Part shown: positions 1-13,542 of the stretch, piece after piece
Layout of the letters: the number at the start of each line of letters is the position of its first letter
How positions within the stretch are numbered: position 1 is the first letter of the stretch
Virus record (IMG/VR): IMGVR_UViG_2690315994_000027
Coordinates: 1-13,542 of that record
Length of the DNA: 13,542 bases
Origin: a virus
Taxonomy: Duplodnaviria; Heunggongvirae; Uroviricota; Caudoviricetes
Strand: one strand, 5' to 3'
Program-made: the position numbers and the translations under genes
The notes under the pieces: model-generated
What the model was told of the DNA's origin: nothing
Seen by the model: only the letters and a program-made list of their open reading frames with translations
The model's database searches: none

Positions 1-342
1 ATGATGAAAAAAAGTATTCTGGCGTTTCTGTTACTCACCAGTTCTGCAGCGGCGCTGGCTGCACCGCAGGTGATTACCGTCAGCCGTTTTGAAGTGGGTA
101 AAGACAAATGGGCGTTTAATCGCGAAGAGGTGATGCTGACTTGCCGACCGGGTAATGCTTTGTATGTCATCAACCCAAGTACCCTCGTGCAGTATCCTTT
201 AAACGATGTCGCACAGAAGGAAGTTGCCAGTGGGAAGACTAAAGCCCAACCCATTTCGGTGATTCAGATTGATGATCCCAACAATCCCGGCGAAAAAATG
301 AGTCTGGCACCGTTTATAGAACGAGCTGAAAAACTCTGTTAA
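1..342 (+). CDS. yebY: Periplasmic DUF2511-family protein (YebY-like), host chromosomal gene
   Basis: 113-aa ORF with typical signal peptide ([22 protein letters not shown]); matches my recollection of E. coli YebY; stop TAA at 340-342 followed by hairpin terminator; lies next to SdsR as in the K-12 pphA-ryeA/B-yebY locus. Not searched. Confidence 0.7.
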
Positions 343-371
343 TTACCTAAAATAGCCTTTTGATTTCCAAT

Positions 372-413
372 AAAAAAACCGCCTCAGTTCTTTCACCAGA
401 ACGGGCGGTTTTT
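372..413. terminator. Bidirectional intrinsic terminator downstream of yebY
   Basis: A-tract 372-378, stem CCGCC 379-383 / GGCGG 404-408 with inner GTTCT 387-391 / AGAAC 398-402 pairing, T5 409-413. A-run on one side and T-run on the other make it usable in both directions. Confidence 0.55.
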
Positions 414-486
414 AACATTTAAGCTGATGACCACCGCGCTTTTTATTGACCATTTTGCACGCAAACTGGAAAGCCTGGCGTCGTCA

Positions 487-497
487 TCTATTCTTAA
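487..497 (+). promoter_or_regulatory. Sigma-S type -10 element (TCTATTCTTAA) for SdsR
   Basis: Sequence resembles the RpoS -10 consensus TCTATACTTAA; sits 4-6 nt upstream of the proposed sRNA 5' end at about 501; no good -35, as is common for sigma-S promoters. Confidence 0.45.
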
Positions 498-500
498 AGG

Positions 501-603
501 GCAAGGCAACTAAGCCTGCATTAATGCCAACTTTTAGCGCACGGCTCTCTCCCAAGAGCCATTTCCCTGGACCGAATACAGGAATCGTATTCGGTCTTTT
601 TTT
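501..603 (+). ncRNA. sdsR: SdsR (RyeB) RpoS-dependent small RNA
   Basis: About 103 nt non-coding stretch beginning GCAAGGCAACTAAGCCTGCATTAATGCC and ending in a perfect terminator hairpin plus T8; matches my memory of E. coli SdsR/RyeB and its genomic context beside yebY. Boundaries approximate. Confidence 0.6.
571..603 (+). terminator. Intrinsic terminator (3' end of SdsR)
   Basis: Perfect 9-bp stem ACCGAATAC 571-579 / GTATTCGGT 587-595, 7-nt loop, then CTTTTTTT 596-603. Confidence 0.75.
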
Positions 604-604
604 A

Positions 605-631
605 ATTGTATTTAAAATCAATCAGTTGCAA
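605..631 (-). promoter_or_regulatory. Predicted minus-strand sigma70 promoter, candidate promoter of the antisense RNA RyeA/SraC
   Basis: On the minus strand: -35 TTGCAA (plus 626-631), 15-16 bp spacer, -10 TACAAT (plus 605-610). A transcript would run antisense across SdsR toward the bidirectional terminator at 372-413 (about 225 nt). Confidence 0.3.
616..628. promoter_or_regulatory. IHF consensus site in the attL P' arm
   Basis: AATCAATCAGTTG fits WATCAANNNNTTR exactly; lies between the presumed core (SdsR 3' end) and the tandem arm repeats, like H' in lambda attP. Confidence 0.45.
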
Positions 632-636
632 ACGTC

Positions 637-668
637 TCCCCGAAATTCCCCGAAATTTACTCGAATTT
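637..668 (+). repeat. Three tandem ~10-bp direct repeats, candidate integrase arm-type binding sites
   Basis: CCCCGAAATT at 637-646 and 647-656, degenerate third copy ACTCGAATTT at about 658-668; located 70-100 bp downstream of the int stop codon, analogous to lambda P'1-P'3. Confidence 0.45.
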
Positions 669-734
669 CTGTATTCCGGTCTTTTTTGGTTATATCACAA
701 CCAAAATACATTTAACAATCCATTTACGTTAAAA

Positions 735-1811
735 TCAGAGCAATAAGTACGTTTTTTCTCTCTCATCAAGATACATTTTTGTTGTCTTCTCCGATGTGTG
801 GCCAAGTAGACGCTGAGCAAATTCTTCTCCACATGTTTCTTTGTACAATCGTCCAGCCAGACTTCTGATCTCGTGAAAAGTTGGTGGGTTTTCACTGAAC
901 TGGATACCTGTTAATTTTCTGGCTGCGACAAATTTTTTTGTCAGGCCATCCGGGTGAATGCTGCCGTCAGGGCTGTTTTTTCTAATTCCGGCACTGATTA
1001 GAAAATCTCCCCGGCTTACCAGGCGGCACCGTTCAACTACTGTACCAAGACGTAGACCAGCGACAGGAAGGCTGAGTGACAGGGGGATAGCAATCATCAT
1101 TCCTGTCTTAATTTGCCTGATGTGGAGACGATCATCATAAATCTCACTGAACCGCATATTCGTTATGTCTTCGCGACGTTGTCCTGTTACAAGGGCTAAG
1201 TCCATAGCTAATGGGAACCATGCCGGAAGTTGATCTGCTGCCTCCCTGATGCAGTTGTATGTCTTTAGTTTCAGTCGTTCTCTTGTAACTACTATTTTCG
1301 GTGCTCTTGTTGGCGTTACTGGATTTTGAGATATACGTCCTTCAACAATGGCCTCGCGAAACATATCAGACAACACAGAACGCATTGATCCTGCCATTGT
1401 GTTTTTCCCTCCTTCAATCCACAAATCAAGAAATTCGGCAATATGGCGAGTGGTTATTTCTGTCAGTAAAATCCCTCCTAATTTTTCTTTTATTGTCTCC
1501 AGTTGATTTACCCGAGTTTTATAAGTATTTCTGGACACTTTTCTCCTTATAAGAATTGTTTTGTAACGTTCAATCCAGTCTGCCATAGTAAATGAGTCGA
1601 ACCCTTTAAGTTTTTCAATTAAGGCAGCAGGAGAGTAGTTTTTGTATATATAATGATTTGCTTCAATTGCCTGCGCTACTGCATCTCTTCTTGAAATTTT
1701 ACCTAGTGTAAATTCTTCTTTCGTCAGAGGGTTGCGCCAGTAATATGCTTTGTCTCTCCTTCGATATGTTAAGTTTCTAGGCAAATTGGGATCGTATTTT
1801 TTCCGCTGCAT
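735..1811 (-). CDS. int: Tyrosine site-specific integrase (lambda Int family)
   Basis: 358 aa; N-terminal arm-binding-like region ([27 protein letters not shown]) resembles lambda Int; C-terminal catalytic motifs ([11 protein letters not shown]... [14 protein letters not shown]) with terminal Tyr; adjacent to the att arm. Confidence 0.95.
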
Positions 1812-2058
1812 TTTTTAACTTCTCCAGTAACGGACTGTCTCTCCCTTGTCGCCCATTGGGCTGATGGTGTGTTATATCGGTATCAACCTTATTCGGGTTG
1901 ATATAGAAAGCCTCCGGAACTACCCTGTAACTCCTCCCGTGTAGTTCAGGTGCAGGATAAATGTTTCCATTCCTTGCCCACCGTCTCAGCGTTGATATTG
2001 ATGGTGGGTTATCCGGATATCTGAGTTTTCCCCACGTTTTGAGCGTCACAAGATTCAT
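1777..2058 (-). CDS. xis: Excisionase (Xis)
   Basis: About 93 aa; LTLKTWGKL...STLRRWARNGNIYPAPELHGRSYRV resembles lambda Xis (LTLQEW...VRRW...FPPP...GREY); 3' end overlaps the int start by 35 nt; start ATG at 2058 chosen because AAGAGG lies 7 nt upstream (the track's ATG at 2064 has 1-nt spacing). Confidence 0.8.
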   Translation of the reverse strand: MNLVTLKTWGKLRYPDNPPSISTLRRWARNGNIYPAPELHGRSYRVVPEAFYINPNKVDTDITHHQPNGRQGRDSPLLEKLKNAAEKIRSQFA

Positions 2059-2164
2059 TGCCATACCTCTTACGATATGACCGCCAGTAAATATACAGAA
2101 TACTGGCGGGTGTGGTTGATTTTTAATAATCAGCTATGAAGTTCTAATTTGTATATAATGCAAC

Positions 2165-2353
2165 TCACGAGGACAGAAGTTTCTCGCAATTAAAATTTAT
2201 CAGCTTTACTTTCTGCTCTCTGGACACGCCTGCTTCTTTTTTCCCTGAGAGCATTTTTTCGCATTCTGATTTCGTTAATTTAGATTTTGAATATCTTGTC
2301 CAGTTAGTAGGAGTGCCACCTTCTTTTTCAATAGTGGCAGTAATTTTATACAT
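2165..2353 (-). CDS. Small basic hypothetical protein (62 aa), translationally coupled to lar (position of Rac ydaC)
   Basis: ATG at 2351-2353 lies inside the lar 3' end (ATGTATAA overlap) with GGAGG 5 nt upstream; the track's longer 86-aa version starts inside lar in another frame. Confidence 0.5.
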   Translation of the reverse strand: MYKITATIEKEGGTPTNWTRYSKSKLTKSECEKMLSGKKEAGVSREQKVKLINFNCEKLLSS

Positions 2354-2540
2354 GAACACCTCCATTATTATTTCCAGTAGTTCGTTTATTCCATCTTTCG
2401 AGTGCTTCTTTTTCACTTCCACCATAGCCAGTTCGGGATTCGCATCCGTTGCATTTTGCCCGGTAATATCCTGAAATTGCTTTCACCGTAACAGATGGAC
2501 AACCACAAAACGGACATGGTTTAACATCGTCATATCTCAT
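2346..2540 (-). CDS. ralR: Lar/RalR restriction-alleviation protein (zinc-ribbon; reported toxin of the RalR/RalA type I TA pair)
   Basis: MRYDDVKPCPFCGCPSVTVKAISGYYRAKCNGCESRTGYGGSEKEALERWNKRTTGNNNGGVHV, 64 aa from the ATG at 2540; CPFCG...C..C motif typical of the Lar family; the track's start at 2552 adds 4 residues; neither start has a strong SD. Confidence 0.8.
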   Translation of the reverse strand: MRYDDVKPCPFCGCPSVTVKAISGYYRAKCNGCESRTGYGGSEKEALERWNKRTTGNNNGGVHV

Positions 2541-2595
2541 AATTTTTGTCATAAAAACTGTCTCACGTTGGCGGGCATTACACCGCCAGGCTGAA

Positions 2596-3405
2596 TTATT
2601 CTTCTGAATTATCGATTACACTGTATTCCCCGGTTAATACAGAGGAGTCTGCCGGATCGATTGTCAGTGGTTCCTTTTCATCCATTGATACTGCACGCTG
2701 GATTTCAATTGAGACAGGCAGGTATTTAAACAGGCGACGAATAGCCGTTTTTTTTGCCATTTCTTCCCAGTGAGTTACCCACGGCCCGTTATTACCAGCC
2801 TTACTCTGGCTGCGCACCAGTTCAATCTGTTTGCGCGTCATAACTTCAAACTGAGTCCCTCCGTCTTTCAGTCTTGCGACAGCATAGACGTGGGTCACTG
2901 GTGCATCTTCGTTTTCTCCCGGGCGGTGTATTAACTTTTCATCAAGGCCAAATTCAAAACTAAACTCGTCACCTTCACGGACAACACGGGCTGACAGGCT
3001 GGCGATTTGACCAGAACGGCGAGCCAGATCAATCATGCCGCGATAACCAATGATTAGCTGAACGTTCTTTTTACCGCTCTTTTCGTTTTTATTACCAAAA
3101 GGCAGTAAATATGCGTGGCCGAGGGCGCTACCTGGCTCAAGGCCGAGCTGTGAACACTGAACGATCGCACTGACAAAACTCATGGTGTCACAGTTTCCTA
3201 GCGCCGGAACCTTACGAATTTCTGTGGTGGCGATACGTATCATTCGTTCAGCCGTCATATGGCGTGGGAGAGCTGCTGCCAGTTGCTCTTTCATTGATGG
3301 CTGATTAATAAAGCTGATCACGTCGTTATTTTTTACTGCTGCTGGTGCACGGTTTCCCTGGGTTTTTTGCAGATCGGCTTTTGCGATAGGTGGTTGCTTA
3401 GTCAT
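2596..3405 (-). CDS. recT: RecT single-strand annealing recombinase
   Basis: 269 aa from [24 protein letters not shown]...; recognised as E. coli RecT; AAGGAG 7 nt upstream of the ATG at 3405; start overlaps the recE stop (3398-3400). Confidence 0.95.
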
Positions 3406-6076
3406 TTGCATACTCCTTAGCCCAGCGGGGCAGTGATAACGTTTTAATAGCTGGCCATTCATCGGTATTCAGGCAGTCAGCCAGGGTCCTCAGATTGCGG
3501 TGATATTCCTGCTGGCCTGCCAGTTTTGCTTCTTCGCCCATCATGAAAATCTCAACCGGGTAACGTCCGCATTCAACAGTTGTGCTGGCAACCAGAAAAA
3601 CGAAAGTTGGCAGCACACCAAACTGTGCTTCATAACCGTCACTGTAGAATGCATCCTGAACGTGATAGCGGTAGTCGTAATAAGCCGTTTTGAATCGTTG
3701 AATATCCGCTGTGGTTTTCACGTCCATGATCCAGTGAAATTCAGGGATAATTTTGTCCGGACGGCACCGACACAAAATTCCTGTTTCAGGATCTTCCCAG
3801 TAAATTGATGATTCAGCGTGTCCGGCGCTTTCAACAAGCCATTGACCCAGCGGCAAAGCCATAACGCTCTGATACATGAGTTCAATTTTCCGGCCTTCTT
3901 CGGCAGTGATAACCGTTTTTCCTGTGCTTGCGCATTCCATCAGAAACGCTTTCTCCTCTTCTTTTCCGGCGGTTGTACGGCGGTTAAATTCAGGTGCCAC
4001 GATAAAGCGGTTACTGAATTCTTCCGGTTCAAGTACACGGCAGTGGAAAGCGGTTCCTAAATCGAGCGTTTTTGTCTTTGTGGTGTCCACTGGGGCATTT
4101 TTACGCCACAAATACAGAGCCGGAGTATCAGCAATGTCGTCGAGCTGAGACTTACTGACACCGGGACCCGCGTGGTAATTCTCATTCGAAATTCCGTAAT
4201 AAATACCAGGCTCTATGTCTCCTGCGATTACGGGATCTGCGACTTCGCCAGTTTCATCACTGCAATCGCGATGCGGATCGCTGCCAGCATTCTCCTTGTG
4301 TGGATGTTCAGCGCCTTCCATTTTCTCCGGCTCATTTTCCCGAACTTCAACCTGATTCTCGTCATCGAATGTTTCCTGATATGTTGCGTCGCCCATCACC
4401 GCACCACAGTCAGGGCAGTTATCCCCGCCAGACTGACCGCAGGCGGTGCAAACTTTCTCCGTTTCCTGTTGTTGCACTACTGGCTCAGGCTGTTTCGTTT
4501 CTGGCTCGTTTTGTTGCGTATTTGGGTCGTTCTGTTCCGCTTTCTGGTCGTTCTGTTCCGTTTCTGGCTGATTCTGGTATATAGAGTCGCGGGTCTGGAT
4601 CCCCTTAACCCATTTCGGGTCATTCGGGTCGCTAATCCCTTCAACAAATTCTCCGCGAGAGGCAGCCAGTAATTTGTCTGCATCGACAGGATTTTTTGGC
4701 GGAATGTTTTTCCGGGCTTCATGGAGTTCTGCCCGCAGTTCCAGATATTTCGCATCAACAGAATTTACCTGTGACTGAGCATCCAGCGGCTGCGTGTCCT
4801 GATGATGTTCAGTTGCATCCGGTTCCACTGTTTCAGCCGTTGCCTGTTCATCTGCCATTGCGCCAGATGGTTGCGGTTTTTCTTCGTCATCCTGTTTTTC
4901 TTCTTCTGTTACACGCTGCGGCATCGGGGCAGAGGAGCGACCACAGGCAATATCCACGATTTCTGGATCAGGGTTGGCATGATCGGTTTCAATAAGTACC
5001 TTGTTCAGATATTCAGTGACATGCGCAGTGATGACCTCGATACCAATTGGTGCTTCTTTCACGGCCGCAACCACGATGGCACGGGAATAATCCAGCCCAC
5101 CAGGCATGGCGATGAATTTGTCGCGGAAAACAGAAAAGGGCGGTTTATTTTCAGCGATAATTTCCTCGACACGTTTAGCGTGTGCCGGATGAAGGTTATA
5201 AATGTCCACGTCCATTGAACGAGCCAGTACGCCAGTGGCTACGTCGCGCGCCAGTGACGTCAGATCGTGAACGAAACCTTCGCCGCGATCGGTGAGGTTC
5301 CCGCCGCCAGCATTAGCGCCGGAAGCCGTGCGCGTGATGCGTGAAACACGATTTCCTTTCATCCACTCTTTTGTCAGCAGACCGCGATCGGTGTAGTCTG
5401 CGTCCAGGTATGCTTCGAAAAAAGCAGTCATCAGCCCCAGACTTGAATTGCCAGGATTAGGGAAAACTTTGTCAGTATCACGAACCAGTCTGTGAAGATC
5501 GCGAATCTCCAGCGGGTCGAGCAGGCTGGTTTTGTGGGAAACAGCCAGGGCAGTAACAGCTGGTAGTTCTTCAGCCCGTGCAATATGTAATACCTGGAGT
5601 TCGTCACGTGAAACGTGCGTTACCGGTTTTTCGCTGCCGTGTTGAGCAAGCCAGCGAATGGACAGCTCTTGGCCAGAAATCGGGAGTGGCATATTCTCCT
5701 CAATCTCAGTCATGTCTTCGCCATTAACATTGGTATTGTCAGTGCTGGCTGTTTTGTCCTGCGCAGAGGATGAGGGCGCGATAAATACCATTGTGATGCC
5801 ATCTTCCCCGCCTTTTTCGTAACGGTTGCAGAATTCCGTATCAAATACGCCTTCTGGTGGGAGGTCATCAACAACGGGCAAATTGACGCGAACAGGTTTT
5901 TTGAAGTCATCTTCATCGTATCCAGCATCGTCAATCGCAACAGCACCACGGGAGATGGCAATGGATAATTTTTTCGCTTCAGCCCAGTAGAAACCGCCTT
6001 TAATACCGAGACGTTTTCTTACTTTGTCATTTTTTGCTTCGTAATACAGTGGGTAAACTTGTTTATCGGTGCTCAT
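3398..6076 (-). CDS. recE: RecE exonuclease VIII (5'-3' dsDNA exonuclease)
   Basis: 892 aa; long central and C-terminal stretches ([42 protein letters not shown] ... [10 protein letters not shown]) match my recollection of RecE; the N-terminal about 100 aa and a linker repeat appear to differ from the K-12 protein as I remember it. Confidence 0.95.
4484..4567 (-). repeat. Four in-frame 21-bp tandem repeats inside recE (heptad peptide repeats [28 protein letters not shown])
   Basis: Direct repetition visible in the DNA (GGTCGTTCTGTTCCGCTTTCT / GGTCGTTCTGTTCCGTTTCTG / related flanking units); frame preserved. Confidence 0.7.
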
Positions 6077-6146
6077 TGTTTTTTAACCTCAACTCAGATT
6101 AAAATTAATGCGAGTGATGAATAAATGTCCCAGGTTCTTCACTCAG

Positions 6147-6175
6147 GCCTGCACAGTGTGCAGGCTTTCTTTTTT
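6147..6175 (+). terminator. Plus-strand intrinsic terminator between recE and racC (no upstream plus-strand gene)
   Basis: Perfect 8-bp GC-rich stem GCCTGCAC 6147-6154 / GTGCAGGC 6158-6165, 3-nt loop, then TTTCTTTTTT 6166-6175. On the minus strand the hairpin is followed by TGAGTGAAG, so it is orientation-specific for the plus strand. Confidence 0.6.
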
Positions 6176-6450
6176 CAGATTTCACCTTTTAATTTCATTG
6201 CAATCAGAGTTGCCAGAAATTCGGCTTTTTTTTCTGCGGGCAGATTCTTTCCTATGTGCACCAGACACATTTTTTTAACACCATCGTTAAGTGTTTTAAC
6301 GTTGCCTGATGGACCGTCGATATCAACCACAGTGAATGGGGTTTCTTTATTTTCTGTCTTAATCACGTAGCCAATACGCTTTCCTTCCAGGGTAACTTCG
6401 TGAACAATGTCATCAGTAGTAACAACAGTGGCTTCATAACTGGTAATCAT
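6175..6450 (-). CDS. racC: RacC-like protein (91 aa)
   Basis: MITSYEATVVTTDDIVHEV... from the ATG at 6450 with AAGGAG 6 nt upstream; length and sequence match my recollection of Rac RacC; the track's longer ORF adds 16 N-terminal residues without an RBS. Confidence 0.75.
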   Translation of the reverse strand: MITSYEATVVTTDDIVHEVTLEGKRIGYVIKTENKETPFTVVDIDGPSGNVKTLNDGVKKMCLVHIGKNLPAEKKAEFLATLIAMKLKGEI

Positions 6451-6524
6451 GTTTTTCTCCTTAATTAAGGTTGAGCGAATCCCTGCCATTGCTGGCATAA
6501 ATTCAGTTTCGGATAGTCAGTTAA

Positions 6525-6695
6525 TTAAAGTTCGTGTGCCATCTGGTCTTTTTCGGCACAGATTTCACTACAATATTTTTTCATTTCCGTCGTTGGTATA
6601 ACTCCACGCATGAAATGAAGTGGTCTTGTAATGATTTTGCTTTCTTCAATTTCTTTATTGCAAAGGTGATAAGCACATTTTATTTTCTTAGTCAT
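6525..6695 (-). CDS. ydaE: YdaE-like small 4-Cys protein (56 aa), not in the supplied ORF track (<60 aa)
   Basis: Hand translation of the minus strand: [56 protein letters not shown]; the ATG overlaps the kilR stop as TAATG; GGAG 8 nt upstream; Cys at 7, 12, 42, 46. Confidence 0.6.
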   Translation of the reverse strand: MTKKIKCAYHLCNKEIEESKIITRPLHFMRGVIPTTEMKKYCSEICAEKDQMAHEL

Positions 6696-6916
6696 TACCA
6701 TGACTCCGCCTTTACAGGTAAACCATCACGACCGAGGAAGACTCTAATCATGCAGTCAGAAATGCATGTTTTTGTAGTCAGGCTACGAATATAAAGTTTT
6801 CGCTTTTTAATATTGTTTGCCGAGGCGATATATGTCCGACCTTCATGAAGAACATAATCGCCAGGGGTCACACACTGACGTGGTATTTCATCAGTTCCGA
6901 AGTGATGAGCAATCAT
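6695..6916 (-). CDS. kilR: KilR (Rac killing protein, cell division inhibitor)
   Basis: 73 aa from [46 protein letters not shown]...; matches my recollection of KilR; GGAGAT 6 nt upstream of the ATG at 6916. Confidence 0.8.
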
Positions 6917-7081
6917 AATTATCTCCATTTTTACAAATGAATTTTGTCGATGCGGTGCCTGGTGCCTCCAGGTGACGTTAACCAGTTAACAATTAACGCC
7001 GGATAATCCACCCATAACACTGATGCTTTTAACTGTGCTGCGTGCGCTTAGCCGCATTCACCGCATCACAAAATTCACTTT

Positions 7082-7125
7082 AAAAAGGGGCGGCAGGGCA
7101 GCCACGGAGTAGAACTGATGCCGCC
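7082..7125 (-). terminator. Possible weak terminator for leftward transcription (tL-like)
   Basis: On the minus strand: GGCGGCA ... 23-nt loop ... TGCCGCC then CC and T5 (plus A5 at 7082-7086). Long loop and CC spacer make it weak. Confidence 0.25.
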
Positions 7126-7250
7126 AAAGACTACACATAGCAATTGTCGTTATTTACAACCGGAGGCGCACTCCCACCATTTAAATTTAACAGACAAGAC
7201 CGACTCTTTATGAATACCGGAAATGCGCCTTCGTGTTGTGCGCCTGTCTT

Positions 7251-7278
7251 TTTACCACTTCAGGCTCGGTGGTATACT
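7251..7278 (+). promoter_or_regulatory. Predicted promoter with extended -10 (TGgTATACT) for the 64-aa plus-strand ORF
   Basis: -35-like TTTACC 7251-7256, 16-bp spacer, TG 7270-7271, -10 TATACT 7273-7278; ORF start at 7313 with AAGG 7 nt upstream. Confidence 0.35.
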
Positions 7279-7312
7279 GGAGTTCTCACACAACCAGTAA
7301 TAAGGTATTCCT

Positions 7313-7507
7313 ATGGATAATAAAGACAAAGCCTGGCTACTTGCTTTAGCTTTCAGCATCAGATCGCAGCGAGAAACAACTCATCAAGAATTTTTCTCGG
7401 AAATCGAGAATGCTGAGAATGAGTTTTTGTCACTACTCAATGAACGTGATGCTAAAAAAAGCGCCGATTCACTTAAGGCTTGGGCGAAACTAGGCTCTTC
7501 AAAATAA
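7313..7507 (+). CDS. Hypothetical 64-aa protein, opposite orientation to the surrounding leftward operon (position occupied by sieB in Rac/lambda)
   Basis: ORF with its own predicted promoter and a modest RBS; protein-like composition; no recognised motif. Confidence 0.4.
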   Translation: MDNKDKAWLLALAFSIRSQRETTHQEFFSEIENAENEFLSLLNERDAKKSADSLKAWAKLGSSK

Positions 7508-7691
7508 TTGCTTCTGTAGCGGCATGAACAACTGTTTTTGCCGCCTCTTCAACTTCCTTGTCTGGACGACCAGCCTTTACTTTTTCTGCAATGACATCCA
7601 GCACAGTTGGAAGAACCTTGCTAATAAGCATGGCTGCCACATCTTTGCTGCACAATTGACCGTTAATAACAACCAGATCTTCACCAACCAT
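7473..7691 (-). CDS. Hypothetical 72-aa protein, first gene downstream of the predicted leftward early promoter
   Basis: ATG at 7691 with AAGGGG and 7-nt spacing; A/V/E/K-rich composition; the track's longer version begins with TTG at 7748. 3' end overlaps the convergent 64-aa ORF by 35 bp. Confidence 0.4.
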   Translation of the reverse strand: MVGEDLVVINGQLCSKDVAAMLISKVLPTVLDVIAEKVKAGRPDKEVEEAAKTVVHAATEAIILKSLVSPKP

Positions 7692-7865
7692 CTTTTTTCC
7701 CCTTAACGCCGGGTGGCGGAACGTTTTATCTACTGCGCTTTGTATCAATCAACAACTGCCGTCATGTTCGTATGCCTCAGGCTGGCTACTTAGCCCTGTT
7801 CAGTGGCTGGATAACTCGAGGAATTGTCCAGCCGTTCTCTGGTGGGGCGTTGTTTGGATATGCTT

Positions 7866-7894
7866 ATTAAACACAATACGTTTTCTTATGTCAA
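7866..7894 (-). promoter_or_regulatory. Predicted leftward early promoter (pL analogue)
   Basis: Minus strand: perfect -35 TTGACA (plus 7889-7894), 17-bp spacer, -10 TTTAAT (plus 7866-7871); overlapped by two copies of the operator-like motif. Confidence 0.5.
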
Positions 7895-7907
7895 CACGAA
7901 ATGTGTT
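7870..7907. promoter_or_regulatory. Two operator-like 15-bp sites (OL analogue), centres 23 bp apart
   Basis: AACACGAAATGTGTT at 7893-7907 (palindromic arms AACAC/GTGTT) and AACACAATACGTTTT at 7870-7884; same motif and spacing as at the rightward promoter. Confidence 0.45.
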
Positions 7908-7936
7908 TTGTGGTGGATGTCATATGATGATGGTAC

Positions 7937-7960
7937 AAAAAAGCCCGCTGATAGCGGGCT
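7937..7960 (-). terminator. Intrinsic terminator of the repressor gene
   Basis: Stem GCCCGCT 7943-7949 / AGCGGGC 7953-7959 with 3-nt loop; on the minus strand followed by T6 (plus A6 at 7937-7942); 32 nt downstream of the repressor stop. Confidence 0.7.
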
Positions 7961-7990
7961 GATTGGCATATTACTGTGATAGCAAGATCA

Positions 7991-8410
7991 TTACTCCGGT
8001 GGGGGATTATCTTTAAGCCTGCCTCTCAAATATTTTTCTACATACTCATCGATTTCTTTTAGCCGGACTTCAAATAGCTCAATCATTCGTTGTTGTTCTG
8101 AGCCCGGTAGCTGGTTAAACAACTCAAGAAGTTTTCGTTGGGATTCATTTAACCACAATTCAGAAGATTCCTGTTCTCCAAAGAGGAGCTCAGGAGGAGA
8201 TATGCCAAGTGCCTTTCCCAATACGACAGCGTCATGCACTCCAACATTTCTGCTGCCCGCCTCATAGTTACCTATACGCGATTGCGTCCATCCGCAGATT
8301 TCAGCAAGTTTTCCTTGAGATAAACCAAGCTTCTGCCTGCGCTCTTTAAGACGCATTGCAATTTTGTCATTGAGCCTACTAGCGGCAATTTTTTCGTTTT
8401 CTTTTTCCAT
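7991..8410 (-). CDS. Phage repressor, XRE/Cro-C1-type HTH, no S24 peptidase domain
   Basis: 139 aa; HTH segment LKERRQKLGLSQGKLAEICGWTQSRIGNYEAG; divergent from the Cro-like gene; no Ala-Gly / Ser...Lys autocleavage module recognisable in the C-terminal half. Confidence 0.85.
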   Translation of the reverse strand: MEKENEKIAASRLNDKIAMRLKERRQKLGLSQGKLAEICGWTQSRIGNYEAGSRNVGVHDAVVLGKALGISPPELLFGEQESSELWLNESQRKLLELFNQLPGSEQQRMIELFEVRLKEIDEYVEKYLRGRLKDNPPPE

Positions 8411-8421
8411 TGCATCCTTGT

Positions 8422-8436
8422 ATCACGAATCGTGAT
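8422..8436. promoter_or_regulatory. Perfect 15-bp palindrome ATCACGAATCGTGAT in the repressor leader
   Basis: 7-bp arms around a central A; 12 bp upstream of the repressor start codon; different sequence from the AACAC-type motif. Confidence 0.45.
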
Positions 8437-8444
8437 TTACATAA

Positions 8445-8488
8445 AACACAAAACAGCTTGACCATATAACACAAGATGTGTTTAAAAT
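8445..8488 (+). promoter_or_regulatory. Predicted rightward early promoter (pR analogue) with two operator-like sites (OR analogue)
   Basis: -35 TTGACC 8458-8463, 17-bp spacer, AT-rich -10 region 8481-8488 (TTTAAAAT); near-perfect palindrome AACACAAGATGTGTT 8468-8482 in the spacer and a weaker copy AACACAAAACAGCTT 8445-8459, centres 23 bp apart. Confidence 0.5.
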
Positions 8489-8506
8489 TGTCATCGGAGG
8501 TTTTCA

Positions 8507-8749
8507 ATGAACAAAATTTCAACATATCGAAAACAGCTTGGGCTGTCTCAAAGACAACTTGCTGTTCAGTTAGGGTGGATACAAAGCCGACTGGCAAATT
8601 ACGAAGCAAATTTTCGTACCCCTGGACTAGAGGAGTGCAGAAAAATTGTTTCTACCCTTAATCGGCTTGGCGCTCATTGTGGACTTGACGATGTATTCCC
8701 CCCAGACGGTAAGCATAGCGAAAACAGCATAGGAGCGGTTGATTCATGA
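8507..8749 (+). CDS. Cro-like HTH (XRE family) protein, 80 aa (YdaS-like position)
   Basis: HTH segment YRKQLGLSQRQLAVQLGWIQSRLANYE; GGAGG 6 nt upstream of the ATG; divergent from the repressor; stop overlaps the next gene start (ATGA). Confidence 0.8.
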   Translation: MNKISTYRKQLGLSQRQLAVQLGWIQSRLANYEANFRTPGLEECRKIVSTLNRLGAHCGLDDVFPPDGKHSENSIGAVDS

Positions 8750-9168
8750 AAATCAGGCATGAGCACATCGAATCAGTGTTGTTAGCCCTGGCAGCCGAAA
8801 AAGGGCAGGCGTGGGTCGCTAACGCAATTACTGAAGAATATCTGCGCCAGGGGGGCGGCGAATTGCCCCTTGTACCAGGCAAGGACTGGAACAATCAGCA
8901 GAATATCTATCACCGTTGGTTGAAAGGTGAAACGAAAGCGCAAAGGGAAAAAATTCAGAAACTGATCCCTGCGGTTCTGGCAATTCTTCCGCGCGAGCTG
9001 CGTCACCGACTCTGCATCTTCGATACCCTGGAACGCCGTGCATTACTGGCGGCGCAGGAAGCGTTGAGTACGGCAATTGATGCGCATGATGATGCAGTCC
9101 AGGCCGTTTACCGGAAAGCACATTTCAGCGGTGGTGGGTCGCCCGGTGATTCTGTGGTGGTGCATTGA
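8746..9168 (+). CDS. ydaT: YdaT-like protein (140 aa), positional and reported functional analogue of lambda CII
   Basis: MKIRHEHIESVLLALAAEKGQAWVANAITEEYLRQGGGELPLV...; length and sequence match my recollection of Rac YdaT; ATGA coupling to the Cro-like gene. Confidence 0.75.
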   Translation: MKIRHEHIESVLLALAAEKGQAWVANAITEEYLRQGGGELPLVPGKDWNNQQNIYHRWLKGETKAQREKIQKLIPAVLAILPRELRHRLCIFDTLERRALLAAQEALSTAIDAHDDAVQAVYRKAHFSGGGSPGDSVVVH

Positions 9169-9226
9169 AGGTGGGGAACTATGCCGAATCGTATTTATTC
9201 GGCATTGGAAGATGTGTTATGTGCGA

Positions 9227-9442
9227 TTACGATTTTTTACCTGTTGCGCATTCATACGCTTTTGTAAGTGCGCTTATGAGCCCTGGAACATTTGCTATAG
9301 GTATATTCACTGATTCAGCAATTCCATATTCTGGATCAGGACTATTAGGGCATTCGTCAACGGTGATTATGAGCGCGTCAATTTCTTCGGTGTATTCAAC
9401 TGTTATTTGAGATTGGTGGGGGGCGGCGATAAATGTTTGCAT
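9227..9442 (-). CDS. Hypothetical small acidic protein (71 aa, about 10 D/E versus 3 K/R), opposite strand to the flanking replication operon
   Basis: ATG at 9442 preceded by AGGAGGAAGG; fills the otherwise empty 290-bp gap between ydaT and the O-like gene; predicted own promoter at 9507-9536. Confidence 0.45.
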   Translation of the reverse strand: MQTFIAAPHQSQITVEYTEEIDALIITVDECPNSPDPEYGIAESVNIPIANVPGLISALTKAYECATGKKS

Positions 9443-9460
9443 CCTTCCTCCTAAGGTTAA

Positions 9461-10276
9461 GTGGTTGTTATGTCGGCACTACCTTACATGCAATTGTATA
9501 TAGCTGATTATCTGGCAGATACCATGCATTTGTCTACAGAAGAGCACGGCGCGTATTTGTTGCTGATGTTCAATTACTGGCAAACAGGAAAGCCAATACC
9601 CAAAAACAGGTTGGCAAAAATTGCCCGTCTGACTAACGAGCGATGGGTTGATGTTGAACCATCCTTGCGGGAGTTTTTTTGTGATAACGGCGACGAATGG
9701 ATGCATCTTCGGATTGAGGAAGATCTGGCATCTGTCAGAGAAAAATTAACCAAAAAATCAGCCGCAGGAAAAGCATCTGTTCAGGCCAGAAGAAGCAGAA
9801 AGGAAGCAGATGTTCAAACAAAACAAGAGAGAAATTTAACAGGTGTTCAAACAGATGTTGGAGTGGTGTTTGAACATGATGCCAACACAAAGGCAACTAA
9901 TAAAGATACAGATAAAGATCTAAAAACAGATCCCCCCCTAAATCCCCCCCGGGGGAATCGAGGTGTCAAAAAATTTGACCCTCTGGATATTTCTTTGCCG
10001 AACTGGATTTCTGTCTCGCTTTGGCGTGAGTGGGTTGAATTTCGCCAGGCATTGCGAAAACCGATTCGAACGGAGCAGGGCGCTAACGGGGCTATACGGG
10101 AACTGGAAAAATTCCGTCAGCAGGGTTTTACACCTGAGCAGGTGATTCGACACAGCATCGCCAATGAATACCAGGGCCTGTTCGCGCCGAAAGGTGTTCG
10201 GCCTGAGACGTTGCTCCGACAGGTTAACACCGTCTCGTTGCCGGACAGTGCGATCCCGCCAGGCTTCAGGGGGTAA
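9461..10276 (+). CDS. Replication initiation protein, lambda O-like / DUF1376 (YdaU-like)
   Basis: 271 aa; position immediately upstream of the DnaC-like gene; central low-complexity linker containing iteron-like repeats; start may be GTG 9461 or ATG 9470 (both have weak RBS). Confidence 0.75.
   Translation: MVVMSALPYMQLYIADYLADTMHLSTEEHGAYLLLMFNYWQTGKPIPKNRLAKIARLTNERWVDVEPSLREFFCDNGDEWMHLRIEEDLASVREKLTKKSAAGKASVQARRSRKEADVQTKQERNLTGVQTDVGVVFEHDANTKATNKDTDKDLKTDPPLNPPRGNRGVKKFDPLDISLPNWISVSLWREWVEFRQALRKPIRTEQGANGAIRELEKFRQQGFTPEQVIRHSIANEYQGLFAPKGVRPETLLRQVNTVSLPDSAIPPGFRG
9507..9536 (-). promoter_or_regulatory. Predicted minus-strand promoter inside the 5' end of the O-like gene (position of lambda pO/oop)
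   Basis: Minus strand: -35 TAGACA (plus 9531-9536), 18-bp spacer, -10 GATAAT (plus 9507-9512). Confidence 0.35.
9809..9930. other. Candidate replication origin inside the O-like gene: iteron-like repeats plus an AT-rich stretch
   Basis: TGTTCAAACA at 9811-9820 and 9844-9853, inverted copy TGTTTGAACA at 9867-9876, followed by the AT-rich segment 9885-9930; analogous to lambda ori within gene O. Confidence 0.4.
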
Positions 10277-10282
10277 CGGACC

Positions 10283-11029
10283 ATGAAAAATATTGCGACA
10301 GGCGGCGTTCTGGAACGCATCCGCCGACTGACCCCGCCACATGTAACCGCCCCATTCAGAACGGTAGCGGAGTGGCGCGAGTGGCAACTTGCTGAAGGCC
10401 AGAAACGTAGCGAGGAGATCAACCGCCTGAATCGCCAGTTGCGGGTGGAAAAAATTCTGAATCGCTCAGGCATCCAGCCGTTGCACCGTAAATGCTCGTT
10501 TGCGAATTACCAGGTGCAGAACGACGGTCAGCGATACGCGTTAAGCCAGGCGAATTCCATCGCCGATGAACTGATGACCGGGTGTACAAATTTTGCGTTC
10601 AGCGGAAAACCTGGTACCGGGAAGAATCACTTAGCGGCAGCTATCGGGAATCGCCTGCTGAAAGACGGTCAGACAGTGATTGTGGTTACCGTGGCTGATG
10701 TTATGAGTGCCCTGCATGCCAGCTATGACGACGGGCAGTCAGGCGAAAAATTTTTGCGGGAACTGTGCGAAGTGGATCTGCTGGTTCTTGATGAAATTGG
10801 CATTCAGCGCGAGACGAAAAACGAGCAGGTGGTACTGCACCAGATTATTGATCGACGGACAGCGTCGATGCGTAGCGTGGGAATGCTGACAAATCTGAAC
10901 TATGAGGCCATGAAAACATTGCTCGGTGAGCGGATTATGGATCGCATGACCATGAACGGCGGACGCTGGGTGAATTTTAACTGGGAGAGCTGGCGTCCGA
11001 ATGTCGTCCAGCCAGGAATTGCGAAGTAA
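10283..11029 (+). CDS. DnaC-like helicase loader / IstB-type AAA+ ATPase (YdaV-like)
   Basis: 248 aa; Walker [16 protein letters not shown], Walker B LLVLDEIG; 7 nt downstream of the O-like gene. Confidence 0.9.
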
Positions 11030-11051
11030 TTTTTACCGGGAGAAAAATTTA

Positions 11052-11813
11052 ATGGAGACTGTTTTTGACGCACTGAAAGCAATGGGAAAAGCCACATCCA
11101 TAGAACTTGCTGCGCGACTTGATATCAGTCGGGAAGAAGTGCTGAACGAACTATGGGAACTGAAAAAGGCTGGTTTTGTTGATAAAAGCGCGTACACCTG
11201 GCGTGTGGCTGATAACAACGTTCAGCAGGAACAGCCAGCGCAGGCAGAACTGCCGGAAGAAACCACCACAGCAACAGTAGCGAAAATCTCAGAGTGCGAT
11301 TTAACCGCGACGATTGAACAACGCGGACCACAAACGGCTGATGAGCTGGCTACATTGTTTGGTACCACATCACGCAAAGTGGCTTCAACGCTGGCAATGG
11401 CAATCAGCAAAGGTCGTCTGATTCGCGTAAATCAGGGCGGTAAATTTCGTTACTGCATACCGGGCGATAATTTACCAGCAGAGCCGAAAGCGGCATCGGT
11501 AGCGGAAACTGATGGTAAAGCCTTTCCTCAGCCTGCATGTGTTGCGTTACCAGTACAGGAAGCTGCAACACAGGAAGATATTAAAACAGAAACTGTGGCG
11601 GACATTGTGCAGTCGCTGCCATCGTTCACCGAAACGCGATCGGATGACCTGATTTTACCATCGCTGCATATGGCAAACCGCGAACTGCGTCGGGCGAAAA
11701 GTCATGTCCAGAAGTGGGAGCGAGTCTGCGCCGCGCTGCGGGAGCTGAACAAGTACCGGGATATTGTCCGACAGATTGTAGATTCCTCCAGTCGTATTGT
11801 GTCGGAAAAGTGA
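11052..11813 (+). CDS. Hypothetical protein with two winged-helix-like segments (YdaW-like position)
   Basis: ATG at 11052 with GGGAG upstream (the track start at 11001 overlaps the DnaC-like gene); segments ...[29 protein letters not shown]... and ...[30 protein letters not shown]... look like wHTH recognition helices. Confidence 0.65.
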
Positions 11814-11828
11814 TTGCCGGAGGCGCTT

Positions 11829-12251
11829 ATGGCAAAAGTATTTACACCAAAAGATCGGGAAAAAATTAAAGGGCAGGTTGTTGAACTTGTACGTCTGAGC
11901 GGTCGCGAGACGTTACGGGCTCTGGAGGCTAAAACCGGTGCATCAAGGTATTACATAAGCACTCTCGCCAGAGAATTGGTCGCCAGTGGTGATGTTTACA
12001 ATTCAGGCTACGGATTATTCCCGTCTGAGCAGGCGCGTAAAGACTGGCAAAACGCCCGCAAAAAACTATCAAGGGCAAAGGTGAAGAAACCGGTTGTGGT
12101 TGATCCTGACCTTATCTGGTCATTACCAGACGGAGAAATACGTCGTTACAACAGACGACAGAACATAATCTGTCGCGAGTGCCGGAATAGTGAGGTTATG
12201 CAGCGAGTGCTGGCGTTTTATCAGGGGAGTTTTCAGGAGGTGGTGCTGTGA
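11829..12251 (+). CDS. Hypothetical protein, 140 aa, with an N-terminal winged-helix-like segment
   Basis: ATG at 11829 with GGAGG 5 nt upstream (the track start at 11814 is a non-ATG codon directly after the upstream stop); ...ETLRALEAKTGASRYYISTLARELVASGDV... Confidence 0.65.
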   Translation: MAKVFTPKDREKIKGQVVELVRLSGRETLRALEAKTGASRYYISTLARELVASGDVYNSGYGLFPSEQARKDWQNARKKLSRAKVKKPVVVDPDLIWSLPDGEIRRYNRRQNIICRECRNSEVMQRVLAFYQGSFQEVVL

Positions 12252-12308
12252 GTGAAATTAGCTATCAGGCTTCAATTGCCGCTGGCATTCGCATCAAAGG
12301 AGAGGTGC

Positions 12309-12665
12309 ATGGAAATAAAACCAGAAGATGAGTTAAGTAATATTGTTTTATTTCCGGTAAAAGAGGATGACCCACGTAATCAGGTTAATTTTCTTTATGA
12401 GCCATCGGAAAGACCATACTGCCATCACGCTTCTGTCCGGGTTGACGAAAAAGAGCGTCAGGTCCGCTGTAAAATCTGCGGTGCAGTTGTGGAGCCATTT
12501 GACTGGATGCTCTCTGTGGCGAAAAGAGAAACCAGGCTGGCAGATGATGTAAAACTATTGCGCCAGGAGGAACAGGAAAGGCGAAAAAATATAGAAAAGC
12601 TAATTCAGATTGAGCGTAACGCGAAAGCGCGGATACGCAGGGCGACAAAAGCCAGAACTGAATAA
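12309..12665 (+). CDS. Hypothetical zinc-ribbon protein with a basic coiled-coil-like tail, 118 aa
   Basis: ATG at 12309 with AAGGAGAGG upstream; C-H-H...C-x2-C cluster (PYCHHASVRVDEKERQVRCKICG) and a K/R/E-rich C-terminus. Confidence 0.65.
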   Translation: MEIKPEDELSNIVLFPVKEDDPRNQVNFLYEPSERPYCHHASVRVDEKERQVRCKICGAVVEPFDWMLSVAKRETRLADDVKLLRQEEQERRKNIEKLIQIERNAKARIRRATKARTE

Positions 12666-12760
12666 TTAAATTTAGCACTGCAAATAAAATTTAATCCTTA
12701 ACCGGAGGGATTTCTGCATCCTCAGAACATCAGGAGGCCGCCCGAAAGGGCGGTAGTTAA

Positions 12761-12943
12761 ATGTGAAAGTTTAAAATAATTATTGAAACGGGAATAGCCG
12801 GTGGAGATTTCGAGGATGAATTCGAAGTGGATGATGATGCGACGCCTGATGAAATATATGACGAAGCAAAAGATATTTTCTTTAACTACTGCAATTACTC
12901 ATATCACGAAATAAAAGACGAAGAGGAAGAACAAAATGGCTGA
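12761..12943 (+). pseudogene. Acidic small ORF with ATG-TGA at codons 1-2 (start-stop), then 58 sense codons in frame; possible nonsense pseudogene or non-canonical initiation
   Basis: SD AGGAGG 12732-12737, GNRA-loop hairpin CCGCCC-GAAA-GGGCGG 12738-12753, ATG 12761, TGA 12764; in-frame continuation KFKIIIETGIAGGDFEDEFEVDDDATPDEIYDEAKDIFFNYCNYSYHEIKDEEEEQNG ends at TGA 12941-12943, overlapping the next ATG (ATGGCTGA). Confidence 0.35.
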
Positions 12944-13112
12944 TTTTGGTTCAACTAAATACAACGTCAGTTTTGAAGAATGGCATGAACTGTTAATGGA
13001 CTATGCAGAGTTACGTGGTGGCAGTGCTGCTGATGCTGAAGCATGGCGTGATGATTATGAAGCAGGAAAAACTCCGGTCGAAGCATATTGTGATGAGTGG
13101 GGCGATGAATGA
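12936..13112 (+). CDS. Hypothetical small acidic protein, 58 aa, not in the supplied ORF track (<60 aa)
   Basis: Hand translation MADFGSTKYNVSFEEWHELLMDYAELRGGSAADAEAWRDDYEAGKTPVEAYCDEWGDE; GAGGAAG 6 nt upstream; stop overlaps the next gene start (ATGA). Confidence 0.5.
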   Translation: MADFGSTKYNVSFEEWHELLMDYAELRGGSAADAEAWRDDYEAGKTPVEAYCDEWGDE

Positions 13113-13468
13113 GCGAGATTAATTATCAGGAAGGGCATGAAAAGGCAGGGCAGGCAAAACCAGTGGCATGGCGATATCGCTACGTGAAAAAAGGCGTTAC
13201 GGACTTTCAGGAGAAGATGTGGGTTGGTGACTGGAAATATGTACCGACAAAAGAGGATTGTAACGACAGGCCGAACTATGAAATTCAGGCGTTATTCACT
13301 GCCCCGCCTGTGCCACTGACACCAGAAGGATTGATTAAAGCAGTGCGCTTCTATGAACTGGTTAAGCGTGAGAATCCGCCAGTTGAAACCGGAGCATGGA
13401 AAGACGCTGTTGACTGGGTGCTCAAAGAGGCTTGCCAGGCTGTAAACATTGGCATCAAAGGAGAGTGA
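13109..13468 (+). CDS. Hypothetical protein, 119 aa
   Basis: ATGA-coupled to the upstream small ORF; no recognised motif. Confidence 0.65.
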   Translation: MSEINYQEGHEKAGQAKPVAWRYRYVKKGVTDFQEKMWVGDWKYVPTKEDCNDRPNYEIQALFTAPPVPLTPEGLIKAVRFYELVKRENPPVETGAWKDAVDWVLKEACQAVNIGIKGE

Positions 13469-13470
13469 GA

Positions 13471-13542
13471 ATGCAAATTTCACCGGTTACTCTTCGTGTT
13501 GCGAAGGCGTTTATATCCAGACATCACCGACACAATAAACCC
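13471..13542 (+). CDS. Hypothetical protein, 5' fragment only (runs off the window end)
   Basis: ATG at 13471 with AAGGAG 7 nt upstream; MQISPVTLRVAKAFISRHHRHNKP...; truncated by the window. Confidence 0.4.
   Translation, partial: MQISPVTLRVAKAFISRHHRHNKP

Follow-up and report, generated by a model that had tools for sequence, protein, structure and literature searches.

What becomes of an antisense RNA when a prophage integrates between its promoter and its body, and does the phage bring a promoter in return? The question is raised by a stretch of 13,542 nt (IMG/VR record IMGVR_UViG_2690315994_000027; hereafter the window), in which the small RNA genes sdsR (ryeB) and ryeA of E. coli adjoin a prophage. 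SdsR and RyeA are regarded in the literature as toxin and antitoxin of an RNA-RNA pair. When the ryeA promoter is active, transcriptional interference also represses sdsR and, downstream of it, pphA (PMC6610125). An earlier note on this DNA had proposed that the prophage replaces or supplies the RyeA promoter by means of two hexamers in its attachment arm. The features discussed below are collected in Table 1.

Table 1. Features of the sdsR/ryeA locus and of the adjoining prophage arm, in window coordinates
Feature	Position	Strand	Basis or remark
yebY CDS (host)	1..342	+	ORF list; RefSeq annotation of matching K-12 and FDAARGOS_946 loci
Bidirectional intrinsic terminator	372..413	both	ends yebY (+) and RyeA (-)
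RyeA host-derived body, crossover to terminator	372..588	-	about 98-99% identity with K-12 ryeA
SraC/RyeA Rfam match	607..463	-	RF00101, 176.6 bits (gathering score 37), model positions 1-145
SdsR (RyeB) sRNA	504..603	+	Rfam RF00111, 118.1 bits (gathering score 38)
att core, common to attL/attR/attP/attB	578..604		ACAGGAATCGT[A/G]TTCGGTCT[T/C]TTTTTA
Candidate -10 TACAAT	610..605	-	phage DNA; ATTGTA on the plus strand; also in free phage attP
IHF consensus site, H' equivalent (predicted)	616..628	+	AATCAATCAGTTG, match to WATCAANNNNTTR
Candidate -35 TTGCAA, 15-bp spacer	631..626	-	phage DNA; palindromic hexamer
Alternative -35 TTTGCA, 16-bp spacer	632..627	-	phage DNA; reported by consensus scan
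Three tandem arm-type repeats	637..666	+	TCCCCGAAAT, TCCCCGAAAT, TTACTCGAAT; direct repeats
Second core-like repeat GTATTCCGGTCTTTTTTG	671..688	+	compare core at 587-603; conserved in pPE4 and ZC-S1
Tyrosine integrase, 358 aa	735..1811	-	Pfam Phage_integrase (PF00589), Phage_int_M, Arm-DNA-bind_1 (PF09003)

The RNA pair and the prophage junction

The earlier note had named the two RNAs as SdsR and RyeA, and strong Rfam matches for both confirmed this identity. RyeA runs opposite to sdsR, overlaps all of it and lies downstream of yebY. In K-12, ryeA is annotated with a length of 272 nt and its 5' end lies 38 nt beyond the 3' end of sdsR; three starts and the -10 element have been mapped and the sigma-70 promoter has been validated (PMC6610125, Choi et al. 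2019). The K-12 promoter region reads TGGACT-N19-TATGGT. The start of the Rfam RyeA model at 607 was considered as a transcription start site and rejected, as it disagrees with the mapped K-12 start, 38 nt past the 3' end of sdsR. The 5' end of the Rfam SraC_RyeA consensus (AAUUAAAAAAAG) is exactly the phage-type junction at 596-607 of the minus strand, where K-12 has AGAUAAAAAGAG, and the 5' boundary of the RF00101 model falls inside the candidate -10 hexamer of the window.

The bidirectional terminator proposed at 372-413 folds on both strands, with predicted hairpin energies of -19.8 kcal/mol on the plus and -20.0 kcal/mol on the minus strand (z -6.1 and -4.6, respectively). The hairpin is flanked by an A run on the left and a T run on the right, the minus strand carries a U7 run at 378..372, and alignment showed the same sequence in K-12. 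The RefSeq annotation of K-12 ryeA ends at window position 370; the mapped 3' ends of K-12 RyeA (+261 to +270) fall at window 381-372, and its termination was Rho-independent in vitro (PMC6610125). Since these mapped ends coincide with the hairpin, 372-413 has been correctly identified as the RyeA terminator. SdsR has its own terminator hairpin at 569-597.

Alignment of the window with K-12 is near-perfect up to position 604 and meets unrelated sequence from 605. The segment 300-604 is matched by 5426/5426 complete E. coli genomes; the uninterrupted K-12 junction was found in 5191 of these 5426, and the integrase arm of the window follows position 604 in 228 of them. The core was defined by aligning the attL of the window, the attR of the lysogen FDAARGOS_946, the attB of K-12 and the attP of the phages pPE4 and ZC-S1. 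In the last 16 bp before 604, the window differs from K-12 at two positions, A589 (K-12 G) and T598 (K-12 C); over the 45 nt of 560-604, the prophage-free E. coli matches listed show, as K-12 does, 95.6% identity, which equals two mismatches. The attP bears A and T at these positions, as the window does, and the attR bears the host G and C. An attL with the phage variants and an attR with those of the host place the crossover within 578-588, and everything from 589 rightwards can be assigned to phage DNA. The last ~15 nt of SdsR (589-603) thus come from the phage, as its copy of the att core. Comparison of these junctions identifies 578-735 as the attL of a lambda-type prophage integrated in the last ~25 bp of sdsR. 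SdsR stays intact on integration, its near-identical 3' end being supplied by the phage.

Further genomes show the other states of the site. The free phage genome PP818812 is 97% identical in the int/att region, and the Salmonella phage ZC-S1 (OK490361) 72.6%; in both the attP is visible. In the lysogen FDAARGOS_946 the other end of the prophage adjoins pphA, where the host G/C variants are followed by K-12 sequence. In the prophage of the window the early region is Rac-like and Int carries a lambda arm-binding domain; xis, ralR, recT and recE lie behind int, as annotated by RefSeq in a locus of 99.6% identity. PP818812.1 is labelled 'Actinobacillus phage vB_Apl-pPE4' with Actinobacillus pleuropneumoniae as host; its attP core equals the 3' end of the enterobacterial sdsR and the host label looks doubtful.

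The two phage variants change SdsR of lysogens from G to A (589) and from C to U (598) within its terminator and U tail, and its U tract then runs to seven U without a break, with possible effects on termination or on the binding of Hfq. The predicted stem energy of the SdsR terminator gave no sign of a strengthening by A589/T598, as it is unchanged at -15.8 kcal/mol. Other RNAs were detected further inside the prophage. The RalA antitoxin RNA is complete at 2169-2347 on the plus strand (Rfam, 221.5 bits) and is overlapped by the ralR toxin ORF at 2346-2552 on the minus strand, a type I toxin-antitoxin pair of the Rac type; a copy of the DicF sRNA lies in the early region at 7088-7139 on the minus strand (Rfam, 60.9 bits, gathering score 48).

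Reading outwards from the core, the arm presents the IHF site, three arm-type sites and the 3' end of int, which is the canonical order of lambda. The site at 616-628 is the sole exact match to the IHF consensus WATCAANNNNTTR in the 13.5 kb window. It is matched by the lambda H' site ATCAATTTGTTGCAA, and in both GTTGCAA follows ATCAAT; in the ZC-S1 arm the consensus is conserved with changed N positions. The three repeats at 637-666 are probably the Int arm-binding sites P'1-P'3. Their counterpart in ZC-S1 is CCTCGAAATT, present three times, and repeats of the CCGAAAWT type recur in dozens of arms at the sdsR site. A direct repeat, CGGTCTTTTTT, occurs at 592-602 and 677-687. The integrase gene, which is also annotated in the 99.6%-identical RefSeq locus, is read in the direction of attL and of the RyeA body. 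The comparison with lambda covers the P' arm, the P arm lying outside the window: both share the element order, an almost identical IHF site (ATCAAT..GTTGCAA), three tandem arm-type sites, an int that converges on att and the arm-binding domain of Int, but differ in core and arm-site sequences and in the target, which is an sRNA terminator here and the gal-bio intergenic attB in lambda. In one related locus (IMG/VR UViG_2728369554_000022) the DNA between the T run of the core and the second core-like repeat is deleted. The candidate promoter is lost with it, as are the IHF site and the arm repeats, and the prophage is probably locked in.

Displacement of the native ryeA promoter

Alignment with K-12 revealed neither the native ryeA promoter nor the first ~37 nt of RyeA in the window. 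In the lysogen FDAARGOS_946 the native promoter and these ~37 nt are intact at attR beside pphA, ~43 kb away. Because homology to prophage-free E. coli ends at 604 and the native promoter lies at attR, the promoter region of RyeA has been replaced by the prophage. RyeA is cut by integration at about its nt 38-54, which leaves its body next to the phage P' arm. What remains has the same body as the native K-12 RyeA (272 nt), the same Rho-independent terminator and full complementarity to SdsR; unlike K-12 RyeA, it lacks the promoter and nt 1-37, and nt 38-54 are the phage copy with two substitutions. The proposal that the prophage replaces or supplies the promoter therefore stands as regards replacement, with the native promoter located at attR; as to its other half, supply of a promoter by the arm hexamers, their match was no better than chance (see below).

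At the attR of FDAARGOS_946 (about 7680-8143 of locus L004) the displaced ryeA promoter faces the end of the prophage and is oriented antisense to pinE. The pinE gene itself points toward pphA and could give read-through transcription of pphA.

Across Enterobacterales, dozens of different phage arms are joined to the sdsR core. Among the GTDB loci L127-L246, many species of this order have decayed phage arms directly after sdsR, with CCGAAAWT repeats and a second core-like copy, and often with an absent or fragmentary integrase; the RyeA-promoter side of the locus is thus made up largely of att-arm relics. A conserved native promoter, TGGAC(G/T)-N19-TATGGT, is visible in several flanks from species other than E. 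coli.

A change of RyeA by a prophage is not new, and its principle was established with the Salmonella phage phiW104, as far as the summary in PMC7380047 goes. According to this summary of Balbontin et al. 2008 (J Bacteriol 190:4075), phiW104 integrates in ryeB/ryeA, and RyeA decreases and RyeB increases in the lysogen. The attachment site is given there and in PMC3333887 as the last ~23 bp of ryeB (sdsR), internal to ryeA. Lysogeny swaps the 5' part of ryeA for phage sequence, and the locus is described in these two sources as a repeated insertion hot spot. The summary words ryeA transcription as 'decreased', not as abolished, which implies some transcription into RyeA from the phage side in Salmonella (PMC7380047). 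The prophage analysed here resembles phiW104 in having integrated in the terminal ~23 bp of ryeB (core at 578-604) and in the replaced 5' end of ryeA. Unlike phiW104, it resides in E. coli and has a Rac-like early region (recE, recT, ralR, kilR); the expression changes are those measured in Salmonella. Its arm is ~72% identical to that of ZC-S1, the one Salmonella phage arm compared. Integration hot spots adjacent to sRNA genes have been surveyed in E. coli (PMC3603311); apart from this general survey, our literature search retrieved no account of this E. coli prophage or of its candidate promoter. What appears to be new is the E. coli example, agreeing in layout with Salmonella phiW104.

The candidate promoter in the phage arm

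The hexamers named in the earlier note, TTGCAA at 626-631 and TACAAT at 605-610 of the minus strand, are present at these coordinates. Their proposed overlap with the IHF site was likewise found, the consensus at 616-628 lying inside the spacer and the -35. As the hexamers also occur in the attP of the free phage, they are phage DNA. The earlier note had suggested comparing prophage-free strains for the same promoter; it is not there, as those genomes diverge at 605. A host-encoded candidate promoter was rejected on these two grounds. With a start at about 597-599 and the terminator at 372-413, the predicted RNA would have 217-228 nt and cover all of SdsR but its U-tail. The earlier note had put this transcript at roughly 225 nt.

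If the arm is a functional sigma-70 promoter that starts near 597-599, it would produce a chimeric RyeA of ~226 nt ending at 372-413, and the prophage would give the locus a substitute antitoxin or antisense promoter with regulation of its own, for instance occlusion by IHF in stationary phase. We consider this possible, though rather unlikely. The candidate -10 has both critical bases, A2 and T6, and the spacer of 15-16 bp is acceptable, if short and without an extended -10. Between the candidate and the RyeA body there is no terminator, and the native promoter is certainly gone from the attL side. By position-weight scoring the candidate reaches 9.9 and the validated K-12 ryeA promoter 7.6, so that scoring of the sequence leaves room for activity. 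The same scoring, however, ranked the true ryeA promoter below another K-12 site that is not validated, which makes such scores weak evidence either way. Some modified RyeA is still made in Salmonella lysogens, as far as can be taken from the summary in PMC7380047.

By the measures used here, the match itself did not exceed chance. A consensus scan of 1-1500 detected two promoter-like sites, compared with 2.9 +/- 1.7 in shuffled sequences; the candidate was the only one on the minus strand, with 9/12 consensus matches when the 16-bp spacer is used. In position-weight scoring, 16 sites of the window score equal to or better than the candidate, and its score was reached in 32% of composition-matched randomisations of the A/T-rich arm (589-735). 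Transcription from the candidate is predicted to start within a run of seven A. Homopolymeric starts favour reiterative, unproductive initiation through slippage. The -35 and the spacer are part of a consensus IHF site that is also found in lambda H', where a TATAAT lies nearby on the same strand at a non-promoter spacing. To our knowledge, no promoter has been described in the lambda H' site.

Comparison across related arms points both ways. The -10 TACAAT is kept in 18 of 20 close relatives; the other two have TGCAAT with the IHF consensus retained, and the critical -10 A (A-11) is lost there. The L087 arm, 70% identical, carries a similar element, TTGTAA-15-TAAAAT, at the same place. In the ZC-S1 arm (72% identical) neither hexamer is in register, the IHF and arm sites are retained, and a perfect TATAAT occurs 5 nt deeper in the arm but has no -35. 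The wider survey comprised 240 core-bearing loci from IMG/VR and GTDB genomes; 106 arms with phage-type repeats were kept, giving 33 non-redundant arms that were scored on both strands. It revealed no RyeA-strand excess of promoter scores over these 33 arm families (best 6.83 vs 6.83, Wilcoxon p = 0.92). The survey thus gave no sign of selection for a RyeA-directed promoter in phages that use the sdsR site. The presence of the element in the free phage further argues that it was not shaped for RyeA.

Most likely, the TTGCAA and TACAAT hexamers are by-products of an A/T-rich, IHF-binding recombination arm and not a dedicated RyeA promoter. At most, the arm may give weak, IHF-occludable transcription from the A7 run, yielding a RyeA of ~226 nt without its first ~43 nt. 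We therefore favour, with some reserve, an account in which the native ryeA promoter is displaced, the hexamers are incidental and at best weakly active, RyeA decreases and SdsR increases. Transcription of the RyeA strand across sdsR would fall, and less interference together with less RyeA-driven decay would leave more SdsR. The expected rise of SdsR follows from the findings that ryeA transcription interferes with the sdsR promoter and that RyeA promotes SdsR decay (PMC6610125). This net effect is the one given for Salmonella phiW104, with less ryeA and more ryeB (PMC7380047; also PMC3333887). At the same time pphA would lose its link to the sdsR promoter, by which it is normally driven.

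Possible read-through from int and expected consequences of lysogeny

Any further RNA antisense to SdsR may come from read-through of int, which lies on the RyeA strand (735-1811). It is improbable, in our estimate, that such read-through provides most of the antisense RNA over SdsR. The int mRNA would then gain the RyeA body and terminator as a prophage-specific 3' UTR, and SdsR, which is abundant in stationary phase, would pair with it and bring about cleavage by RNase III, similar to the sib of lambda, but in trans and in the integrated state only. A scan of the minus strand revealed no terminator-like site between the int stop codon (735) and the core (604), and the next strong minus-strand terminator after int is that at 413..372. 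The SdsR hairpin, read on the minus strand, is followed by CAGGGAAAUG and has no U run. From this anatomy alone, int transcripts should reach 413..372.

The geometry mirrors that of lambda, where int is read across att into sib and is subject to sib retroregulation. RyeA/SdsR duplexes are substrates of RNase III (PMC3333887). The argument for int read-through is nevertheless purely anatomical. In a repressed prophage int is usually weakly transcribed, and Rho-dependent termination in the untranslated arm of 130 nt could block the transcripts before they reach RyeA.

We give similarly little credence to the extended proposal that both the int mRNA and arm transcripts carry a 3' UTR complementary to SdsR and that SdsR directs their cleavage by RNase III in stationary phase. 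If so, phage transcription would titrate the SdsR 'toxin', and transcripts reading through sdsR would enter int in antisense orientation and no longer drive pphA. The excision functions would then be subject to a retroregulation that depends on a host sRNA and is specific for the integrated state, like lambda sib but acting in trans. Displacement of the native promoter with incidental hexamers, a functional promoter in the arm, and read-through from int are not mutually exclusive.

The prophage is carried by ~4% of complete E. coli genomes (228/5426), and in these ~43 kb separate the native ryeA promoter from its target, and the sdsR promoter no longer leads into pphA. If transcription from the arm is low, lysogens should contain more SdsR and show altered control of pphA. 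Through tolC, mutS and yhcB, a higher level of SdsR would affect drug efflux, mutagenesis and the functions of the envelope. An active arm promoter would put RyeA under phage control in place of its native control. Either way, the locus offers a natural example of lysogenic conversion acting by way of sRNA genes.

Follow-up and report, generated by a model that had tools for sequence, protein, structure and literature searches.

The left end of the viral DNA stretch analyzed here (13,542 nucleotides, hereafter the window) carries the host gene yebY and, a short distance further on, the 3′ end of an integrase gene, which raises the question of where and by what kind of event the foreign DNA was joined to the chromosome. 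A preliminary description, made from the letters alone, had placed the attL of a lambda-style prophage at the 3′ end of the small-RNA gene sdsR (ryeB). Our analysis leads to the same reading: with a probability of about 0.9, positions 560-735 are the attL of a lambdoid prophage that entered the sdsR terminator by lambda-type site-specific integration. This reading was borne out by Rfam, by junctions in complete genomes, by attP sequences and by the geometry of the arm repeats, and the element positions noted before (terminator, IHF motif at 616-628, repeats at 637-668, int) were correct to within a base or two. Of the prophage, the window covers the leftmost 13 kb; data on its far end come from related genomes.

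The open reading frame at 1-342 (plus strand) is yebY, which lies 5′ of sdsR and is annotated at the matching position in every E. coli genome. The sdsR gene, a sigma-S-dependent small-RNA gene, occupies 504-603 on the same strand. A comparison of this region with Rfam, suggested in the preliminary description, matched the full SdsR_RyeB model (RF00111, model positions 1-100 of 100) with 118 bits against a gathering score of 38. In all species examined by Fröhlich et al. (PMC3333887) sdsR lies downstream of yebY, and the match in the window is likewise located 3′ of yebY. The conserved body of the antisense RNA RyeA (SraC) was found on the minus strand at 463-607 (RF00101, 177 bits). The 3′ ends of RyeA were mapped to +261 to +270 (PMC6610125), which corresponds to about position 376 of the window if RyeA +1 is taken as sdsR +141, and a hairpin at 372-409 between yebY and sdsR, with runs of A and T alongside, fits this mapped end on the minus strand. 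The native RyeA, 272 nt long, starts about 39 to 41 bp past the 3′ end of SdsR in K-12 (PMC6610125). The end of the Rfam RyeA model coincides with the att boundary in K-12 as well, and for annotation purposes a full-length Rfam RyeA match should not be equated with an intact ryeA gene.

In each of the 5426 complete E. coli genomes the window matched host DNA as far as base 604, and in the alignment with K-12 identity likewise stopped at 604 and did not continue past it, as foreseen in the preliminary description for prophage-free E. coli. The match carried on into int in 228 of the 5426 genomes. The attR junction was present in exactly 228 genomes, each genome with attL also having attR, and an uninterrupted sdsR-pphA junction was present in 5191. 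The prophage is ~47 to 49 kb long in related complete genomes, and the closest complete E. coli genome matches 93% of the window with 98% identity. The possibility that an earlier integration left a decayed P′ arm as the sdsR-pphA spacer of K-12 was rejected, as alignments to nine P′ lineages gave z values between −0.01 and 1.9 relative to shuffled sequences and only a 9-mer was common to the spacer and the P′ arms.

The att core shared by attL, attR, attP, and attB is a 27-bp block at 578-604, which spans the last 26 nt of SdsR and reaches 573 with one mismatch. The preliminary description had proposed to search the opposite prophage end for a directly repeated core; the 27-bp copy was indeed found there in a related genome (strain OkiPb01691), the window's own attR being outside the window, and the empty-site (attB) copy is present in K-12. 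The attR sequence reads ...ttgttgacgaaa + ACAGGAATCGTGTTCGGTCTCTTTTTA + tctgttaaaag and is followed by pphA. Contiguous P-core-P′ sequences (attP) were identified in PP818812.1, the IMG/VR contigs L042 and L069, ZC-S1_prp, and a Flyfo siphovirus. Within the core, the window has the phage-type bases A589 and T598, whereas the host-type bases of K-12 are G and C. The phage-type core was found in 210 complete E. coli genomes, all of them within the 235 genomes with an interrupted site, and 11 of 12 genomes sampled from the remaining 5216 had two mismatches to the window (97.1% identity). Because the bases at 589 and 598 are phage-type in attL and host-type in attR, the exchange occurred to the left of 589, and these polymorphisms bound it to 578-588 on the basis of one attR and one attP, with the allele counts in support.

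The SdsR terminator hairpin lies at 569-597 on the plus strand. Its arms, ACCGAATAC and GTATTCGGT, comprise 10 nt each, are 100% complementary and are separated by 7 nt; folding predicted an 11-pair stem at 569-597 with the loop AGGAATC, followed by seven T residues up to 603 (−15.8 kcal/mol, z = −4.4). Judged from the sequence, this loop (580-586), about which the region is symmetric, probably represents the 7-bp overlap, with strand exchange taking place in or near it, and the two terminator arms are putative core-type Int sites B and C′. The phage-type bases A589 and T598 show that the phage supplied the terminator's 3′ half (the last ~17 to 24 nt of SdsR) including the U-tract, in agreement with the earlier proposal that the phage restores the terminator. 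The U-tract of the restored terminator is longer than that of the native one, and SdsR is probably kept intact in the lysogen, with a 7-U tail replacing UCUCUUUUU. A restored terminator stronger than the native one was also considered and rejected, the predicted folding energy being −15.8 kcal/mol for the window and K-12 alike.

To the right of the core lies the IHF consensus AATCAATCAGTTG (616-628, plus strand), a predicted site that would be the counterpart of lambda H′. It is the only exact match to the consensus WATCAANNNNTTR in the 13.5-kb window, where 0.84 matches are expected; as this count alone is at chance level, the match is meaningful because of its position and conservation. The consensus starts +33 from the overlap center both here and in lambda, and its ATCAA...TT core is retained in most of the diverged P′ arms. 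An exact tandem pair of TCCCCGAAAT follows at 637-656. Three candidate arm-type repeats can be delimited on the plus strand: P′1 (CCCCGAAATT, 638-647, +55 to +64), P′2 (CCCCGAAATT, 648-657, +65 to +74), and an imperfect P′3 (ACTCGAATTT, 7 of 10 positions, 659-668, +76 to +85). The lambda sites P′1, P′2, and P′3 are located at +54 to +63, +64 to +73, and +75 to +84, so that the starts +55/+65/+76 compare with +54/+64/+75 and the spacing is 10 and then 11 bp in both systems. The composite motif YCGAAWWT-N3-YCGAAWWT was found once in the window against 0.03 expected occurrences.

When Int alone served as the query, genome contigs yielded just two near-identical loci, whereas a search of viral contigs with an alignment was much more productive. 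Twelve representative P′ arms were aligned, comprising 11 lineages and one deletion variant with Int proteins 51 to 100% identical and host flanks ~78 to 85% identical to E. coli. The core, the three [CT]CGAAW repeats, and a copy of the right half of the core described below were retained in 11 of 11 intact P′ arms while the DNA between them diverged, and the 10- and 11-bp spacing was kept in all 11 lineages, down to 51% Int identity. Diverged relatives in other host genera are integrated at sdsR with the same arm layout and spacing. On the opposite side of the core, the motif CCGAAAW occurs at −148 in the same orientation in every enterobacterial attP examined; its sequence and position suggest that it is the counterpart of lambda P1, which has the same orientation and lies at about −142.

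The int gene (735-1811, minus strand) encodes a lambda-family tyrosine integrase of 358 amino acids with the Pfam domains PF00589, PF22022, and PF09003. The arm-binding domain PF09003 (Arm-DNA-bind_1) was detected at residues 4-61 with 28 bits against a cutoff of 22. Together with the lambda-like distances of the IHF motif and the repeats, this domain agrees with the core/H′/P′1-3/int layout given in the preliminary description. The protein matched the lambda Int structure (PDB 5j0n) with an E value of 7e-72, and its N terminus could be aligned from residue 8 onward with the full-length lambda protein. The six catalytic residues (R-K-H-R-H-Y) are all in place as R212, K235, H313, R316, H338, and Y347. 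Identity to lambda Int amounts to 38%, with 97% of the protein's length aligned, and identity to HK022 Int to 41%; in Salmonella-type relatives the Int identity is 70 to 74%. The start of int is overlapped by xis (1777-2064, minus strand; Pfam PF07825 Exc, 4e-14). The early region in the window is lambdoid, with xis, recET, an HTH repressor pair, a YdaT-family protein, and replication genes, and it is Rac-like in containing recE, recT, and ralR/RalA. In related genomes lysis, terminase, capsid, and tail genes follow up to attR.

The locus thus resembles lambda attP and attL in the order of core, IHF site, three tandem arm repeats, and int 3′ end, with xis upstream, and the two Int proteins have the same domains and catalytic residues. 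By analogy, the core-binding domains of Int would recognize the two stem arms of the terminator and swap strands across the 7-nt loop AGGAATC (580-586), IHF would bend the P′ arm at 616-628, and the N-terminal domains of Int on the two CCCCGAAATT copies and ACTCGAATTT would bridge to the core in the way known from lambda. Excision would give the attP junction ...gacgaaaACAGGAATCGTATTCGGTCTTTTTTTAATTG.... The two systems differ in several respects. The target is the sdsR terminator here and the gal-bio attB in the case of lambda. The arm consensus is C[CT]CGAAATT, which is like the core half-site CCGAAT, compared with C/AAGTCACTAT in lambda; arm-type and core-type sequences are unrelated in lambda, whereas CCGAA occurs in both here. 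Furthermore, int of lambda overlaps P′3, whereas here int ends 67 bp past P′3, and the additional interval contains a conserved C′ half-site copy that is absent from lambda.

This copy, GTATTCCGGTCTTTTTT (671-687, plus strand), hereafter called the pseudo-core, follows directly after P′3 and is nearly identical to the right half of the core at 587-603, 84 bp upstream. It had been missed in the preliminary description, as had the displacement of the ryeA promoter and the pphA link considered below. The pseudo-core is conserved in every lineage of the clade, including integrases with as little as 51% identity. The 84-bp distance corresponds to about eight helical turns, and in one natural variant exactly the interval between the core half and the pseudo-core is deleted. 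A back-up terminator formed by P′3 and 671-687 was unsupported: the predicted energy was −4.9 kcal/mol (z = −0.67) in the window and ranged from −1.9 to −7.4 kcal/mol over 11 lineages, with differing structures and arms without covariation, and the T-run is absent in the most distant relative. The pseudo-core might represent a fourth class of Int sites, with a part in shaping the recombination complex, or a means for the prophage to lock itself in. The RyeA body lies downstream of int and is encoded by the same strand, so that transcription of int from the prophage would continue through sdsR in the antisense direction, and in the integrated state only, Int expression and the toxin-antitoxin-like SdsR/RyeA pair might regulate each other in the manner of sib retroregulation. 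We regard this combination of an extra Int-binding or lock-in site and sib-like cross-regulation as a speculative and rather unlikely proposal.

The att architecture could also be a fossil in a defective, locked-in prophage remnant that no longer excises in this strain. Only 13.5 kb of the element is visible, the early region resembles that of Rac, which is defective in K-12, and degraded relatives exist in IMG/VR, for example L010, which has lost the IHF site as well as the three repeats; moreover, a replication gene is frameshifted in the related OkiPb01691 prophage. We nevertheless judge this explanation to be improbable, since int and xis are intact open reading frames, int with all catalytic residues, and core, IHF site, and repeats show no mutations in comparison with free-phage attP. 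The finding of attR in all 228 genomes with attL also argues against a remnant, as does a 47.5-kb genome with a 97.8% identical Int that was deposited as an isolated phage. That the element is instead a nonphage integrative island, such as a satellite or PICI, has been considered because satellites also use integrases of this family (such elements are covered in PMC10111431), but the full lambdoid early region in the window and the lysis-to-tail genes extending up to attR in related genomes leave this explanation next to no credibility.

Another reading concerns only the P′ arm, where the CCCCGAAATT-type repeats and the IHF-like motif could be regulatory, serving as promoter or operator for a chimeric RyeA, or could be chance features of AT-rich DNA. 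A sigma-70-like sequence, TTTGCA-16-TACAAT, overlaps the IHF motif on the minus strand (632-605), CCGAA is common to the repeats and the core half-site, and the 5′ part of ryeA is replaced upon lysogenization in Salmonella, as stated in PMC7380047. However, one such promoter-like match was found where 1.1 were expected and its −10 element is not conserved among the variants, so that it was rejected as a phage promoter for chimeric RyeA. A conserved TGnTATAA followed by C, G, or A was noticed on the minus strand at ~689-697, but as the final T is missing in every lineage, it was not scored as a promoter element. The number, orientation, and 10/11-bp spacing of the repeats and their lambda-like distance from the core are kept while the flanks diverge, the matching P-arm motif at −148 makes sense only for a recombination complex, and Int possesses an arm-binding domain. 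A regulatory or chance origin is therefore very improbable, and we retain the reading as attL.

Integration at this place is a known event, as phage insertion into the final 23 bp of ryeB has been on record for Salmonella since 2008, and the present locus is a clean, well-supported case rather than a discovery. The hot-spot report that the preliminary description had mentioned for ryeA/ryeB exists (Balbontín et al. 2008, J Bacteriol 190:4075, as quoted in PMC7380047): according to this secondary account, the attachment site of PhiW104 lies within the last ~23 bp of ryeB and is internal to ryeA, and PhiW104 lowers ryeA and raises ryeB expression in Salmonella. By the hot-spot definition in PMC7380047, with foreign DNA joined within the last ~23 bp of ryeB and inside ryeA, the present junction, whose core is 578-604, belongs to this hot spot. 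As far as this description goes, the two cases are alike in that the sRNA 3′ end is regenerated and the 5′ part of ryeA replaced on lysogenization, the host being E. coli here and Salmonella for PhiW104. A similar neighborhood is described for the ail prophage vB_Yen_24-YE00064 of Yersinia enterocolitica (PMC12653942), with a 27-bp att site between integrase and YebY-family genes; neighborhood and core length are by description as here, and an sRNA is not mentioned by its authors. The claim that integration into sRNA genes is much rarer than into tRNA genes needs qualification, since 19% of E. coli integration loci adjoin sRNA genes (Bobay et al. 2013, PMC3603311), which are thus not very rare targets. 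In elements at tRNA and tmRNA 3′ ends, such as CP4-57 at ssrA (Williams 2002, as cited in PMC3603311), the symmetric stem-loop of a stable RNA gene likewise forms the core and, to go by the same citation, the element brings a replacement 3′ end that keeps the RNA functional. Unlike those targets, the RNA here is an sRNA with a regulatory function, and an antisense gene overlaps it.

In K-12, SdsR is restrained by RyeA, and read-through from the sdsR promoter transcribes pphA (PMC6610125). In related lysogens the native ryeA promoter and the sdsR-pphA cotranscription link are displaced by ~47 to 49 kb. From the K-12 transcript map and the Salmonella precedent, ryeA in the lysogen would lose its own promoter and its first ~40 nt, which are moved to attR, and read-through from the sdsR promoter into pphA would be abolished. 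With the antisense gene and the cotranscribed downstream gene rewired in this way, integration would not be neutral for the locus. About 4% of complete E. coli genomes have a prophage in sdsR, and a single integrase clade targets the sdsR terminator in several enterobacterial genera. As the links to RyeA and pphA are physically cut, strains with and without the prophage may differ in SdsR-dependent stationary-phase regulation.

The window begins in the host gene yebY (1-342), followed by SdsR/RyeB on the plus strand (504-603; Rfam, 118 bits, full model) and, on the minus strand, its antisense partner SraC/RyeA (463-607; Rfam, 177 bits). SdsR ends in an 11-bp terminal hairpin with the loop AGGAATC (569-597), then seven T residues. 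A sequence match to the IHF consensus at 616-628, the sole exact one within the window, precedes three tandem repeats in which TCCCCGAAAT is present in two exact copies and a third imperfect one. These are best written as CCCCGAAATT for P′1 (638-647), CCCCGAAATT for P′2 (648-657), and ACTCGAATTT for the imperfect P′3 (659-668). The int gene (735-1811, minus strand) has its stop codon at the junction side and encodes 358 amino acids with the Pfam integrase, central, and lambda arm-binding domains; the excisionase gene overlaps its start. The preliminary description, made from the sequence alone, had reported the SdsR gene, hairpin, IHF consensus, repeats, and int 3′ end, all of which are present as written.

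The same description had proposed that a prophage is integrated at the SdsR 3′ end, where identity with prophage-free genomes should stop. The alignment with K-12 diverges after base 604, and window 300-604 was the only part of a 701-bp query spanning the junction that matched in 5426/5426 complete E. coli genomes; in 228/5426 the match ran on into int. In the reverse test, an uninterrupted K-12-type sdsR-pphA junction was found in 5191 genomes, and therefore the site is interrupted in 235, of which 228 carry this integrase. The core was also found repeated at the far prophage end: in strain OkiPb01691, the prophage comprises ~46.8 kb and ends a short distance before pphA, where the junction has the sequence phage ...ttgttgacgaaa / ACAGGAATCGTGTTCGGTCTCTTTTTA / host tctgttaaaag. 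Exactly 228 genomes have this attR junction, and strain E2865 has ~49.3 kb between its two junctions. P arm, core, and P′ arm are contiguous, forming attP, in PP818812.1, a deposited phage genome whose Int is 97.8% identical, and in two IMG/VR contigs. The common core is the 27 bp at 578-604, reaching 573 with one mismatch.

In seven genomes the sdsR-pphA junction is interrupted without this integrase (e.g., NZ_CP116976.1, hits H71 and H165). The break in strain CUVM53 is a few bases past the core, so the sdsR spot is also used by another kind of insertion. PP818812.1 is named "Actinobacillus phage vB_Apl-pPE4" with the host label Actinobacillus pleuropneumoniae. Its sequence shows 97% identity to the E. 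coli prophage end described here, and its attP core matches enterobacterial sdsR; the host label looks doubtful.

Positions 589 and 598 are A and T in the window and in attP, and G and C in K-12 and in the attR copy. This distribution of phage-type and host-type alleles places strand exchange within 578-588 and makes attL from 589 inclusive rightwards phage DNA. A 70-bp query ending at 604 was a 100% match in 210 genomes; the remaining 5216 showed 95-99% identity, and 11 of 12 sampled matches stood at 97.1%, equal to two mismatches; these counts fit a confinement of the phage-type alleles to interrupted genomes. The hairpin arms ACCGAATAC and GTATTCGGT are a perfect inverted pair around the 7-nt spacer AGGAATC (580-586). 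Inverted arms around a short spacer are the classic geometry of tyrosine recombinases, and we infer that the arms act as core-type sites and the loop as the overlap region. The Flyfo siphovirus, the most distant relative found (Int 51%), keeps GTATTCGGTCT with a different loop, AGGATTG, as expected if the loop need only match the host.

Over 97% of its length, Int shares 38% identity with lambda Int and 41% with HK022 Int; residues 8-353 align to lambda Int structures, and R212, K235, H313, R316, H338, and Y347 are present. When both att sites were measured from the overlap centre, with lambda attP taken from its own sequence, the IHF consensus started at +33 in both, and P′1, P′2, and P′3 at +55, +65, and +76 here compared to +54, +64, and +75 in lambda. 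A P-arm motif in the same orientation lies at -148 ([CT]CGAAAW) here and at about -142 (P1) in lambda, and was found in every enterobacterial attP examined. The integrase evidence and these distances bear out the claimed lambda-style layout.

A viral-contig scan queried with an Int alignment yielded 80 loci, nearly all with int followed by the same core and SdsR. Where Int identity was 70-74%, identity of the host flank to E. coli reached only about 78-85%, and these loci therefore belong to other genera. Twelve representative P′ arms were aligned, 11 lineages and one deletion variant. The 11 intact arms retain the core, three [CT]CGAAW repeats spaced 10 and then 11 bp, and the greater part of the IHF motif ATCAA...TT; their spacer sequences diverge freely, and repeat-flanking bases shift in step per lineage (CCTCGAAATT, GTCCGAAAAT, ATCCGAAATTT, and others). 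Such a pattern would be expected of protein-binding sites.

Directly after P′3, GTATTCCGGTCTTTTTT at 671-687 is a near copy of the core right half plus T-run (587-603), 84 bp downstream, and ATTC(C)GGTCT is retained in every lineage examined, including the 51% relative. Read as a terminator, this pseudo-core gave no consistent RNA fold; our best guess is an additional Int site. One IMG/VR prophage variant (IMGVR_UViG_2728369554_000022) lacks the 84 bp from core to pseudo-core, exactly the interval between both copies. SdsR is fused directly to ...TTTTTTGGTTATATCAC..., so neither the IHF site nor any of the three arm repeats is left, and this prophage is probably locked in.

Further inward, the early region is Rac-like, given recT and recE beside RalA/RalR-like genes; Rac in K-12, however, occupies a different att site. 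The RalA antitoxin sRNA (2169-2347, plus strand; RF02694, 221 bits) is antisense to a DUF1187 ORF and adjoins a RalR-like toxin ORF (ORFs 2165-2425 and 2346-2552, both minus strand). The antisense sRNA DicF, which inhibits cell division and is known from the Qin prophage, has a match at 7088-7139 (minus strand; RF00039, 60.9 bits). A tandem repeat in the recE coding region (4480-4576; 21/42 nt, 4.1 and 2.3 copies, 73-77% matches) would encode an in-frame 7-aa repeat. At the right end of the OkiPb01691 prophage, ~800 bp from attR, lies a cargo gene for a type III effector, nleG7 (23251-23901 of that locus).

According to Choi et al. 2019 (PMC6610125), the K-12 SdsR 3′ end lies at +100 to +102 and RyeA +10 corresponds to sdsR +132, which puts the RyeA start about 39-41 bp past that end. 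RyeA has a length of about 272 nt, its transcription interferes with that of sdsR, and most pphA transcription is read-through that began at the sdsR promoter (PMC6610125). The junction at 604 should thus split the RyeA body from its promoter, which with the first ~40 nt would lie at attR, a distance of about 47-49 kb as judged from related lysogens; pphA would be cut off from the sdsR promoter, and SdsR would be preserved with UCUUUUUUU replacing UCUCUUUUU. In the window (604-607) as in the K-12 locus (1805-1808), the SraC_RyeA Rfam model stops no more than 3 nt from the att boundary, so the full-length RyeA match does not contradict a lost native 5′ end; cross-species ryeA conservation evidently stops at the insertion point. 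A sigma-70-like TTTGCA-16-TACAAT (605-632, minus strand) in phage DNA faces the RyeA body and shares bases with the IHF motif; its occurrence does not exceed chance and its conservation is poor, but its location would suit the start of a chimeric RyeA. Salmonella phage PhiW104, integrated in the last 23 bp of ryeB, is reported to lower ryeA expression and raise that of ryeB (Balbontin 2008, quoted in PMC7380047).

The report of a ryeA/ryeB insertion hot spot mentioned in the preliminary description exists: phage integration at the ryeB 3′ end was published in 2008 (Balbontin, as cited in PMC7380047). It is listed among sRNA-targeting events (Bobay et al. 2013, PMC3603311), "RyeB" serves as a site label in island catalogues (PMC10111431), and a description from 2025 gives a Yersinia prophage a 27-bp att adjoining yebY (PMC12653942). 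The junction is real and its interpretation correct and well supported, and it is already known in kind; to this known kind, the lambda-identical geometry, the conserved pseudo-core, and the E. coli prevalence figures are modest additions.

Follow-up and report, generated by a model that had tools for sequence, protein, structure and literature searches.

The OOP RNA of phage lambda, a constitutive antisense RNA of 77 nt, has its own promoter and intrinsic terminator, and the duplex that it forms is cleaved by RNase III. The Sar RNA of the P22 immI region is reportedly a phage antisense RNA of about 70 nt, and is said to have been described by Wu, Liao, McClure and Susskind in 1987. RalA, the antitoxin of RalR, is a small RNA of 179 nt that belongs to an Rfam family, pairs with the toxin mRNA, and is made from a repressed prophage (PMC4041452).

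Here we examine the spacer between the racC and recE genes of a Rac-like prophage, on the plus strand of which, opposite to the leftward genes, an intrinsic terminator would end a small RNA (below, the spacer RNA). The element is best read as an unannotated representative of the cis-encoded antisense RNAs of temperate phages. Like OOP, the predicted spacer RNA is short and antisense to the adjoining spacer of a lambdoid early operon; OOP, however, belongs to the rightward operon and overlaps the end of the cII coding sequence, whereas the spacer RNA would lie wholly inside the leftward racC-recE spacer. Its predicted layout is that of P22 Sar: the promoter would lie close to where the downstream gene begins, the RNA would span the intercistronic spacer, and the intrinsic terminator stands close to where the upstream gene ends. 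Sar covers the ribosome-binding site of ant and blocks translation, whereas the spacer RNA would start ~20 nt short of the recE Shine-Dalgarno sequence (SD); the two RNAs have no sequence similarity, and the spacer RNA is predicted from its sequence and from a 3' end in E. coli K-12. RalA and the spacer RNA would both be plus-strand small RNAs in the leftward operon, made from a repressed prophage, and RalA is found in the DNA studied here as well (2169-2347, plus strand; Rfam RF02694, 221 bits); unlike RalA, the spacer RNA has no Rfam family and faces no toxin gene.

Genomic setting of the spacer

The DNA that was analysed, called the window below, is a stretch of 13,542 nucleotides (13.5 kb) that represents a Rac-like lambdoid prophage distinct from K-12 Rac itself, and is 99.7% identical to a region of strain M19. 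Its leftward genes are int, xis, a DUF1187 gene, ralR, recT, recE, racC, ydaE and kil, beyond which lie the immunity region and then rightward genes of the ydaS/ydaT type. The genes that frame the spacer, and recT, are placed as follows:

2596-3462, leftward: recT
3398-6076, minus strand: recE (exonuclease VIII), downstream of the spacer in the leftward operon
6175-6450, minus strand: racC, upstream of the spacer in the leftward operon

The names racC and recE had been given from the sequence in the original prediction, and both are correct: the RacC product is a close match to that of K-12, from which it differs at 5 of 91 residues, and near-identical genomes have an annotated recE. On the plus strand the recE start reads CAT at 6074-6076 and the racC stop reads TCA at 6175-6177, which leaves a spacer of 98 bp (6077-6174).

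The recE gene is a mosaic. Its first ~110 codons (5740-6073) are 30-60% identical to K-12 recE, a second divergent patch at 4400-4700 is ~66% identical, and the remaining part is 92-98% identical. At the left edge of the window, just outside the integrase gene, the small RNA pair SraC/RyeA and SdsR/RyeB was found at 463-607, with yebY adjacent. Because this pair adjoins the integrase gene, the prophage of the window is inserted at the yebY-ryeA/B locus, unlike K-12 Rac and the O55:H7 CB9615 prophage, the insertion site of which is ttcA.

Upstream of kil, within 6909-7139 (minus strand), the window holds a DicF match (7088-7139, 60.9 bits, above the Rfam threshold) and a sub-threshold STnc100-like match. 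In the K-12 locus L002 (9223-9503, minus strand), the annotated small RNA KilS, located in the 5' UTR of kilR, overlaps a sub-threshold DicF match of 39 bits; judged by these matches, KilS looks like a diverged relative of DicF, of which the window prophage would have the better-conserved form.

A plus-strand intrinsic terminator between racC and recE

A strong plus-strand terminator had been predicted in the 98-bp gap between racC and recE, and it is present there as a G+C-rich stem-loop followed by a U tract:

6145-6167, plus strand: terminator hairpin, AGGCCUGCAC-AGU-GUGCAGGCUU as RNA, supported by a consensus scan, the fold and covariation
6166-6175, plus strand: T tract TTTCTTTTTT, the last T of which coincides with the first base of the racC stop codon as read from the other strand

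In its DNA form (AGGCCTGCAC-AGT-GTGCAGGCTT, then TCTTTTTTCA / TCTTTTTT) the hairpin has 10 pairs, 6 of them G-C, and a loop of 3, and it ranked first among the terminator-like sites of the window in the consensus scan. Terminator-like sites overall were not enriched (16 found in the window and 14.2 expected), which is what a chance hairpin next to a T run, having no function, would lead one to expect. Strong sites, for which we required 8 or more pairs, 6 or more of them G-C, and 6 or more T in 8, nevertheless numbered 2 in the window, compared with a mean of 0.015 in 200 first-order Markov sequences, only 3 of which had any site as strong. Since the stem also covaries and the terminator is used in vivo in K-12, as described below, a chance origin is effectively refuted. 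The spacer terminator is confirmed as real and functional, its use in vivo having been seen for the K-12 allele.

The second strong terminator of the window lies at 7942-7960 on the minus strand (8 pairs, 6 of them G-C, then TTTTT), just downstream of a repressor-like open reading frame (ORF) at 7991-8410 on the same strand. A weak Rfam match (E = 0.044) of the Trp-leader type overlaps it and probably reflects the terminator shape alone.

On the plus strand, the 100-nt spacer region folds with -27.4 kcal/mol (z = -3.45), and the fold of the minus strand is equally good (z = -3.69). The minus strand, however, has no U tract, its hairpin being followed by UGAGUGAAGAACC instead, and consequently the terminator is unidirectional. 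The bidirectional terminators reported between convergent genes by Ju et al. 2019, as cited in PMC7815308, likewise have a hairpin shared by both strands; unlike in those, racC and recE are co-directional and the T tract is on the plus side only, so that a U tract on both strands, the mark of a bidirectional terminator, was not found. As had been claimed, no plus-strand gene precedes the terminator: there is no conserved plus-strand ORF upstream of it. A small protein was considered and rejected: two plus-strand ORFs (6108-6278 and 6125-6370) read through the terminator, and the K-12 allele has neither of them.

Use of the terminator in E. coli K-12

The spacer of K-12 Rac can be aligned to that of the window and has a hairpin of its own, AGCCTGCG-CCATA-CGCAGGCT, at 1417460-1417480 of NC_000913.3. 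In the Term-seq data of Adams et al. 2021 (eLife, PMC7815308, supplementary file 1), a plus-strand 3' end is listed at 1417486, which is position 8487 of the K-12 locus L002 and the sixth base past the hairpin, inside ATTTCTTT, as intrinsic termination predicts. A plus-strand Term-seq 3' end at the terminator had been set beforehand as the test of the original prediction, and 1417486(+) is such an end in the K-12 homologue. Mean read counts of 185,664 (LB, OD 0.4) and, on a later sheet, 146,140 are given for this end. The file devotes one sheet to each growth condition and lists the coordinate three times, with no label other than 'antisense' to racC (PMC7815308). Of the ~50 entries for the plus strand with which the table opens, a single one, a tRNA, has more reads. 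The main text of the same paper does not mention the site (PMC7815308). A later reanalysis reported strand-specific inconsistencies among E. coli 3'-end data sets.

In cells with Rac repressed, an abundant RNA ends at the K-12 terminator. This end within the U tract, found in vivo for the K-12 allele, completes the likeness to canonical intrinsic terminators, which have the same G+C-rich stem, short loop and U tract, with the 3' end 6 nt into the tract; compared with them, the only peculiarity of the spacer terminator is the lack of an annotated gene that it would serve. Most likely, the K-12 terminator marks the end of an abundant unannotated small RNA, most plausibly an antisense RNA of ~63 bases.

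The RNA is absent from the K-12 RefSeq record, which does have ralA and the recently named kilS, as well as from the small-RNA sequencing supplements of Shinhara 2011, and a full-text literature search returned no description of an RNA from the racC-recE spacer. As far as we have searched, its 3' end was already in a published table, yet the RNA was neither named nor discussed. The curated K-12 Term-seq 3'-end tables contain neither ralA nor ralR.

Two alleles of the spacer and covariation of the stem

We collected 217 loci from genomes and viral contigs. The spacers of ~215 of them, 28 distinct variants between the conserved anchors, all fall into two alleles: type A, that of the window, occurs in 268 of the 5426 complete E. 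coli genomes, and type B, that of K-12, in 1594 of the same 5426. The two are ~45% identical over 6108-6160, compared with 85-98% in the adjoining racC, and the divergent block extends into the first ~110 recE codons, broken by a conserved island (6066-6107) in which the alleles share 90% identity. The diversity (pi, 92 haplotypes) was 0.001-0.011 in the island, 0.036-0.043 in the RNA body and 0.048-0.079 in racC. A natural recombinant (L216) combines a K-12-type recE N-terminus with a type A spacer, which indicates that the island also serves as a recombination joint. When both alleles were compared with all loci by BLAST, one site per locus was found and no paralogous copies.

Both alleles fold alike, into a 33-nt 5' hairpin, the terminator hairpin directly after it, and the T tract. 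In the window, the predicted RNA and its first hairpin are:

6112-6173, plus strand: predicted small antisense RNA of ~62-64 nt, the 5' end placed from the candidate -10 element and the 3' end from the K-12 Term-seq end
6112-6144, plus strand: predicted 5' hairpin, GAGUGA.UGAA ... UUC.UCACUC, with an 11-nt loop, from the fold

The stems of the 5' hairpin are almost invariant within an allele; a C-to-U variant present in 7 loci forms G.U on the plus-strand RNA only, and in one variant (L215) a single pair is broken. In the between-allele alignment the arms of this hairpin are out of register. In the terminator helix, 96.5% of the cells were paired over 20 distinct variants, and 4 pairs had changed on both sides (A-U to U-A in one example, A-U to G-C in another); the observed value was reached by 0 of 500 shuffles, and the slid controls were 19-41% paired. 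The stem has been kept by compensatory change, as in an intrinsic terminator, and the loop varies freely, even being inverted (AGT/ACT, CCATA/TATGG); such drift of the loop with the stem kept is the expectation when only the stem matters. The covariation evidence is limited by the number of alleles, since no third one was found among the relatives of RacC: these are at least 54% identical to it, none was found outside Escherichia and Shigella, and their spacers either belong to type A or type B or are decayed copies.

The loop forms that are reverse complements of each other among the loci (6155-6157 in the window, 8469-8473 in L002) have the signature of template switching within the hairpin.

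The same variants bear on the strand to which the structure belongs. On the minus strand it could be an element of the racC-recE mRNA, namely a 3' protective stem-loop, a processing site or a partial decoupler, in which case the plus-strand T tract would be incidental. This proposal agrees with the equally good fold of the minus strand, and, according to Dar and Sorek (2018), stem-loops with no U tract are reported to protect the 3' ends of Rho-terminated mRNAs. Three internal-stem polymorphisms (TCACTC to TCATTC, GCCTGCG to GCCTGTG and GCAC to GCGC), however, pair as G.U on the plus-strand RNA only and would be A.C mismatches on the minus strand, although this strand assignment is weak, because the loop-closing pair of type B (48-52), a U.G that would lengthen the K-12 stem on the minus strand only, points the other way. 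Against a minus-strand element there are also the 3' end observed in vivo, which is on the plus strand, the T tract, which was kept on the plus side in 28 of the 28 spacer variants with nothing U-rich after the minus-side hairpin, and the derepression of recE together with racC. We therefore hold a minus-strand element to be highly unlikely as the explanation of the locus; it is compatible with the antisense RNA that we favour and not exclusive of it.

In a short metagenomic contig (L213, 2260-2400), a decayed K-12-type spacer stands beside a truncated recE, parts of the 5' hairpin and of the terminator's 3' arm having been deleted; as this contig illustrates, the element is lost as the prophage decays.

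Within racC, codon positions 1 and 2 are as variable as position 3 among ~90 haplotypes, the phase being unchecked against alignment gaps. Such a pattern would fit diversifying selection on RacC as the reported blocker of a retron toxin.

Candidate promoter and 5' end

Upstream of the terminator, the following elements may matter for the start of the RNA:

6076-6081, plus strand: candidate -35 element TTGTTT, the first T of which is the T of the recE start codon on the other strand
6100-6105, plus strand: candidate -10 element TAAAAT, 18 bp past the -35 element
6081-6104, minus strand: possible weak hairpin of the recE mRNA leader (UUUUAAUCU / AGGUUAAAA), suggested by the minus-strand fold

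The promoter of the original prediction stood as to the existence of both hexamers and the place of the -10 element, and had to be corrected as to the -35 element, which had been put at 6077-6082, and the distance between the two, given there as 17 bp. With 8 of 12 consensus matches, the candidate is of a grade that occurs ~1.1 times per kb per strand in the window, so that on sequence alone it is not above chance. It is the only promoter-like site at the same threshold within 500 bp upstream of the window terminator, and the only candidate common to both alleles within ~400 bp upstream. It also lies inside the conserved island, in the 33 bp that vary least in the region, the divergence of the alleles beginning right after the -10 element; the recE SD, the start codon and the possible leader hairpin, which takes in part of the SD (GAGG), could alone explain the conservation of the island without a promoter. 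We regard the candidate as plausibly the own promoter of the spacer RNA.

Judged from the position of the -10 element, the 5' end would be near G6112 (~1417423 in K-12), and the 5' hairpin would begin at the first base of the predicted RNA. No plus-strand 5' end that matches the spacer RNA was found in the Cappable-seq and SMRT-Cappable-seq supplements.

The start of the RNA is the point on which a purely insulating role of the terminator depends. It might do nothing but stop spurious or read-through plus-strand transcription arising from the AT-rich antisense strand of recE and recT, thereby protecting racC, kil and the immunity region, and the Term-seq end would then be that of a stable tail with no function of its own. 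Term-seq reports 3' ends only, the proposed promoter is weak by consensus, and further weak promoter-like sites lie 180-250 bp upstream in K-12, all of which would suit an insulator. Those upstream sites, however, are not shared with the window allele; neither other plus-strand 3' ends nor Rho-termination regions antisense to recE or recT were found in the Term-seq and Rho tables, and the SMRT-Cappable-seq supplement lists no long capped transcript antisense to recE. Because of the lack of such transcripts in these data, a nearby promoter is favoured. In addition, so high a read count speaks for an RNA that is short and stable, and in both alleles a conserved structured 5' hairpin abuts the terminator. 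We consider it unlikely that the terminator is an insulator only.

Predicted form and class of the spacer RNA

These observations point to a discrete species of ~63 nt with a promoter of its own. The predicted RNA would begin ~20 nt upstream, in the sense of the mRNA, of the recE SD and end 2 nt before the racC stop, so that it would overlap neither coding sequence nor the recE ribosome-binding site. The original proposal of a small antisense RNA or a convergent-transcription stop is partly supported: it has held as regards a working terminator and the K-12 3' end, and is conjectural as regards the 5' end and the effect on recE.

By its geometry, the RNA has what is expected of a cis-antisense RNA, i.e. 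complementarity to a transcript of the opposite strand, that of the racC-recE spacer, which a single transcript presumably crosses. It does not resemble the RNA of a type I toxin-antitoxin system: no small toxin ORF was found opposite to it, where only the end of racC, the spacer and the recE leader lie, and RacC is reported to block a retron toxin rather than to be a toxin.

A further possibility is a trans-acting small RNA, dependent on Hfq or ProQ and directed at mRNAs of the host or of other phages, for which the position between racC and recE would be incidental. Abundance and apparently constitutive production, as the three listings in the three-sheet file imply, would agree with it, and so would the typical layout of a terminal hairpin with a U tail. 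The weak Rfam matches, too, are all on the plus strand and to families of small RNAs that bear a terminator. With Rfam 15, searched over the whole window and locally at a permissive setting, no family reached the gathering threshold for the spacer RNA (the best match, OmrA-B, had 21 bits and a threshold of 40), and the K-12 spacer had no match. In the Hfq RIL-seq supplementary tables of Bar et al. 2021, the study that named KilS, there is no racC or recE entry, which is an absence from a list and not a test of binding. No conserved single-stranded seed of the kind expected of an Hfq-dependent RNA was evident in the two alleles, which share short motifs only and differ in the register of their hairpin arms. 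When the prophage was scanned for duplexes with the RNA, no site stood out clearly from the shuffled controls, the best value being -50.1 kcal/mol, at a GC-rich stretch (11711-11770), compared with -46.7 kcal/mol for shuffled RNAs. Taken together, these results make a trans-acting RNA quite improbable.

Proposed role and implications

Our best explanation as a whole, which we consider probable, though by a small measure, is an independently transcribed cis-antisense RNA of ~62-64 nt that may act as a brake on recET. A weak sigma-70-type promoter (TTGTTT-18-TAAAAT), overlapping the recE start codon and leader and directed away from recE, would give rise to a transcript with its end in the T tract that immediately precedes the racC stop codon. 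Such an RNA would be produced even under prophage repression, and would be the perfect complement of the spacer that separates racC from recE in the leftward racC-recE-recT transcript. Its complementarity to the spacer and a promoter that overlaps the recE start suggest action in cis. The genes racC, recE and recT are derepressed together on silencing of racR, hence a sense transcript exists for pairing.

Such an RNA would most likely restrain the leftward transcript in cis, acting as an antisense brake on its distal portion, recET, the expression of which it may regulate. By one route, a duplex of ~60 bp would be cleaved in the manner of RNase III, so that recET would be separated from racC and destabilised, in the way that OOP affects cII. 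By another, occupancy of the promoter and collision of polymerases (convergent promoter interference) would reduce transcription of recET. A simple masking of the ribosome-binding site as by Sar would be unavailable, because the RNA starts ~20 nt short of the recE SD.

Bobonis et al. describe racC and recE as a linked pair for a retron toxin-antitoxin system, in which RecE, by degrading msDNA, is the trigger and RacC acts as the blocker of the toxin (bioRxiv 10.1101/2020.06.22.160242). In the most far-reaching interpretation, which we find doubtful and advance only tentatively, the spacer RNA would be a dedicated cis-antisense regulator at this junction of RacC blocker and RecE trigger, with the two alleles as specificity variants. 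If this were true, cutting or dampening of the transcript after racC would supply the blocker ahead of, or in excess over, the trigger, leaky expression of recET would be kept off in the lysogen, and the two diverged alleles could prevent cross-talk between co-resident Rac-like prophages. That the antisense RNA sets the RacC:RecE ratio is speculative.

The recE and recT genes are the RecET genes of recombineering, and their silence in Rac is an old question, known from the sbcA mutants. In a gene table, sbcA is a synonym of both racC and recE. According to papers of the Clark laboratory from 1989-1990, sbcA lesions are reportedly promoter or operator changes, or deletions further upstream, that place recE under an active promoter; the link between sbcA and the spacer drawn in the original prediction is a lead rather than a finding. 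For the species, the element would mean one more unannotated small RNA in K-12 and in about one-third of complete E. coli genomes, and an abundant, seemingly constitutive antisense RNA placed between racC and recE would give both the silencing of RecET and retron defence a new point of control.

Follow-up and report, generated by a model that had tools for sequence, protein, structure and literature searches.

Two small convergent, overlapping genes in place of sieB in a Rac-like lambdoid prophage

In phage lambda, the plus-strand gene sieB abuts the minus-strand gene N convergently, just downstream of the early-left promoter pL. Members of the SieB family (superinfection exclusion protein B), which abort lytic development of superinfecting phages, are approximately 160 to 190 amino acids (aa) long and carry N-terminal membrane-spanning segments. 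Morons are accessory genes that have their own promoter and terminator and are set between or against the genes of an operon, a concept that in lambdoid phages is said to stem from Juhala/Hendrix 2000. Genes with their own promoter that lie antisense to lytic genes have been described as a signature of prophage accessory loci (PMC7067206), and variable cargo hotspots are known from P2-like phages and P4-like satellites (PMC9122126). In P22, sieB is accompanied by Esc and the sas antisense RNA, with antisense interplay at the locus (PMC12197685). The pair sieB-ydaF is listed among the 165 convergent excludons of MG1655 that ExcludonFinder called from 58 RNA-seq samples, and it is for this K-12 allele only that mutually exclusive expression and RNase III processing of the duplex have been measured (PMC12288877).

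Here, we describe a pair of small genes, encoding 64 aa on the plus strand and 72 aa on the minus strand, that occupies this slot in a Rac-like prophage. The 64-aa gene matches sieB of lambda, Rac, and P22 in position and orientation, in having a predicted promoter of its own, and in converging on the gene that opens the pL operon; its upstream element is homologous to that of sieB in Rac over the −35 and spacer. Unlike sieB, it shows no sequence similarity to that family, is 64 rather than 162 to 184 aa long, and encodes a protein predicted to be soluble and helical, without a transmembrane segment. Nor is an Esc-type internal product, as in P22 sieB, evident within it. The locus shares with sieB-ydaF of K-12 Rac the allelic position, the conserved flanks, a plus-strand gene converging on the first pL genes, and overlapping gene ends (4 nt in K-12, 35 nt here). 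However, the 64-aa gene replaces sieB and the 72-aa gene replaces both ydaF and ydaG, and the transcript overlap was measured in K-12, whereas here we infer it. The pair itself is new and uncharacterized; a moron or convergent excludon in the sieB slot is of a known kind.

Table 1. Features of the pair and its surroundings, with positions in the window.
Feature	Position	Strand	Remarks
Integrase gene	735–1811	−	Rac-like lambdoid prophage
recT and recE			Between integrase and kil in gene order
kil	6695–6928	−	
DicF-family sRNA	7088–7139	−	Rfam RF00039, 60.9 bits against a gathering score of 48
Promoter/5′UTR/Shine-Dalgarno element of 64-aa gene (predicted)	7230–7305	+	Scan and conservation
−35, TTTACC	7251–7256	+	16-nt spacer follows
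TG of extended −10	7270–7271	+	
−10, TATACT	7273–7278	+	
Transcription start (putative)	near 7285	+	
Shine-Dalgarno, AAGG	7302–7305	+	
64-aa CDS	7313–7507	+	ORF list; PHROG, PGAP, homologues
Dual-coding 3′ overlap	7473–7507	both	35 nt; AIILKSLVSPKP then stop on minus, KLGSSK then stop on plus
72-aa CDS	7473–7691	−	ATG at 7691; first gene downstream of putative pL
Hairpin, GCGGCAUGAACAACUGUUUUUGCCGC	7519–7544	+	GCGGCA-N14-UGCCGC; fold and covariation; starts 12 nt past the 64-aa stop
C/U-rich tail	7545–7559	+	Directly after the hairpin
72-aa leader and Shine-Dalgarno, AAAACGUUCCGCCACCCGGCGUUAAGGGG	7692–7727	−	Just before the 72-aa start; conserved
Candidate pL	7866–7894	−	TTGACA 7894–7889, 17 nt, TTTAAT 7871–7866; read from sequence
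HTH repressor gene	7991–8410	−	
cro-like and ydaT-like genes		+	Beyond the HTH repressor in gene order

Position of the pair in the prophage

The window (the whole 13,542-nt stretch of DNA that was analyzed) is a Rac-like lambdoid prophage (Table 1). The pair lies between kil and a DicF-family small RNA (sRNA) on one side and pL and the repressor gene on the other, with the sRNA between the pair and kil, downstream of the pair on the pL transcript. By the K-12 annotation and our homology map, this sRNA corresponds to K-12 Rac kilS; nothing on KilS turned up in a literature search. It is missing from Klebsiella loci L009 and L010, although both carry the pair. Rfam, run on both strands, placed no RNA family inside 7250 to 7700. 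An STnc100-like match in the kil leader (6909 to 7098, minus strand) scored 41.3 bits, under the gathering score of 47; the same stretch is strongly conserved across all compared loci and also occurs upstream of dicB in Qin. Two observations concern the genes around kil. In Pfam, a YdaE-like 58-aa zinc-binding protein (6525 to 6701, minus strand) comes close to the threshold for Rtr1/RPAP2, a eukaryotic zinc-finger family (E 1.8e-7, 31.7 bits, cut-off 33). In a related prophage (L007, 4947 to 5509), the place held by DicF and kil in the window, between the pair and ydaE, is taken by a PhdYeFM/ParE toxin-antitoxin pair and an Ash/Rha-type gene.

The candidate pL was omitted by the promoter scan owing to the scan's −10 rule. 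It is overlapped by an operator-like inverted repeat pair (7869 to 7884 and 7893 to 7908). This pair has AAACACAA in common with a direct repeat pair of the pR region, CATA(A/T)AACACAA (within 8440 to 8474), which is likewise operator-like and separates the repressor gene from the cro-like gene. The scan places a clean terminator at the end of the repressor gene (7960 to 7942).

BLASTN against K-12 Rac found homology over 6069 to 7273, ending approximately 70 nt before the sieB ATG, and again over 7687 to 7849, which is the leader just upstream of ydaG. Because homology stops at 7273 and resumes at 7687, the cassette at 7274 to 7686 is an allelic replacement of sieB (plus strand) together with ydaF and ydaG (both minus strand). 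Given the convergent layout of sieB and N in lambda, the 64-aa gene is in the sieB slot by position as well as by orientation. A preliminary description of this DNA had placed the pair where lambdoid phages carry sieB or rex; the first comparison holds, and the second is a poor one, as rexAB adjoin cI on the other side of pL.

The 64-aa gene is not a SieB gene, given its length, a maximum Kyte-Doolittle score of −0.13 over 19 residues, and the lack of sequence homology. K-12 SieB gave no tblastn match in 7100 to 7800 even at E ≤ 100, and SieB was not found by Pfam, PHROG, or NCBIfam. The preliminary description had also raised the possibility that the 64-aa frame (7313 to 7507) and a second plus-strand ORF (7524 to 7706) are the frameshifted remnant of one longer sieB-like gene. 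Only the location in the sieB slot and the existence of that second ORF suggest this. It is refuted by the empty tblastn and family scans, by the missing transmembrane segment, by a 64-aa length that is kept in dozens of loci, and by stops in the 7524 to 7706 frame of homologues, and we regard it as extremely improbable. The second ORF has no family match in Pfam or PHROGs and is merely antisense to the 72-aa gene; like the other remaining frames, it is broken by stops in one or another homologue.

Coding status and families of the two genes

Both ORFs are real, selected protein-coding genes. The convergent, overlapping arrangement reported in the preliminary description was recovered for both ORFs (Table 1), and the 35-nt overlap is identical in 33 of 35 independently retrieved loci; variant loci with a 29-nt overlap exist. 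The geometry of the pair is kept across approximately 45% nucleotide divergence in prophages of Escherichia, Klebsiella, Raoultella, and Citrobacter, and both ORFs are open in the same geometry in metagenome loci too; across all of these loci, DNA identity falls to approximately 55 to 68%. Among close pairs of sequences, dN/dS in the non-overlapping parts ranged from 0.06 to 0.44 for the 72-aa gene and from 0.2 to 0.65 for the 64-aa gene, with medians over 21 distinct haplotypes of 0.31 and 0.24, respectively. The ratio stayed under 1 for all informative pairs, third codon positions are over-represented among variable sites, indels keep the frame, and the Shine-Dalgarno sequence and ATG are conserved. 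The preliminary description had named a lack of conservation in either ORF as grounds for refutation; with both ORFs kept in homologues and purifying selection acting on both frames, we conclude that both encode proteins.

The alternative that one or both are chance ORFs or annotation artefacts is very improbable. The ORFs are short and without a known domain, and the cassette occurs in only 29 of 5426 complete Escherichia coli genomes (always chromosomal, at 99% identity or more), all of which would fit such an origin. Against it stand the dN/dS values and third-position excess, a frame that is preserved, together with its Shine-Dalgarno sequence and ATG, while identity of the 64-aa protein among homologues falls to approximately 42%, and AF2 confidence of 78 to 80 with shallow alignments. 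The cassette is commoner in Klebsiella; a single cluster there has 97 members, spread over 148 contigs.

In 99%-identical E. coli prophages, PGAP annotates the same two coding sequences, each as "hypothetical protein" (WP_001419881.1 for 64 aa and WP_000232638.1 for 72 aa). Neither product had shown a recognizable motif in the preliminary description, and this stands: Pfam, NCBIfam, and PADLOC returned nothing for either protein, and PHROGs returned only families of unknown function, with full-length matches of the 64-aa protein to phrog_22868 (E 5e-47) and of the 72-aa protein to phrog_23495 (E 8e-50). Profile searches of both proteins against PDB sequences gave no match below E 0.27. Fold searches gave non-specific matches only, with no recognizable toxin or antitoxin fold; for the 64-aa model, Foldseek against the PDB gave a single match at E 9. 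The prediction of transmembrane helices, which had been proposed for both proteins, found a segment in neither. A type I toxin-antitoxin system was rejected since both proteins are hydrophilic or amphipathic, with a pI of approximately 5.7 and no transmembrane helix, and a type II system since the genes are convergent rather than a co-directional operon and match nothing in Pfam or PADLOC.

The 64-aa protein is acidic (pI 5.75) and has no transmembrane segment in a 19-residue Kyte-Doolittle window; its AF2 model (pLDDT 78) consists of a short helix (residues 3 to 16) and a long one (24 to 61). Length variants in this family (61, 62, and 58 aa) differ by whole codons. The 72-aa protein is mildly acidic (pI approximately 5.7), likewise has no transmembrane segment, and is modeled as a β-hairpin (residues 6 to 15) followed by two helices (pLDDT 80). 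Its ORF extends over 7473 to 7748 when begun at a TTG, and the ATG at 7691 gives 72 aa. A profile search of 1.84 billion representatives found only 16 clusters of this family at 50% identity, none with a known domain.

Two other identities were considered for the 72-aa gene and rejected. YdfC, which lies upstream of dicF in Qin, has an equal length of 72 aa and an equal distance to dicF, yet the two are not homologous (no BLASTP alignment at E ≤ 100). An N-type antiterminator would carry an arginine-rich N-terminal RNA-binding motif, whereas the N-terminus here is MVGEDLVVING; moreover, in locus L017 an N-peptide-like gene precedes the 72-aa homologue, which counts against N, as one such gene is expected per operon. 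The leader of the 72-aa gene, which recurs in the leaders of ydaG (Rac) and ydfA (Qin) and in Klebsiella loci, marks where the exchangeable cassette ends on the right. A small CGCC/GGCG hairpin is present in this leader, but it folds no better than shuffled sequences.

The upstream element and the 3′ hairpin

The preliminary description gave the plus-strand ORF an extended −10 promoter of its own. The scan finds this promoter and conservation supports it, so that it stands as a prediction. Promoter-like sites in the region as a whole are no more numerous than in shuffles, and the support for the promoter therefore comes from conservation and not from the scan count. In a five-way alignment, approximately 75 nt upstream of the 64-aa ATG are near-invariant, even where the ORFs differ by 45%, making this block more conserved than either ORF. 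Phages without the ORFs, namely, Rac-SA53, Cronobacter phiES15, and several from Klebsiella, likewise match the first 51 nt of the query. When the promoter element and the 72-aa leader were folded as RNA, both strands gave z near or above 0, which lends no support to a structured RNA in either.

We found the 30-nt core of the element, GGTGGTATRCTGGAGTTCYCACACAACCAG, on 104 IMG/VR contigs (L020 to L123). Conservation of the consensus exceeds 80% from approximately 7230 to the Shine-Dalgarno sequence and collapses where the cargo starts. In IMG/VR, at least 16 unrelated ORF families, 55 to 148 aa long, begin within a few bases of the conserved AAGGA that follows the element. Nearly all of these cargo ORFs face a leftward ORF in a convergent arrangement, with an overlap of 4 to 56 nt in many cases. 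The 64-aa family is the commonest cargo (40 of 112 loci), a count that takes in loci fetched earlier because they carry the pair. Among ten cargo representatives, none had a Pfam match above threshold, and one had a weak zinc-ribbon match only. Many unrelated cargo genes share one portable promoter element and, as judged by these sequences, the sieB slot is a hotspot of variable cargo that a single 30-nt pattern can retrieve.

Two other alleles of the slot have the same promoter element and a comparable layout. In Rac-SA53, the small plus-strand ORF of the rac10/rac11 pair overlaps its leftward neighbor by 39 nt, and in phiES15, an unannotated 95-aa ORF overlaps phiES15_010 by 30 nt; the protein sequences of both pairs are, however, unrelated to those of the 64/72 pair. 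The slot resembles the hotspots of P2-like phages and P4-like satellites in its fixed position, conserved flanks, and many unrelated cargo genes, but its cargo consists of single small ORFs of 55 to 148 aa without defense-family matches. With morons, the 64-aa gene shares a predicted promoter of its own, a terminator-like hairpin, an orientation against lytic genes, and variable presence, being replaced by sieB in K-12 Rac, by rac10 in Rac-SA53, and by at least 16 cargo families in IMG/VR. It departs from them in that the promoter is a portable element reused by those families, the 3′ hairpin lies inside the coding sequence of the neighbor, and the cargo always comes with a specific partner gene. 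Diverged versions of the upstream element precede 56- to 58-aa variants in loci L017 and L018 (2930 to 3000). These contain two perfect direct repeats, TTCCACAGTCAAA in L017 and TTCCACAGACAA in L018, that flank a GATAAT-type −10 and could be a putative regulator binding site.

The hairpin downstream of the 64-aa stop lies inside the 72-aa coding sequence, and it covaries. Its fold has a z of −2.64, and RNAalifold recovered the same 11-pair hairpin in nine distinct homologues, with compensatory changes at 4 pairs. In this alignment, 93.9% of cells are paired and 16 cells are changed on both sides; these values were reached by 0 of 500 shuffles, and slid registers pair 26 to 67%. Note that the sequences in this set are few and related, and that the stem falls in Ala codons of the 72-aa gene. 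An excess of G-U over A-C cells (13 versus 3) favors the plus strand, that is, the 64-aa mRNA. The terminator scan did not list the hairpin, whose tail has no clean U-run but is C/U-rich. In L018, where most of the 72-aa gene is deleted, the hairpin-bearing fragment still directly follows the cargo ORF, and in other cargo families stable hairpins follow the stops, some with T-runs (seen without shuffle control). The hairpin is a putative terminator or 3′-end structure of the 64-aa mRNA.

Linkage and possible roles of the two genes

We think it probable, with some reserve, that the sieB slot here holds an autonomous moron, the 64-aa gene, which forms a convergent excludon with the 72-aa gene, the first gene of the pL operon. 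The 64-aa unit would be self-contained, comprising an extended −10 promoter, a short 5′UTR with its Shine-Dalgarno sequence, the ORF, and a 3′ hairpin within the neighboring gene, provided that promoter and hairpin function as such, as their sequences suggest. It would face the early-left (pL) operon, with the 72-aa ORF as the first gene of that operon. The layout is that of a convergent excludon: the ORFs overlap by 35 nt and the hairpin falls within the 72-aa coding sequence, and because the ORFs overlap, the transcripts must overlap too. In the lysogen, with pL repressed, the 64-aa gene's own promoter would drive synthesis of its protein. Upon induction, strong transcription from pL would yield the 72-aa protein and at the same time read antisense through the whole 64-aa unit, which may be suppressed by transcriptional interference together with RNA duplex formation. 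Expression would be reciprocal: the lysogen would express the 64-aa gene, and the induced prophage the 72-aa gene. The 64-aa product would be a small soluble helical protein that acts by protein-protein contact as a factor of benefit to the prophage; this benefit would most likely be the exclusion of other phages, if slot position alone is a guide. The 72-aa early protein possibly spares the phage's own lytic growth.

A different possibility, which we consider unlikely, is that the plus-strand unit acts mainly as an RNA and that the ORF is secondary cargo. A constitutive transcript facing pL might dampen leaky early-left transcription, as kil and DicF are toxic, or, with the same low probability, it might be an antisense RNA that excludes related superinfecting phages. 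No cargo is as conserved as the promoter element, which serves at least 16 unrelated ORFs and whose transcript must run antisense across the 3′ end of the first pL gene. There are also precedents in a prophage antisense RNA, STnc6030, that excludes its own phage type (PMC7067206) and in sieB-ydaF as an excludon (PMC12288877). However, the purifying selection, conserved residues, and in-frame indels of the 64-aa frame imply that the protein matters, and if the hairpin terminates transcription, the antisense overlap would be only approximately 70 to 85 nt.

The two genes are inherited together. Every one of the 35 loci found via the 72-aa profile alone has a convergent 64-like ORF downstream, which is intact with the 35-nt overlap in 33, and among promoter-retrieved loci the 64-aa cargo is paired with the 72-aa gene in 38 of 40. 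A remote pair, consisting of a 55-aa cargo and an 86- to 124-aa partner, matches both families (hhalign E 3e-5 and 5e-6), and so the two genes have remained partners through deep divergence. Some longer early proteins, such as those of 114 to 124 aa in L015 (3152 to 3496), L118, and P0070, have the 72-like domain as their C-terminal half. The N-terminal module of the longer partners (LKHVIALLLEDAKRLQQ-EPNAGTEARIW) is also present in partners of unrelated cargo, for example phiES15_010. With an N-terminal module common to partners of different cargo, the first pL protein is a mosaic; single-linkage clustering of partner proteins lumps such mosaics, and we did not use it as a one-to-one table. 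The 56-aa cargo variant of L018 (3001 to 3260) is altered at its C-terminus, and all that is left of its 72-aa partner is a C-terminal remnant, which still includes the 3′ hairpin.

This linkage raises the alternative of a two-protein exclusion and self-immunity pair, toxin-antidote-like and functionally similar to P22 SieB/Esc, a proposal that we hold to be rather unlikely. Here, the 64-aa protein might abort or block phage growth, and the 72-aa protein might bind and neutralize it after induction; this division of labor is likewise a rather unlikely one. Strict co-occurrence, with the pair together down to approximately 27 to 31% identity, would suit it, as would the structure of the longer partners, in which a shared N-terminal module is joined to a C-terminal module that changes with the cargo; SieB/Esc/sas is a precedent (PMC12197685). 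However, strict linkage is compatible with functional coupling and equally expected from the overlap together with recombination at the conserved flanks, which alone suffice for it, and is not decisive. Furthermore, the variants in L018 and P0066/P0067 keep a 55- to 56-aa cargo ORF with the partner reduced to a remnant, no toxin or antitoxin family was matched in Pfam or PADLOC, and a convergent layout is atypical for protein toxin-antitoxin pairs.

Alongside the reading of the 64-aa gene as an autonomous moron, a broader one can be put forward tentatively, each part of which we consider rather unlikely. The sieB slot of Rac-like and lambdoid prophages might be a hypervariable two-component hotspot in which an effector is matched with an off-switch or immunity module. 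The portable promoter might then, and this is no less tentative, express one of many unrelated anti-phage or host-modulating proteins from the lysogen. Equally doubtful, the co-varying C-terminal module of the first early-left protein might be a specific off-switch or self-immunity factor. It is also conceivable, at a similarly low likelihood, that the convergent overlap hard-wires reciprocal expression and that the 64/72 pair is the commonest allele of a new class of very small exclusion and immunity pairs.

The pair is a compact natural case in which a convergent overlap (an excludon) would couple lysogenic and lytic expression beside the toxic kil and DicF. If the 64-aa protein is an exclusion or host-modulating factor, it would add a very small, fold-unassigned effector to prophage-encoded defense. 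The promoter that marks a hotspot of many unknown small proteins is the more interesting by-product of this work. If the 64-aa protein is such a factor, the promoter element would be a simple sequence handle by which one 30-nt pattern leads to at least 16 unrelated, uncharacterized families of small proteins in the same slot.

Follow-up and report, generated by a model that had tools for sequence, protein, structure and literature searches.

In a prophage stretch of 13,542 bp (IMG/VR record IMGVR_UViG_2690315994_000027; the window hereafter means this whole stretch of DNA), a 15-bp motif, AACAC-N5-GTGTT, recurs on both sides of a gene for a 139-aa repressor. A sequence-only reading had placed paired copies at the leftward and rightward early promoters and proposed that one repressor binds them cooperatively as an OL/OR system. 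This raises the questions of whether the copies are the operators of an immunity switch, how many there are, and which proteins read them. The window, in which the backbone genes recET, kilR and ralR are present, is a lambdoid E. coli prophage of the Rac-like type. The genes and elements around the proposed switch are the following.

6695 to 7139, minus strand: cargo of the pL operon, a DicF sRNA homologue (7088 to 7139) and kilR (6695 to 6928)
7942 to 7960, minus strand: intrinsic terminator downstream of the repressor gene, an 8-pair stem with 6 GC pairs followed by a T run
7991 to 8410, minus strand: repressor gene, 139 aa, HTH_3 domain plus C-terminal helical hairpin, a distant DicA homologue
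8507 to 8749, plus strand: gene of the Cro analogue, YdaS-like, 80 aa, HTH_3
8739 to 8756, unstranded: YdaT box TTGATTCATGAAAATCAG at the cro/ydaT junction, one mismatch to TTGATT-N6-AATCAA
8746 to 9168, plus strand: ydaT, the CII analogue (YdaT_toxin, PF06254, 43 bits), 95% identical to K-12 Rac YdaT

The DicF homologue scored 60.9 bits against a gathering score of 48, and kilR belongs to the Kil protein family phrog_294 and is annotated in the same way at a 99% identical locus. The terminator keeps the repressor transcript apart from the pL operon, and relatives have an equivalent hairpin and T run. An Rfam search of the operator regions returned nothing; its sole sub-threshold match, Trp_leader with 27.5 bits, was the terminator hairpin. 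The YdaT box motif has two matches with at most one mismatch in the window, where 0.06 were expected. In K-12 Rac and CP-933P, mapped YdaT boxes occupy the same place with almost the same sequence (PMC11879457, PMC9986795). By analogy, the box at 8739 to 8756 is likely an activator site for a pRE-like promoter which would read back into the repressor gene.

K-12 Rac has the same backbone as the window and a nearly identical YdaT box, and three operators lie in its repressor-ydaS intergenic region (PMC9638921). It differs in its operator, (T/A)TAGGC-N3-GCCTA(T/A) for RacR, and in its repressor, which is unrelated. A BLASTP comparison of the window repressor with K-12 RacR detected no similarity (E = 2.0), which rules out that the repressor is RacR despite the Rac-like backbone. 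Relative to K-12 Rac, the immunity cassette of the window is, as judged by these comparisons, swapped in.

The repressor aligned with K-12 DicA over its full length in BLASTP (29% identity over 129 aa, E = 2e-15). It scored 57.2 bits with the NCBIfam DicA model NF007257, which is below the cut-off of 101, and its residues 15-133 fell on profile positions 4-131 of 135. Pfam matched HTH families only; neither Peptidase_S24 nor a LexA-type cleavage domain was found in the protein. The AlphaFold model (pLDDT 85) consists of a five-helix HTH followed by C-terminal helices at 89-99 and 103-133. Its closest folds in a Foldseek search of the PDB were C.AhdI, P22 c2 and 434 repressor, all through the HTH domain only, and the C-terminal hairpin had no informative match there. 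The Cro analogue is encoded divergently, with 96 bp between the two genes, and is 45% identical to the repressor over the HTH. Because the recognition helices are nearly identical (GWIQSRLANYE in Cro and GWTQSRIGNYE in the repressor), Cro must, as far as sequence can tell, share the operators of the repressor. The proposal that a single repressor serves OL and OR fits the placement, the conservation and the co-variation of the sites described below, but it has to be widened to make room for Cro.

Five candidate sites and three predicted promoters were placed as follows.

7866 to 7871, minus strand: predicted pL -10, TTTAAT, 17 bp from TTGACA, overlapping OL1 by 2 bp
7870 to 7884, unstranded: OL1, AACACAATACGTTTT, a consensus half-site plus a degenerate half-site, within the pL spacer
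7889 to 7894, minus strand: predicted pL -35, TTGACA, 2 bp in common with OL2
7893 to 7907, unstranded: OL2, AACACGAAATGTGTT, a perfect palindrome with the exact motif, abutting and overlapping the pL -35
8417 to 8422, minus strand: predicted pRM -10, TACAAG, whose first T is the last base of OR3
8422 to 8436, unstranded: OR3, ATCACGAATCGTGAT, a perfect palindrome whose second base departs from the consensus, lying in the pRM spacer and -10
8440 to 8445, minus strand: predicted weak pRM -35, TTTATG, 3/6 consensus, touching OR2 and placed by a 17-bp spacer back from the -10
8445 to 8459, unstranded: OR2, AACACAAAACAGCTT, a single consensus half-site, its last 2 bp being the first 2 bp of the pR -35
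8458 to 8463, plus strand: predicted pR -35, TTGACC; relatives have TTGAC(A/T) at the equivalent place
8468 to 8482, unstranded: OR1, AACACAAGATGTGTT, a perfect palindrome with the exact motif, within the pR spacer
8481 to 8488, plus strand: predicted pR -10, either TTTAAA (8481 to 8486, 17-bp spacer) or TAAAAT (8483 to 8488, 19-bp spacer)

The four copies reported earlier (OL1, OL2, OR2 and OR1) were recovered with identical sequences, and their 23-bp centre-to-centre step is the same at pL and pR. OR3 lies another 23 bp to the left of 8445. Thus, the description of paired copies holds for OL, which has two sites, but not for OR, which has three. The exact motif occurs twice in the 13.5-kb window against 0.03 expected (none of 200 dinucleotide shuffles reached 2). 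These two copies flank the repressor gene, one on each side, so that the motif search suggested earlier as a check found no scatter across the window. OL1 is the only site in the window with one mismatch to the motif. OR2, rightly described before as a weaker copy, departs from the motif at 3 of the 10 specified bases, which all fall in the right half. By itself it is not significant, since 0.72 sites of equal weight-matrix score are expected per shuffled window; it is supported because it lies exactly 23 bp from both OR1 and OR3 and is nearly unchanged in relatives. A weight matrix trained on the sites of relatives alone, with no window site included, ranked OL2, OR1, OL1, OR3 and OR2 first to fifth, in this order, across the window. 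A third OL site was also sought, and the best candidate (7917-7931) was rejected with 5 of 10 mismatches.

The promoters were located by eye and by comparison with relatives; a generic promoter scan called none of pL, pR and pRM as placed here. By their hexamers, pL and pR are good sigma-70 promoters, whereas TTTATG and TACAAG make the predicted pRM a weak one. At pL, the TTGACA, 17-bp spacer and TTTAAT lie where OL1 and OL2 had been said to overlap spacer and -35. The -35 and the -10 are both invariant among four diverged copies, and relatives have TTGAC(A/T) beside the distal operator. The assignment of the -10 is ambiguous at both early promoters: TAATAA with a 19-bp spacer is an alternative at pL, and TTTAAA competes with TAAAAT at pR. 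The overlap of OR1 and OR2 with pR was borne out in the pR spacer and the first 2 bp of TTGACC. At each of these promoters, O1 fills the spacer between -35 and -10 and O2 adjoins the -35. The layout had been called a mirror image. It is so in arrangement but not in site strength, as the perfect copy is promoter-proximal at pR and distal at pL.

If the pRM -10 lies at 8417 to 8422 as predicted, the first transcribed base would be the A (8410) of the repressor start codon, ATG, and the repressor mRNA is therefore probably leaderless. With this start, the centres of OR3, OR2 and OR1 would fall at -19, -42 and -65 of pRM; those of lambda fall at about -19, -42 and -66. The spacing was compared in 21 distinct rows, one of which is a cro-fusion ORF and not a repressor. 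Between the end of OR3 and the repressor ATG there were 11 nt in 11 rows, 12 nt in 4 and 13 nt in 1; the remaining 5 had 5-6 nt from a nearer in-frame ATG or from the cro-fusion ORF. The hexamer which starts at the last operator base begins with TA in every row except that of the cro fusion. The mRNAs of PaaR2 and lambda cI are leaderless (PMC8630535).

In an alignment of the four diverged copies, none of 40 consensus half-site bases varied, as compared to 12 of 25 central bases and 40 of 93 other intergenic bases (Fisher p = 7.5e-9). The claim that the operator consensus AACAC-N5-GTGTT can be read from the sequence is borne out by these invariant half-sites around a drifting centre. In OL1 the AACAC half is invariant and the opposite half differs between E. 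coli (GTTTT) and Salmonella (GATAT); in OL2 both half-sites are invariant and the centre varies. The ATCAC and GTGAT halves of OR3 are identical in Salmonella, with a different centre. OR2 has an identical sequence in the Salmonella relative, and of two E. coli variants compared, one has a sole change, C8454 to T, in the central N5. The centre of OR1 reads ATCTT, ACCTT, AATCT, AATTT or ATCCT (on the repressor strand) among copies of the same immunity.

The arrangement extends to relatives with 57-84% identical repressors. These have three 15-bp (5-N5-5) OR sites with steps of 23-25 bp, and two OL sites around TTGAC(A/T) wherever the sequence downstream of the repressor gene was available. The outer half-site bases are group-specific (AACAC, GACAC or TTCAC/CTCAC) yet the same at the OR and OL of any one phage. 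The groups, three only, track the start of the repressor recognition helix, which is GW[TA]QSR, GWATASR or GWSG[AS][SP]R. As a general one-to-one code between helix and outer bases this was rejected: it holds for the repressors of the three groups and fails for Cro, because the Cros of L026, pPE4 and L154 have the helix of the window Cro and yet face TTCAC/CTCAC operators.

In the reverse direction, IMG/VR viral contigs were scanned at the DNA level only for the pattern of OL2 plus the -35, AACAC-N5-GTGTTGACA. There were 121 matches, and in 26 of them an ORF on the expected strand, no more than 2.5 kb away, encodes a repressor with the helix motif. A further CAC-N5-GTG site was present 490-1136 bp upstream, at the expected place of OR, in 25 of these 26, and in 21 of the 26 the opposite strand has a cro-type ORF that contains the motif. 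When the OL-repressor-OR segment was used as a query, 153 of 5426 complete E. coli genomes (~3%) matched, all over at least 80% of it in one place, and there were no partial carriers. The carriers include O157:H7, O145, O121, O103, O111 and O55 strains.

Taken together, we hold it to be highly likely that this Rac-like prophage has an immunity switch of the lambda type with the five 15-bp sites as its operators, OL1 and OL2 at pL and OR1 to OR3 between the repressor gene and cro. In such a switch, the repressor would bind as a dimer, with the recognition helix of each HTH (residues 43-51, QSRIGNYEA) in one of two successive major grooves, where it would read one AACAC half-site; the centres of the half-sites are 10 bp apart. 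Bound in this way, it would shut RNA polymerase out of pL (DicF sRNA, kilR and recET) and of pR (cro, ydaT and the replication genes), because the sites fill the spacers, touch the -10 and abut the -35. If pRM starts at 8410 with a leaderless transcript, repressor at OR2 would activate it and repressor at OR3 would turn it off. Cro binding at the same sites would flip the switch.

Whether neighbouring dimers help each other is a separate matter. A full palindrome stands beside a site with only a single good half at each promoter, the step between them being constant at about 2.2 helical turns; this argues for pairwise cooperativity, for which the C-terminal helical hairpin would be the contact. 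The operators could also be genuine and the dimers bind independently, the 23-bp step then being that needed for covering the -35 and the spacer or -10, with no cooperativity and no OL-OR looping. The steps of relatives vary, 22-25 bp at OL and 23-25 bp at OR, which a strict helix-face rule might not allow, and the modelled C-terminal domain is merely a two-helix hairpin. Against independent binding stands the coupling, at each promoter, of a perfect site with one that has a single good half. The weak OR2 has been kept between E. coli and Salmonella (one central change in one variant) amid drifting flanks, which is the usual signature of cooperative filling. The OR steps of lambda, 24 and 23 bp, also resemble the 23 bp of the window. 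The related Gifsy repressor GfoR behaved as a simple dimer in gel filtration (PMC3121763), but PaaR2 of the analogous CP-933P switch was reported to be octameric (PMC8630535); as these two differ, relatives are no guide to the mode of cooperativity. We consider independent binding unlikely.

It would be a larger departure if the palindromes served mainly the YdaS-like Cro, or a further regulator (YdaT, for instance), with the 139-aa repressor recognizing something else. Cro has the same QSR..NYE helix, and an identical cro stands beside AACAC-type operators and repressor in the window and beside those of the CTCAC/TTCAC type in phage pPE4 and E. coli CM2010-0578/1, where the operators have only the CAC-N5-GTG core in common. 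Moreover, the YdaT of K-12 Rac gives a footprint in the repressor-ydaS intergenic region as well (PMC11879457). Nevertheless, the outer half-site bases change with the repressor and not with Cro, and all relatives have OL downstream of the gene for the repressor, as does mEp213, where the DNA-binding domain of the repressor is homologous. As mapped, the YdaT box has another motif, which stands elsewhere in the window. This explanation is therefore very improbable. That the palindromes are by-products of chance or of AT-rich promoters with no regulatory role is hardly credible, for although OR2 alone is within chance expectation and, by our own arithmetic for 10 specified bases, ~5 exact matches are expected per 5-Mb genome, the excess of exact copies in the intergenic regions flanking the repressor gene, the steps of exactly 23 bp, the invariant half-sites with variable centres and the recurrence of the architecture across genera with altered sequence all speak against it.

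The operator reading places the window among several known switches. Lambda has the same divergent repressor and cro genes, three OR sites of which O1 and O2 cover pR and O3 covers pRM, a leaderless repressor mRNA (predicted in the window) and, where cro meets cII, a site for an activator of the CII type. Its sites are 17 bp in contrast to 15 bp, its OL has three sites instead of two, and OL and OR are ~2.3 kb apart as compared to ~0.55 kb in the window. The window repressor lacks the S24 autocleavage domain, and CII is replaced by the unrelated YdaT. The lambdoid phage mEp213, whose repressor is of the LexA/S24 type, has the same operator class, (A/T/C)CAC-N5-GTG(T/A)(T/A), at OR and OL with steps of 22-24 bp. 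Its cI has only the DNA-binding domain in common with the window repressor, is 213 aa and is annotated as LexA family; mEp213 also differs in its three OL sites, an N antiterminator and half-sites that mix AACAC and ATCAC. No published description of the mEp213 operators was found in a literature coverage that was incomplete.

The cryptic Qin prophage of E. coli K-12 resembles the window in its short two-domain repressor (135 aa in DicA, 139 aa here, with a C-terminal LELFNxLPxSEQ helix in both), a divergent small Cro-like gene, palindromes in the intergenic region, a second operator pair beyond the end of the repressor gene, around a TTGACC -35, and a leftward operon with DicF and a cell-division inhibitor. 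It differs in its palindrome (TGTTAG-N6-CTAACA, 18 bp), in its recognition helix, and in that the right operon of the window is of the Rac type (ydaS-like, ydaT). The RecA cleavage site is missing from DicA, whose repression is lifted by an antirepressor, and the OR/OL layout of Qin has its own palindromes (PMC10448788). In CP-933P of E. coli O157:H7, as in the window, the HTH repressor is non-cleavable and is encoded opposite a Cro analogue, YdaS, after which comes YdaT; there are operators at OR and OL, a YdaT box at the ydaS/ydaT junction and a leaderless repressor mRNA (predicted in the window). The binding of PaaR2, YdaS and YdaT has been shown experimentally (PMC8630535, PMC9986795), and the RacR/YdaS/YdaT and PaaR2/YdaS/YdaT circuits have been characterised (PMC8630535, PMC9638921, PMC11879457). 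CP-933P differs in its repeat consensus, GTTTAGTAA, with four 18-bp palindromes (PaaR2 being compared by description only), and in the co-transcription of PaaR2 with the toxin-antitoxin genes paaA2-parE2, which are absent from the window.

The short, non-cleaved lambdoid repressors GfoR, GfhR and GtgR of the Salmonella Gifsy prophages also resemble the window repressor, by description and not by alignment. They are inactivated by small LexA-controlled antirepressors, and DicA and RacR have been put in the same group (PMC3121763). Because the window repressor has no autocleavage domain, an antirepressor would be expected to bring about induction, as it does with DicA and the Gifsy repressors. 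No recognisable antirepressor gene was found in the 13.5-kb window, which ends soon after the replication genes, and LexA boxes (CTGT-N8-ACAG) matched at chance level only. The antirepressor module of the Gifsy phages is found 1.3 kb beyond the replication genes, on their downstream side (PMC3121763).

In the literature on mEp213, DicA, YdaS/YdaT and the Gifsy phages we found analogous systems and not this operator sequence; the coverage was incomplete and an earlier description is possible. This is very probably an ordinary lambda-type switch in the textbook arrangement, with an operator sequence that was not found described.

The relatives also bear on how immunity specificity is built. The same DNA-binding domain and operator class are joined to an SOS-cleavable C-terminus in mEp213 and to one of the antirepressor type elsewhere. 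Specificity may be split in two, the repressor reading the outer two bases (AA, GA or TT/CT) and Cro only the CAC-N5-GTG core; we offer this tentatively, as a somewhat doubtful reading of the sequence comparisons. If it is true, heteroimmune prophages could share one Cro, and where two of them reside together, the Cro from one could act on the operators of the other. The AACAC/GACAC/TTCAC family is a natural series of repressor-helix and operator variants for the study of how HTH specificity evolves. The operator consensus and a full map of promoters and operators are now supplied for an immunity type found in ~3% of complete E. coli genomes; with them, repression, cross-immunity and induction become testable by reporter and gel-shift work. 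In these strains the switch would keep a copy of the DicF sRNA, KilR and RecET silent.

The sequence-only reading had placed paired copies of AACAC-N5-GTGTT at the leftward and rightward early promoters, and its four motif sequences lay on the window sequence exactly where it had put them. The motif search that it named, run over the 13,542-bp window, returned two exact matches, at 7893-7907 (OL2) and 8468-8482 (OR1), as compared to a mean of 0.03 in dinucleotide shuffles (0 of 200 shuffles contained two). The sole site with one mismatch was 7870-7884 (OL1). The copy described as weaker, 8445-8459 (OR2), is indeed perfect in its left half (AACAC) and off at three of five bases in its right half (AGCTT). 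The count of two sites stood for OL; OR has three, ATCACGAATCGTGAT at 8422-8436 (OR3) having been overlooked. This site is a perfect palindrome which departs from the consensus solely at base two of each half. With it, the right-hand sites begin at 8422, 8445 and 8468 (23 bp from each to the next) and the left-hand sites at 7870 and 7893, and the 23-bp step thus holds in both clusters. No third left-hand site was found near OL, where the top candidate was mismatched at 5 of 10 positions. A weight matrix built from the sites of four relatives, with none from the window, ranked the five window sites 1 to 5 across the whole window.

The features around these sites are as follows.

1-342: yebY, farther left than the sRNA pair
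463-607: SraC/RyeA and SdsR/RyeB host sRNA pair, adjoining the prophage integrase gene (735-1811)
2116-2133: second YdaT box, just upstream of xis/int
6695-6928, minus: kilR, in the pL operon
7088-7139, minus: DicF sRNA homologue (Rfam 60.9 bits, gathering score 48), in the pL operon
7473-7692, minus: first gene of the pL operon, 72 aa
7871-7866, minus: predicted pL -10, TTTAAT, two bases common with OL1
7894-7889, minus: predicted pL -35, TTGACA, a perfect hexamer, two bases common with OL2
7960-7942, minus: strong intrinsic terminator between the repressor gene and pL
7991-8410, minus: repressor gene, 139 aa, HTH_3, between the two motif clusters
8458-8463, plus: predicted pR -35, TTGACC, two bases common with OR2
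8481-8488, plus: predicted pR -10, TTTAAA/TAAAAT; OR1 fills the spacer and extends into the -10
8507-8749, plus: Cro/YdaS analogue gene, 80 aa, divergent from the repressor gene
8739-8756: YdaT box at the cro/ydaT junction, TTGATTCATGAAAATCAG, with the ydaT ATG inside its spacer

The window is a Rac-like lambdoid prophage of E. coli, placed at the ryeA/ryeB-yebY locus because the host sRNA pair lies directly beside the integrase gene with yebY at the left. Its gene order from left to right is int, xis, ralR/RalA, recT, recE, kilR, the DicF homologue, the immunity region, then ydaT and ydaU/ydaV-type replication genes. The RalA antitoxin sRNA is full length (221 bits; 2169-2347, plus) and, as in the Rac prophage of K-12, is found opposite the gene for the toxin RalR.

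The repressor and DicA of prophage Qin are homologous from end to end (29% identity, E = 2e-15); with the curated DicA model the repressor scored 57 bits, under the cut-off of 101. A domain search found no peptidase domain in it. It is unrelated to RacR, and an identification as RacR was rejected. YdaT of the window is nevertheless 95% identical to that of K-12 Rac, and a Rac backbone has thus acquired a different immunity cassette. In the AlphaFold model (pLDDT 85), five helices form the HTH, residues 43-51 (QSRIGNYEA) being the recognition helix, and a helical hairpin comes after the HTH (89-133). Its nearest solved folds, C.AhdI, P22 c2, 434 repressor and SinR, match through the HTH only. 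Cro and the repressor share 45% identity over the HTH and have almost the same recognition helix (GWIQSRLANYE in Cro, GWTQSRIGNYE in the repressor).

OL1 occupies the 17-bp spacer of predicted pL (left cluster, minus strand: AACACATTTCGTGTTGACATAAGAAAACGTATTGTGTTTAATAAG; right cluster, plus strand: AACACAAAACAGCTTGACCATATAACACAAGATGTGTTTAAAATTG). Because OL1/OL2 and OR1/OR2 overlap matching promoter parts, the layout is alike at pL and pR. The proposed mirror arrangement is correct to that extent, but the perfect site is the proximal one at pR and the distal one at pL. The -10 register of the predicted promoters corresponds to a 17-bp or 19-bp spacer, and a generic promoter scan of the window did not call either of them.

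An alignment was made of the window and three other copies of this immunity type, two from E. coli variants and one from a Salmonella relative (repressor 84% identical). Variable positions numbered 0 of 40 in the consensus half-sites, 12 of 25 in the central N5 and 40 of 93 in other intergenic sequence (half-sites vs. all other positions, Fisher p = 7.5e-9). Versions of OR1 among the copies were AACAC-AAGAT-GTGTT, AACAC-AAGGT-GTGTT and AACAC-AAATT-GTGTT. Heteroimmune relatives (Citrobacter, Dryocola, Pectobacterium, Kosakonia, Enterobacter, Klebsiella, one contig labelled Sphingomonas and a second Salmonella type), whose repressors are 57-66% identical to that of the window, have three 15-bp (5-N5-5) sites at OR, spaced 23-25 bp, and two at OL around TTGAC(A/T) wherever the contig reaches beyond the repressor gene. 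The outer two half-site bases are group-specific (AACAC, GACAC/GCCAC, TTCAC/CTCAC), and within one phage the OR and OL versions always match. The operator groups go with differences at the start of the recognition helix (GW[TA]QSR, GWATASR, GWSG[AS][SP]R), a correlation that, with three groups only, is suggestive and not proof. In the reverse direction, IMG/VR was scanned with the bare DNA pattern AACAC-N5-GTGTTGACA and gave 121 matches, of which chance alone would account for many. A repressor ORF with a [ST]R[ILV][AGS]NYE helix was present on the expected strand, at most 2.5 kb away, in 26 of the 121; an additional CAC-N5-GTG site was found 490-1136 bp upstream, at the expected OR place, in 25 of these 26, and a cro-type ORF with the helix motif on the opposite strand in 21. 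The OL-repressor-OR query matched 153 of 5,426 complete E. coli genomes, each with at least 80% in one place, and none of the 153 had a partial module. The ydaT flank is common to 1,515 genomes.

The distance from the OR3 end to the repressor ATG was surveyed in 21 distinct rows, one being a cro-fusion ORF and not a repressor. Eleven rows had 11 nt, four had 12 and one had 13; in the remaining five it was 5-6 nt, owing to an in-frame ATG closer by or to the cro-fusion ORF. The hexamer from the last operator base onward always starts with TA, the cro-fusion row aside (TAAAAA, TAAAAT, TAAAAC, TAAAAG, TAAAGT, TAGAAT, TATAAA, TAATTT and TATTTT; TACAAG in the window), and a Shine-Dalgarno is lacking from many of the 11-mers in between. 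On the simplest reading of these sequences, the pRM -10 would lie at -12 to -7 and transcription would start at the A of the ATG, giving a leaderless mRNA. The PaaR2 and lambda cI mRNAs are reported to be leaderless (PMC8630535). When +1 is taken as 8410, the centres of OR3, OR2 and OR1 fall at -19, -42 and -65. The operator centres of lambda pRM lie at about -19, -42 and -66, and this resemblance suggests that OR2 would activate pRM and OR3 would mediate autorepression.

An upstream establishment promoter for the repressor gene is also likely, as predicted from the YdaT box. Near-perfect boxes (TTGATT-N6-AATCAG) occur twice in the window vs. 0.06 expected. YdaT boxes have been mapped experimentally in Rac and CP-933P, where they drive reverse transcription toward the repressor gene (PMC11879457, PMC9986795). 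The box at 8739-8756 matches them and by analogy would likely serve as a pRE analogue, and that at 2116-2133 may be a pI analogue.

We propose that repressor dimers would occupy the 15-bp sites, with both helices on one DNA side, given the 10 bp between half-site centres. Repressor at O1 and O2 would keep RNA polymerase off each early promoter, silencing the leftward operon (72-aa ORF, DicF, kilR, recET) as well as the rightward one (cro, ydaT, replication genes). Each promoter pairs a full palindrome with a site having one good half, the step between them being constant at about 2.2 helical turns, and the weak OR2 is kept between E. coli and Salmonella, bar one central-base change in one E. 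coli variant. Both observations argue that dimers may cooperate pairwise through the C-terminal hairpin. Cro would be expected at the same sites. Induction presumably proceeds via an antirepressor, as shown for the DicA and Gifsy repressors (PMC10448788, PMC3121763); no antirepressor gene was found in the window.

The hairpin looks, from sequence comparison, like a portable module. Distant relatives (L011-L020 and L022, ~2400-2900) keep the C-terminal domain LFxQLPxxEQ...RLKEIDEYV with an unrelated N-terminal HTH (ISKADMARIAGVTPQAVNGWF), and many of their intergenic regions have other 5-N5-5 palindromes, e.g. TAAAC-N5-GTTTA. At cro, window 8395-8760 was compared with phage pPE4 (L002 4674-5040) and E. 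coli CM2010-0578/1 (L154 250-1110). The pPE4 cro equals that of the window base for base from the ATG, and that of CM2010-0578/1 is nearly identical. In both, the repressor is a different one (helix GWSGSSRIANYE), and the OR and OL operators are of the CTCAC/TTCAC type (CTCAC/TTCAC-N5-GTGAG/A). The recombination joint lies at the cro ribosome-binding site, and the window cro occurs in 162 genomes vs. 153 for the repressor block. Either Cro would read the shared CAC-N5-GTG core only, as the joining of one cro to different operators suggests, or pPE4 and CM2010-0578/1 would be mismatched recombinants.

Because the DicF homologue and kilR lie in the pL-driven operon, inhibitors of cell division are predicted to be under the control of OL, in parallel to the control by DicA at dicBp in Qin. 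Within this operon, a 64-aa ORF (7313-7507, plus; phrog_22868, unknown function) is convergent with the 72-aa gene, their 3' ends overlapping by ~35 bp. The untranslated leader past pL (7692-7860, minus) is conserved (alignment A4), with blocks AGTAGCY-GCC.G.GGCATACGAA, CGCAGYAG and AACGTTCCGCC-N3-4-GGCG and possible long-range GGCGG/CCGCC pairing. It is common to heteroimmune relatives from Salmonella, Klebsiella, Citrobacter, Dryocola, Enterobacter and Kosakonia, its 3' block also lies upstream of ydfA in Qin, and it matched no Rfam family.

In architecture the region is the same as lambda. Characterised switches that are equivalent in function and use short repressors are DicA/DicC (Qin), RacR/YdaS/YdaT (Rac) and PaaR2/YdaS/YdaT (CP-933P) (PMC10448788, PMC9638921, PMC8630535). 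Their operators are unlike AACAC-N5-GTGTT: TGTTAG-N6-CTAACA in Qin, TAGGC-N3-GCCTA in Rac (PMC9638921) and the consensus GTTTAGTAA in CP-933P (PMC8630535). No published description of the window operators was found within an incomplete coverage of the literature. The same operator class is present in phage mEp213 (L031 1394-2300), where OR and OL have three sites each. The DNA-binding domain of its LexA-family (S24-type) cI is 58% identical to that of the window repressor, and thus one domain has been joined to two different induction domains. The operator assignment is correct and well supported, and it introduces no new principle.

Follow-up and report, generated by a model that had tools for sequence, protein, structure and literature searches.

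In phage lambda, the three sites of the right operator lie between the divergent repressor and cro genes, with the annotated centers of OR3, OR2, and OR1 at -19, -42, and -66 from the cI ATG and a spacing of 23 + 24 bp. The lambda operator consensus is ATCAC-N5-GTGAT. OR2 reads T-AACAC-CGTGC-GTGTT-G, and the left half of OR3 (TATCAC) and the right half of OR1 (GTGATA) are of the ATCAC type. Of the three sites, the one proximal to the repressor gene is the first that Cro occupies and the last that CI occupies (summarized in PMC8630535, PMC10448788). A second described system is the PaaR2/YdaS/YdaT module of prophage CP-933P from E. coli O157:H7. It consists of a short HTH repressor gene, a divergent Cro-like gene, and ydaT, with operators over PRM and PR in an intergenic region of ~97 bp and a YdaT box at the ydaS/ydaT junction (PMC8630535, PMC9986795). 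Experiments on this module showed a leaderless repressor mRNA; the CI-like and Cro-like proteins leave footprints that overlap across the region between the divergent genes, and YdaS, the Cro-like protein, binds first on the PRM side (PMC8630535). In the Qin prophage, the PR-like and the PL-like promoter were each reported to have three operators (PMC10448788, PMC3441716), and its DicA/DicC pair was described as a bistable switch of comparable architecture (PMC10448788). Finally, among phages with VT1-Sakai-type immunity, mEp213 has three CAC-N5-GTG sites that are 23-24 bp apart, and OR3 of mEpX1 is ATCACGTTGCGTGTT, which lies 11 nt from the ATG and is followed by TACATT. The literature on H-19B yielded nothing usable on the CAC-N5-GTG operator class.

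We compared these systems with a Rac-family prophage that is contained in a stretch of 13,542 nucleotides of viral DNA (the window, always meant here at its full length). The prophage carries intR, xisR, ralR/RalA, recT, recE, kil, DicF, ydaT, ydaU, and ydaV, and its immunity region is found at 99% identity or more in at least 153 complete E. coli genomes, O157:H7 strains included. The repressor gene (7991-8410, minus strand) encodes a protein of 139 aa with an N-terminal HTH_3 domain and a DicA-like C-terminal domain, and the divergent Cro-like gene (8507-8749, plus strand) encodes an HTH_3 protein of 80 aa. As in lambda, the right-operator sites lie between these divergent genes, with centers at -19, -42, and -65 from the repressor ATG, and in both cases the proximal site, with GTGATA, adjoins or overlaps the -10 element of the maintenance promoter (a predicted one in the window). 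Unlike in lambda, the spacing is 23 + 23 bp, the sites are best described as 15-mers, and the OR2-equivalent is a half-site only. The window proteins are, moreover, distant from CI (phmmer E ~2e-3 to the lambda repressor), and the 139-aa repressor lacks the S24 autocleavage domain of CI.

The gene order and the layout of the intergenic region and YdaT box described above for CP-933P are shared with the window. However, CP-933P has four operator sites, which are 18-bp repeats with the consensus GTTTAGTAA, its repressor gene lies in an operon with a toxin-antitoxin pair, and the match between EDL933 and the window is confined to the ydaT segment. The window repressor resembles Qin DicA in being short and non-cleavable and in its C-terminal region, and it likewise faces a divergent Cro-like gene (DicC in Qin). 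As in Qin, the DicF RNA, which Rfam placed at 7088-7139 (minus strand), is located downstream of a predicted PL, and in combination with the DicA-like repressor this RNA makes the early-left arm of the Rac-family prophage Qin-like. The window has its HTH type and operator class in common with mEp213 and mEpX1; unlike the window, these phages have a CI with an S24/LexA-like C-terminal domain (by annotation) and a lambda-type CII, not YdaT.

Several other features of the window were recorded on the way. Rfam matched the RalA antitoxin sRNA (2169-2347, plus strand) and, near the left end, the SraC/RyeA-SdsR/RyeB pair (463-607, both strands). Between recE and the next minus-strand ORF, a 19-bp palindrome, GCCTGCACAGTGTGCAGGC (6147-6165), is followed by TTTCTTTTTT, and the two look like a plus-strand intrinsic terminator that would be antisense to the early-left genes. 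The ydaU (DUF1376) region at 9165-10276 differs in length from the O157:H7 copy (L108), which is annotated as frameshifted; in the window, the DUF1376 ORF has a GTG start at 9461, after a separate ORF of 81 aa.

The palindrome within a family of probable operator sites

The site under study is ATCACGAATCGTGAT, a 15-mer at 8422-8436 with one center base and a 7-bp arm on either side. The first-pass annotation had reported a perfect 15-bp palindrome 12 bp upstream of the repressor start codon, and both statements were borne out. Since the repressor ORF occupies 7991-8410 on the minus strand, with its ATG at 8410, the gap between palindrome and ATG is 11 nt, or 12 bp when counted to the A, and the center of the palindrome is 19 bp from that A. 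The local order in the window is CAT, TGCATCCTTGT, ATCACGAATCGTGAT, TTACAT. The exact sequence is single copy in the window, and a search of the whole window allowing up to three mismatches returned no further copies. Palindromes of the 7+1+7 kind numbered 2 in the 13.5-kb window against 0.72 expected from shuffles, and ~0.005 would be expected in the 96-bp intergenic region (82 positions / 4^7). A bare palindrome of this kind is not rare at the scale of the window, and we therefore built our case on motif, phasing, and conservation.

A repeat search placed ATCACGAATCGTGAT in register with both AACAC palindromes of the window, those at 7893 and 8468, as members of one family with the common 15-bp form A-N-CAC-N5-GTG-N-T. 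The differences between ATCACGAATCGTGAT and the AACAC sites were confined to positions 2 and 14, where they are symmetric (A>T and T>A). Exact copies of A[AT]CAC-N5-GTG[AT]T numbered three in the window against 0.06 expected, three or more were obtained in none of 2000 shuffles, and all copies lie within the two intergenic regions beside the repressor gene. When one mismatch to AWCAC-N5-GTGWT was allowed, the search of the window returned the same three sites plus AACACAATACGTTTT at 7870 and no others. The palindrome had been described as unrelated to the AACAC-type operator motif, which is contradicted by its having the same geometry, the same CAC-N5-GTG core, and the same 23-bp phase as the AACAC sites. 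Nor does the difference in the half-sites set it apart as a distinct class, since the lambda right operator itself combines both variants, AACAC and ATCAC.

The phasing extends to the whole operator map, in which sites are given without strand. Right-operator sites start at 8422, 8445, and 8468 (23 + 23 bp), and left-operator sites start at 7870 and 7893 (23 bp). The OR2-equivalent AACACAAAACAGCTT (8445-8459; center 42 bp from the ATG) was placed by this 23-bp phasing, overlaps the -35 element of PR, and meets the consensus in its AACAC half (8445-8449) only. The OR1-equivalent AACACAAGATGTGTT (8468-8482) is the cro-proximal palindrome and lies within the spacer of the predicted PR (8458-8486, plus strand), which is made up of a -35 element TTGACC (8458-8463), a 17-nt spacer, and a -10 element TTTAAA (8481-8486); the layout in relatives is alike (TTGACT-17-TTTAAT). 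On the left side, the motif search identified OL1 AACACGAAATGTGTT (7893-7907) and OL2 AACACAATACGTTTT (7870-7884). Both overlap the predicted PL (7866-7894, minus strand; -35 TTGACA at 7889-7894, 17 nt, -10 TTTAAT at 7866-7871), and OL2 falls within its spacer. A simple sigma-70 consensus scan called none of PRM, PR, and PL; as its rules were too strict for elements such as TTTAAA and TACAAG, the promoters were read by eye and from relatives. An exact 11-nt direct repeat, AAAACAGCTTG, is present at 8450-8460 (OR2 / PR -35) and at 8530-8540 (inside cro) and may be due to chance.

Altogether, the repeat, motif, and conservation searches point to the palindrome as the OR3-type (OR3-equivalent) site of a right operator that is tripartite in the manner of lambda and belongs to a lambdoid, Rac-family prophage with a DicA/DicC-like immunity cassette. 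We put the probability of this reading at roughly 0.85.

Conservation of the proximal site and the predicted repressor maintenance promoter

Relatives with 57-68% repressor identity were taken from phage records (L001-L003), from one genome per species (L005-L011), and from IMG/VR (L088-L105, L190-L269). The Klebsiella phage L004 and records L012-L025 were rejected as operator comparators, as they share the C-terminal domain alone and have another HTH. In relatives that share the HTH type, all but L010, the proximal site is NNCAC-N5-GTGNT, with 11-14 nt between it and the repressor ATG and with TAAAAT-like bases after it. They also carry a cro-proximal palindrome (AACAC..GTGTT, GACAC..GTGTC, or TTCAC..GTGAG) and a middle site, which is degenerate. 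A proximal site of this form and distance is likewise present in mEp213 and mEpX1. In one relative, L010, the proximal site is missing. Position 2, position 14, or both set the proximal site of every lineage apart from the cro-proximal consensus: the site is A-T-CAC..GTG-A-T in the window, G-C-CAC..GTG-G-T in the GACAC lineages, and AACAC..GTG-G-T in the other AACAC lineages. The window palindrome is the local version of a family-wide habit. A fourth site, for which the window has no equivalent, is present in Citrobacter-type relatives (L001, L005, L006, L098-L105, L190-L205); it reads CTCAC-N5-GTGTT and lies 84 nt from the repressor ATG, over the ribosome-binding region of cro.

The IMG/VR sample contains many near-identical copies of the immunity region, together with a lineage in which 20-21 of 102 positions are different. 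Variation among 28 haplotypes affects 35 of the 96 intergenic positions. None of these fall on the 25 half-site positions of OR1, the AACAC half of OR2, and OR3 (hypergeometric P = 1.2e-6), and none on the 12 positions of ATCACG/CGTGAT (P = 0.003), both P values being rough because the haplotypes are related. The center of the palindrome does vary (GATTC, GAATC, or GCATC), and variation in the OR1-equivalent is confined to the central N5. Invariant arms around a variable center are the pattern expected of an operator, and one that we read as purifying selection. Conservation in related prophages, to which the first-pass annotation had drawn attention, is thus found at two depths: the proximal site is kept down to ~57% repressor identity, and its arms are invariant in the 28 haplotypes.

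The conserved position of the palindrome relative to the ATG coincides with a promoter-like element. Its repressor-proximal arm contributes the TG, as well as the first T of the hexamer, to a TGnTAAAA-like extended -10, which in the window is predicted at 8417-8425 (minus strand) as TG (8425-8424), A, and TACAAG (8422-8417). After TACAAG, 6 nt precede the A of the ATG, which is the predicted +1, and the repressor strand reads CGTGAT ACAAG GATGCA ATG. At the corresponding PRM positions, 55 distinct relatives show TG-n-T-A-A-A-A-n, in which -10 to -8 are A-rich; the A at -11 is present in 55/55 and was not imposed by the search pattern. In many relatives TTGAGx is found 17 nt upstream. The window hexamer TACAAG is weak, without the T at -7, and was negative in the consensus scan; in some close haplotypes it is replaced by TAAAAG.

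Given this extended -10 geometry, the repressor mRNA would probably be leaderless, as in lambda (GGTGATAGATTTAACGTATG). The palindrome had been assigned to the repressor leader, a label that is probably wrong, because the conserved -10 geometry puts it in the promoter spacer (-26 to -12). It would then be transcribed solely by read-through from an upstream PRE-like promoter. An AAGGA Shine-Dalgarno-like motif between the palindrome and the ATG would fit a leadered mRNA; this motif is polymorphic (AAGAA in some haplotypes) and could serve PRE-type transcripts.

As the palindrome overlaps the predicted maintenance promoter, from -26 to -12 and with its proximal arm supplying part of the extended -10, a protein bound to it should keep RNA polymerase out and thereby stop repressor synthesis. 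The symmetric exchange at positions 2 and 14 (T/A for A/T) would most likely confer another affinity order than that of OR1, OR2, and OL. One option is that the repressor binds weakly to the palindrome, so that negative autoregulation would set in only at high repressor concentration. In addition or instead, Cro may prefer the palindrome and would then shut off repressor synthesis after induction. We further infer that repressor bound at OR2 (center at -42) would activate the maintenance promoter, as it does in lambda.

Alternative readings of the palindrome

The YdaT/CII-like protein had been proposed as one candidate binder of the palindrome. Characterized YdaT proteins recognize (A/T)TGATT-N6-AATCAA, an 18-bp inverted repeat at the ydaS/ydaT junction (PMC9986795, PMC11879457). 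In the window, a match to this published motif, TTGATTCATGAAAATCAG, is found at 8739-8756, where it overlaps the ydaT start codon. It agrees with the published YdaT box at 11/12 positions and with the Rac box ATGATTCATGAAAATCAA at 16/18 (PMC11879457), and the window YdaT is distant from the solved YdaT proteins (E ~1e-6 to 1e-7; 1.7e-6 to 8bt1). TTGATTCATGAAAATCAG is therefore likely to be the cognate site of the YdaT/CII-like protein, separate from the palindrome. A YdaT operator at the palindrome itself was rejected, as a 5 + 5 + 5 layout with ATCAC half-sites misfits the published motif and the box is at 8739-8756.

More broadly, the palindrome might be the operator of some other regulator, be it the YdaT/CII-like protein or another phage or host factor, that acts independently of the CI/Cro system. 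The symmetric substitution in both half-sites does look deliberate, degenerate sites between racR and ydaS are bound by Rac YdaT (PMC11879457), and GTGATT-TACATA-AAACAC (8432-8449) agrees with TTGATT-N6-AATCAA at 9/12 positions. We nevertheless consider this very improbable, because the geometry, core, and phase of the palindrome are those of the CI/Cro operators, and the proximal site is kept in relatives with unrelated downstream genes. With respect to YdaT in particular, a near-perfect box is located at the expected place, and the half-sites and the 6 + 6 + 6 layout that this protein recognizes do not match a 5 + 5 + 5 site. To our knowledge, ATCACGAATCGTGAT contains no known host-factor consensus.

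Similarly slim are the odds that the palindrome forms a hairpin in the 5' leader of the repressor transcript and acts at the RNA level, on translation or stability. Such a hairpin would be situated directly upstream of the AAGGA motif and the ATG, it would be present in transcripts from an upstream PRE-like promoter, and conserved arms with a variable center would also fit a stem and loop. However, the minus strand of 8400-8470 folds at -11.9 kcal/mol (z = -0.43), which is no better than shuffles, and no Rfam match was found at 7700-8800; on this unremarkable fold and the lack of an Rfam family we discarded the hairpin as the main explanation. In addition, neither the Shine-Dalgarno motif nor the ATG would be sequestered, the same motif occurs in the PR and PL promoter spacers, where a leader hairpin is impossible, and by the conserved geometry, the palindrome should lie upstream of the start of the main transcript. 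Least probable of all is a functionless palindrome that arose by chance or as a relic of recombination. Although ~0.7 palindromes of the 7+1+7 kind are expected in a window of this size, a chance origin would not account for a motif, phase, and position that are kept in distant relatives, or for arms that are invariant against 35 variable intergenic positions.

Binding proteins and immunity cassettes

For an OR3-type operator, the likely binders are the 139-aa repressor and the 80-aa Cro-like protein, which are paralogous HTH proteins. Their recognition helices are near-identical (GWTQSRIGNYEAG in the repressor and GWIQSRLANYEAN in the Cro-like protein, with QSR common to both). We therefore expect each of the two to read CAC-N5-GTG, which makes a third protein unnecessary. 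The first-pass annotation had concluded that the palindrome implies a second DNA-binding protein, a step that becomes superfluous when the paralogous CI-like and Cro-like proteins suffice by virtue of their shared recognition helix. What stands of that proposal is that the palindrome is, almost certainly to judge by its sequence, an operator controlling repressor expression, and that the Cro-like protein is a reasonable and perhaps preferential predicted binder; the distinct operator class, the extra regulator, and the YdaT candidate, which has its own box elsewhere, fall away. Across lineages, we found no simple link between the residue before QSR and operator position 2 that could serve as a recognition code. 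An inverted repeat of 26 nt (8306-8331 versus 8535-8560, 81% complementary) is, as we read it, the DNA trace of the repressor/cro HTH paralogy.

The repressor scored 57.2 bits against the NCBIfam DicA model (cut-off 101) over residues 15-133, and it is thus DicA-like in architecture and no DicA equivalog. Its nearest solved relatives are HTH domains only. The C-terminal 55 residues, LFNQLPxSEQxRMIDxFxxRLKEIDEYVEKYLRGR, are kept beside unrelated N-terminal HTH domains in L004 and L012-L025, which marks the repressor as modular. A domain search found no S24 peptidase domain in the 139-aa protein, and induction therefore presumably proceeds by an antirepressor or another route, as for DicA and Rem. 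A terminator scan detected an intrinsic-terminator-like hairpin (7942-7960, minus strand) downstream of the repressor gene.

Comparison of the window with a second type of prophage (the pPE4 type; L002, L100, L109-L188) shows how these elements are exchanged. Homology between the two breaks at 7862/7863, just outside PL/OL, and at 8506/8507, at the cro ATG. The exchanged cassette accordingly comprises OL, the repressor gene, and OR (7863-8506), with cro outside it. The pPE4-type Cro protein is identical to that of the window, and the pPE4-type repressor has 62% identity to that of the window and the helix GWSGSSRIANYE. The pPE4-type sites are TTCAC..GTGAG at OR1 and CTCAC..GTGAG at OL, versus AACAC..GTGTT in the window type; the pPE4-type proximal site is TTCAC-N5-GTGAT, so that NTCAC-N5-GTGAT is common to both cassettes. 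Two Cro sub-lineages were each found with both cassettes. Where repressors with the helix core of the window (GWTQSRIGNYE) are accompanied by a Cro with R-QSR, the proximal site is AACAC..GTGGT. From these comparisons, the proximal site follows Cro, and OR1 and OL follow the repressor. Over cro-ydaT and the cassette flanks, L002 (PP818812.1; record name 'Actinobacillus phage vB_Apl-pPE4') shares 95-99% identity with Rac-family prophage DNA of E. coli, and Actinobacillus looks doubtful as its host.

This pattern suggests a proximal site that is tuned to, or preferred by, Cro. The pattern is in line with lambda, where OR3 is the first site that Cro fills, and with the behavior of YdaS in CP-933P. 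We give such a preference roughly even odds, because only about two independent comparisons, on two cassette types, bear on it and shared ancestry may confound them. A stronger version, about which we are more doubtful, is that the palindrome is a Cro-dedicated operator. In that case one Cro would serve two or more heteroimmune sets of repressor and operators through TCAC-N5-GTGAT, which each cassette would keep over its repressor promoter, and the repressor of the window, with its preference for AACAC, would bind the palindrome poorly.

The palindrome thereby gains a concrete role, as the predicted off-switch of repressor synthesis, and it is an ordinary rather than a novel kind of site for which an extra regulator is unnecessary. 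The analysis also maps, by prediction, the full set of operators and promoters of an immunity type that is present in at least 153 complete E. coli genomes. Solely the identical Cro across two heteroimmune cassettes goes beyond routine annotation. If the palindrome is Cro-dedicated, a co-resident prophage of the TTCAC type could cross-repress the repressor promoter of the window prophage. And if the proximal operator lets one Cro work with both cassettes, the specificity of immunity could evolve and recombine independently of the switch's anti-repressor arm.

What the first reader, a model, noticed from the sequence alone, without database searches (positions are those of the whole stretch)
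9183..9536. Opposite-strand acidic 71-aa gene with its own promoter at the lambda oop position (between the CII-like and O-like genes)
A minus-strand ORF with a very strong SD (AGGAGGAAGG) fills the gap between ydaT and the O-like gene and is driven by a predicted promoter (TAGACA, 18 bp, GATAAT) inside the 5' end of the O-like gene. That is where lambda encodes the antisense oop RNA, but here the leftward transcript would carry a strongly acidic small protein and end near a hairpin (9183-9203) just past the ydaT stop. Small acidic opposite-strand genes in phage early regions are often morons or anti-defence/DNA-mimic proteins; the transcript would also be antisense to the ydaT 3' region.
Basis: inference. 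Interest (0 to 1): 0.6.

Follow-up and report, generated by a model that had tools for sequence, protein, structure and literature searches.

The report
Backward small gene beside prophage replication gene
A real, conserved 71-residue acidic protein of unknown function is encoded backwards just ahead of a prophage's replication gene, and its predicted promoter is written into the first codons of that gene, much as phage lambda places its oop antisense RNA.

Summary
The minus-strand ORF 9227-9442, its Shine-Dalgarno sequence, the promoter-like site 9536..9507 and the hairpin 9181-9205 are all present.

- **Real gene.** The reading frame is kept in 9 lineages (27-96% identity). dN/dS is 0.036 in the one pair where it could be computed. 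The window's only full-length match among 5,426 complete E. coli genomes differs at 4 bases, all synonymous.
- **Family.** It matches phrog_21876 (unknown function), has no Pfam or NCBIfam model, and is confined to prophages of Enterobacterales.
- **Position.** It always lies inverted between the CII analogue (usually YdaT) and the replication initiator, with its ATG 27-38 nt from that gene's start.
- **Linkage.** It travels with the replication module, not with the immunity/CII module.
- **Cassette.** Against a near-identical prophage that lacks it, the window carries a cassette at about 9156-9541. This includes recoded ydaU codons 2-24, which hold the promoter.
- **Promoter.** The -10 hexamer reads GATAAT here; 78 of 80 loci without the gene read GGTAAT or AGTAAT.
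- **No canonical terminator.** The hairpin has no U-tract and is not conserved in the other lineages.
- **No support for a DNA mimic or anti-defence role.** The predicted fold (three strands and a helix, pLDDT 82) has no significant structural match.

Most likely it is a lambda pO/oop-like leftward unit that also encodes a protein: a brake on replication-gene expression, plus a small acidic binding protein whose target is unknown.

The parts
9227..9442 (-). Small gene for a 71-aa acidic protein (net charge -7, pI 4.2); member of phrog_21876, function unknown
   Evidence: ORF listing. PHROG match E = 1.2e-18 over the full length. Homologues of 67-72 aa in 17 clusters, plus one truncated 58-aa member. 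dN/dS 0.036, and 4 of 4 differences from strain CE0021a are synonymous. PGAP calls it hypothetical protein WP_087891163.1. AlphaFold2 pLDDT 82: strands at 12-18, 23-29 and 42-48, helix at 49-67.
9443..9452 (-). Shine-Dalgarno sequence AGGAGGAAGG of the small gene
   Evidence: Read directly from the sequence. A GGAG or GGA motif sits at the same distance from the start codon in every lineage.
9443..9500 (-). Predicted 5' UTR of the leftward mRNA (start site inferred at about 9499-9501). It is complementary to the ydaU ribosome-binding region and start codon (9470-9472).
   Evidence: Follows from the position of the -10 hexamer and the sequence. The gap between the two divergent start codons is 27-38 nt in all lineages. 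The start site itself is inferred, not measured.
9507..9536 (-). Predicted sigma-70 promoter: -35 TAGACA (9536..9531), 18-nt spacer, -10 GATAAT (9512..9507). It lies in ydaU codons 13-15 and 21-23.
   Evidence: Found by the scan. The same site is the top hit (10 of 12) in L008, L020, L024, L027 and L029. Of 80 ydaU loci without the small gene, 78 read GGTAAT or AGTAAT at the -10 position. Synonymous-codon identity is 0.76 in codons 12-23 against 0.48 elsewhere, p = 0.0024.
9181..9205 (-). Hairpin carried by the cassette (9-bp perfect stem, 7-nt loop), 21 nt past the small gene's stop codon. It may mark or stabilise the transcript's 3' end. It is not a canonical intrinsic terminator.
   Evidence: -11.7 kcal/mol, z = -3.6 on the minus-strand RNA. 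No U-tract and not called as a terminator. Absent from the gene-less prophage L032. Not conserved in other lineages.
9156..9541 (.). The whole cassette that separates this prophage from near-identical prophages without the gene. It comprises the last codons of ydaT, the hairpin, the small gene, both ribosome-binding sites, and recoded ydaU codons 2-24 holding the promoter.
   Evidence: Window against L032: 97.4% identity up to 9155, then 12 differences in ydaU nt 4-72, then none in nt 73-396. Only 1 of 5,426 complete E. coli genomes has the full stretch. GC content is 41.7% (GC3 31%), against 53% for ydaT and 47% for ydaU.
9470..10276 (+). ydaU-type replication initiator (DUF1376), the gene that hosts the promoter and is the likely antisense target
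   Evidence: Pfam PF07120, E = 9e-25. PGAP annotation 'YdaU family protein', starting at the ATG that corresponds to 9470.
8746..9168 (+). ydaT (CII-position gene), convergent with the small gene. Antisense overlap occurs only if the leftward transcript passes the hairpin.
   Evidence: Pfam PF06254, E = 5e-11. The minus-strand RNA over 9226-9129 is C-rich and G-poor (C/G ratio 2.2-2.9), which could be a Rho loading site (heuristic only).

Best explanation
This is a real accessory gene of the prophage's replication module, not of its immunity module.

A sigma-70 promoter is written into synonymous positions of ydaU codons 13-23. It drives a leftward mRNA that starts about 30 nt inside ydaU. That mRNA runs antisense across ydaU's start codon and ribosome-binding site, then encodes a 71-aa acidic protein with three strands and a helix. 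It ends at or beyond a hairpin without a U-tract, possibly through Rho.

The unit probably works at two levels.
1. Like lambda pO/oop, its transcription converges on the rightward early (pR-type) transcript, and its 5' UTR pairs with the ydaU translation start. Both would damp expression of the replication genes, mainly when rightward transcription is low, as in a lysogen or while lysogeny is being established.
2. The protein is under strong purifying selection. It most likely acts by binding another protein, probably a component or host partner of the replication module it travels with.

Shown: the gene is real, its position is conserved, it is linked to the replication module, the cassette has defined boundaries, and the promoter motif is conserved. 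Inferred: promoter activity, the transcription start site, the antisense and interference effect, and the protein's target.
For: - Coding: the frame is open in all 9 lineages, while every other frame carries stops in at least two of them. L003 against L018 shows 17 synonymous and 3 non-synonymous changes, dN/dS 0.036. The window and CE0021a differ at 4 bases, all synonymous third positions. The PHROG match is full length.
- Position: the gene is inverted between the CII analogue and the replication initiator in every locus examined, with the two start codons 27-38 nt apart.
- Linkage: pairwise identity of the small protein tracks that of the initiator (Spearman 0.66). It does not track YdaT/CII (0.00), Cro (-0.19) or CI (0.17). 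DNA homology blocks between lineages run from the initiator's N-terminal domain through the small gene and stop at or within about 30 nt beyond its stop codon.
- Promoter: a 10-of-12 site sits at the same place in all six DUF1376-linked lineages. The cassette's right boundary falls 5 nt beyond the -35 hexamer. Loci without the gene lack the essential A at position 2 of the -10 hexamer in 78 of 80 cases. Synonymous sites are more conserved across the promoter codons.
- Lambda precedent: pO sits at the start of gene O, converges on pR, lowers pR read-through and affects replication (PMC3985674). An OOP-like RNA occupies the same position in Salmonella prophage BTP1 (PMC7067206).
- Protein: the whole family is acidic (net -5 to -10), and the fold is predicted with confidence.
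Against: - No transcription or translation data exist for this locus.
- The promoter has an 18-nt spacer. As a single match it is no better than chance.
- The two Serratia lineages, whose DnaT-type initiator has a different N-terminus, show no sigma-70-like site upstream of the gene. The promoter model is therefore not universal.
- The promoter motif lies in codons for a very conserved peptide, so part of its conservation reflects constraint on the protein.
- The lineages are not independent, so the p-values are indicative only.
- Linkage to the initiator could simply follow from the promoter being embedded in that gene.
- No structural or sequence relative hints at a replication function.
- The gene is sporadic: about 17 of roughly 335 ydaU-type viral contigs and 1 of about 1,000 complete E. 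coli genomes with ydaU. It is dispensable for the module.
Confidence: 0.4

Rival explanations
1. It is a classic moron. The lysogen expresses this accessory gene from its own promoter while the early operon is repressed, and its protein benefits the host, for example by excluding superinfecting phage or through another defence or fitness function. It would have no regulatory role in the prophage's own replication.
For: - Presence is sporadic among otherwise near-identical prophages.
- It has its own predicted promoter.
- Its base composition is atypical: GC 41.7% and GC3 31%, against 47-53% in its neighbours.
- It points the same way as the repressor gene and against the lytic genes. Owen et al. 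describe that layout as typical of accessory loci (PMC7067206).
Against: - It is always at one position and always linked to the replication module, rather than moving freely.
- There is no PADLOC match.
- It has no canonical terminator.
- Its mRNA must overlap the ydaU translation start, so some effect in cis is hard to avoid.
Confidence: 0.27
2. It is an anti-defence protein or DNA mimic. A small acidic protein would block restriction-modification or another host defence early in infection.
For: - The family is uniformly acidic, with pI 4.05-5.2.
- The protein is small and probably dimeric, with three strands and a helix.
Against: - The net charge of -7 over 71 aa is modest, and only five alignment columns are consistently acidic.
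- The gene opposes the early operon. Convergent pR transcription would hamper it during the first minutes of infection, which is when an anti-restriction protein is needed.
- The family is almost absent from sequenced phage isolates; the only match is a truncated copy in Salmonella phage SW-37.
Confidence: 0.06
3. It antagonises the CII-position protein (YdaT). It could act as an antitoxin-like inhibitor, or its mRNA could act as an oop-like antisense RNA against the 3' end of ydaT, tuning the lysis-lysogeny decision.
For: - It is convergent with ydaT in 8 of 9 lineages.
- In L027 the stop codons overlap by 4 nt, and the gaps are 8 nt in L029 and 13 nt in L020. There the leftward transcript must run antisense into ydaT.
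- This is how lambda oop acts on cII (PMC3985674).
Against: - The small protein does not co-vary with YdaT (Spearman 0.00). L008 and L020 share a 96% identical small protein yet carry unrelated neighbours: a lambda-CII-like gene plus a zinc-finger ORF in one, YdaT in the other.
- The mosaic joint lies exactly between the small gene and the CII analogue.
- In the window, a 58-nt gap and a hairpin separate the gene from ydaT.
- In the Serratia lineages another 79-80-aa gene lies between them.
Confidence: 0.1
4. It is not a functional gene: a chance ORF on the antisense strand of an intergenic insert.
For: - It has no annotated function.
- Gene callers sometimes also predict an overlapping ORF on the other strand. 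Examples are the 94-aa call in L021 and the 81-aa plus-strand ORF at 9165-9410 in the window.
Against: - dN/dS is 0.036.
- Length, start and stop are conserved in 16 of 17 clusters across 8 genera.
- The alternative frames carry stops, or show more non-synonymous than synonymous change.
Confidence: 0.02

Closest known systems
Phage lambda pO promoter and oop antisense RNA
   Same: - It is a leftward transcription unit between the CII-position gene and the replication initiator.
- Its promoter sits at or inside the start of the initiator gene and converges on pR. [quoted passage not shown]
- It belongs to the replication region.
- An equivalent RNA occupies the same position in Salmonella prophage BTP1 (PMC7067206).
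   Different: - oop is a 77-nt non-coding RNA with an intrinsic terminator. It overlaps the 3' end of cII and acts on cII mRNA through RNase III.
- Here the transcript would be at least 320 nt and encodes a conserved 71-aa protein.
- It starts about 30 nt inside the initiator gene, so it covers that gene's ribosome-binding site.
- It has no canonical terminator, and in this window it need not reach ydaT.
- There is no sequence similarity to oop, and Rfam finds nothing in this region.
Morons of lambdoid phages (for example lambda bor and lom, HK97 gp15)
   Same: - Presence and absence vary among close relatives.
- It has its own predicted promoter.
- Its GC content is atypical.
- Its orientation is compatible with expression from the repressed prophage.
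   Different: - It sits inside the early rightward operon and is inverted.
- It has no terminator.
- Its position is fixed and linked to one module across genera.
- Its promoter is built into the coding sequence of the neighbouring essential gene.
Dual-function RNAs, which regulate by base-pairing and also encode a small protein (SgrS/SgrT, RNAIII/hld, SR1/SR1P); comparison from general knowledge
   Same: One transcript would both pair with a target message, here the ydaU translation start in cis, and encode a small protein under selection.
   Different: - Those are trans-acting RNAs with imperfect pairing.
- This would be a fully complementary cis-antisense mRNA.
- The RNA-level function is only inferred here.
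phrog_21876 (PHROGs v4, unknown function)
   Same: Full-length profile match: residues 1-70 against profile positions 1-70 of 71, E = 1.2e-18.
   Different: The PHROG carries no function, context or mechanism. The conserved position, the module linkage and the embedded promoter are findings of this analysis.
Small dimerising folds of several beta-strands and a helix: PUR repeat (Pur-alpha), PC4/Whirly-like ssDNA binders, COMM domain
   Different: - The scores are weak, and Foldseek finds nothing significant in PDB or BFVD.
- Those nucleic-acid binders are basic, whereas this family is acidic.
- There is no sequence similarity.

Membership tests
lambda oop / pO antisense unit | Leftward promoter at the start of the replication-initiator gene, convergent with pR | tested here: met
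   A predicted sigma-70 site at 9536..9507 inside ydaU codons 13-23, conserved in six lineages. This is a prediction only; promoter activity was not measured.
lambda oop / pO antisense unit | Short (~77 nt) non-coding RNA | tested here: not met
   The transcript contains a 71-codon ORF under purifying selection.
lambda oop / pO antisense unit | Intrinsic terminator that defines the 3' end within the CII gene | tested here: not met
   The hairpin at 9181-9205 has no U-tract, lies outside ydaT and is not conserved.
lambda oop / pO antisense unit | [quoted passage not shown] | tested here: inconclusive
   In the window this needs read-through past 9181. In L027, L029 and L020 the convergent genes overlap by 4 nt or lie only 8-13 nt apart, so overlap is unavoidable there.
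lambda oop / pO antisense unit | RNase III-dependent down-regulation of the target; effect on replication | not testable with these tools
   Requires experiments.
Moron (Hendrix-type accessory transcription unit) | Present in some and absent from closely related phage genomes, with sharp boundaries | tested here: met
   The cassette at 9156-9541 is absent from L032, which is 97% identical on one side and 100% on the other. Only 1 of 5,426 complete E. coli genomes carries it.
Moron (Hendrix-type accessory transcription unit) | Own promoter and own terminator | tested here: inconclusive
   A promoter is predicted and conserved. No canonical terminator is present.
Moron (Hendrix-type accessory transcription unit) | Base composition different from the neighbouring genes | tested here: met
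   GC 41.7% and GC3 31%, against ydaT at 53% and 55% and ydaU at 47% and 45%.
Moron (Hendrix-type accessory transcription unit) | Expressed from the repressed prophage | not testable with these tools
   No transcriptome data are available for a carrier strain.
DNA-mimic / anti-restriction proteins (Ocr, ArdA and similar) | Sequence or structural similarity to a known mimic, or a surface array of acidic residues that imitates the DNA backbone | tested here: not met
phrog_21876 | Significant full-length match to the family profile | tested here: met
   E = 1.2e-18, residues 1-70 against profile positions 1-70 of 71.
Antitoxin or inhibitor paired with 'toxin YdaT' | Co-inheritance and co-variation with the YdaT partner | tested here: not met
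   Spearman 0.00. A 96% identical small protein occurs next to a non-YdaT CII-like gene, and the mosaic joint lies between the two genes.
PC4 / Pur-alpha / Whirly-like ssDNA-binding fold | Significant structural match and a basic nucleic-acid-binding surface | tested here: inconclusive

The most novel reading that the evidence does not exclude
The unit could be a self-contained replication brake carried by the replication module. One leftward mRNA would silence the initiator gene in cis, through convergent transcription and pairing across its ribosome-binding site. The same mRNA would encode a small acidic protein that binds the initiator or a host replication factor it recruits. Lysogens would then block both runaway replication of their own prophage and replication of incoming phages with the same replication module. 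In effect, this would be a protein-coding, module-specific relative of lambda pO/oop that gives immunity at the level of replication.
Probability: 0.15. Interest if true: 0.7.

Novelty: new variant of a known kind. Interest (0 to 1): 0.45.

Why it matters
Lambda's pO/oop unit has been studied for decades. Its role at the border between lysogeny control and replication is still debated (PMC3985674).

This locus is a natural variant at the same position. Here the leftward transcript carries a conserved protein, and the promoter has been written into synonymous sites of the replication initiator's first 24 codons.

If the unit is active, it offers two things:
- a clean system for separating RNA-level control (antisense pairing and transcriptional interference) from protein-level control of prophage replication;
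- a function for an uncharacterised protein family that is widespread in prophages of Salmonella, E. coli, Klebsiella, Serratia and Pantoea.

It also shows how an accessory gene can become physically locked to an essential neighbour by sharing sequence with it. If the protein proves to be an ordinary moron product, the finding is of modest interest.

Tried and rejected
- **Family searches.** Pfam, NCBIfam and PADLOC gave no hit for the small protein. Scanning all 17 family members against Pfam gave only marginal hits (WapI, E = 0.007 in 2 members), treated as noise.
- **PDB sequence profile.** Nothing scored below E = 0.1.
- **Sequenced phages.** tblastn with the window protein and with P0007 found nothing. 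P0005 hit only a truncated copy in Salmonella phage SW-37.
- **Spurious hits.** Two large repeat proteins from the exhaustive HMMER search, P0003 (1,887 aa) and P0008 (344 aa), were rejected as artefacts of summed repeat scores.
- **Alternative ORF.** The plus-strand ORF at 9165-9410 (81 aa) was rejected. The corresponding antisense frames carry stops in several lineages or show more non-synonymous than synonymous change.
- **Intrinsic terminator.** None was found after the small gene in the window or in L008, L020, L027 and L029. L024 has only a weak candidate.
- **Promoter in Serratia loci.** No sigma-70-like site was found.
- **Rfam.** No RNA family matched within 9100-9600.
- **5' UTR structure.** It folds no better than shuffled sequence, z = -0.2.
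- **LexA box.** An inspection by eye around the promoter found none with correct spacing. This was not formally tested.
- **Literature.** Searches on ydaT/ydaU and on DUF1376 found no paper that mentions this gene.
Full report
**Setting**

The window is the early region of a Rac-like lambdoid prophage. The gene order is:
- integrase and excisionase;
- RalR/RalA, RecT and RecE;
- a KilR region;
- a CI-like repressor (7991-8410, minus strand);
- a Cro/YdaS-position HTH gene (8507-8749, plus strand);
- ydaT (8746-9168, plus strand; PF06254);
- the small minus-strand ORF (9227-9442);
- a ydaU/DUF1376 replication initiator (ATG at 9470, ending at 10276);
- a DnaC-like ATPase (10283-11029).

This order rests, and on the PGAP annotation of a 98.4% identical locus in E. 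coli CE0021a.

Yes. All the features are at the stated coordinates.
- The ORF encodes 71 aa with net charge -7 and pI 4.18.
- The Shine-Dalgarno sequence AGGAGGAAGG lies at 9452..9443.
- The promoter-like site is TAGACA, an 18-nt spacer, then GATAAT, at 9536..9507. It matches 10 of 12 consensus positions and is the only such site in 8900-9800.
- The hairpin is a perfect 9-bp stem at 9181-9189 and 9197-9205. As minus-strand RNA it folds at -11.7 kcal/mol, z = -3.6.

Two caveats apply. A single promoter-like match is about what chance gives in that stretch (1.1 expected). The hairpin has no U-tract on either strand, and the scan does not call it a terminator.

**2. Is it a gene?**

Yes.
- The protein matches phrog_21876 (unknown function) over its full length, E = 1.2e-18.
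- An exhaustive HMMER search of 1.8 billion representative proteins found five real homologous clusters of 67-71 aa, at 36-55% identity. Two further hits were large repeat proteins and were rejected.
- A profile search raised the family to 17 clusters.
- Hosts are E. coli, E. albertii, Salmonella enterica (hundreds of contigs), Raoultella, Klebsiella aerogenes, Pluralibacter, Serratia and Pantoea. Every member that carries a name is annotated as hypothetical or uncharacterised.
- The window and CE0021a differ at four bases within the ORF, all synonymous third positions.
- L003 against L018 shows 17 synonymous and 3 non-synonymous changes, dN/dS 0.036.
- The sense frame is open in all nine lineages. 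Every other frame has stops in at least two of them, or shows pN above pS.

**3. Anatomy and context**

In every locus examined, the gene is inverted between the CII-position gene and the replication initiator. Its ATG lies 27-38 nt from the initiator's start codon.

Both neighbours vary.
- The left neighbour is usually a YdaT variant. In L008 it is a lambda-CII-like protein plus a zinc-finger ORF. In Serratia an extra gene of about 80 aa intervenes.
- The right neighbour is a DUF1376 initiator, a DUF1376-DnaT fusion, or a DnaT-only initiator. The helicase loader is either lambda-P-like or DnaC/IstB-like.

The gene travels with the right-hand replication module.
- Pairwise identity of the small protein correlates with that of the initiator (Spearman 0.66). 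It does not correlate with YdaT/CII (0.00), Cro (-0.19) or CI (0.17).
- DNA homology blocks between lineages run from the initiator's N-terminal domain through the small gene. They end at its stop codon or within about 30 nt beyond it.

The gene is sporadic.
- Only 1 of 5,426 complete E. coli genomes has the full stretch, while about 1,000 have ydaU.
- All 80 of the best ydaU-type viral contigs lack it.
- 17 viral contigs carry it.

Against a near-identical prophage without the gene (L032), identity is 97.4% up to 9155. The inserted DNA follows. Then come 12 differences within ydaU nt 4-72 (window 9473-9541), and then none in nt 73-396.

The cassette therefore spans about 9156-9541. It carries the hairpin, the ORF, both ribosome-binding sites and a recoded version of ydaU codons 2-24. 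Its right edge lies 5 nt beyond the -35 hexamer.

Its composition is atypical: GC 41.7% and GC3 31%, against 53% for ydaT and 47% for ydaU.

**4. The promoter**

The -10 hexamer occupies ydaU codons 13-15 (GAT TAT C). The -35 hexamer occupies codons 21-23 (TG TCT A).

- All six DUF1376-linked lineages keep TAGACA or TGGACA, an 18-nt spacer, and GATAAT or AATAAT. In each, this is the top-scoring site at that position.
- Among the 80 loci without the gene, 78 read GGTAAT or AGTAAT, because Tyr14 is TAC rather than TAT. They therefore lack the A at position 2 of the -10 hexamer, which sigma-70 requires (established knowledge).
- Among gene-bearing lineages, synonymous-codon identity is 0.76 in codons 12-23 and 0.48 elsewhere. 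Mann-Whitney p = 0.0024, but the lineages are not independent.

Against the promoter model:
- the 18-nt spacer is not optimal;
- the peptide encoded here is itself extremely conserved;
- the two Serratia lineages, with a different initiator N-terminus, show no sigma-70-like site.

**5. The 3' end**

No canonical intrinsic terminator follows the gene in the window or in four of the other DUF1376-linked lineages. L024 has only a weak candidate.

The window's hairpin belongs to the cassette, since L032 lacks it. It is not conserved in the other lineages.

Downstream of the stop codon, the minus-strand RNA is C-rich and G-poor, with a C/G ratio of 2.2-2.9 over 9226-9129. Rho-dependent termination inside the ydaT antisense region is therefore possible, but this is only a heuristic.

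In L027 the stop codons of the two convergent genes overlap by 4 nt. The gaps are 8 nt in L029 and 13 nt in L020. In those lineages, antisense overlap with the CII analogue is unavoidable. In the window the gap is 58 nt.

**6. The protein**

AlphaFold2 gives a confident small fold with pLDDT 81-82. Strands lie at 12-18, 23-29 and 42-48, and a helix at 49-67.

- Foldseek finds nothing significant in PDB or BFVD.
- The family is uniformly acidic, with net charge -5 to -10. That argues against the nucleic-acid binding typical of PC4 and Pur-alpha.
- Invariant residues are His9, Ile13, Pro32 and Pro53. The helix motif LIxAL is nearly invariant.
- Nothing links the protein to known defence or anti-defence proteins.

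**7. How it most likely works**

The geometry is shown. A transcript starting about 7 nt downstream of the -10 hexamer, near 9500, has a 5' UTR of about 58 nt. That UTR is fully complementary to the ydaU ribosome-binding site and start codon at 9470. The whole unit converges on the rightward early transcript, which must cross it to express ydaU and the helicase loader.

This is the architecture of lambda pO/oop, which sits at the start of gene O. In lambda:
- pO lowers pR-derived transcription downstream and affects replication (PMC3985674);
- oop RNA down-regulates cII (Krinke and Wulff, cited in PMC3985674);
- an OOP-like RNA occupies the same position in Salmonella prophage BTP1 (PMC7067206).

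I therefore infer a pO/oop-like brake aimed mainly at the replication initiator. To this is added a protein under strong purifying selection that probably binds another protein. Its linkage to the replication module makes a replication component or host partner the best guess.

What remains untested: promoter activity, the transcription start site, the antisense effect and the protein's target. Confidence in the composite explanation is about 0.4.

**8. Rival explanations**

- **Ordinary lysogen-expressed moron, for example for exclusion (0.27).** The sporadic distribution, odd GC content and own promoter fit. The fixed position, the module linkage and the missing terminator fit less well.
- **Antagonist of YdaT/CII (0.10).** The absence of co-variation and the mosaic joint between the two genes argue against it.
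- **DNA mimic or anti-defence protein (0.06).** No similarity was found. The orientation is wrong for expression early in infection. The family is almost absent from sequenced phage isolates.
- **Chance ORF (0.02).** The dN/dS result refutes it.

**9. Comparison with what is known, and novelty**

The protein family is already catalogued, but only as a PHROG of unknown function and as 'hypothetical protein'. There is no Pfam model, and no paper was found that mentions the gene.

The unit fails three defining features of oop: it is not non-coding, it has no intrinsic terminator, and it does not clearly overlap the CII-position gene. It should not be filed as an oop homologue, although it may work like pO/oop.

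It meets most of the moron criteria but not all. I rate it a new variant of a known kind. Interest is moderate (0.45). The notable points are the promoter embedded in the recoded first 24 codons of the neighbouring essential gene, the strict linkage to the replication module, and the possibility of a dual-function antisense mRNA.

Noticed in passing
window 463-607 (both strands): Rfam finds the host sRNA pair SraC/RyeA (463-607, minus strand) and SdsR/RyeB (504-603, plus strand) just left of the integrase gene, and the first ORF (1-342) encodes a secreted protein that looks like host sequence. The prophage therefore appears to be integrated next to the ryeA/ryeB locus.
   Followed up: no
window 2169-2347 (+) and 2165-2552 (-): The RalA antitoxin sRNA (Rfam, 221 bits) overlaps the region that PGAP annotates as RalR in the related strain. 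This indicates an intact RalR/RalA type I toxin-antitoxin pair.
   Followed up: no
window 7088-7139 (-): A DicF antisense sRNA (Rfam, 60.9 bits, full length) lies in the kil/immunity-left region of this Rac-like prophage.
   Followed up: no
window 9487-9503 and 9523-9539: A 17-nt direct repeat (CATGCAATTGTATATAG and CATGCATTTGTCTACAG, 82% identical, 36 nt apart) brackets the predicted promoter. One copy overlaps the -35 hexamer and the other the predicted start site. It is also largely present in ydaU genes without the small gene. It may reflect the repeated peptide (MQLY and MHLS) or be a regulator-binding site.
   Followed up: partly
L042 and L090 (ydaU loci without the small gene), locus positions 1238-1243: Two of the 80 gene-less ydaU loci still read GATAAT at the -10 position, with CTGACA at -35. 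They may produce a short non-coding antisense RNA across the ydaU start, which would be a closer analogue of lambda oop.
   Followed up: no
L021 3968-4252 (-) and window 9165-9410 (+): Gene callers and the ORF listing give an overlapping ORF on the operon strand, opposite the small gene (94 aa in L021, 81 aa in the window). Substitution patterns and stops in other lineages argue against it. The antisense frame is nevertheless open in 6 of 9 lineages, which could mislead automatic annotation.
   Followed up: yes
Salmonella phage SW-37, CP051275.1, 20885-20974 (-): This is the only sequenced phage isolate with a match, and it carries just the C-terminal 30 codons of the Salmonella-type small gene (96.7% identity). 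It is a truncated remnant.
   Followed up: no
window 9461 versus 9470: The mechanical ORF for ydaU starts at GTG 9461. PGAP, and the alignment with all relatives (MAALPYMQ...), support ATG 9470. In gene-less E. coli loci, PGAP instead extends ydaU 17 codons upstream (L002, 2452).
   Followed up: partly
L008 4252-4530 (-), next to the small gene: In the Salmonella-type lineage, the left neighbour of the small gene is a 92-aa ORF with a CxxC...CxxC zinc-finger-like motif. A lambda-CII-like 143-aa protein follows, in place of YdaT.
   Followed up: no
window 3398-6076 (-): The RecE (exonuclease VIII) gene encodes 892 aa here. It has a long acidic, Gln/Glu/Pro-rich low-complexity linker and overlaps the start of recT. 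The related strain CE0021a carries a longer, 3,147-nt version.
   Followed up: no

Follow-up and report, generated by a model that had tools for sequence, protein, structure and literature searches.

In phage lambda, the origin of replication (ori) lies inside the initiator gene O; in the annotated lambda record, four iterons occupy nt 349-433 of this gene and are followed by an A-rich tract at nt 434-479 (GC 0.26, A 0.57, T 0.17). The O-some is formed and P-DnaB is recruited at ori, which is also an exchange point between O modules. Origins within genes of 'replisome organisers' or initiators are furthermore known from P22 (gene 18), SPP1 (gene 38) and from lactococcal and lactobacillus phages. 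The host protein DnaT is devoid of an origin-binding domain and acts downstream of PriA/PriB at stalled replication forks.

An active origin, oriJ, has been reported for the lambdoid prophage Rac (PMC3945230), and Rac of Escherichia coli K-12 has been called replication-defective in recent papers (PMC11014345; bioRxiv 10.64898/2026.09.06.749655). In the literature searched, which did not extend to the original mapping papers, we found neither the base-pair position of oriJ nor the function of YdaU.

Here, we analysed a 13.5-kb stretch of viral DNA (13,542 nt of the IMG/VR record IMGVR_UViG_2690315994_000027), hereafter the window, to which all positions refer. It had been predicted to contain a candidate prophage origin of replication, and this is supported by conservation among homologues, by the lambda-ori layout and by orthology to ydaU of K-12 Rac. 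From this sequence evidence, the segment 9811-9930 is probably the replication origin of a Rac-type lambdoid prophage, situated inside its own initiator gene and orthologous to the oriJ-bearing region of K-12 Rac.

Genetic context and the initiator protein

Gene assignments in the window were based on Pfam and PHROG profile matches. Judged by these, the window corresponds to the early region of a lambdoid prophage resembling Rac, with the following genes and gene parts:

735-1811, minus strand, integrase
2596-3462, minus strand, RecT
3398-6076, minus strand, RecE/exonuclease VIII
7991-8410, minus strand, HTH repressor
8507-8749, plus strand, YdaS-like HTH protein
8746-9168, plus strand, YdaT/CII-like protein
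9165-9410, extra ORF of 81 aa
9470-10276, plus strand, initiator gene of the YdaU/DUF1376 family, 268 aa (Pfam, PHROG, identity to ydaU)
9470-9769, plus strand, part of the initiator gene coding for the predicted winged-helix (DUF1376) DNA-binding domain
10283-11029, plus strand, DnaC/IstB-like helicase loader, YdaV homologue (Pfam IstB_IS21, E 7e-20; PHROG 'DnaC-like helicase loader')
11001-11813, plus strand, DUF1627/YdaW protein

The gene order integrase, recT, recE, repressor, ydaS, ydaT, ydaU, ydaV, ydaW is common to the window and K-12 Rac, and ydaU of K-12 Rac is the orthologue of the initiator gene, with 96% amino-acid identity; both gene order and identity thus place the locus in orthology to the K-12 Rac replication region. 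Unlike K-12 Rac, the prophage of the window has a different integrase region and the extra ORF at 9165-9410. Identity of the initiator gene to E. coli ydaU amounts to 96-98%; of 5426 complete genomes of E. coli, 1503 contain ydaU.

The initiator is composed of a predicted N-terminal winged-helix domain, a linker whose coding sequence bears the array described below, and a DnaT-like/'O-like' domain at the C-terminus, the last residues of which are ...IPPGFRG. It belongs to the Pfam family DUF1376 (PF07120; E 9e-25, 87.3 bits at a gathering cut-off of 30.1), which spans aa 8-90, and the C-terminal domain starts from approximately aa 158. The original prediction had put the repeats in the linker of an O-like protein. 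The linker location holds, since the array occupies nt 342-429 of the 807-nt gene, between DUF1376 and the C-terminal domain. The designation 'O-like' is apt for the gene position, for the C-terminal half and, by analogy, for the function, but not for the N-terminal DNA-binding domain, which is DUF1376 and, unlike that of lambda, not a member of the lambda O family. PHROG matches of the initiator were 'primosomal protein' and 'replication initiation O-like', and its C-terminal half is common to annotated replication proteins O of Gifsy-1, SPN3UB, mEpX1 and others. Because Pfam gives DUF1376 alone in the N-terminal half and the likeness to O is confined to the C-terminal one, we regard the locus as lambda-like in its working and as standing outside the lambda O/ori sequence family.

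A sequence search of PDB with the whole protein matched the DnaT-like C-terminus alone, and a search with an N-terminal profile gave no significant match for the N-terminal domain. The C-terminus ...VNTVSLPDSAIPPGFRG matches that of E. coli DnaT, ...VNTVSEPDSQIPPGFRG (PDB 2ru8, 9zbt; E 0.002-0.009), and the last 17 residues of the protein nearly repeat it; unlike in DnaT, this module is fused here to a predicted sequence-specific winged helix. AlphaFold2 run on the single sequence returned a pLDDT of 50, unusable for the N-terminal domain, and was rerun with an alignment of 70 sequences, which yielded a model of this domain with a pLDDT of 88. The top fold matches of the model were all winged helices, among them those of ORC/Cdc6, of a plasmid initiator and of the N-terminal domain of DnaD. 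We accordingly predict that the DUF1376 N-terminal domain folds as a winged helix, similar to that of the DnaD N-terminus. The DnaC-like loader (10283-11029) is presumed to be the partner of the C-terminal domain.

The repeat array and the A-rich tract

The sites within the initiator gene are as follows:

9650-9659, strand not assigned, solitary upstream site GATGTTGAAC, remnant of 'cluster A'
9811-9820, plus strand, site 1, TGTTCAAACA (TGTT-CA-AACA, a near-palindrome), exact match
9838-9863, plus strand, core block AACAggTGTTcaAACAgaTGTTggag, made up of a half-site AACA, site 2 and a degenerate site
9838-9841, plus strand, half-site AACA in the core block
9844-9853, plus strand, site 2, TGTTCAAACA, exact match
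9854-9863, degenerate fourth site GATGTTGGAG, in the core block
9867-9876, minus strand, site 3, inverted copy, exact reverse complement (the plus strand reads TGTTTGAACA)
9884-9887 and 9895-9898, plus strand, phased half-sites AACA and AACT, 11 bp apart and running into the A-rich tract
9893-9930, plus strand, A-rich low-stability tract GCAACTAATAAAGATACAGATAAAGATCTAAAAACAGA, candidate DNA-unwinding element
9930-9955, junction with two copies of ATCCCCCCC and the palindrome CCCCCGGGGG, encoding DPPLNPPRG, exchange point of N- and C-terminal modules

Two direct copies and one inverted copy of a repeat had been claimed within 66 bp, and TGTTCAAACA was indeed present without mismatch at all three places. 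In the 13.5-kb window, these were the only matches, even at one mismatch, and the outer arms, when extended, form a perfect inverted repeat of 11 nt, ATGTTCAAACA/TGTTTGAACAT. Taken together, positions 9811-9898 form an array of GTT-N(1-2)-AAC near-palindromes and AAC(A/G) half-sites at steps of about 11 bp, i.e. one helical turn, with successive site spacings of 33, 12, 11, 11 and 11 bp. It thus combines, as iteron arrays do, at least three sites, internal dyad symmetry and helical phase: three exact 10-bp near-palindromes are accompanied by the degenerate site and the half-sites. It should be added that the sites, at 7-10 bp, are far shorter than classical iterons of 18-22 bp, and that the original prediction had seen a part of the array, the degenerate site, the half-sites at 9838, 9884 and 9895 and the upstream site at 9650-9659 having been overlooked.

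When the window was shuffled 500 times with its dinucleotides preserved, no 10-mer ever occurred three times within 70 nt, counted on either strand, and three copies of the motif arose in none of 5000 synonymous-codon shuffles of the gene, in which the protein and codon usage were left unchanged. The exact matches, the inverted repeat and both shuffle tests together indicate that the repeats are real and not a product of chance. The second test bears also on the possibility that they are a by-product of coding for a low-complexity linker peptide (DVQT...GVQT), the inverted copy being coincidental. The two direct copies, 33 bp apart, do share one frame and both encode V-Q-T, and the NNAGAT hexamers of the adjacent tract, which encode (T/K/P)D, vary in copy number like slippage-prone sequence. 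Such an origin of the repeats is nevertheless highly improbable: besides the outcome of the codon shuffles, an inverted copy cannot arise from a peptide repeat, copies in homologues occupy all three reading frames at 11-bp spacing, and third codon positions of the linker are more conserved than its amino acids.

The AT-rich segment that had been proposed to follow the repeats was located at 9893-9930, with 26% GC (A 0.58, T 0.16 on the plus strand) in a gene of 47% GC, and is among the lowest 2.4% of 38-nt windows for GC. It is built from repeated NNAGAT hexamers, and GATC occurs at 9917-9920 and 9929-9932. When separate 40-bp stretches of the window are ranked by stability, it comes 12th from the bottom, the 11 weaker ones all being outside 6950-12300, and is hence the least stable stretch near the replication genes. 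A strand-asymmetric AT-rich tract directly 3' of the repeats, as in a lambda-type origin, is therefore present. Its reverse strand, GATCTGTTTTTAG, agrees at 9 of the 11 specified positions with what we take to be the oriC 13-mer consensus, GATCTnTTnTTTT, which we treat as a lead and not as a result.

Further scans of the region were negative. A search for DnaA boxes gave no match with fewer than one mismatch at a distance of up to about 30 bp from the array; at one mismatch, the closest match is at 9964. The promoter and terminator scan revealed nothing beyond shuffle expectation and nothing inside the array, and the Rfam scan gave no significant match, a sub-threshold match to the fluoride riboswitch in ydaV being taken as chance.

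Conservation of the array and exchange of modules

The comparison covered more than 100 loci from genome and viral contig collections and from GenBank phages. All 120 matches listed in the first homologue search were at least 96% identical and of no use for alignment, and diversity was obtained with the homologue from a Bordetella phage as a query. In total, about 40 diverged homologues were compared, and column conservation was derived from an alignment of 18 diverse sequences.

The original prediction had made the case for an origin depend on whether O-like homologues possess the repeats, and these proved to be kept as DNA, in an 11-bp phase and through shifting reading frames. Across the approximately 40 diverged homologues, GTT-N(1-2)-AAC sites and AAC(A/G) half-sites are repeated at 11-bp steps over 6-7 turns. 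In the 18 diverse homologues, the mean identity of the first 330 nt of the gene is 73%, and the linker DNA still aligns in phase, with the pattern TAAC(G/A)nn(C/T)GTTC-AAC(G/A)Gn(C/T)GTT(G/A)A...(C/T)(C/G)GTT(T/G)GAAC...AAC...AAC(T/G)AATAAAGAT, followed by (NNAGAT)n and then by GATCTAAAAGA. The end of the array is near-invariant across homologues, where it reads AACTAATAAAGAT...GATCTAAAAGA over the tract (motif AAC(T/G)AATAAAGAT...GATCTAAAAGA).

In the linker of these 18 homologues, conservation amounts to 0.79 at third codon positions and 0.67 for amino acids, as compared with 0.62 and 0.86, respectively, in the N-terminal domain. Third positions are better kept in the linker than in the N-terminal domain (Mann-Whitney p=1.2e-4), from which it follows that the constraint acts on DNA; the array is maintained as DNA and not as protein sequence. 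Pairs of AAC in the linkers of homologues point in the same direction, with 65 at lag 11, 37 at lag 22 and at most 14 at every other lag, and in the remainder of the genes lag 11 was seen once. Since 11 bp does not correspond to a whole number of codons, the copies are read in different frames; in Rahnella, for instance, CGACCGTTCAACG occurs three times and is translated as DRST, TVQR and DRST.

Individual sites differ in how widely they are distributed. Site 2 aligns with the GTTCAAC site of nearly all homologues, site 3 with GTTTGAAC, GTTGGAAC or GTTGAAC, and the AAC columns of the half-sites at 9884 and 9895 are invariant in the 18 diverse sequences. The copy at site 1 is confined to the Rac lineage. 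The lineage of the window is set apart from the others by an 11+1-nt insertion, which accounts for the extra upstream site (9811) and for a centre of two bases instead of one (GTTCAAAC versus GTTCAAC). Half-sites of the AACA/TGTT class were found in the window, in K-12 Rac and in a Citrobacter group, and those of the AACG/CGTT class in most other Enterobacterales and in a Pseudomonas phage. At residue 84 of the protein, lineages with AACG half-sites have R, and those with AACA half-sites have E, D or N. This sequence pattern is suggestive of a base contact; as it is confounded by phylogeny, it was left out of the evidence.

Among 39 unique Rac-type sequences, site 2 was intact in all and site 1 in 33, being altered in the other 6. 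Polymorphism was not depleted in the array of these sequences, with 0.28 polymorphic sites per nt versus 0.16 in the N-terminal region. Many Rac-type prophages are cryptic; the polymorphism of the array is still counted by us as no support.

In many lineages, a second cluster (cluster A) is situated about 158-160 bp upstream of the array, within the domain-coding part of the gene. In lineages other than that of the window it consists of three CGTTG sites 11 bp apart, of which the window keeps one (9650-9659), and GTTG pairs number 19 at lag 11 and 8 at lag 22, with essentially none at other lags. Cluster A is weaker evidence of a signal at the DNA level: it shares positions with the codons of the invariant residues V62, E63 and L66, and part of its signal could be driven by the protein sequence.

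The phased organisation extends far beyond Rac. Arrays of AACGACCGTTCAAC occupy an equal gene position in phages of Pseudomonas, Moraxella, Ralstonia and Bordetella, whose proteins share 26-44% identity. Three of these phages reach no more than 26-37% protein identity: in Moraxella Mcat30, AACGACCGTTCAAC is present 4 or 5 times at 11/22/11-bp spacing (gene nt 379-436), and in Ralstonia UAM5 and Bordetella IFTN2 arrays of GTTCAAC are followed by (AACCAG)n tracts. Other motifs take the corresponding position in relatives that differ in the DNA-binding part: CGAATGGGTTC in an Acinetobacter phage, CGTAGTAGCTACG in a variant with a T5orf172 insertion, and GTAACGC/GCGTTAC in proteins that combine another N-terminal domain with the C-terminal module of the window.

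As to the modules themselves, the DUF1376 N-terminal domain with its linker is joined to at least four different C-terminal modules, and the C-terminal module of the window is also found behind a different N-terminal domain. Where the C-terminal module ends in IPPGFRG, a DnaC-like gene comes next, and other C-terminal modules are followed by a gene of the lambda-P family; C-terminal module and downstream helicase loader vary as a pair. Matches to Pfam DnaT (PF17948) were obtained with other C-terminal modules in the family.

This raises the question of whether the conservation of the DNA reflects a module boundary or a site of recombination, kept by homologous exchange or recent spread with no protein bound to it. 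Module junctions do fall directly after the tract: Rac-type sequences with other C-terminal modules part company immediately behind GATCTAAAAG, proteins with another N-terminal domain join the C-terminal module of the window at ...DPPLNPP..., and the tract is common to genes with all of the different C-terminal modules mentioned above. Recent spread, however, leaves unexplained the excess of third-position conservation over the adjacent N-terminal region of the same module, the strict 11-bp phasing and the appearance of unrelated motifs at equal phasing and position where the DNA-binding domain differs. Since lambda ori serves as an exchange point as well, the two roles are not exclusive, and we hold a recombination sequence devoid of a bound protein to be decidedly improbable as the whole explanation.

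Proposed origin function and relation to oriJ and lambda

The same three 10-mers (L001 11512, 11545 and 11568) and the same A-rich tract are present in ydaU of Rac in K-12 MG1655; on these grounds of sequence the array region is very probably the orthologue of Rac oriJ. The only oriJ-labelled primers that we found (PMC3945230) map to a 155-bp piece within ydaV, approximately 700 bp downstream of the array. Their position would suit an array that is a true binding site, for the initiator or for another phage protein, and serves regulation, with the origin being elsewhere, e.g. in or beyond the DnaC-like gene. Autoregulation, a roadblock to transcripts of the replication operon, or handcuffing of the array and the cluster upstream are roles that could be considered in this case; the second cluster 158-160 bp upstream in many lineages could serve looping or regulation, and the lack of a DnaA box near the array is in line with it too. 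Nevertheless, a 155-bp qPCR amplicon located 700 bp away would still report origin-proximal amplification, so that the primers in ydaV do not locate the origin. Moreover, ori-like repeats were seen neither in the DnaC-like gene (ydaV) nor in the upstream region 9100-9480, an AT-rich tract was likewise not seen in ydaV and the upstream intergenic region, and the array abuts a conserved A-rich tract, as in lambda ori. A purely regulatory array with a distant origin is thus unlikely.

The claim that the arrangement is the same as that of lambda ori in gene O was borne out in layout by the annotated lambda record: the array and tract of the window, at gene nt 342-429 and 424-461 (GC 0.26, A 0.58, T 0.16), have close counterparts in the lambda iterons and A-rich tract. 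Further likenesses are the placement of the putative origin inside the initiator gene, in the segment for the interdomain linker, the position of this gene after a cII-like gene and before a helicase-loader gene, and the two-module logic, in which the N-terminal domain goes with the sites and the C-terminal domain with the loader. In contrast to lambda, where 18-19-bp iterons are spaced at 20-24 bp, the sites of the window are 7-10 bp long and spaced at 11-12 bp, GATC occurs in the A-rich tract and the partner is a DnaC-like AAA+ loader and not lambda P; many DUF1376 lineages also differ by the second cluster about 160 bp upstream. With other intragenic phage origins, such as those of P22 and SPP1, the locus shares the principle alone, namely repeats in the gene of their presumed binding protein beside an AT-rich stretch.

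If the segment 9811-9930 is an origin, winged-helix dimers of the initiator would occupy the phased sites from one side of the helix. Such binding would be in keeping with the predicted fold and with the change of motif that goes with a change of the N-terminal domain. The resulting nucleoprotein complex, a counterpart of the lambda O-some, would strain and open the adjoining A-rich tract. The DnaT-like/O-like C-terminal domain would then bring in the DnaC-like loader (10283-11029) with host DnaB. The N-terminal domain and the array would in this manner constitute one specificity unit and the C-terminal domain and the loader a second, exchangeable one, as in lambda.

Nothing is overturned by such an origin, as iterons and an AT-rich tract in the initiator gene of a lambdoid prophage are what a specialist would expect. 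The newer part may be the family-wide picture, drawn from sequences and a structural model, of DUF1376 as a predicted winged-helix, origin-binding initiator with phased sites in its own gene; in the literature searched, we found no description of DUF1376 in this role. In its broad form, for which the chances appear to us evenly balanced, DUF1376/YdaU would be a widespread, uncharacterised family of phage initiators, whose winged helix reads 11-bp-phased GTT-N-AAC or lineage-specific sites in its own gene, often in two clusters about 158-160 bp (about 15 turns) apart, and which carries exchangeable adaptors, DnaT-like or lambda-P-binding. If true, the two-cluster spacing would point to origin DNA being wrapped or looped, and the binding site and the protein reading it would constrain the evolution of each other, e.g. 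in V-E versus V-Q at GTTGAAC/GTTCAAC.

For Rac itself, the long-known and poorly mapped origin oriJ would be pinned to about 120 bp. The locus would also provide a second, independent case of the lambda design, in which a module of N-terminal domain plus sites recombines with different helicase-loader modules, and the picture would help in annotating prophages, in predicting origins and in studying the shuffling of phage replication modules. Finally, DUF1376, present in thousands of prophages including Rac of E. coli K-12, would gain a concrete function, the binding of an origin at defined sites.

Sequences within and around the array

The primers described as framing oriJ, the reported origin of E. 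coli K-12 Rac (PMC3945230), amplify part of the K-12 loader gene ydaV (positions 12241-12395 of the K-12 Rac locus L001, equivalent to about 10540-10694 of the window). This amplicon contains neither repeats nor an AT-rich tract, and the published oriJ label therefore gives no base-pair position for an origin.

Upstream of the initiator gene, the following feature was recorded:

9165-9410, + strand: 81-aa ORF with TTG start, flanked by the ydaT-like gene and the initiator gene

This ORF matched no family in either Pfam or PHROG, and it has no counterpart in K-12 Rac, since ydaT directly adjoins ydaU there.

Inside the initiator gene, a lookalike of the array sites, GATGTTCAAT, was observed within the LLMFNYW motif (9566-9574; CTG ATG TTC AAT). 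Its nucleotides are almost invariant among homologues, with GTTCAAC in Rahnella loci and in the related locus L104, and it may represent an additional site or mere codon constraint. At amino acids 84, 87, 95, 104 and 108 (9719-9795), lineages with AACA half-sites have no residue in common with those carrying AACG half-sites; residue 84, for instance, is E, D or N in the former vs R in the latter. These class-specific residues may reflect base contacts, an assignment that is confounded by phylogeny.

Within the A-rich tract, GATC (Dam) sites occur twice, at a distance of 12 bp (9917-9932), and homologous tracts have one to three such sites each, with three in locus L009. The reverse strand of the tract reads GATCTGTTTTTAG, which appears to resemble the oriC 13-mer consensus.

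Related initiators with other DNA motifs

In loci L024-L026 (Pseudomonas MAG, Phytobacter and Kosakonia), DUF1376 and the A-rich tract are separated by an inserted T5orf172/MUG113 domain (gene nt about 320-640); the GTT-N-AAC array is absent from this region and is replaced by CGTAGTAGCTACG palindromes, at positions 3406, 3432 and 3648 in L026. The C-terminal module of the window is also common to proteins of L022, L023, L028 and L029 (Mixta, Erwinia, Shigella and E. coli), despite their unrelated N-terminal domain, for which no Pfam match was found. In the position equivalent to the array, these loci possess two clusters of a different palindrome, GTAACGC/GCGTTAC, with about 190-210 bp between them.

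Exchange of C-terminal modules and the DnaT-like tail

One N-terminal domain with its array occurs in two fusions, with C-terminal modules followed either by a lambda-P family gene or by a DnaC-like gene. Comparison of L014, L015, L020 and L038 with the window, L007, L008, L009, L026 and L034 placed the crossover between the modules directly past the GATCTAAAAG tract, where the window shows:

9930-9955: junction repeat, ATCCCCCCC twice, 12 bp apart, continuing into the CCCCCGGGGG palindrome

This repeat with its palindrome codes for DPPLNPPRG at the module junction, and similar peptides (DPPLNPPKGK, DPPLPPRGN) are also present in proteins with other N-terminal domains.

The module of the window ends with:

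10222-10273, + strand: C-terminal tail VNTVSLPDSAIPPGFRG, encoded by the final 17 codons of the initiator gene

It matches the C-terminal end of E. coli DnaT, VNTVSEPDSQIPPGFRG (PDB 2ru8, 9zbt), almost exactly. Among the related loci compared, tails of the VNTVSLPDSAIPPGFRG type were limited to initiators with a DnaC-like gene directly after them, a restriction which suggests that the DnaT-like tail contacts DnaC or DnaB-DnaC.

Follow-up and report, generated by a model that had tools for sequence, protein, structure and literature searches.

An ATG that is followed at once by TGA, with 58 further open codons behind it, stands out in the 13,542-nt stretch of viral DNA analysed here (the window). 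As far as comparisons with related sequences indicate, the stop at codon 2 is very probably a rare but ordinary C>T nonsense allele of a catalogued small prophage gene, whose product belongs to the DUF7167 family. A regulatory start-stop, programmed recoding and a sequencing error are each unlikely to account for it. The Shine-Dalgarno (SD)-hairpin-ATG layout upstream of the stop is a property of the intact gene and not of the start-stop, and its possible role in initiation can be discussed separately from the mutation.

An earlier, sequence-only reading of this DNA had described the layout SD-hairpin-ATG-TGA, and its coordinates are accurate (Table 1). In the linear sequence, the AGGAGG is located 23 nt 5' of the ATG, and the hairpin abuts it directly. 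The perfect 6-bp GNRA-loop hairpin that had been claimed is indeed present: six perfect G-C pairs (12738-12743 with 12748-12753) enclose a GAAA loop (12744-12747), with a predicted stability of -15.5 kcal/mol for the isolated element, and a seventh pair, a G.U between 12737 and 12754, is possible. The intergenic leader measures 95 nt and begins after the TAA of the upstream gene, for which PGAP calls a shorter form in relatives, corresponding to window positions 12309-12665. The spacer between hairpin and start codon ends in an in-frame TAA (12758-12760) directly before the ATG; therefore, no 5' extension of the DUF7167 frame is possible. Behind the codon-2 TGA (12764-12766), the frame comprises 58 open codons (12767-12940) and is closed by a TGA (12941-12943) that overlaps the ATG of the next ORF (ATGGCTGA). 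The deduced 58-residue peptide is very acidic (D+E = 20 versus K+R = 4), again as described. The exception is the claimed lack of any in-frame ATG, GTG or TTG after the TGA, which is wrong: a GTG opens a 38-codon ORF in this frame.

Table 1. Features of the DUF7167 start region and its flanks in window coordinates.
Feature	Position	Strand	Basis or remark
Upstream gene, hypothetical, weak zinc-ribbon-like match; TAA at 12663-12665	12252..12665	+	profile match
Leader 5' part (AATCCTTAACCGGAGGGAT...CCTCAGAACATC)	12693..12731	+	conserved before different genes
Orphan second GGAGG	12704-12708	+	inside conserved leader 5' part
Anti-SD-like CCTC	12720-12723	+	inside conserved leader 5' part
SD AGGAGG	12732..12737	+	GGAG invariant among aligned leader haplotypes
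Hairpin CCGCCC-GAAA-GGGCGG between SD and start codon	12738..12753	+	folding, leader comparison
A/T-rich 7-nt spacer TAGTTAA, hairpin base to ATG	12754..12760	+	
ATG (12761-12763) of DUF7167 gene and mutant codon 2 TGA	12761..12766	+	alignments, allele counts
Rest of DUF7167 CDS, codons 3-60 and stop, no canonical start at its 5' end	12767..12943	+	
In-frame GTG, Val22 of the intact protein; 38-aa fragment	12827..12829	+	ORF list
GAGG of the next gene, 9 nt before its ATG	12923-12926	+	
Next gene, 58 aa, hypothetical; ATG overlaps DUF7167 stop	12936..13112	+	WP_000753060.1 in relatives

The interrupted frame can be assigned to a known family. With codon 2 restored to Arg, the translated product matches PF23768 (DUF7167) at 54.2 bits (E = 1.5e-14), well above the gathering threshold of 24.4 bits and over profile positions 1-60 of 60, and the earlier impression that the frame is gene-like rather than a product of chance is confirmed by this match. 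A megablast search with window 12600-13120 against 5,426 complete Escherichia coli genomes gave hits in 2,614 of them, and most full-length matches are annotated as 'DUF7167 family protein' at exactly this position. In strains 2-331 and 100248, the CDS is annotated from the same ATG and begins ATG CGA AAG TTT... (MRKFKIIIETGIAGGDFEDEFEVDDDATP...); the intact DUF7167 product of the relatives has 60 residues and starts with MRKFKIIIETG. Arg2 is nearly invariant in the family, and the homologues from Klebsiella phages read ATG CGT. The flanking genes and the leader of the window locus match those of three further loci (L002, L003 and L019, the last from phage ArgO145), and the unnamed ORF of Stx2a phages and of phage ArgO145 is the intact counterpart of the window gene. 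The DNA of the intact lambdoid DUF7167 genes (WP_001224662.1 and WP_001224665.1 in E. coli) is 97-98% identical to the window, and they share with it the leader, the gene length, the reading frame and the neighbours, namely a DUF977 gene, a zinc-ribbon-like hypothetical gene and the 58-aa gene that overlaps by ATGGCTGA. They differ at codon 2, where CGA stands in place of the TGA that interrupts the ORF of the window. Because of this interruption, the window gene is to be regarded as a pseudogene or null allele of DUF7167 and not as an intact member of the family.

The T at 12764 replaces an ancestral C, which turned codon 2 from CGA (Arg) into TGA by a single C>T change; CGA is among the few sense codons that are one transition away from a stop. 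Allele frequencies were obtained with 55-mer queries that carry the variable base at position 28, such that every 28-nt megablast seed spans that base. With the same flanks, the CGA allele is present in 1,053 of the 5,426 complete E. coli genomes and the TGA allele in one, that of strain 12089, in which PGAP leaves the DUF7167 gene unannotated. A scan of viral contigs that used the hairpin-free 5' part of the leader as its anchor contributed 120 contigs; together with loci fetched earlier and after removal of duplicate strain-12089 loci, 132 leader copies were available, among which no TGA was found other than in the window's own copy. The exact intact ancestor haplotype (P0075, with Tyr33) occurs on 58 contigs, as a DUF7167 family protein. 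Within 12690-12950, the window differs from strain 2-331 at three positions (12719, 12764 and 12857), all of them C>T on the coding strand, the last one changing His33 to Tyr; the three differences are consistent with a deamination bias on the non-template strand. Among the options offered by the sequence-only reading, a recent nonsense mutation was the correct kind of event, with the qualification that the ancestral codon is CGA (Arg) and not TGG, as had been suggested. In the alignment with homologous prophage regions, the relatives have the sense codon CGA at codon 2, and because an intact sense codon is retained there, the window carries a simple, rare nonsense allele, the outcome that the sequence-only reading had itself named as refuting its proposal.

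The leader in front of this allele has a much wider distribution than the stop. About 65 nt (window 12693-12755; loci L013-L019 and L023-L142) recur in lambdoid prophages, where at least eight unrelated gene classes follow, including DUF4014 genes, a gene for a 135-aa protein and one for a 65-aa protein. As one leader is combined with different genes, the alignments of many BLAST matches stop at the hairpin or close to it. Phage ArgO145 carries the leader twice, approximately 1 kb apart (~470-501 and 1501-1568 of L019). Phage vB_EcoM-Ro157c2YLVW (L020 601-869) has the leader in two halves that flank an additional 70-aa gene (629-841), which uses the first GGAGG as its SD and has the hairpin half behind it; in ArgO145, this 70-aa gene is found in front of DUF7167. 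In the light of the split in L020, the window leader looks like a composite joint, and it may be the scar of a deleted cassette, judging from the arrangement of these loci. Within the E. coli lineage, the leader hardly varies, and it is absent from the Klebsiella phage homologues, in which the DUF7167 start overlaps the upstream stop.

Folding calculations predict that the hairpin is a robust element: in isolation, it attains a z-score of -3.5 versus dinucleotide shuffles, and in a 165-nt context, the probability of its six G-C pairs is ~1.0. The CCUC located 10 nt 5' of the SD pairs with the GAGG of the SD (12733-12736) in the minimum free energy structure, but not in the centroid, and in the structure ensemble, the SD is partly paired with this upstream CCUC; the conserved CCUC could provide a weak alternative structure that occludes the SD. 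Exact stem and loop are found in 84 of the 132 leader copies, and the variants are for the most part C>U changes after which a G.U pair is retained. Such changes affect the 5' arm at four positions (42 copies), compared to one haplotype with a G>A change in the 3' arm. The excess in the 5' arm could result from a C>T mutation bias on the coding strand instead of selection for pairing. Covariation is not significant, 94.8% of the cells being paired in the 33 unique haplotypes versus 94.6% in shuffles, and a single compensatory change of the stem, G-C to A-U, is seen in this set.

A stable hairpin at this position would most likely loop out 16 nt and place the AGGAGG effectively ~7 nt from the ATG. 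Whether the hairpin bridges the SD to the start codon in this way, forming a 'split' ribosome-binding site, appears evenly balanced on the basis of the sequence comparisons and of the analogy to phage T4 discussed below. The distances from the hairpin base to the start codon, grouped by gene class according to the first residues of the products across the 132 leader copies, amount to 7 nt for DUF7167 (MRKFKI), 6 nt for MKHYLE, MVTLFR and MTTLFR, 8 nt for MLTLKH, 9 nt for MTELTK, MAELTK and MQDIKE and 11 nt for MGITKE, a class with a separate GGAG behind the hairpin. In most gene classes, the spacers are rich in A and T and devoid of GGAG. Among the 33 unique aligned leader haplotypes, which were chosen for having an NGGAGN motif, the GGAG is invariant, whereas the last base of the SD varies (G, A or T). 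A stem-to-ATG spacing of 6-9 nt and an invariant GGAG in front of unrelated genes are as a role in ribosome binding predicts. The 3' arm of the hairpin (GGCGGU) is itself an imperfect SD-like sequence with one mismatch, 6 nt from the ATG. The earlier suggestion that the hairpin brings the SD near the ATG is plausible and fits the conserved leader, although covariation does not rise above that of the shuffles.

Alternatively, the hairpin could be a different RNA signal (boxB/nut-like, an mRNA-stabilising or processing element or a weak terminator) or a recombination joint of cassettes, an explanation that we consider unlikely. The resemblance to lambda boxB (GCCCUGAAAAAGGGC) speaks for it, as do the position of this GAAA-loop GC stem at a mosaic boundary, the use of the leader before many different genes and twice in phage ArgO145, and the BLAST matches of many relatives that break at or near the hairpin; in addition, covariation gives no proof of a translational role. 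Against it, unrelated genes have in common a GGAG that directly precedes the stem without variation and a constant distance of 6-9 nt from stem to ATG, as a role in ribosome binding predicts; furthermore, the hairpin has no U-tract and is located ~5 kb downstream of the immunity region, not next to an early promoter. A scan of 12400-13100 against Rfam at E <= 1 gave no match, and a promoter and terminator scan of 12200-13200 returned one weak minus-strand promoter match and no terminator-like site, which argues against the hairpin as an intrinsic terminator. The window contains no second copy of the hairpin, which disfavours a nut-like pair of sites; taken together, the lack of an Rfam family, of a terminator call and of a second copy in the window makes terminator and nut-like roles less likely. 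A literature search retrieved no paper containing the hairpin sequence.

If the hairpin does bridge the SD to the start codon, the 65-nt leader (AATCCTTAACCGGAGGGAT...CAGGAGG-CCGCCCGAAAGGGCGG-TA) might, more tentatively, be seen as a portable initiation cassette of lambdoid phages, in which the GAAA-loop hairpin would connect a strong SD with any start codon that recombination places 6-9 nt behind it; it would be a counterpart of the bridged sites of T4 genes 38 and 25 and also a preferred joint for cassette swapping. The strong site of the TGA allele would then act as a dead-end ribosome sink.

For the TGA allele, the following sequence of events can be proposed: ribosomes would load at the normal site, start at the ATG and terminate at once, and the remainder of the gene would become an untranslated remnant. 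The allele would thus be null or at best very leaky (strongly hypomorphic), a young pseudogene and not a regulatory device, and the DUF7167 protein would presumably be lost, as deduced from the sequence. Strong polarity on the next gene is not expected because this gene is preceded by a GAGG of its own, at 9 nt from the start, and because the stretch left untranslated is short and has a low C content (12.6%); a stretch of this kind is a poor Rho substrate, and the 58-aa downstream gene would presumably be little affected. Some translation of the remnant may persist through UGA read-through (the UGA being followed by A) or through weak initiation at the GTG or at near-cognate AUA/AUU codons (12776-12782). 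The latter are not preceded by an SD. The GTG, the only canonical in-frame start after the TGA, has a GAGG 11 nt upstream (12812-12815), and a predicted local hairpin of 8 bp (12807-12828; AUUUCGAG...UUCGAAGU) covers both, which would disfavour internal initiation. The AlphaFold model (AF2) of an intact member is of moderate confidence (pLDDT 78.6) and features a beta-beta-alpha-beta arrangement with a short C-terminal helix; because strand 1 is formed by residues 2-9 in this model, a product that starts at the GTG (Val22) would be predicted to lack two of the three strands.

A useful, near-full-length product could in principle be made by recoding, i.e. if the UGA were read through (with Trp inserted by a near-cognate tRNA), decoded as selenocysteine or bypassed by a GUG start and a +1 slip, for which we see only a small chance. 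Of the stop codons in E. coli, UGA is the most prone to leak, and UGA-A is a weak context, but neither read-through nor slippage would be expected to occur spontaneously above the per-cent to per-mille level, and the low-level read-through to be expected here would be incidental. The mutation creates an AUGUG motif (in the 12761-12774 region), the overlapping GUG frame of which has three codons (GUG AAA GUU UAA), and motifs of this type can support initiation in two frames (PMC9841429). Ribosomes that start at this GUG and slip by +1 on AAA-G would return to the DUF7167 frame and make MKFKIII..., a purely hypothetical event. The UGA is not conserved, and read-through as a programmed event, which the sequence-only reading had listed, finds no support. 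A SECIS-like hairpin is not predicted after the UGA, where the sequence is A/U-rich and has no stable adjacent hairpin in the 165-nt fold context, and a frameshift-stimulating element is not evident at the AUGUG site.

A functional AUG-UGA start-stop that holds or recycles ribosomes, followed by reinitiation at the GTG (38 aa) or at the ATG at 12936, is highly improbable. The strong SD and the stable hairpin before the AUG-UGA would suit such an element, as would the in-frame GTG with a GAGG 11 nt upstream and the start of the next gene within the same transcript. The arrangement is not conserved, however: one genome has TGA compared to 1,053 with CGA, and the other DUF7167-type leaders on viral contigs have CGA or another sense arrangement, which leaves the regulatory start-stop considered earlier without support. 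Moreover, the GTG is no more than the codon for Val22 in the intact gene, the 38-aa product would lack two of three strands in the model, the GTG and its GAGG lie in a predicted hairpin, and the identical block of 1.57 kb that is shared with strain 12089 points to a very young allele.

A sequencing or assembly error, with C as the true base at 12764 and an intact gene, had also been considered and is very unlikely, indeed scarcely credible. In its favour, the T is found in only one of 5,426 complete genomes, and no type of error is simpler than the exchange of one base. Against it, window 11818-13542 (1,725 nt), TGA included, is matched at 100% identity by the Logan assembly of SRR19123138, the 38-aa product is also called on two further contigs, and strain 12089 has the T in its complete genome, in a prophage that is ~2% different elsewhere; in addition, the position is outside homopolymers and Dam/Dcm motifs, as read from the sequence. 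In total, the 38-aa ORF starting at the GTG is called on three contigs that were assembled independently from public read sets.

The comparison with strain 12089 (NZ_CP159875.1) also informs on the age of the allele. Its prophage is ~98% identical to the window overall, the ends of the window having no match in this record, and over 11795-13367 (1,573 nt), a block that includes the TGA, the two agree without a single difference, whereas they are unrelated from 13368 onward. At this position, the homology stops abruptly inside a 119-aa gene (13109-13468), which constitutes an intragenic recombination breakpoint. The TGA allele is no assembly artefact, for it recurs in independent assemblies and in mosaic prophages of at least two backgrounds, and the zero differences over the shared 1.57 kb argue for a young allele and for recent common descent rather than selective maintenance; nothing in the comparisons made suggests selection that maintains it. 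With its two mosaic backgrounds, the allele has spread or persisted a little. Parts of the 521-nt query match the 5.8-Mb genome of strain 12089 at eight separate sites; accordingly, the leader, paralogous genes or both are present in several of its lambdoid prophages.

The window represents a Rac-type lambdoid prophage next to yebY, with the DUF7167 gene as part of its early-right operon, and the region includes recE, recT, ralR, kil, a ydaT-like gene and DUF1627/DUF977 genes. The integrase region of the window is broken up into two ORFs on the minus strand that overlap each other (2064 to 1777 and 1811 to 735), and the integrase of the related prophage in strain 12089 is annotated as frameshifted by PGAP; on these grounds, the prophage of the window is probably defective. 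Decay of the DUF7167 gene is not restricted to the window. An internal TAA is found in E. coli WP7-S17-ESBL-04 (L004 1604-1786; 'internal stop' according to PGAP), the start is lost by ATG>ATA in phage Rac (MN652886), a frameshifted 46-aa form (P0060) is present on 107 contigs, and a start-loss form (P0003) exists as well. The gene is often inactivated in E. coli prophages, where ATG>AGG and several frameshifted forms were observed in addition; the decayed copies listed comprise L004 1604-1786, L008 ~401, P0060, P0003, P0065 and P0069. DUF7167 seems dispensable in lysogens. As in the window, a single small lesion inactivates the gene in a resident prophage in these cases; unlike in the window, the lesion is located elsewhere, whereas the lesion at codon 2 of the window gives rise to the ATG-TGA appearance. 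Two records with non-Escherichia hosts, PP818812.1 (Actinobacillus phage vB_Apl-pPE4) and a metagenome-assembled genome labelled Collinsella sp. (L005), carry the E. coli lambdoid segment at 93-98% identity, for which a mis-assigned host, contamination or mis-binning is the likely explanation.

As to the function of DUF7167, Foldseek searches with the model revealed nothing significant in the PDB (best E = 1.6) or in BFVD (best E = 0.04, uncharacterised proteins), and no paper mentioning DUF7167 was found in the literature. A likeness to small acidic phage inhibitors (p56, Gp2) was not significant and is not relied on. A scan of genome contigs with the single protein gave only three loci. Distant homologues (40-50% identity) occur in Klebsiella Guernseyvirinae phages (L011, L012) and in Enterococcus phages (H59-H75), where they are encoded immediately upstream of exonuclease or PD-(D/E)XK genes. 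This gene order makes a functional link of DUF7167 to recombination or nuclease genes possible and can serve only as a lead.

The eye-catching combination of a start-stop and a startless ORF amounts to the pseudogenisation of a catalogued gene by a single base and carries little biological weight; the feature is real but ordinary. Annotators would best enter the locus as a DUF7167 pseudogene that contains an internal stop, instead of leaving it blank or calling a 38-aa ORF. The leader that is common to unrelated lambdoid accessory genes offers a cheap test system for hairpin-bridged sites outside T4 and also for asking why mosaic joints fall at that place.

Two known systems lend themselves to comparison. 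Start-stop (AUG-stop) regulatory elements have been described for eukaryotic 5' UTRs. The arrangement in the window differs from these elements: it is not conserved, it is found inside a gene that has a sense codon there in the relatives, and what follows downstream is not a main ORF with a start of its own but codons 3-60 of the same gene. The closer parallel concerns the intact gene. In phage T4, genes 38 and 25 are proven cases of hairpin-bridged sites (Nivinskas et al. 1999; Malys and Nivinskas 2009; reviewed in PMC3014915), and the hairpin cuts the spacing from 22 to 5 nt for gene 38 and from 27 to 11 nt for gene 25 (PMC3014915). In both systems, the SD is too far from the start codon in the linear sequence (22 and 27 nt in T4, 23 nt in the window), and the stem-loop leaves a short effective spacing (5 and 11 nt in T4, ~7 nt in the window, where it is predicted only). 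With the predicted structure, the window falls within the T4-type range, i.e. a linear distance of more than ~15 nt and an effective distance of 5-11 nt. Sequence, phage group and genes are unrelated, and the role of the hairpin is proven in T4, whereas it is deduced for the window. The lambdoid leader would hence be at most a new example of a known mechanism; in contrast to the T4 sites, for which no such sharing is described, it is a cassette at a mosaic junction that is common to many different downstream genes.

Follow-up and report, generated by a model that had tools for sequence, protein, structure and literature searches.

The right end of the stretch of phage DNA analyzed here (the window; 13,542 nucleotides, IMG/VR record IMGVR_UViG_2690315994_000027) carries three small, tightly packed open reading frames, ORF1, ORF2, and ORF3, which a preliminary description had treated as a chain of co-expressed proteins and as a candidate anti-defence or DNA-mimic cluster. 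The locus raises two questions: whether the three frames form a single functional unit, and what their products might do. Our answer is mostly a correction, as the frames represent catalogued mosaic hypothetical genes, one of them apparently dead in the window, rather than a single functional unit.

Prophage Context of the Three Frames

The gene order in the window runs from yebY through the integrase, excisionase, DUF1187, ralR, recT, recE, and kil genes to a repressor/cro pair, downstream of which follow a YdaT-family gene, replication genes, the DUF1627 and DUF977 genes, a gene for a 118-aa zinc-ribbon-like protein, and ORF1–ORF3. These assignments were based on near-identity to the annotated prophage of Escherichia coli strain 12089 (L084, NZ_CP159875.1), which shares 97.7–98.3% identity with most of the window. 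Judged by its gene content (RecE/RecT, RalR, and Kil), the element is a Rac-type lambdoid prophage of E. coli inserted beside yebY, and gene order places ORF1–ORF3 in the predicted rightward early operon, as a mosaic part that follows the replication genes and precedes those of the hok/nin/Q type. It was therefore fair to place the frames where the nin-like region of a Rac-like prophage begins, as the earlier assignment did, both by gene order and by the near-identity to strain 12089. In related prophages, ORF3 is followed by a gene for an XF1762 family protein, genes for small hypothetical proteins, and hokD, and then by either DUF968/RusA/Q or DUF1367/DUF1364/DUF1133 genes. The features of the region are listed in Table 1.

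Table 1. Features in and around the ORF1–ORF3 region (window positions, unless another locus is named).
Feature	Coordinates	Strand	Basis and remarks
118-aa protein (137 aa from an upstream GTG)	12309–12665	+	CxxC-containing segment CKICGAVVEPFDW, basic tail; annotated as hypothetical
Intergenic leader	12658–12760	+	Travels with the ORF1–ORF2 cassette; left mosaic boundary at ~12658
AGGAGG and hairpin	12732–12737 (AGGAGG); 12737–12754 (hairpin)	+	7-bp stem, GNRA tetraloop; ends 6 nt before the ORF1 ATG
ORF1, putatively inactivated DUF7167 gene	12761–12943	+	Alignment to phages 689R5 and pPE4; CGA>TGA at codon 2 (12764–12766)
ORF2, intact 58-aa acidic protein	12936–13112	+	ATG-initiated ORF; PHROG 519
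ORF3, intact 119-aa near-neutral protein	13109–13468	+	ATG-initiated ORF; PHROG 660
XF1762 family gene start	13472–13542, cut by the window end	+	RefSeq annotation of relatives; 3 nt past the ORF3 stop
Frameshifted ORF3, example (cluster 15)	L004:~4174–4431		33 of 85 related loci

A Nonsense Allele at Codon 2 of ORF1

The start of ORF1 reads ATG TGA AAG in the window, as opposed to ATG CGA AAG in its relatives, which encode 60 aa when intact. Beyond this stop the frame continues without interruption from 12767 up to the TGA at 12941–12943, with no ATG, GTG, or TTG before the GTG at 12827, which is the next in-frame canonical start and would give a product of 38 aa. The 58-codon frame described previously thus has no start codon because it belongs to a nonsense allele. 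When Arg2 was restored, the resulting 60-aa protein (net charge −15, D/E 33%, aromatic 15%) matched the whole 60-position Pfam profile of DUF7167 (PF23768) with 54.2 bits (cutoff 24.4; E = 1.5e-14) and phrog_1997 with an E-value of 2e-29; the intact 60-aa orthologue WP_001224665.1 bears the RefSeq name “DUF7167 family protein”. The window copy therefore belongs by profile to this phage and prophage family of unknown function, but its reading frame is broken at the start.

The extent of conservation at codon 2 was assessed in 83 related loci, comprising 80 IMG/VR loci chosen through ORF2 and the loci L001–L003. The ORF1 start was recovered in 82 of these, one of which has an ATA start codon, and codon 2 was CGA in every case. 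Arg2 is likewise invariant in the DUF7167 family alignment, in which Klebsiella and Enterococcus phage members are included. The exact string of the TGA allele was not found in IMG/VR or in the GTDB species representatives. Among 1698 complete E. coli genomes with the region, the exact 71-mer around the mutation occurred in one, that of strain 12089, in which PGAP calls no gene over ORF1. When assemblies encoding the exact ORF3 protein were retrieved, 10 further ones came up, all of which read ATG TGA, likewise with no gene called over ORF1; nine of them are identical to the window over 12761–13468, and some carry different upstream replication modules. A sequencing error was rejected as the source of the TGA, because at least 11 assemblies besides the window carry the allele (strain 12089 and these 10), indicating that it is real and inherited.

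Taken together, the sequence data identify the window copy of ORF1 as a pseudogene of the DUF7167 family, with a stop at the invariant Arg2 codon, and the TGA allele must almost certainly be regarded as null or as strongly hypomorphic. Some product may still arise, either from a low level of UGA read-through or from re-initiation at GTG 12827, the latter yielding the 38-aa protein without roughly the N-terminal third. Other damaged forms of the gene exist as well, as public protein sets contain many truncated or chimeric ORF1 products, including some in which Ea22-type N-termini are fused into ORF1. The inherited nonsense allele is the sole local peculiarity of the cluster in the window; in all other respects the cluster is ordinary for a lambdoid prophage, and its members already appear in the catalogues, as sequence families without an assigned function. 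The preliminary description had found no family that could be named for any of the three proteins, and this needs revision, since ORF1 belongs to Pfam DUF7167, ORF2 to PHROG 519, and ORF3 to PHROG 660.

ORF2 Encodes a Small Acidic Protein of a Widespread Phage Family

The ORF2 product is strongly acidic (net charge −12, D/E 28%, aromatic 16%) and matched phrog_519 with an E-value of 4.5e-23, in an alignment limited to positions 76–137 of the 143-position profile. Its AlphaFold2 model (pLDDT 81.6) contains helices at residues 13–27, 34–42, and 47–55, and we confidently predict a three-helix bundle. No significant fold match to any solved protein was obtained with this model; comparison with BFVD gave matches with TM-scores of 0.65–0.89. 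A profile search of 1.84 billion proteins yielded 66 representative relatives, most of which are stand-alone proteins of 50–65 aa. In the family alignment (A5), the conserved residues are W16, W37, G44, and P47, and no acidic position reaches 90%.

The family is represented in 202 phage records, about 170 of them from virulent phages, and the matches listed are mostly from Salmonella, Klebsiella, and Escherichia phages of about 150–160 kb. The window protein shares 55–60% identity with proteins of these Ackermannviridae-sized phages; Cba120 is the one listed phage whose taxonomy was read as Ackermannviridae, the others being Ackermannviridae-like in size. The relatives within PHROG 519, such as orf183 of Cba120, W6B140 of Erwinia phage Ea9-2, and I0J310 of Dickeya phage LIMEstone1, are uncharacterized and none has a known function. 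The label “DUF5419” attached to one phage homologue was not reproduced by Pfam and was rejected. In Cba120 the homologue lies 3′ of the major capsid gene, and neither there nor in Morganella phage Mecenats66 is it flanked by a DUF7167 gene.

ORF1 and ORF2 Form a Conserved Cassette, and ORF3 Is a Separate Mosaic Piece

To compare gene content at this position, + strand ORFs of 85 loci were clustered. ORF1 adjoined ORF2 in 81 of the 85 loci; the upstream neighbour varied, with at least 10 different genes in this position. Among the complete genomes of E. coli, ORF1 was found in 1871 of 5426 (2178 places, 6 of them on plasmids) and ORF2 in 1904 of 5426 (2214 places, 6 on plasmids), so that the pair is present in about 35% and the frames are clearly conserved. 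The genes that flank the pair behave differently. Phage matches to the window break at ~12658 and ~13130, other matches cover only ORF3 or its 3′ part, and many phage matches start at query position 59, which corresponds to window position 12658. Downstream of ORF2, an intact ORF3-type gene was found in 50 of the 85 loci and a frameshifted version in 33, with Ea22-like genes or hok in a few. ORF3 matched in 2163 complete E. coli genomes, over at least 80% of its length in only 770. By these comparisons, ORF1 and ORF2 constitute a constant two-gene cassette in E. coli lambdoid prophages, while ORF3 is an independent mosaic piece. The comparison of gene content thus confirmed constancy for the ORF1–ORF2 pair, but not for its upstream neighbours or for ORF3, and the proposal that all three genes belong to one unit does not hold.

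Elsewhere the two genes are found apart. DUF7167 genes without ORF2 occur in phages of Klebsiella and Enterococcus, and also in a lambdoid phage of Klebsiella whose following gene encodes an unrelated Cys-rich protein. Since each gene occurs alone in other phages, an obligate partnership was rejected. Both families reach distant phages at 30–50% identity. At codon positions 1, 2, and 3, the variable sites number 10/10/28 in ORF1 and 4/5/19 in ORF2, and negative charge is retained in both families (median net charge −10 for ORF2 relatives, −10 to −13 for distant members of DUF7167). The codon-position bias and the conserved acidity together show that ORF1 and ORF2 encode real proteins.

As described previously, the region encodes two acidic proteins and one of 119 aa; the latter is not acidic (net charge −1, pI 5.9, D/E 15%, aromatic 12%). 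ORF3 matched phrog_660 with an E-value of 1.3e-45 and had 914 homologues, including architectures of 148, 170, 191, and 209 aa, some of which carry PF13935 or PF04448. The ORF3 core (approximately residues 17–113) is 84–95% identical to the C-terminal or central part of such proteins, and in two proteins with the ORF3 core, P0181 and P0229, PF13935 lies in the N-terminal extension. ORF3 itself has no Pfam match and thus no Ead_Ea22 domain (PF13935) of its own. It therefore shares its core with fusions of Ead/Ea22-like (PF13935) and DUF551 (PF04448) proteins, and has in common with them the MSEINYQ-type N-terminus that serves as a mosaic joint, but differs from Ead/Ea22-like proteins in lacking the Ea22-type N-terminal segment. 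Structure prediction for ORF3 gave an unusable model (pLDDT 46). The ORF3 frameshifts and the truncated or chimeric ORF1 products show frequent recombination and decay at this position.

Gene Overlaps, the Conserved Leader, and a Predicted Hairpin

The overlaps reported previously are present: the terminal TGA of the ORF1 frame lies within ATGGCTGA (12936–12943), which overlaps the ORF2 start, and ORF2 and ORF3 share ATGA (13109–13112). The ORF3 stop is separated by a 3-nt gap from the next ATG at 13472, and in some relatives ORF1 terminates with a TAA that lies 1 nt upstream of the ORF2 ATG. Stop/start overlaps on the same strand suggest the arrangement of a translationally coupled operon, and in intact copies ribosomes would pass from gene to gene through them. 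Of the view that all three frames are expressed as a unit, the tight packing and the overlaps stand, but with ORF1 null in the window the chain is reduced to ORF2 and ORF3. Only these two would be made in full here, and ORF2 would have to use its own ribosome-binding site, a GAGG located 9 nt 5′ of its ATG.

The leader upstream of ORF1 is conserved in at least 80 loci; no sigma-70-like promoter was detected on its + strand and no terminator was called in it. It contains an AGGAGG located 23 nt 5′ of the ORF1 ATG, which is too distant for a normal ribosome-binding site, and a hairpin present in both the MFE and the centroid folds. The loop sequence is either GAAA or GGCA among the loci, and in L006 and L083 a G-C stem pair is replaced by A-T on both sides; some variants contain stem mismatches. 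The recombinant leader of L007 and L032 retains a shorter hairpin. According to the fold, the 18-nt hairpin would leave an effective spacing of ~6 nt between the AGGAGG and the ATG. It may therefore bridge the translation start, or may equally be an RNA-processing or stability element. In phage T4, genes 38 and 25 have split ribosome-binding sites bridged by a hairpin, and the AGGAGG–hairpin–ATG layout of ORF1, predicted here from sequence, resembles them. A terminator was rejected for this hairpin, as it has no T-run and was not called as one.

Searches for Function and Comparison with DNA Mimics

Sequence and profile searches of ORF1–ORF3 against PDB, Pfam, NCBIfam, and PADLOC returned only DUF7167 for ORF1. 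In PADLOC no family was matched at E ≤ 0.01 by ORF1, ORF2, ORF3, or the flanking small genes, and every PHROG match of the three proteins is labelled “unknown function”. Pfam, NCBIfam, and PDB held no characterized anti-defence homologue of any of them. Homology to housekeeping proteins, which would have spoken against a role in counter-defence, was likewise absent from Pfam, NCBIfam, PDB, and PHROG. A literature search with DUF7167, PF23768, the RefSeq accessions, and signature peptides, which included the supplements of one accessory-gene screen, found no mention of these proteins.

The Asp/Glu densities of ORF1 and ORF2 are high, as expected of DNA mimics, and the two proteins are like Ocr, ArdA, lambda Gam, T7 gp5.9, and UGI in their small size and strong negative charge. 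A further likeness is early-operon expression, which for ORF1 and ORF2 is suggested by position. The resemblance is compositional only, as neither protein resembled any solved DNA mimic or inhibitor in sequence or profile, nor did the ORF2 model in fold. Because acidity is common among small phage proteins, it is weak evidence, and with no assignment from homology, fold, defence library, or literature, the anti-defence or DNA-mimic reading stays a guess.

Possible Roles of the Acidic Pair

The reading that we favour, with somewhat less than even confidence, is that ORF1 and ORF2 are accessory early proteins which bind a basic protein that handles nucleic acids in the host or in a rival element. 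In this mechanism, each of the two small, strongly acidic proteins would stand alone, independently of the other, and be produced early in the lytic cycle; they would block or modulate the protein that they bind, and would thus serve as accessory factors of host takeover or counter-defence, being neither structural nor essential for replication. True DNA mimicry would be one possible version of such inhibition. The occurrence of the TGA allele over several prophage backbones, the ORF3 frameshifts, and the truncated ORF1 forms suggest dispensability, as expected of accessory genes. Against a host target stands the fact that the searches made gave no positive evidence of a target or of anti-defence activity. 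The position of the Cba120 homologue of ORF2, downstream of the capsid gene, is also not an obvious early or anti-defence position.

A bolder form of this proposal is that DUF7167 and the PHROG-519 protein represent two novel families, unrelated to each other, whose small acidic members inhibit nucleic-acid enzymes or defences of the host and which are common to lambdoid prophages of E. coli and to large phages with a virulent lifestyle (Ackermannviridae, Guernseyvirinae, and Enterococcus Herelleviridae), with the first gene of the cassette translated via a hairpin-bridged ribosome-binding site. We consider this unlikely as a whole. Should the acidic pair prove to inhibit an enzyme of host defence or repair, a function would be at hand for two very common families, of which one occurs in roughly one third of the E. 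coli genomes sequenced and the other is found, in addition, in many Ackermannviridae-type virulent phages, which are candidates for therapy; DUF7167 and PHROG 519 would then be obvious candidates for anti-defence screens.

The main rival, which seems to us rather doubtful, is that ORF1 and/or ORF2 modulate the phage’s own replication or recombination, as a partner of a nuclease or annealing protein or in replication timing, instead of acting on the host. The cassette lies directly 3′ of a replication module (DnaC-like, DUF1627, and DUF977), and VLCpiS11a and 37P2, two Klebsiella phages of the Guernseyvirinae, have a DUF7167 gene that overlaps the 5′ end of a DUF2800/PD-(D/E)XK nuclease gene, within a replication-recombination module in which the nuclease is followed by a Gp2.5-like annealing protein and DNA polymerase. 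A phage-internal role would fit this overlap equally well. However, the nuclease link was seen in one phage lineage only; the Enterococcus neighbour labelled “exonuclease” proved to be an ASCH/DUF3850 protein, and a general link between DUF7167 and exonucleases, beyond the Klebsiella Guernseyvirinae, was rejected. The E. coli upstream neighbour is moreover highly variable, and the null allele persists in several backbones.

DNA mimicry in the strict sense, in which ORF1 and/or ORF2 would mimic the phosphate backbone of DNA and inhibit restriction enzymes, RecBCD, or enzymes of that kind, as the mimics Ocr, ArdA, Gam, and T7 gp5.9 do, appears improbable. Net charges of −15 and −12 on about 60 residues, acidity conserved across both families, and a size similar to that of the smallest DNA mimics on record are consistent with it, whereas the failure to match the fold or sequence of solved mimics argues against it. 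So do the residues conserved throughout the ORF2 family, which are aromatic, glycine, or proline and not acidic.

That the frames are functionless selfish ORFs or decaying prophage DNA is very improbable. The null ORF1 of the window, the many frameshifted ORF3 loci, and the truncated or chimeric ORF1 products would be explained by decay, but the third-position bias, an ORF2 protein that is 100% identical in most of the related loci, and the retention of both families, with their core residues conserved, in distant virulent and temperate phages would not. Least credible of all is a benefit to the lysogen (“moron” genes) or superinfection exclusion, with expression from the repressed prophage, since the location between mosaic junctions and the cassette’s own leader are outweighed by the lack of a + strand promoter-like site or a flanking terminator, an orientation and tight packing as in an early operon, the absence of PADLOC matches, and the presence of both families in strictly virulent phages.

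Genes Flanking the Cassette and Other Features of the Element

The gene for the 118-aa zinc-ribbon-like protein was present beside the cassette in ~60 of the 83 loci; its product had no family match in PADLOC, and the basic tail is probably a coiled-coil. On the other side, the full-length relative of the XF1762 family gene (L003:13871–14362) showed a weak match to Pfam Mom (E = 1.3e-4; 22.1 bits, below the 27.1 cutoff). Mom is the DNA-modification and anti-restriction family of phage Mu, and the gene adjoining the cassette may thus encode a candidate DNA-modifying acyltransferase. The leftward early operon contains ralR, the anti-restriction and toxin gene of Rac (Lar/RalR), together with DUF1187, at ~2167–2542 on the − strand of the window, as placed by identity to L084:3222–3597. 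A known anti-restriction function is therefore already on board elsewhere in the element.

Compared over its length with the strain 12089 prophage, the window is ~98% identical except at 9168–9915, where the start of the replication-initiator region has been replaced, and locus L100 carries the identical ORF1–ORF3 allele behind a lambda-P-type replication gene. Both arrangements show module exchange around an unchanged cassette. At positions 7708–7929 of L084, RefSeq names the Rac kil product “cell division protein FtsZ”, apparently an annotation slip, as Kil inhibits FtsZ. The integrase gene is frameshifted in strain 12089; the corresponding ORF of the window (735–1811, − strand) is intact.
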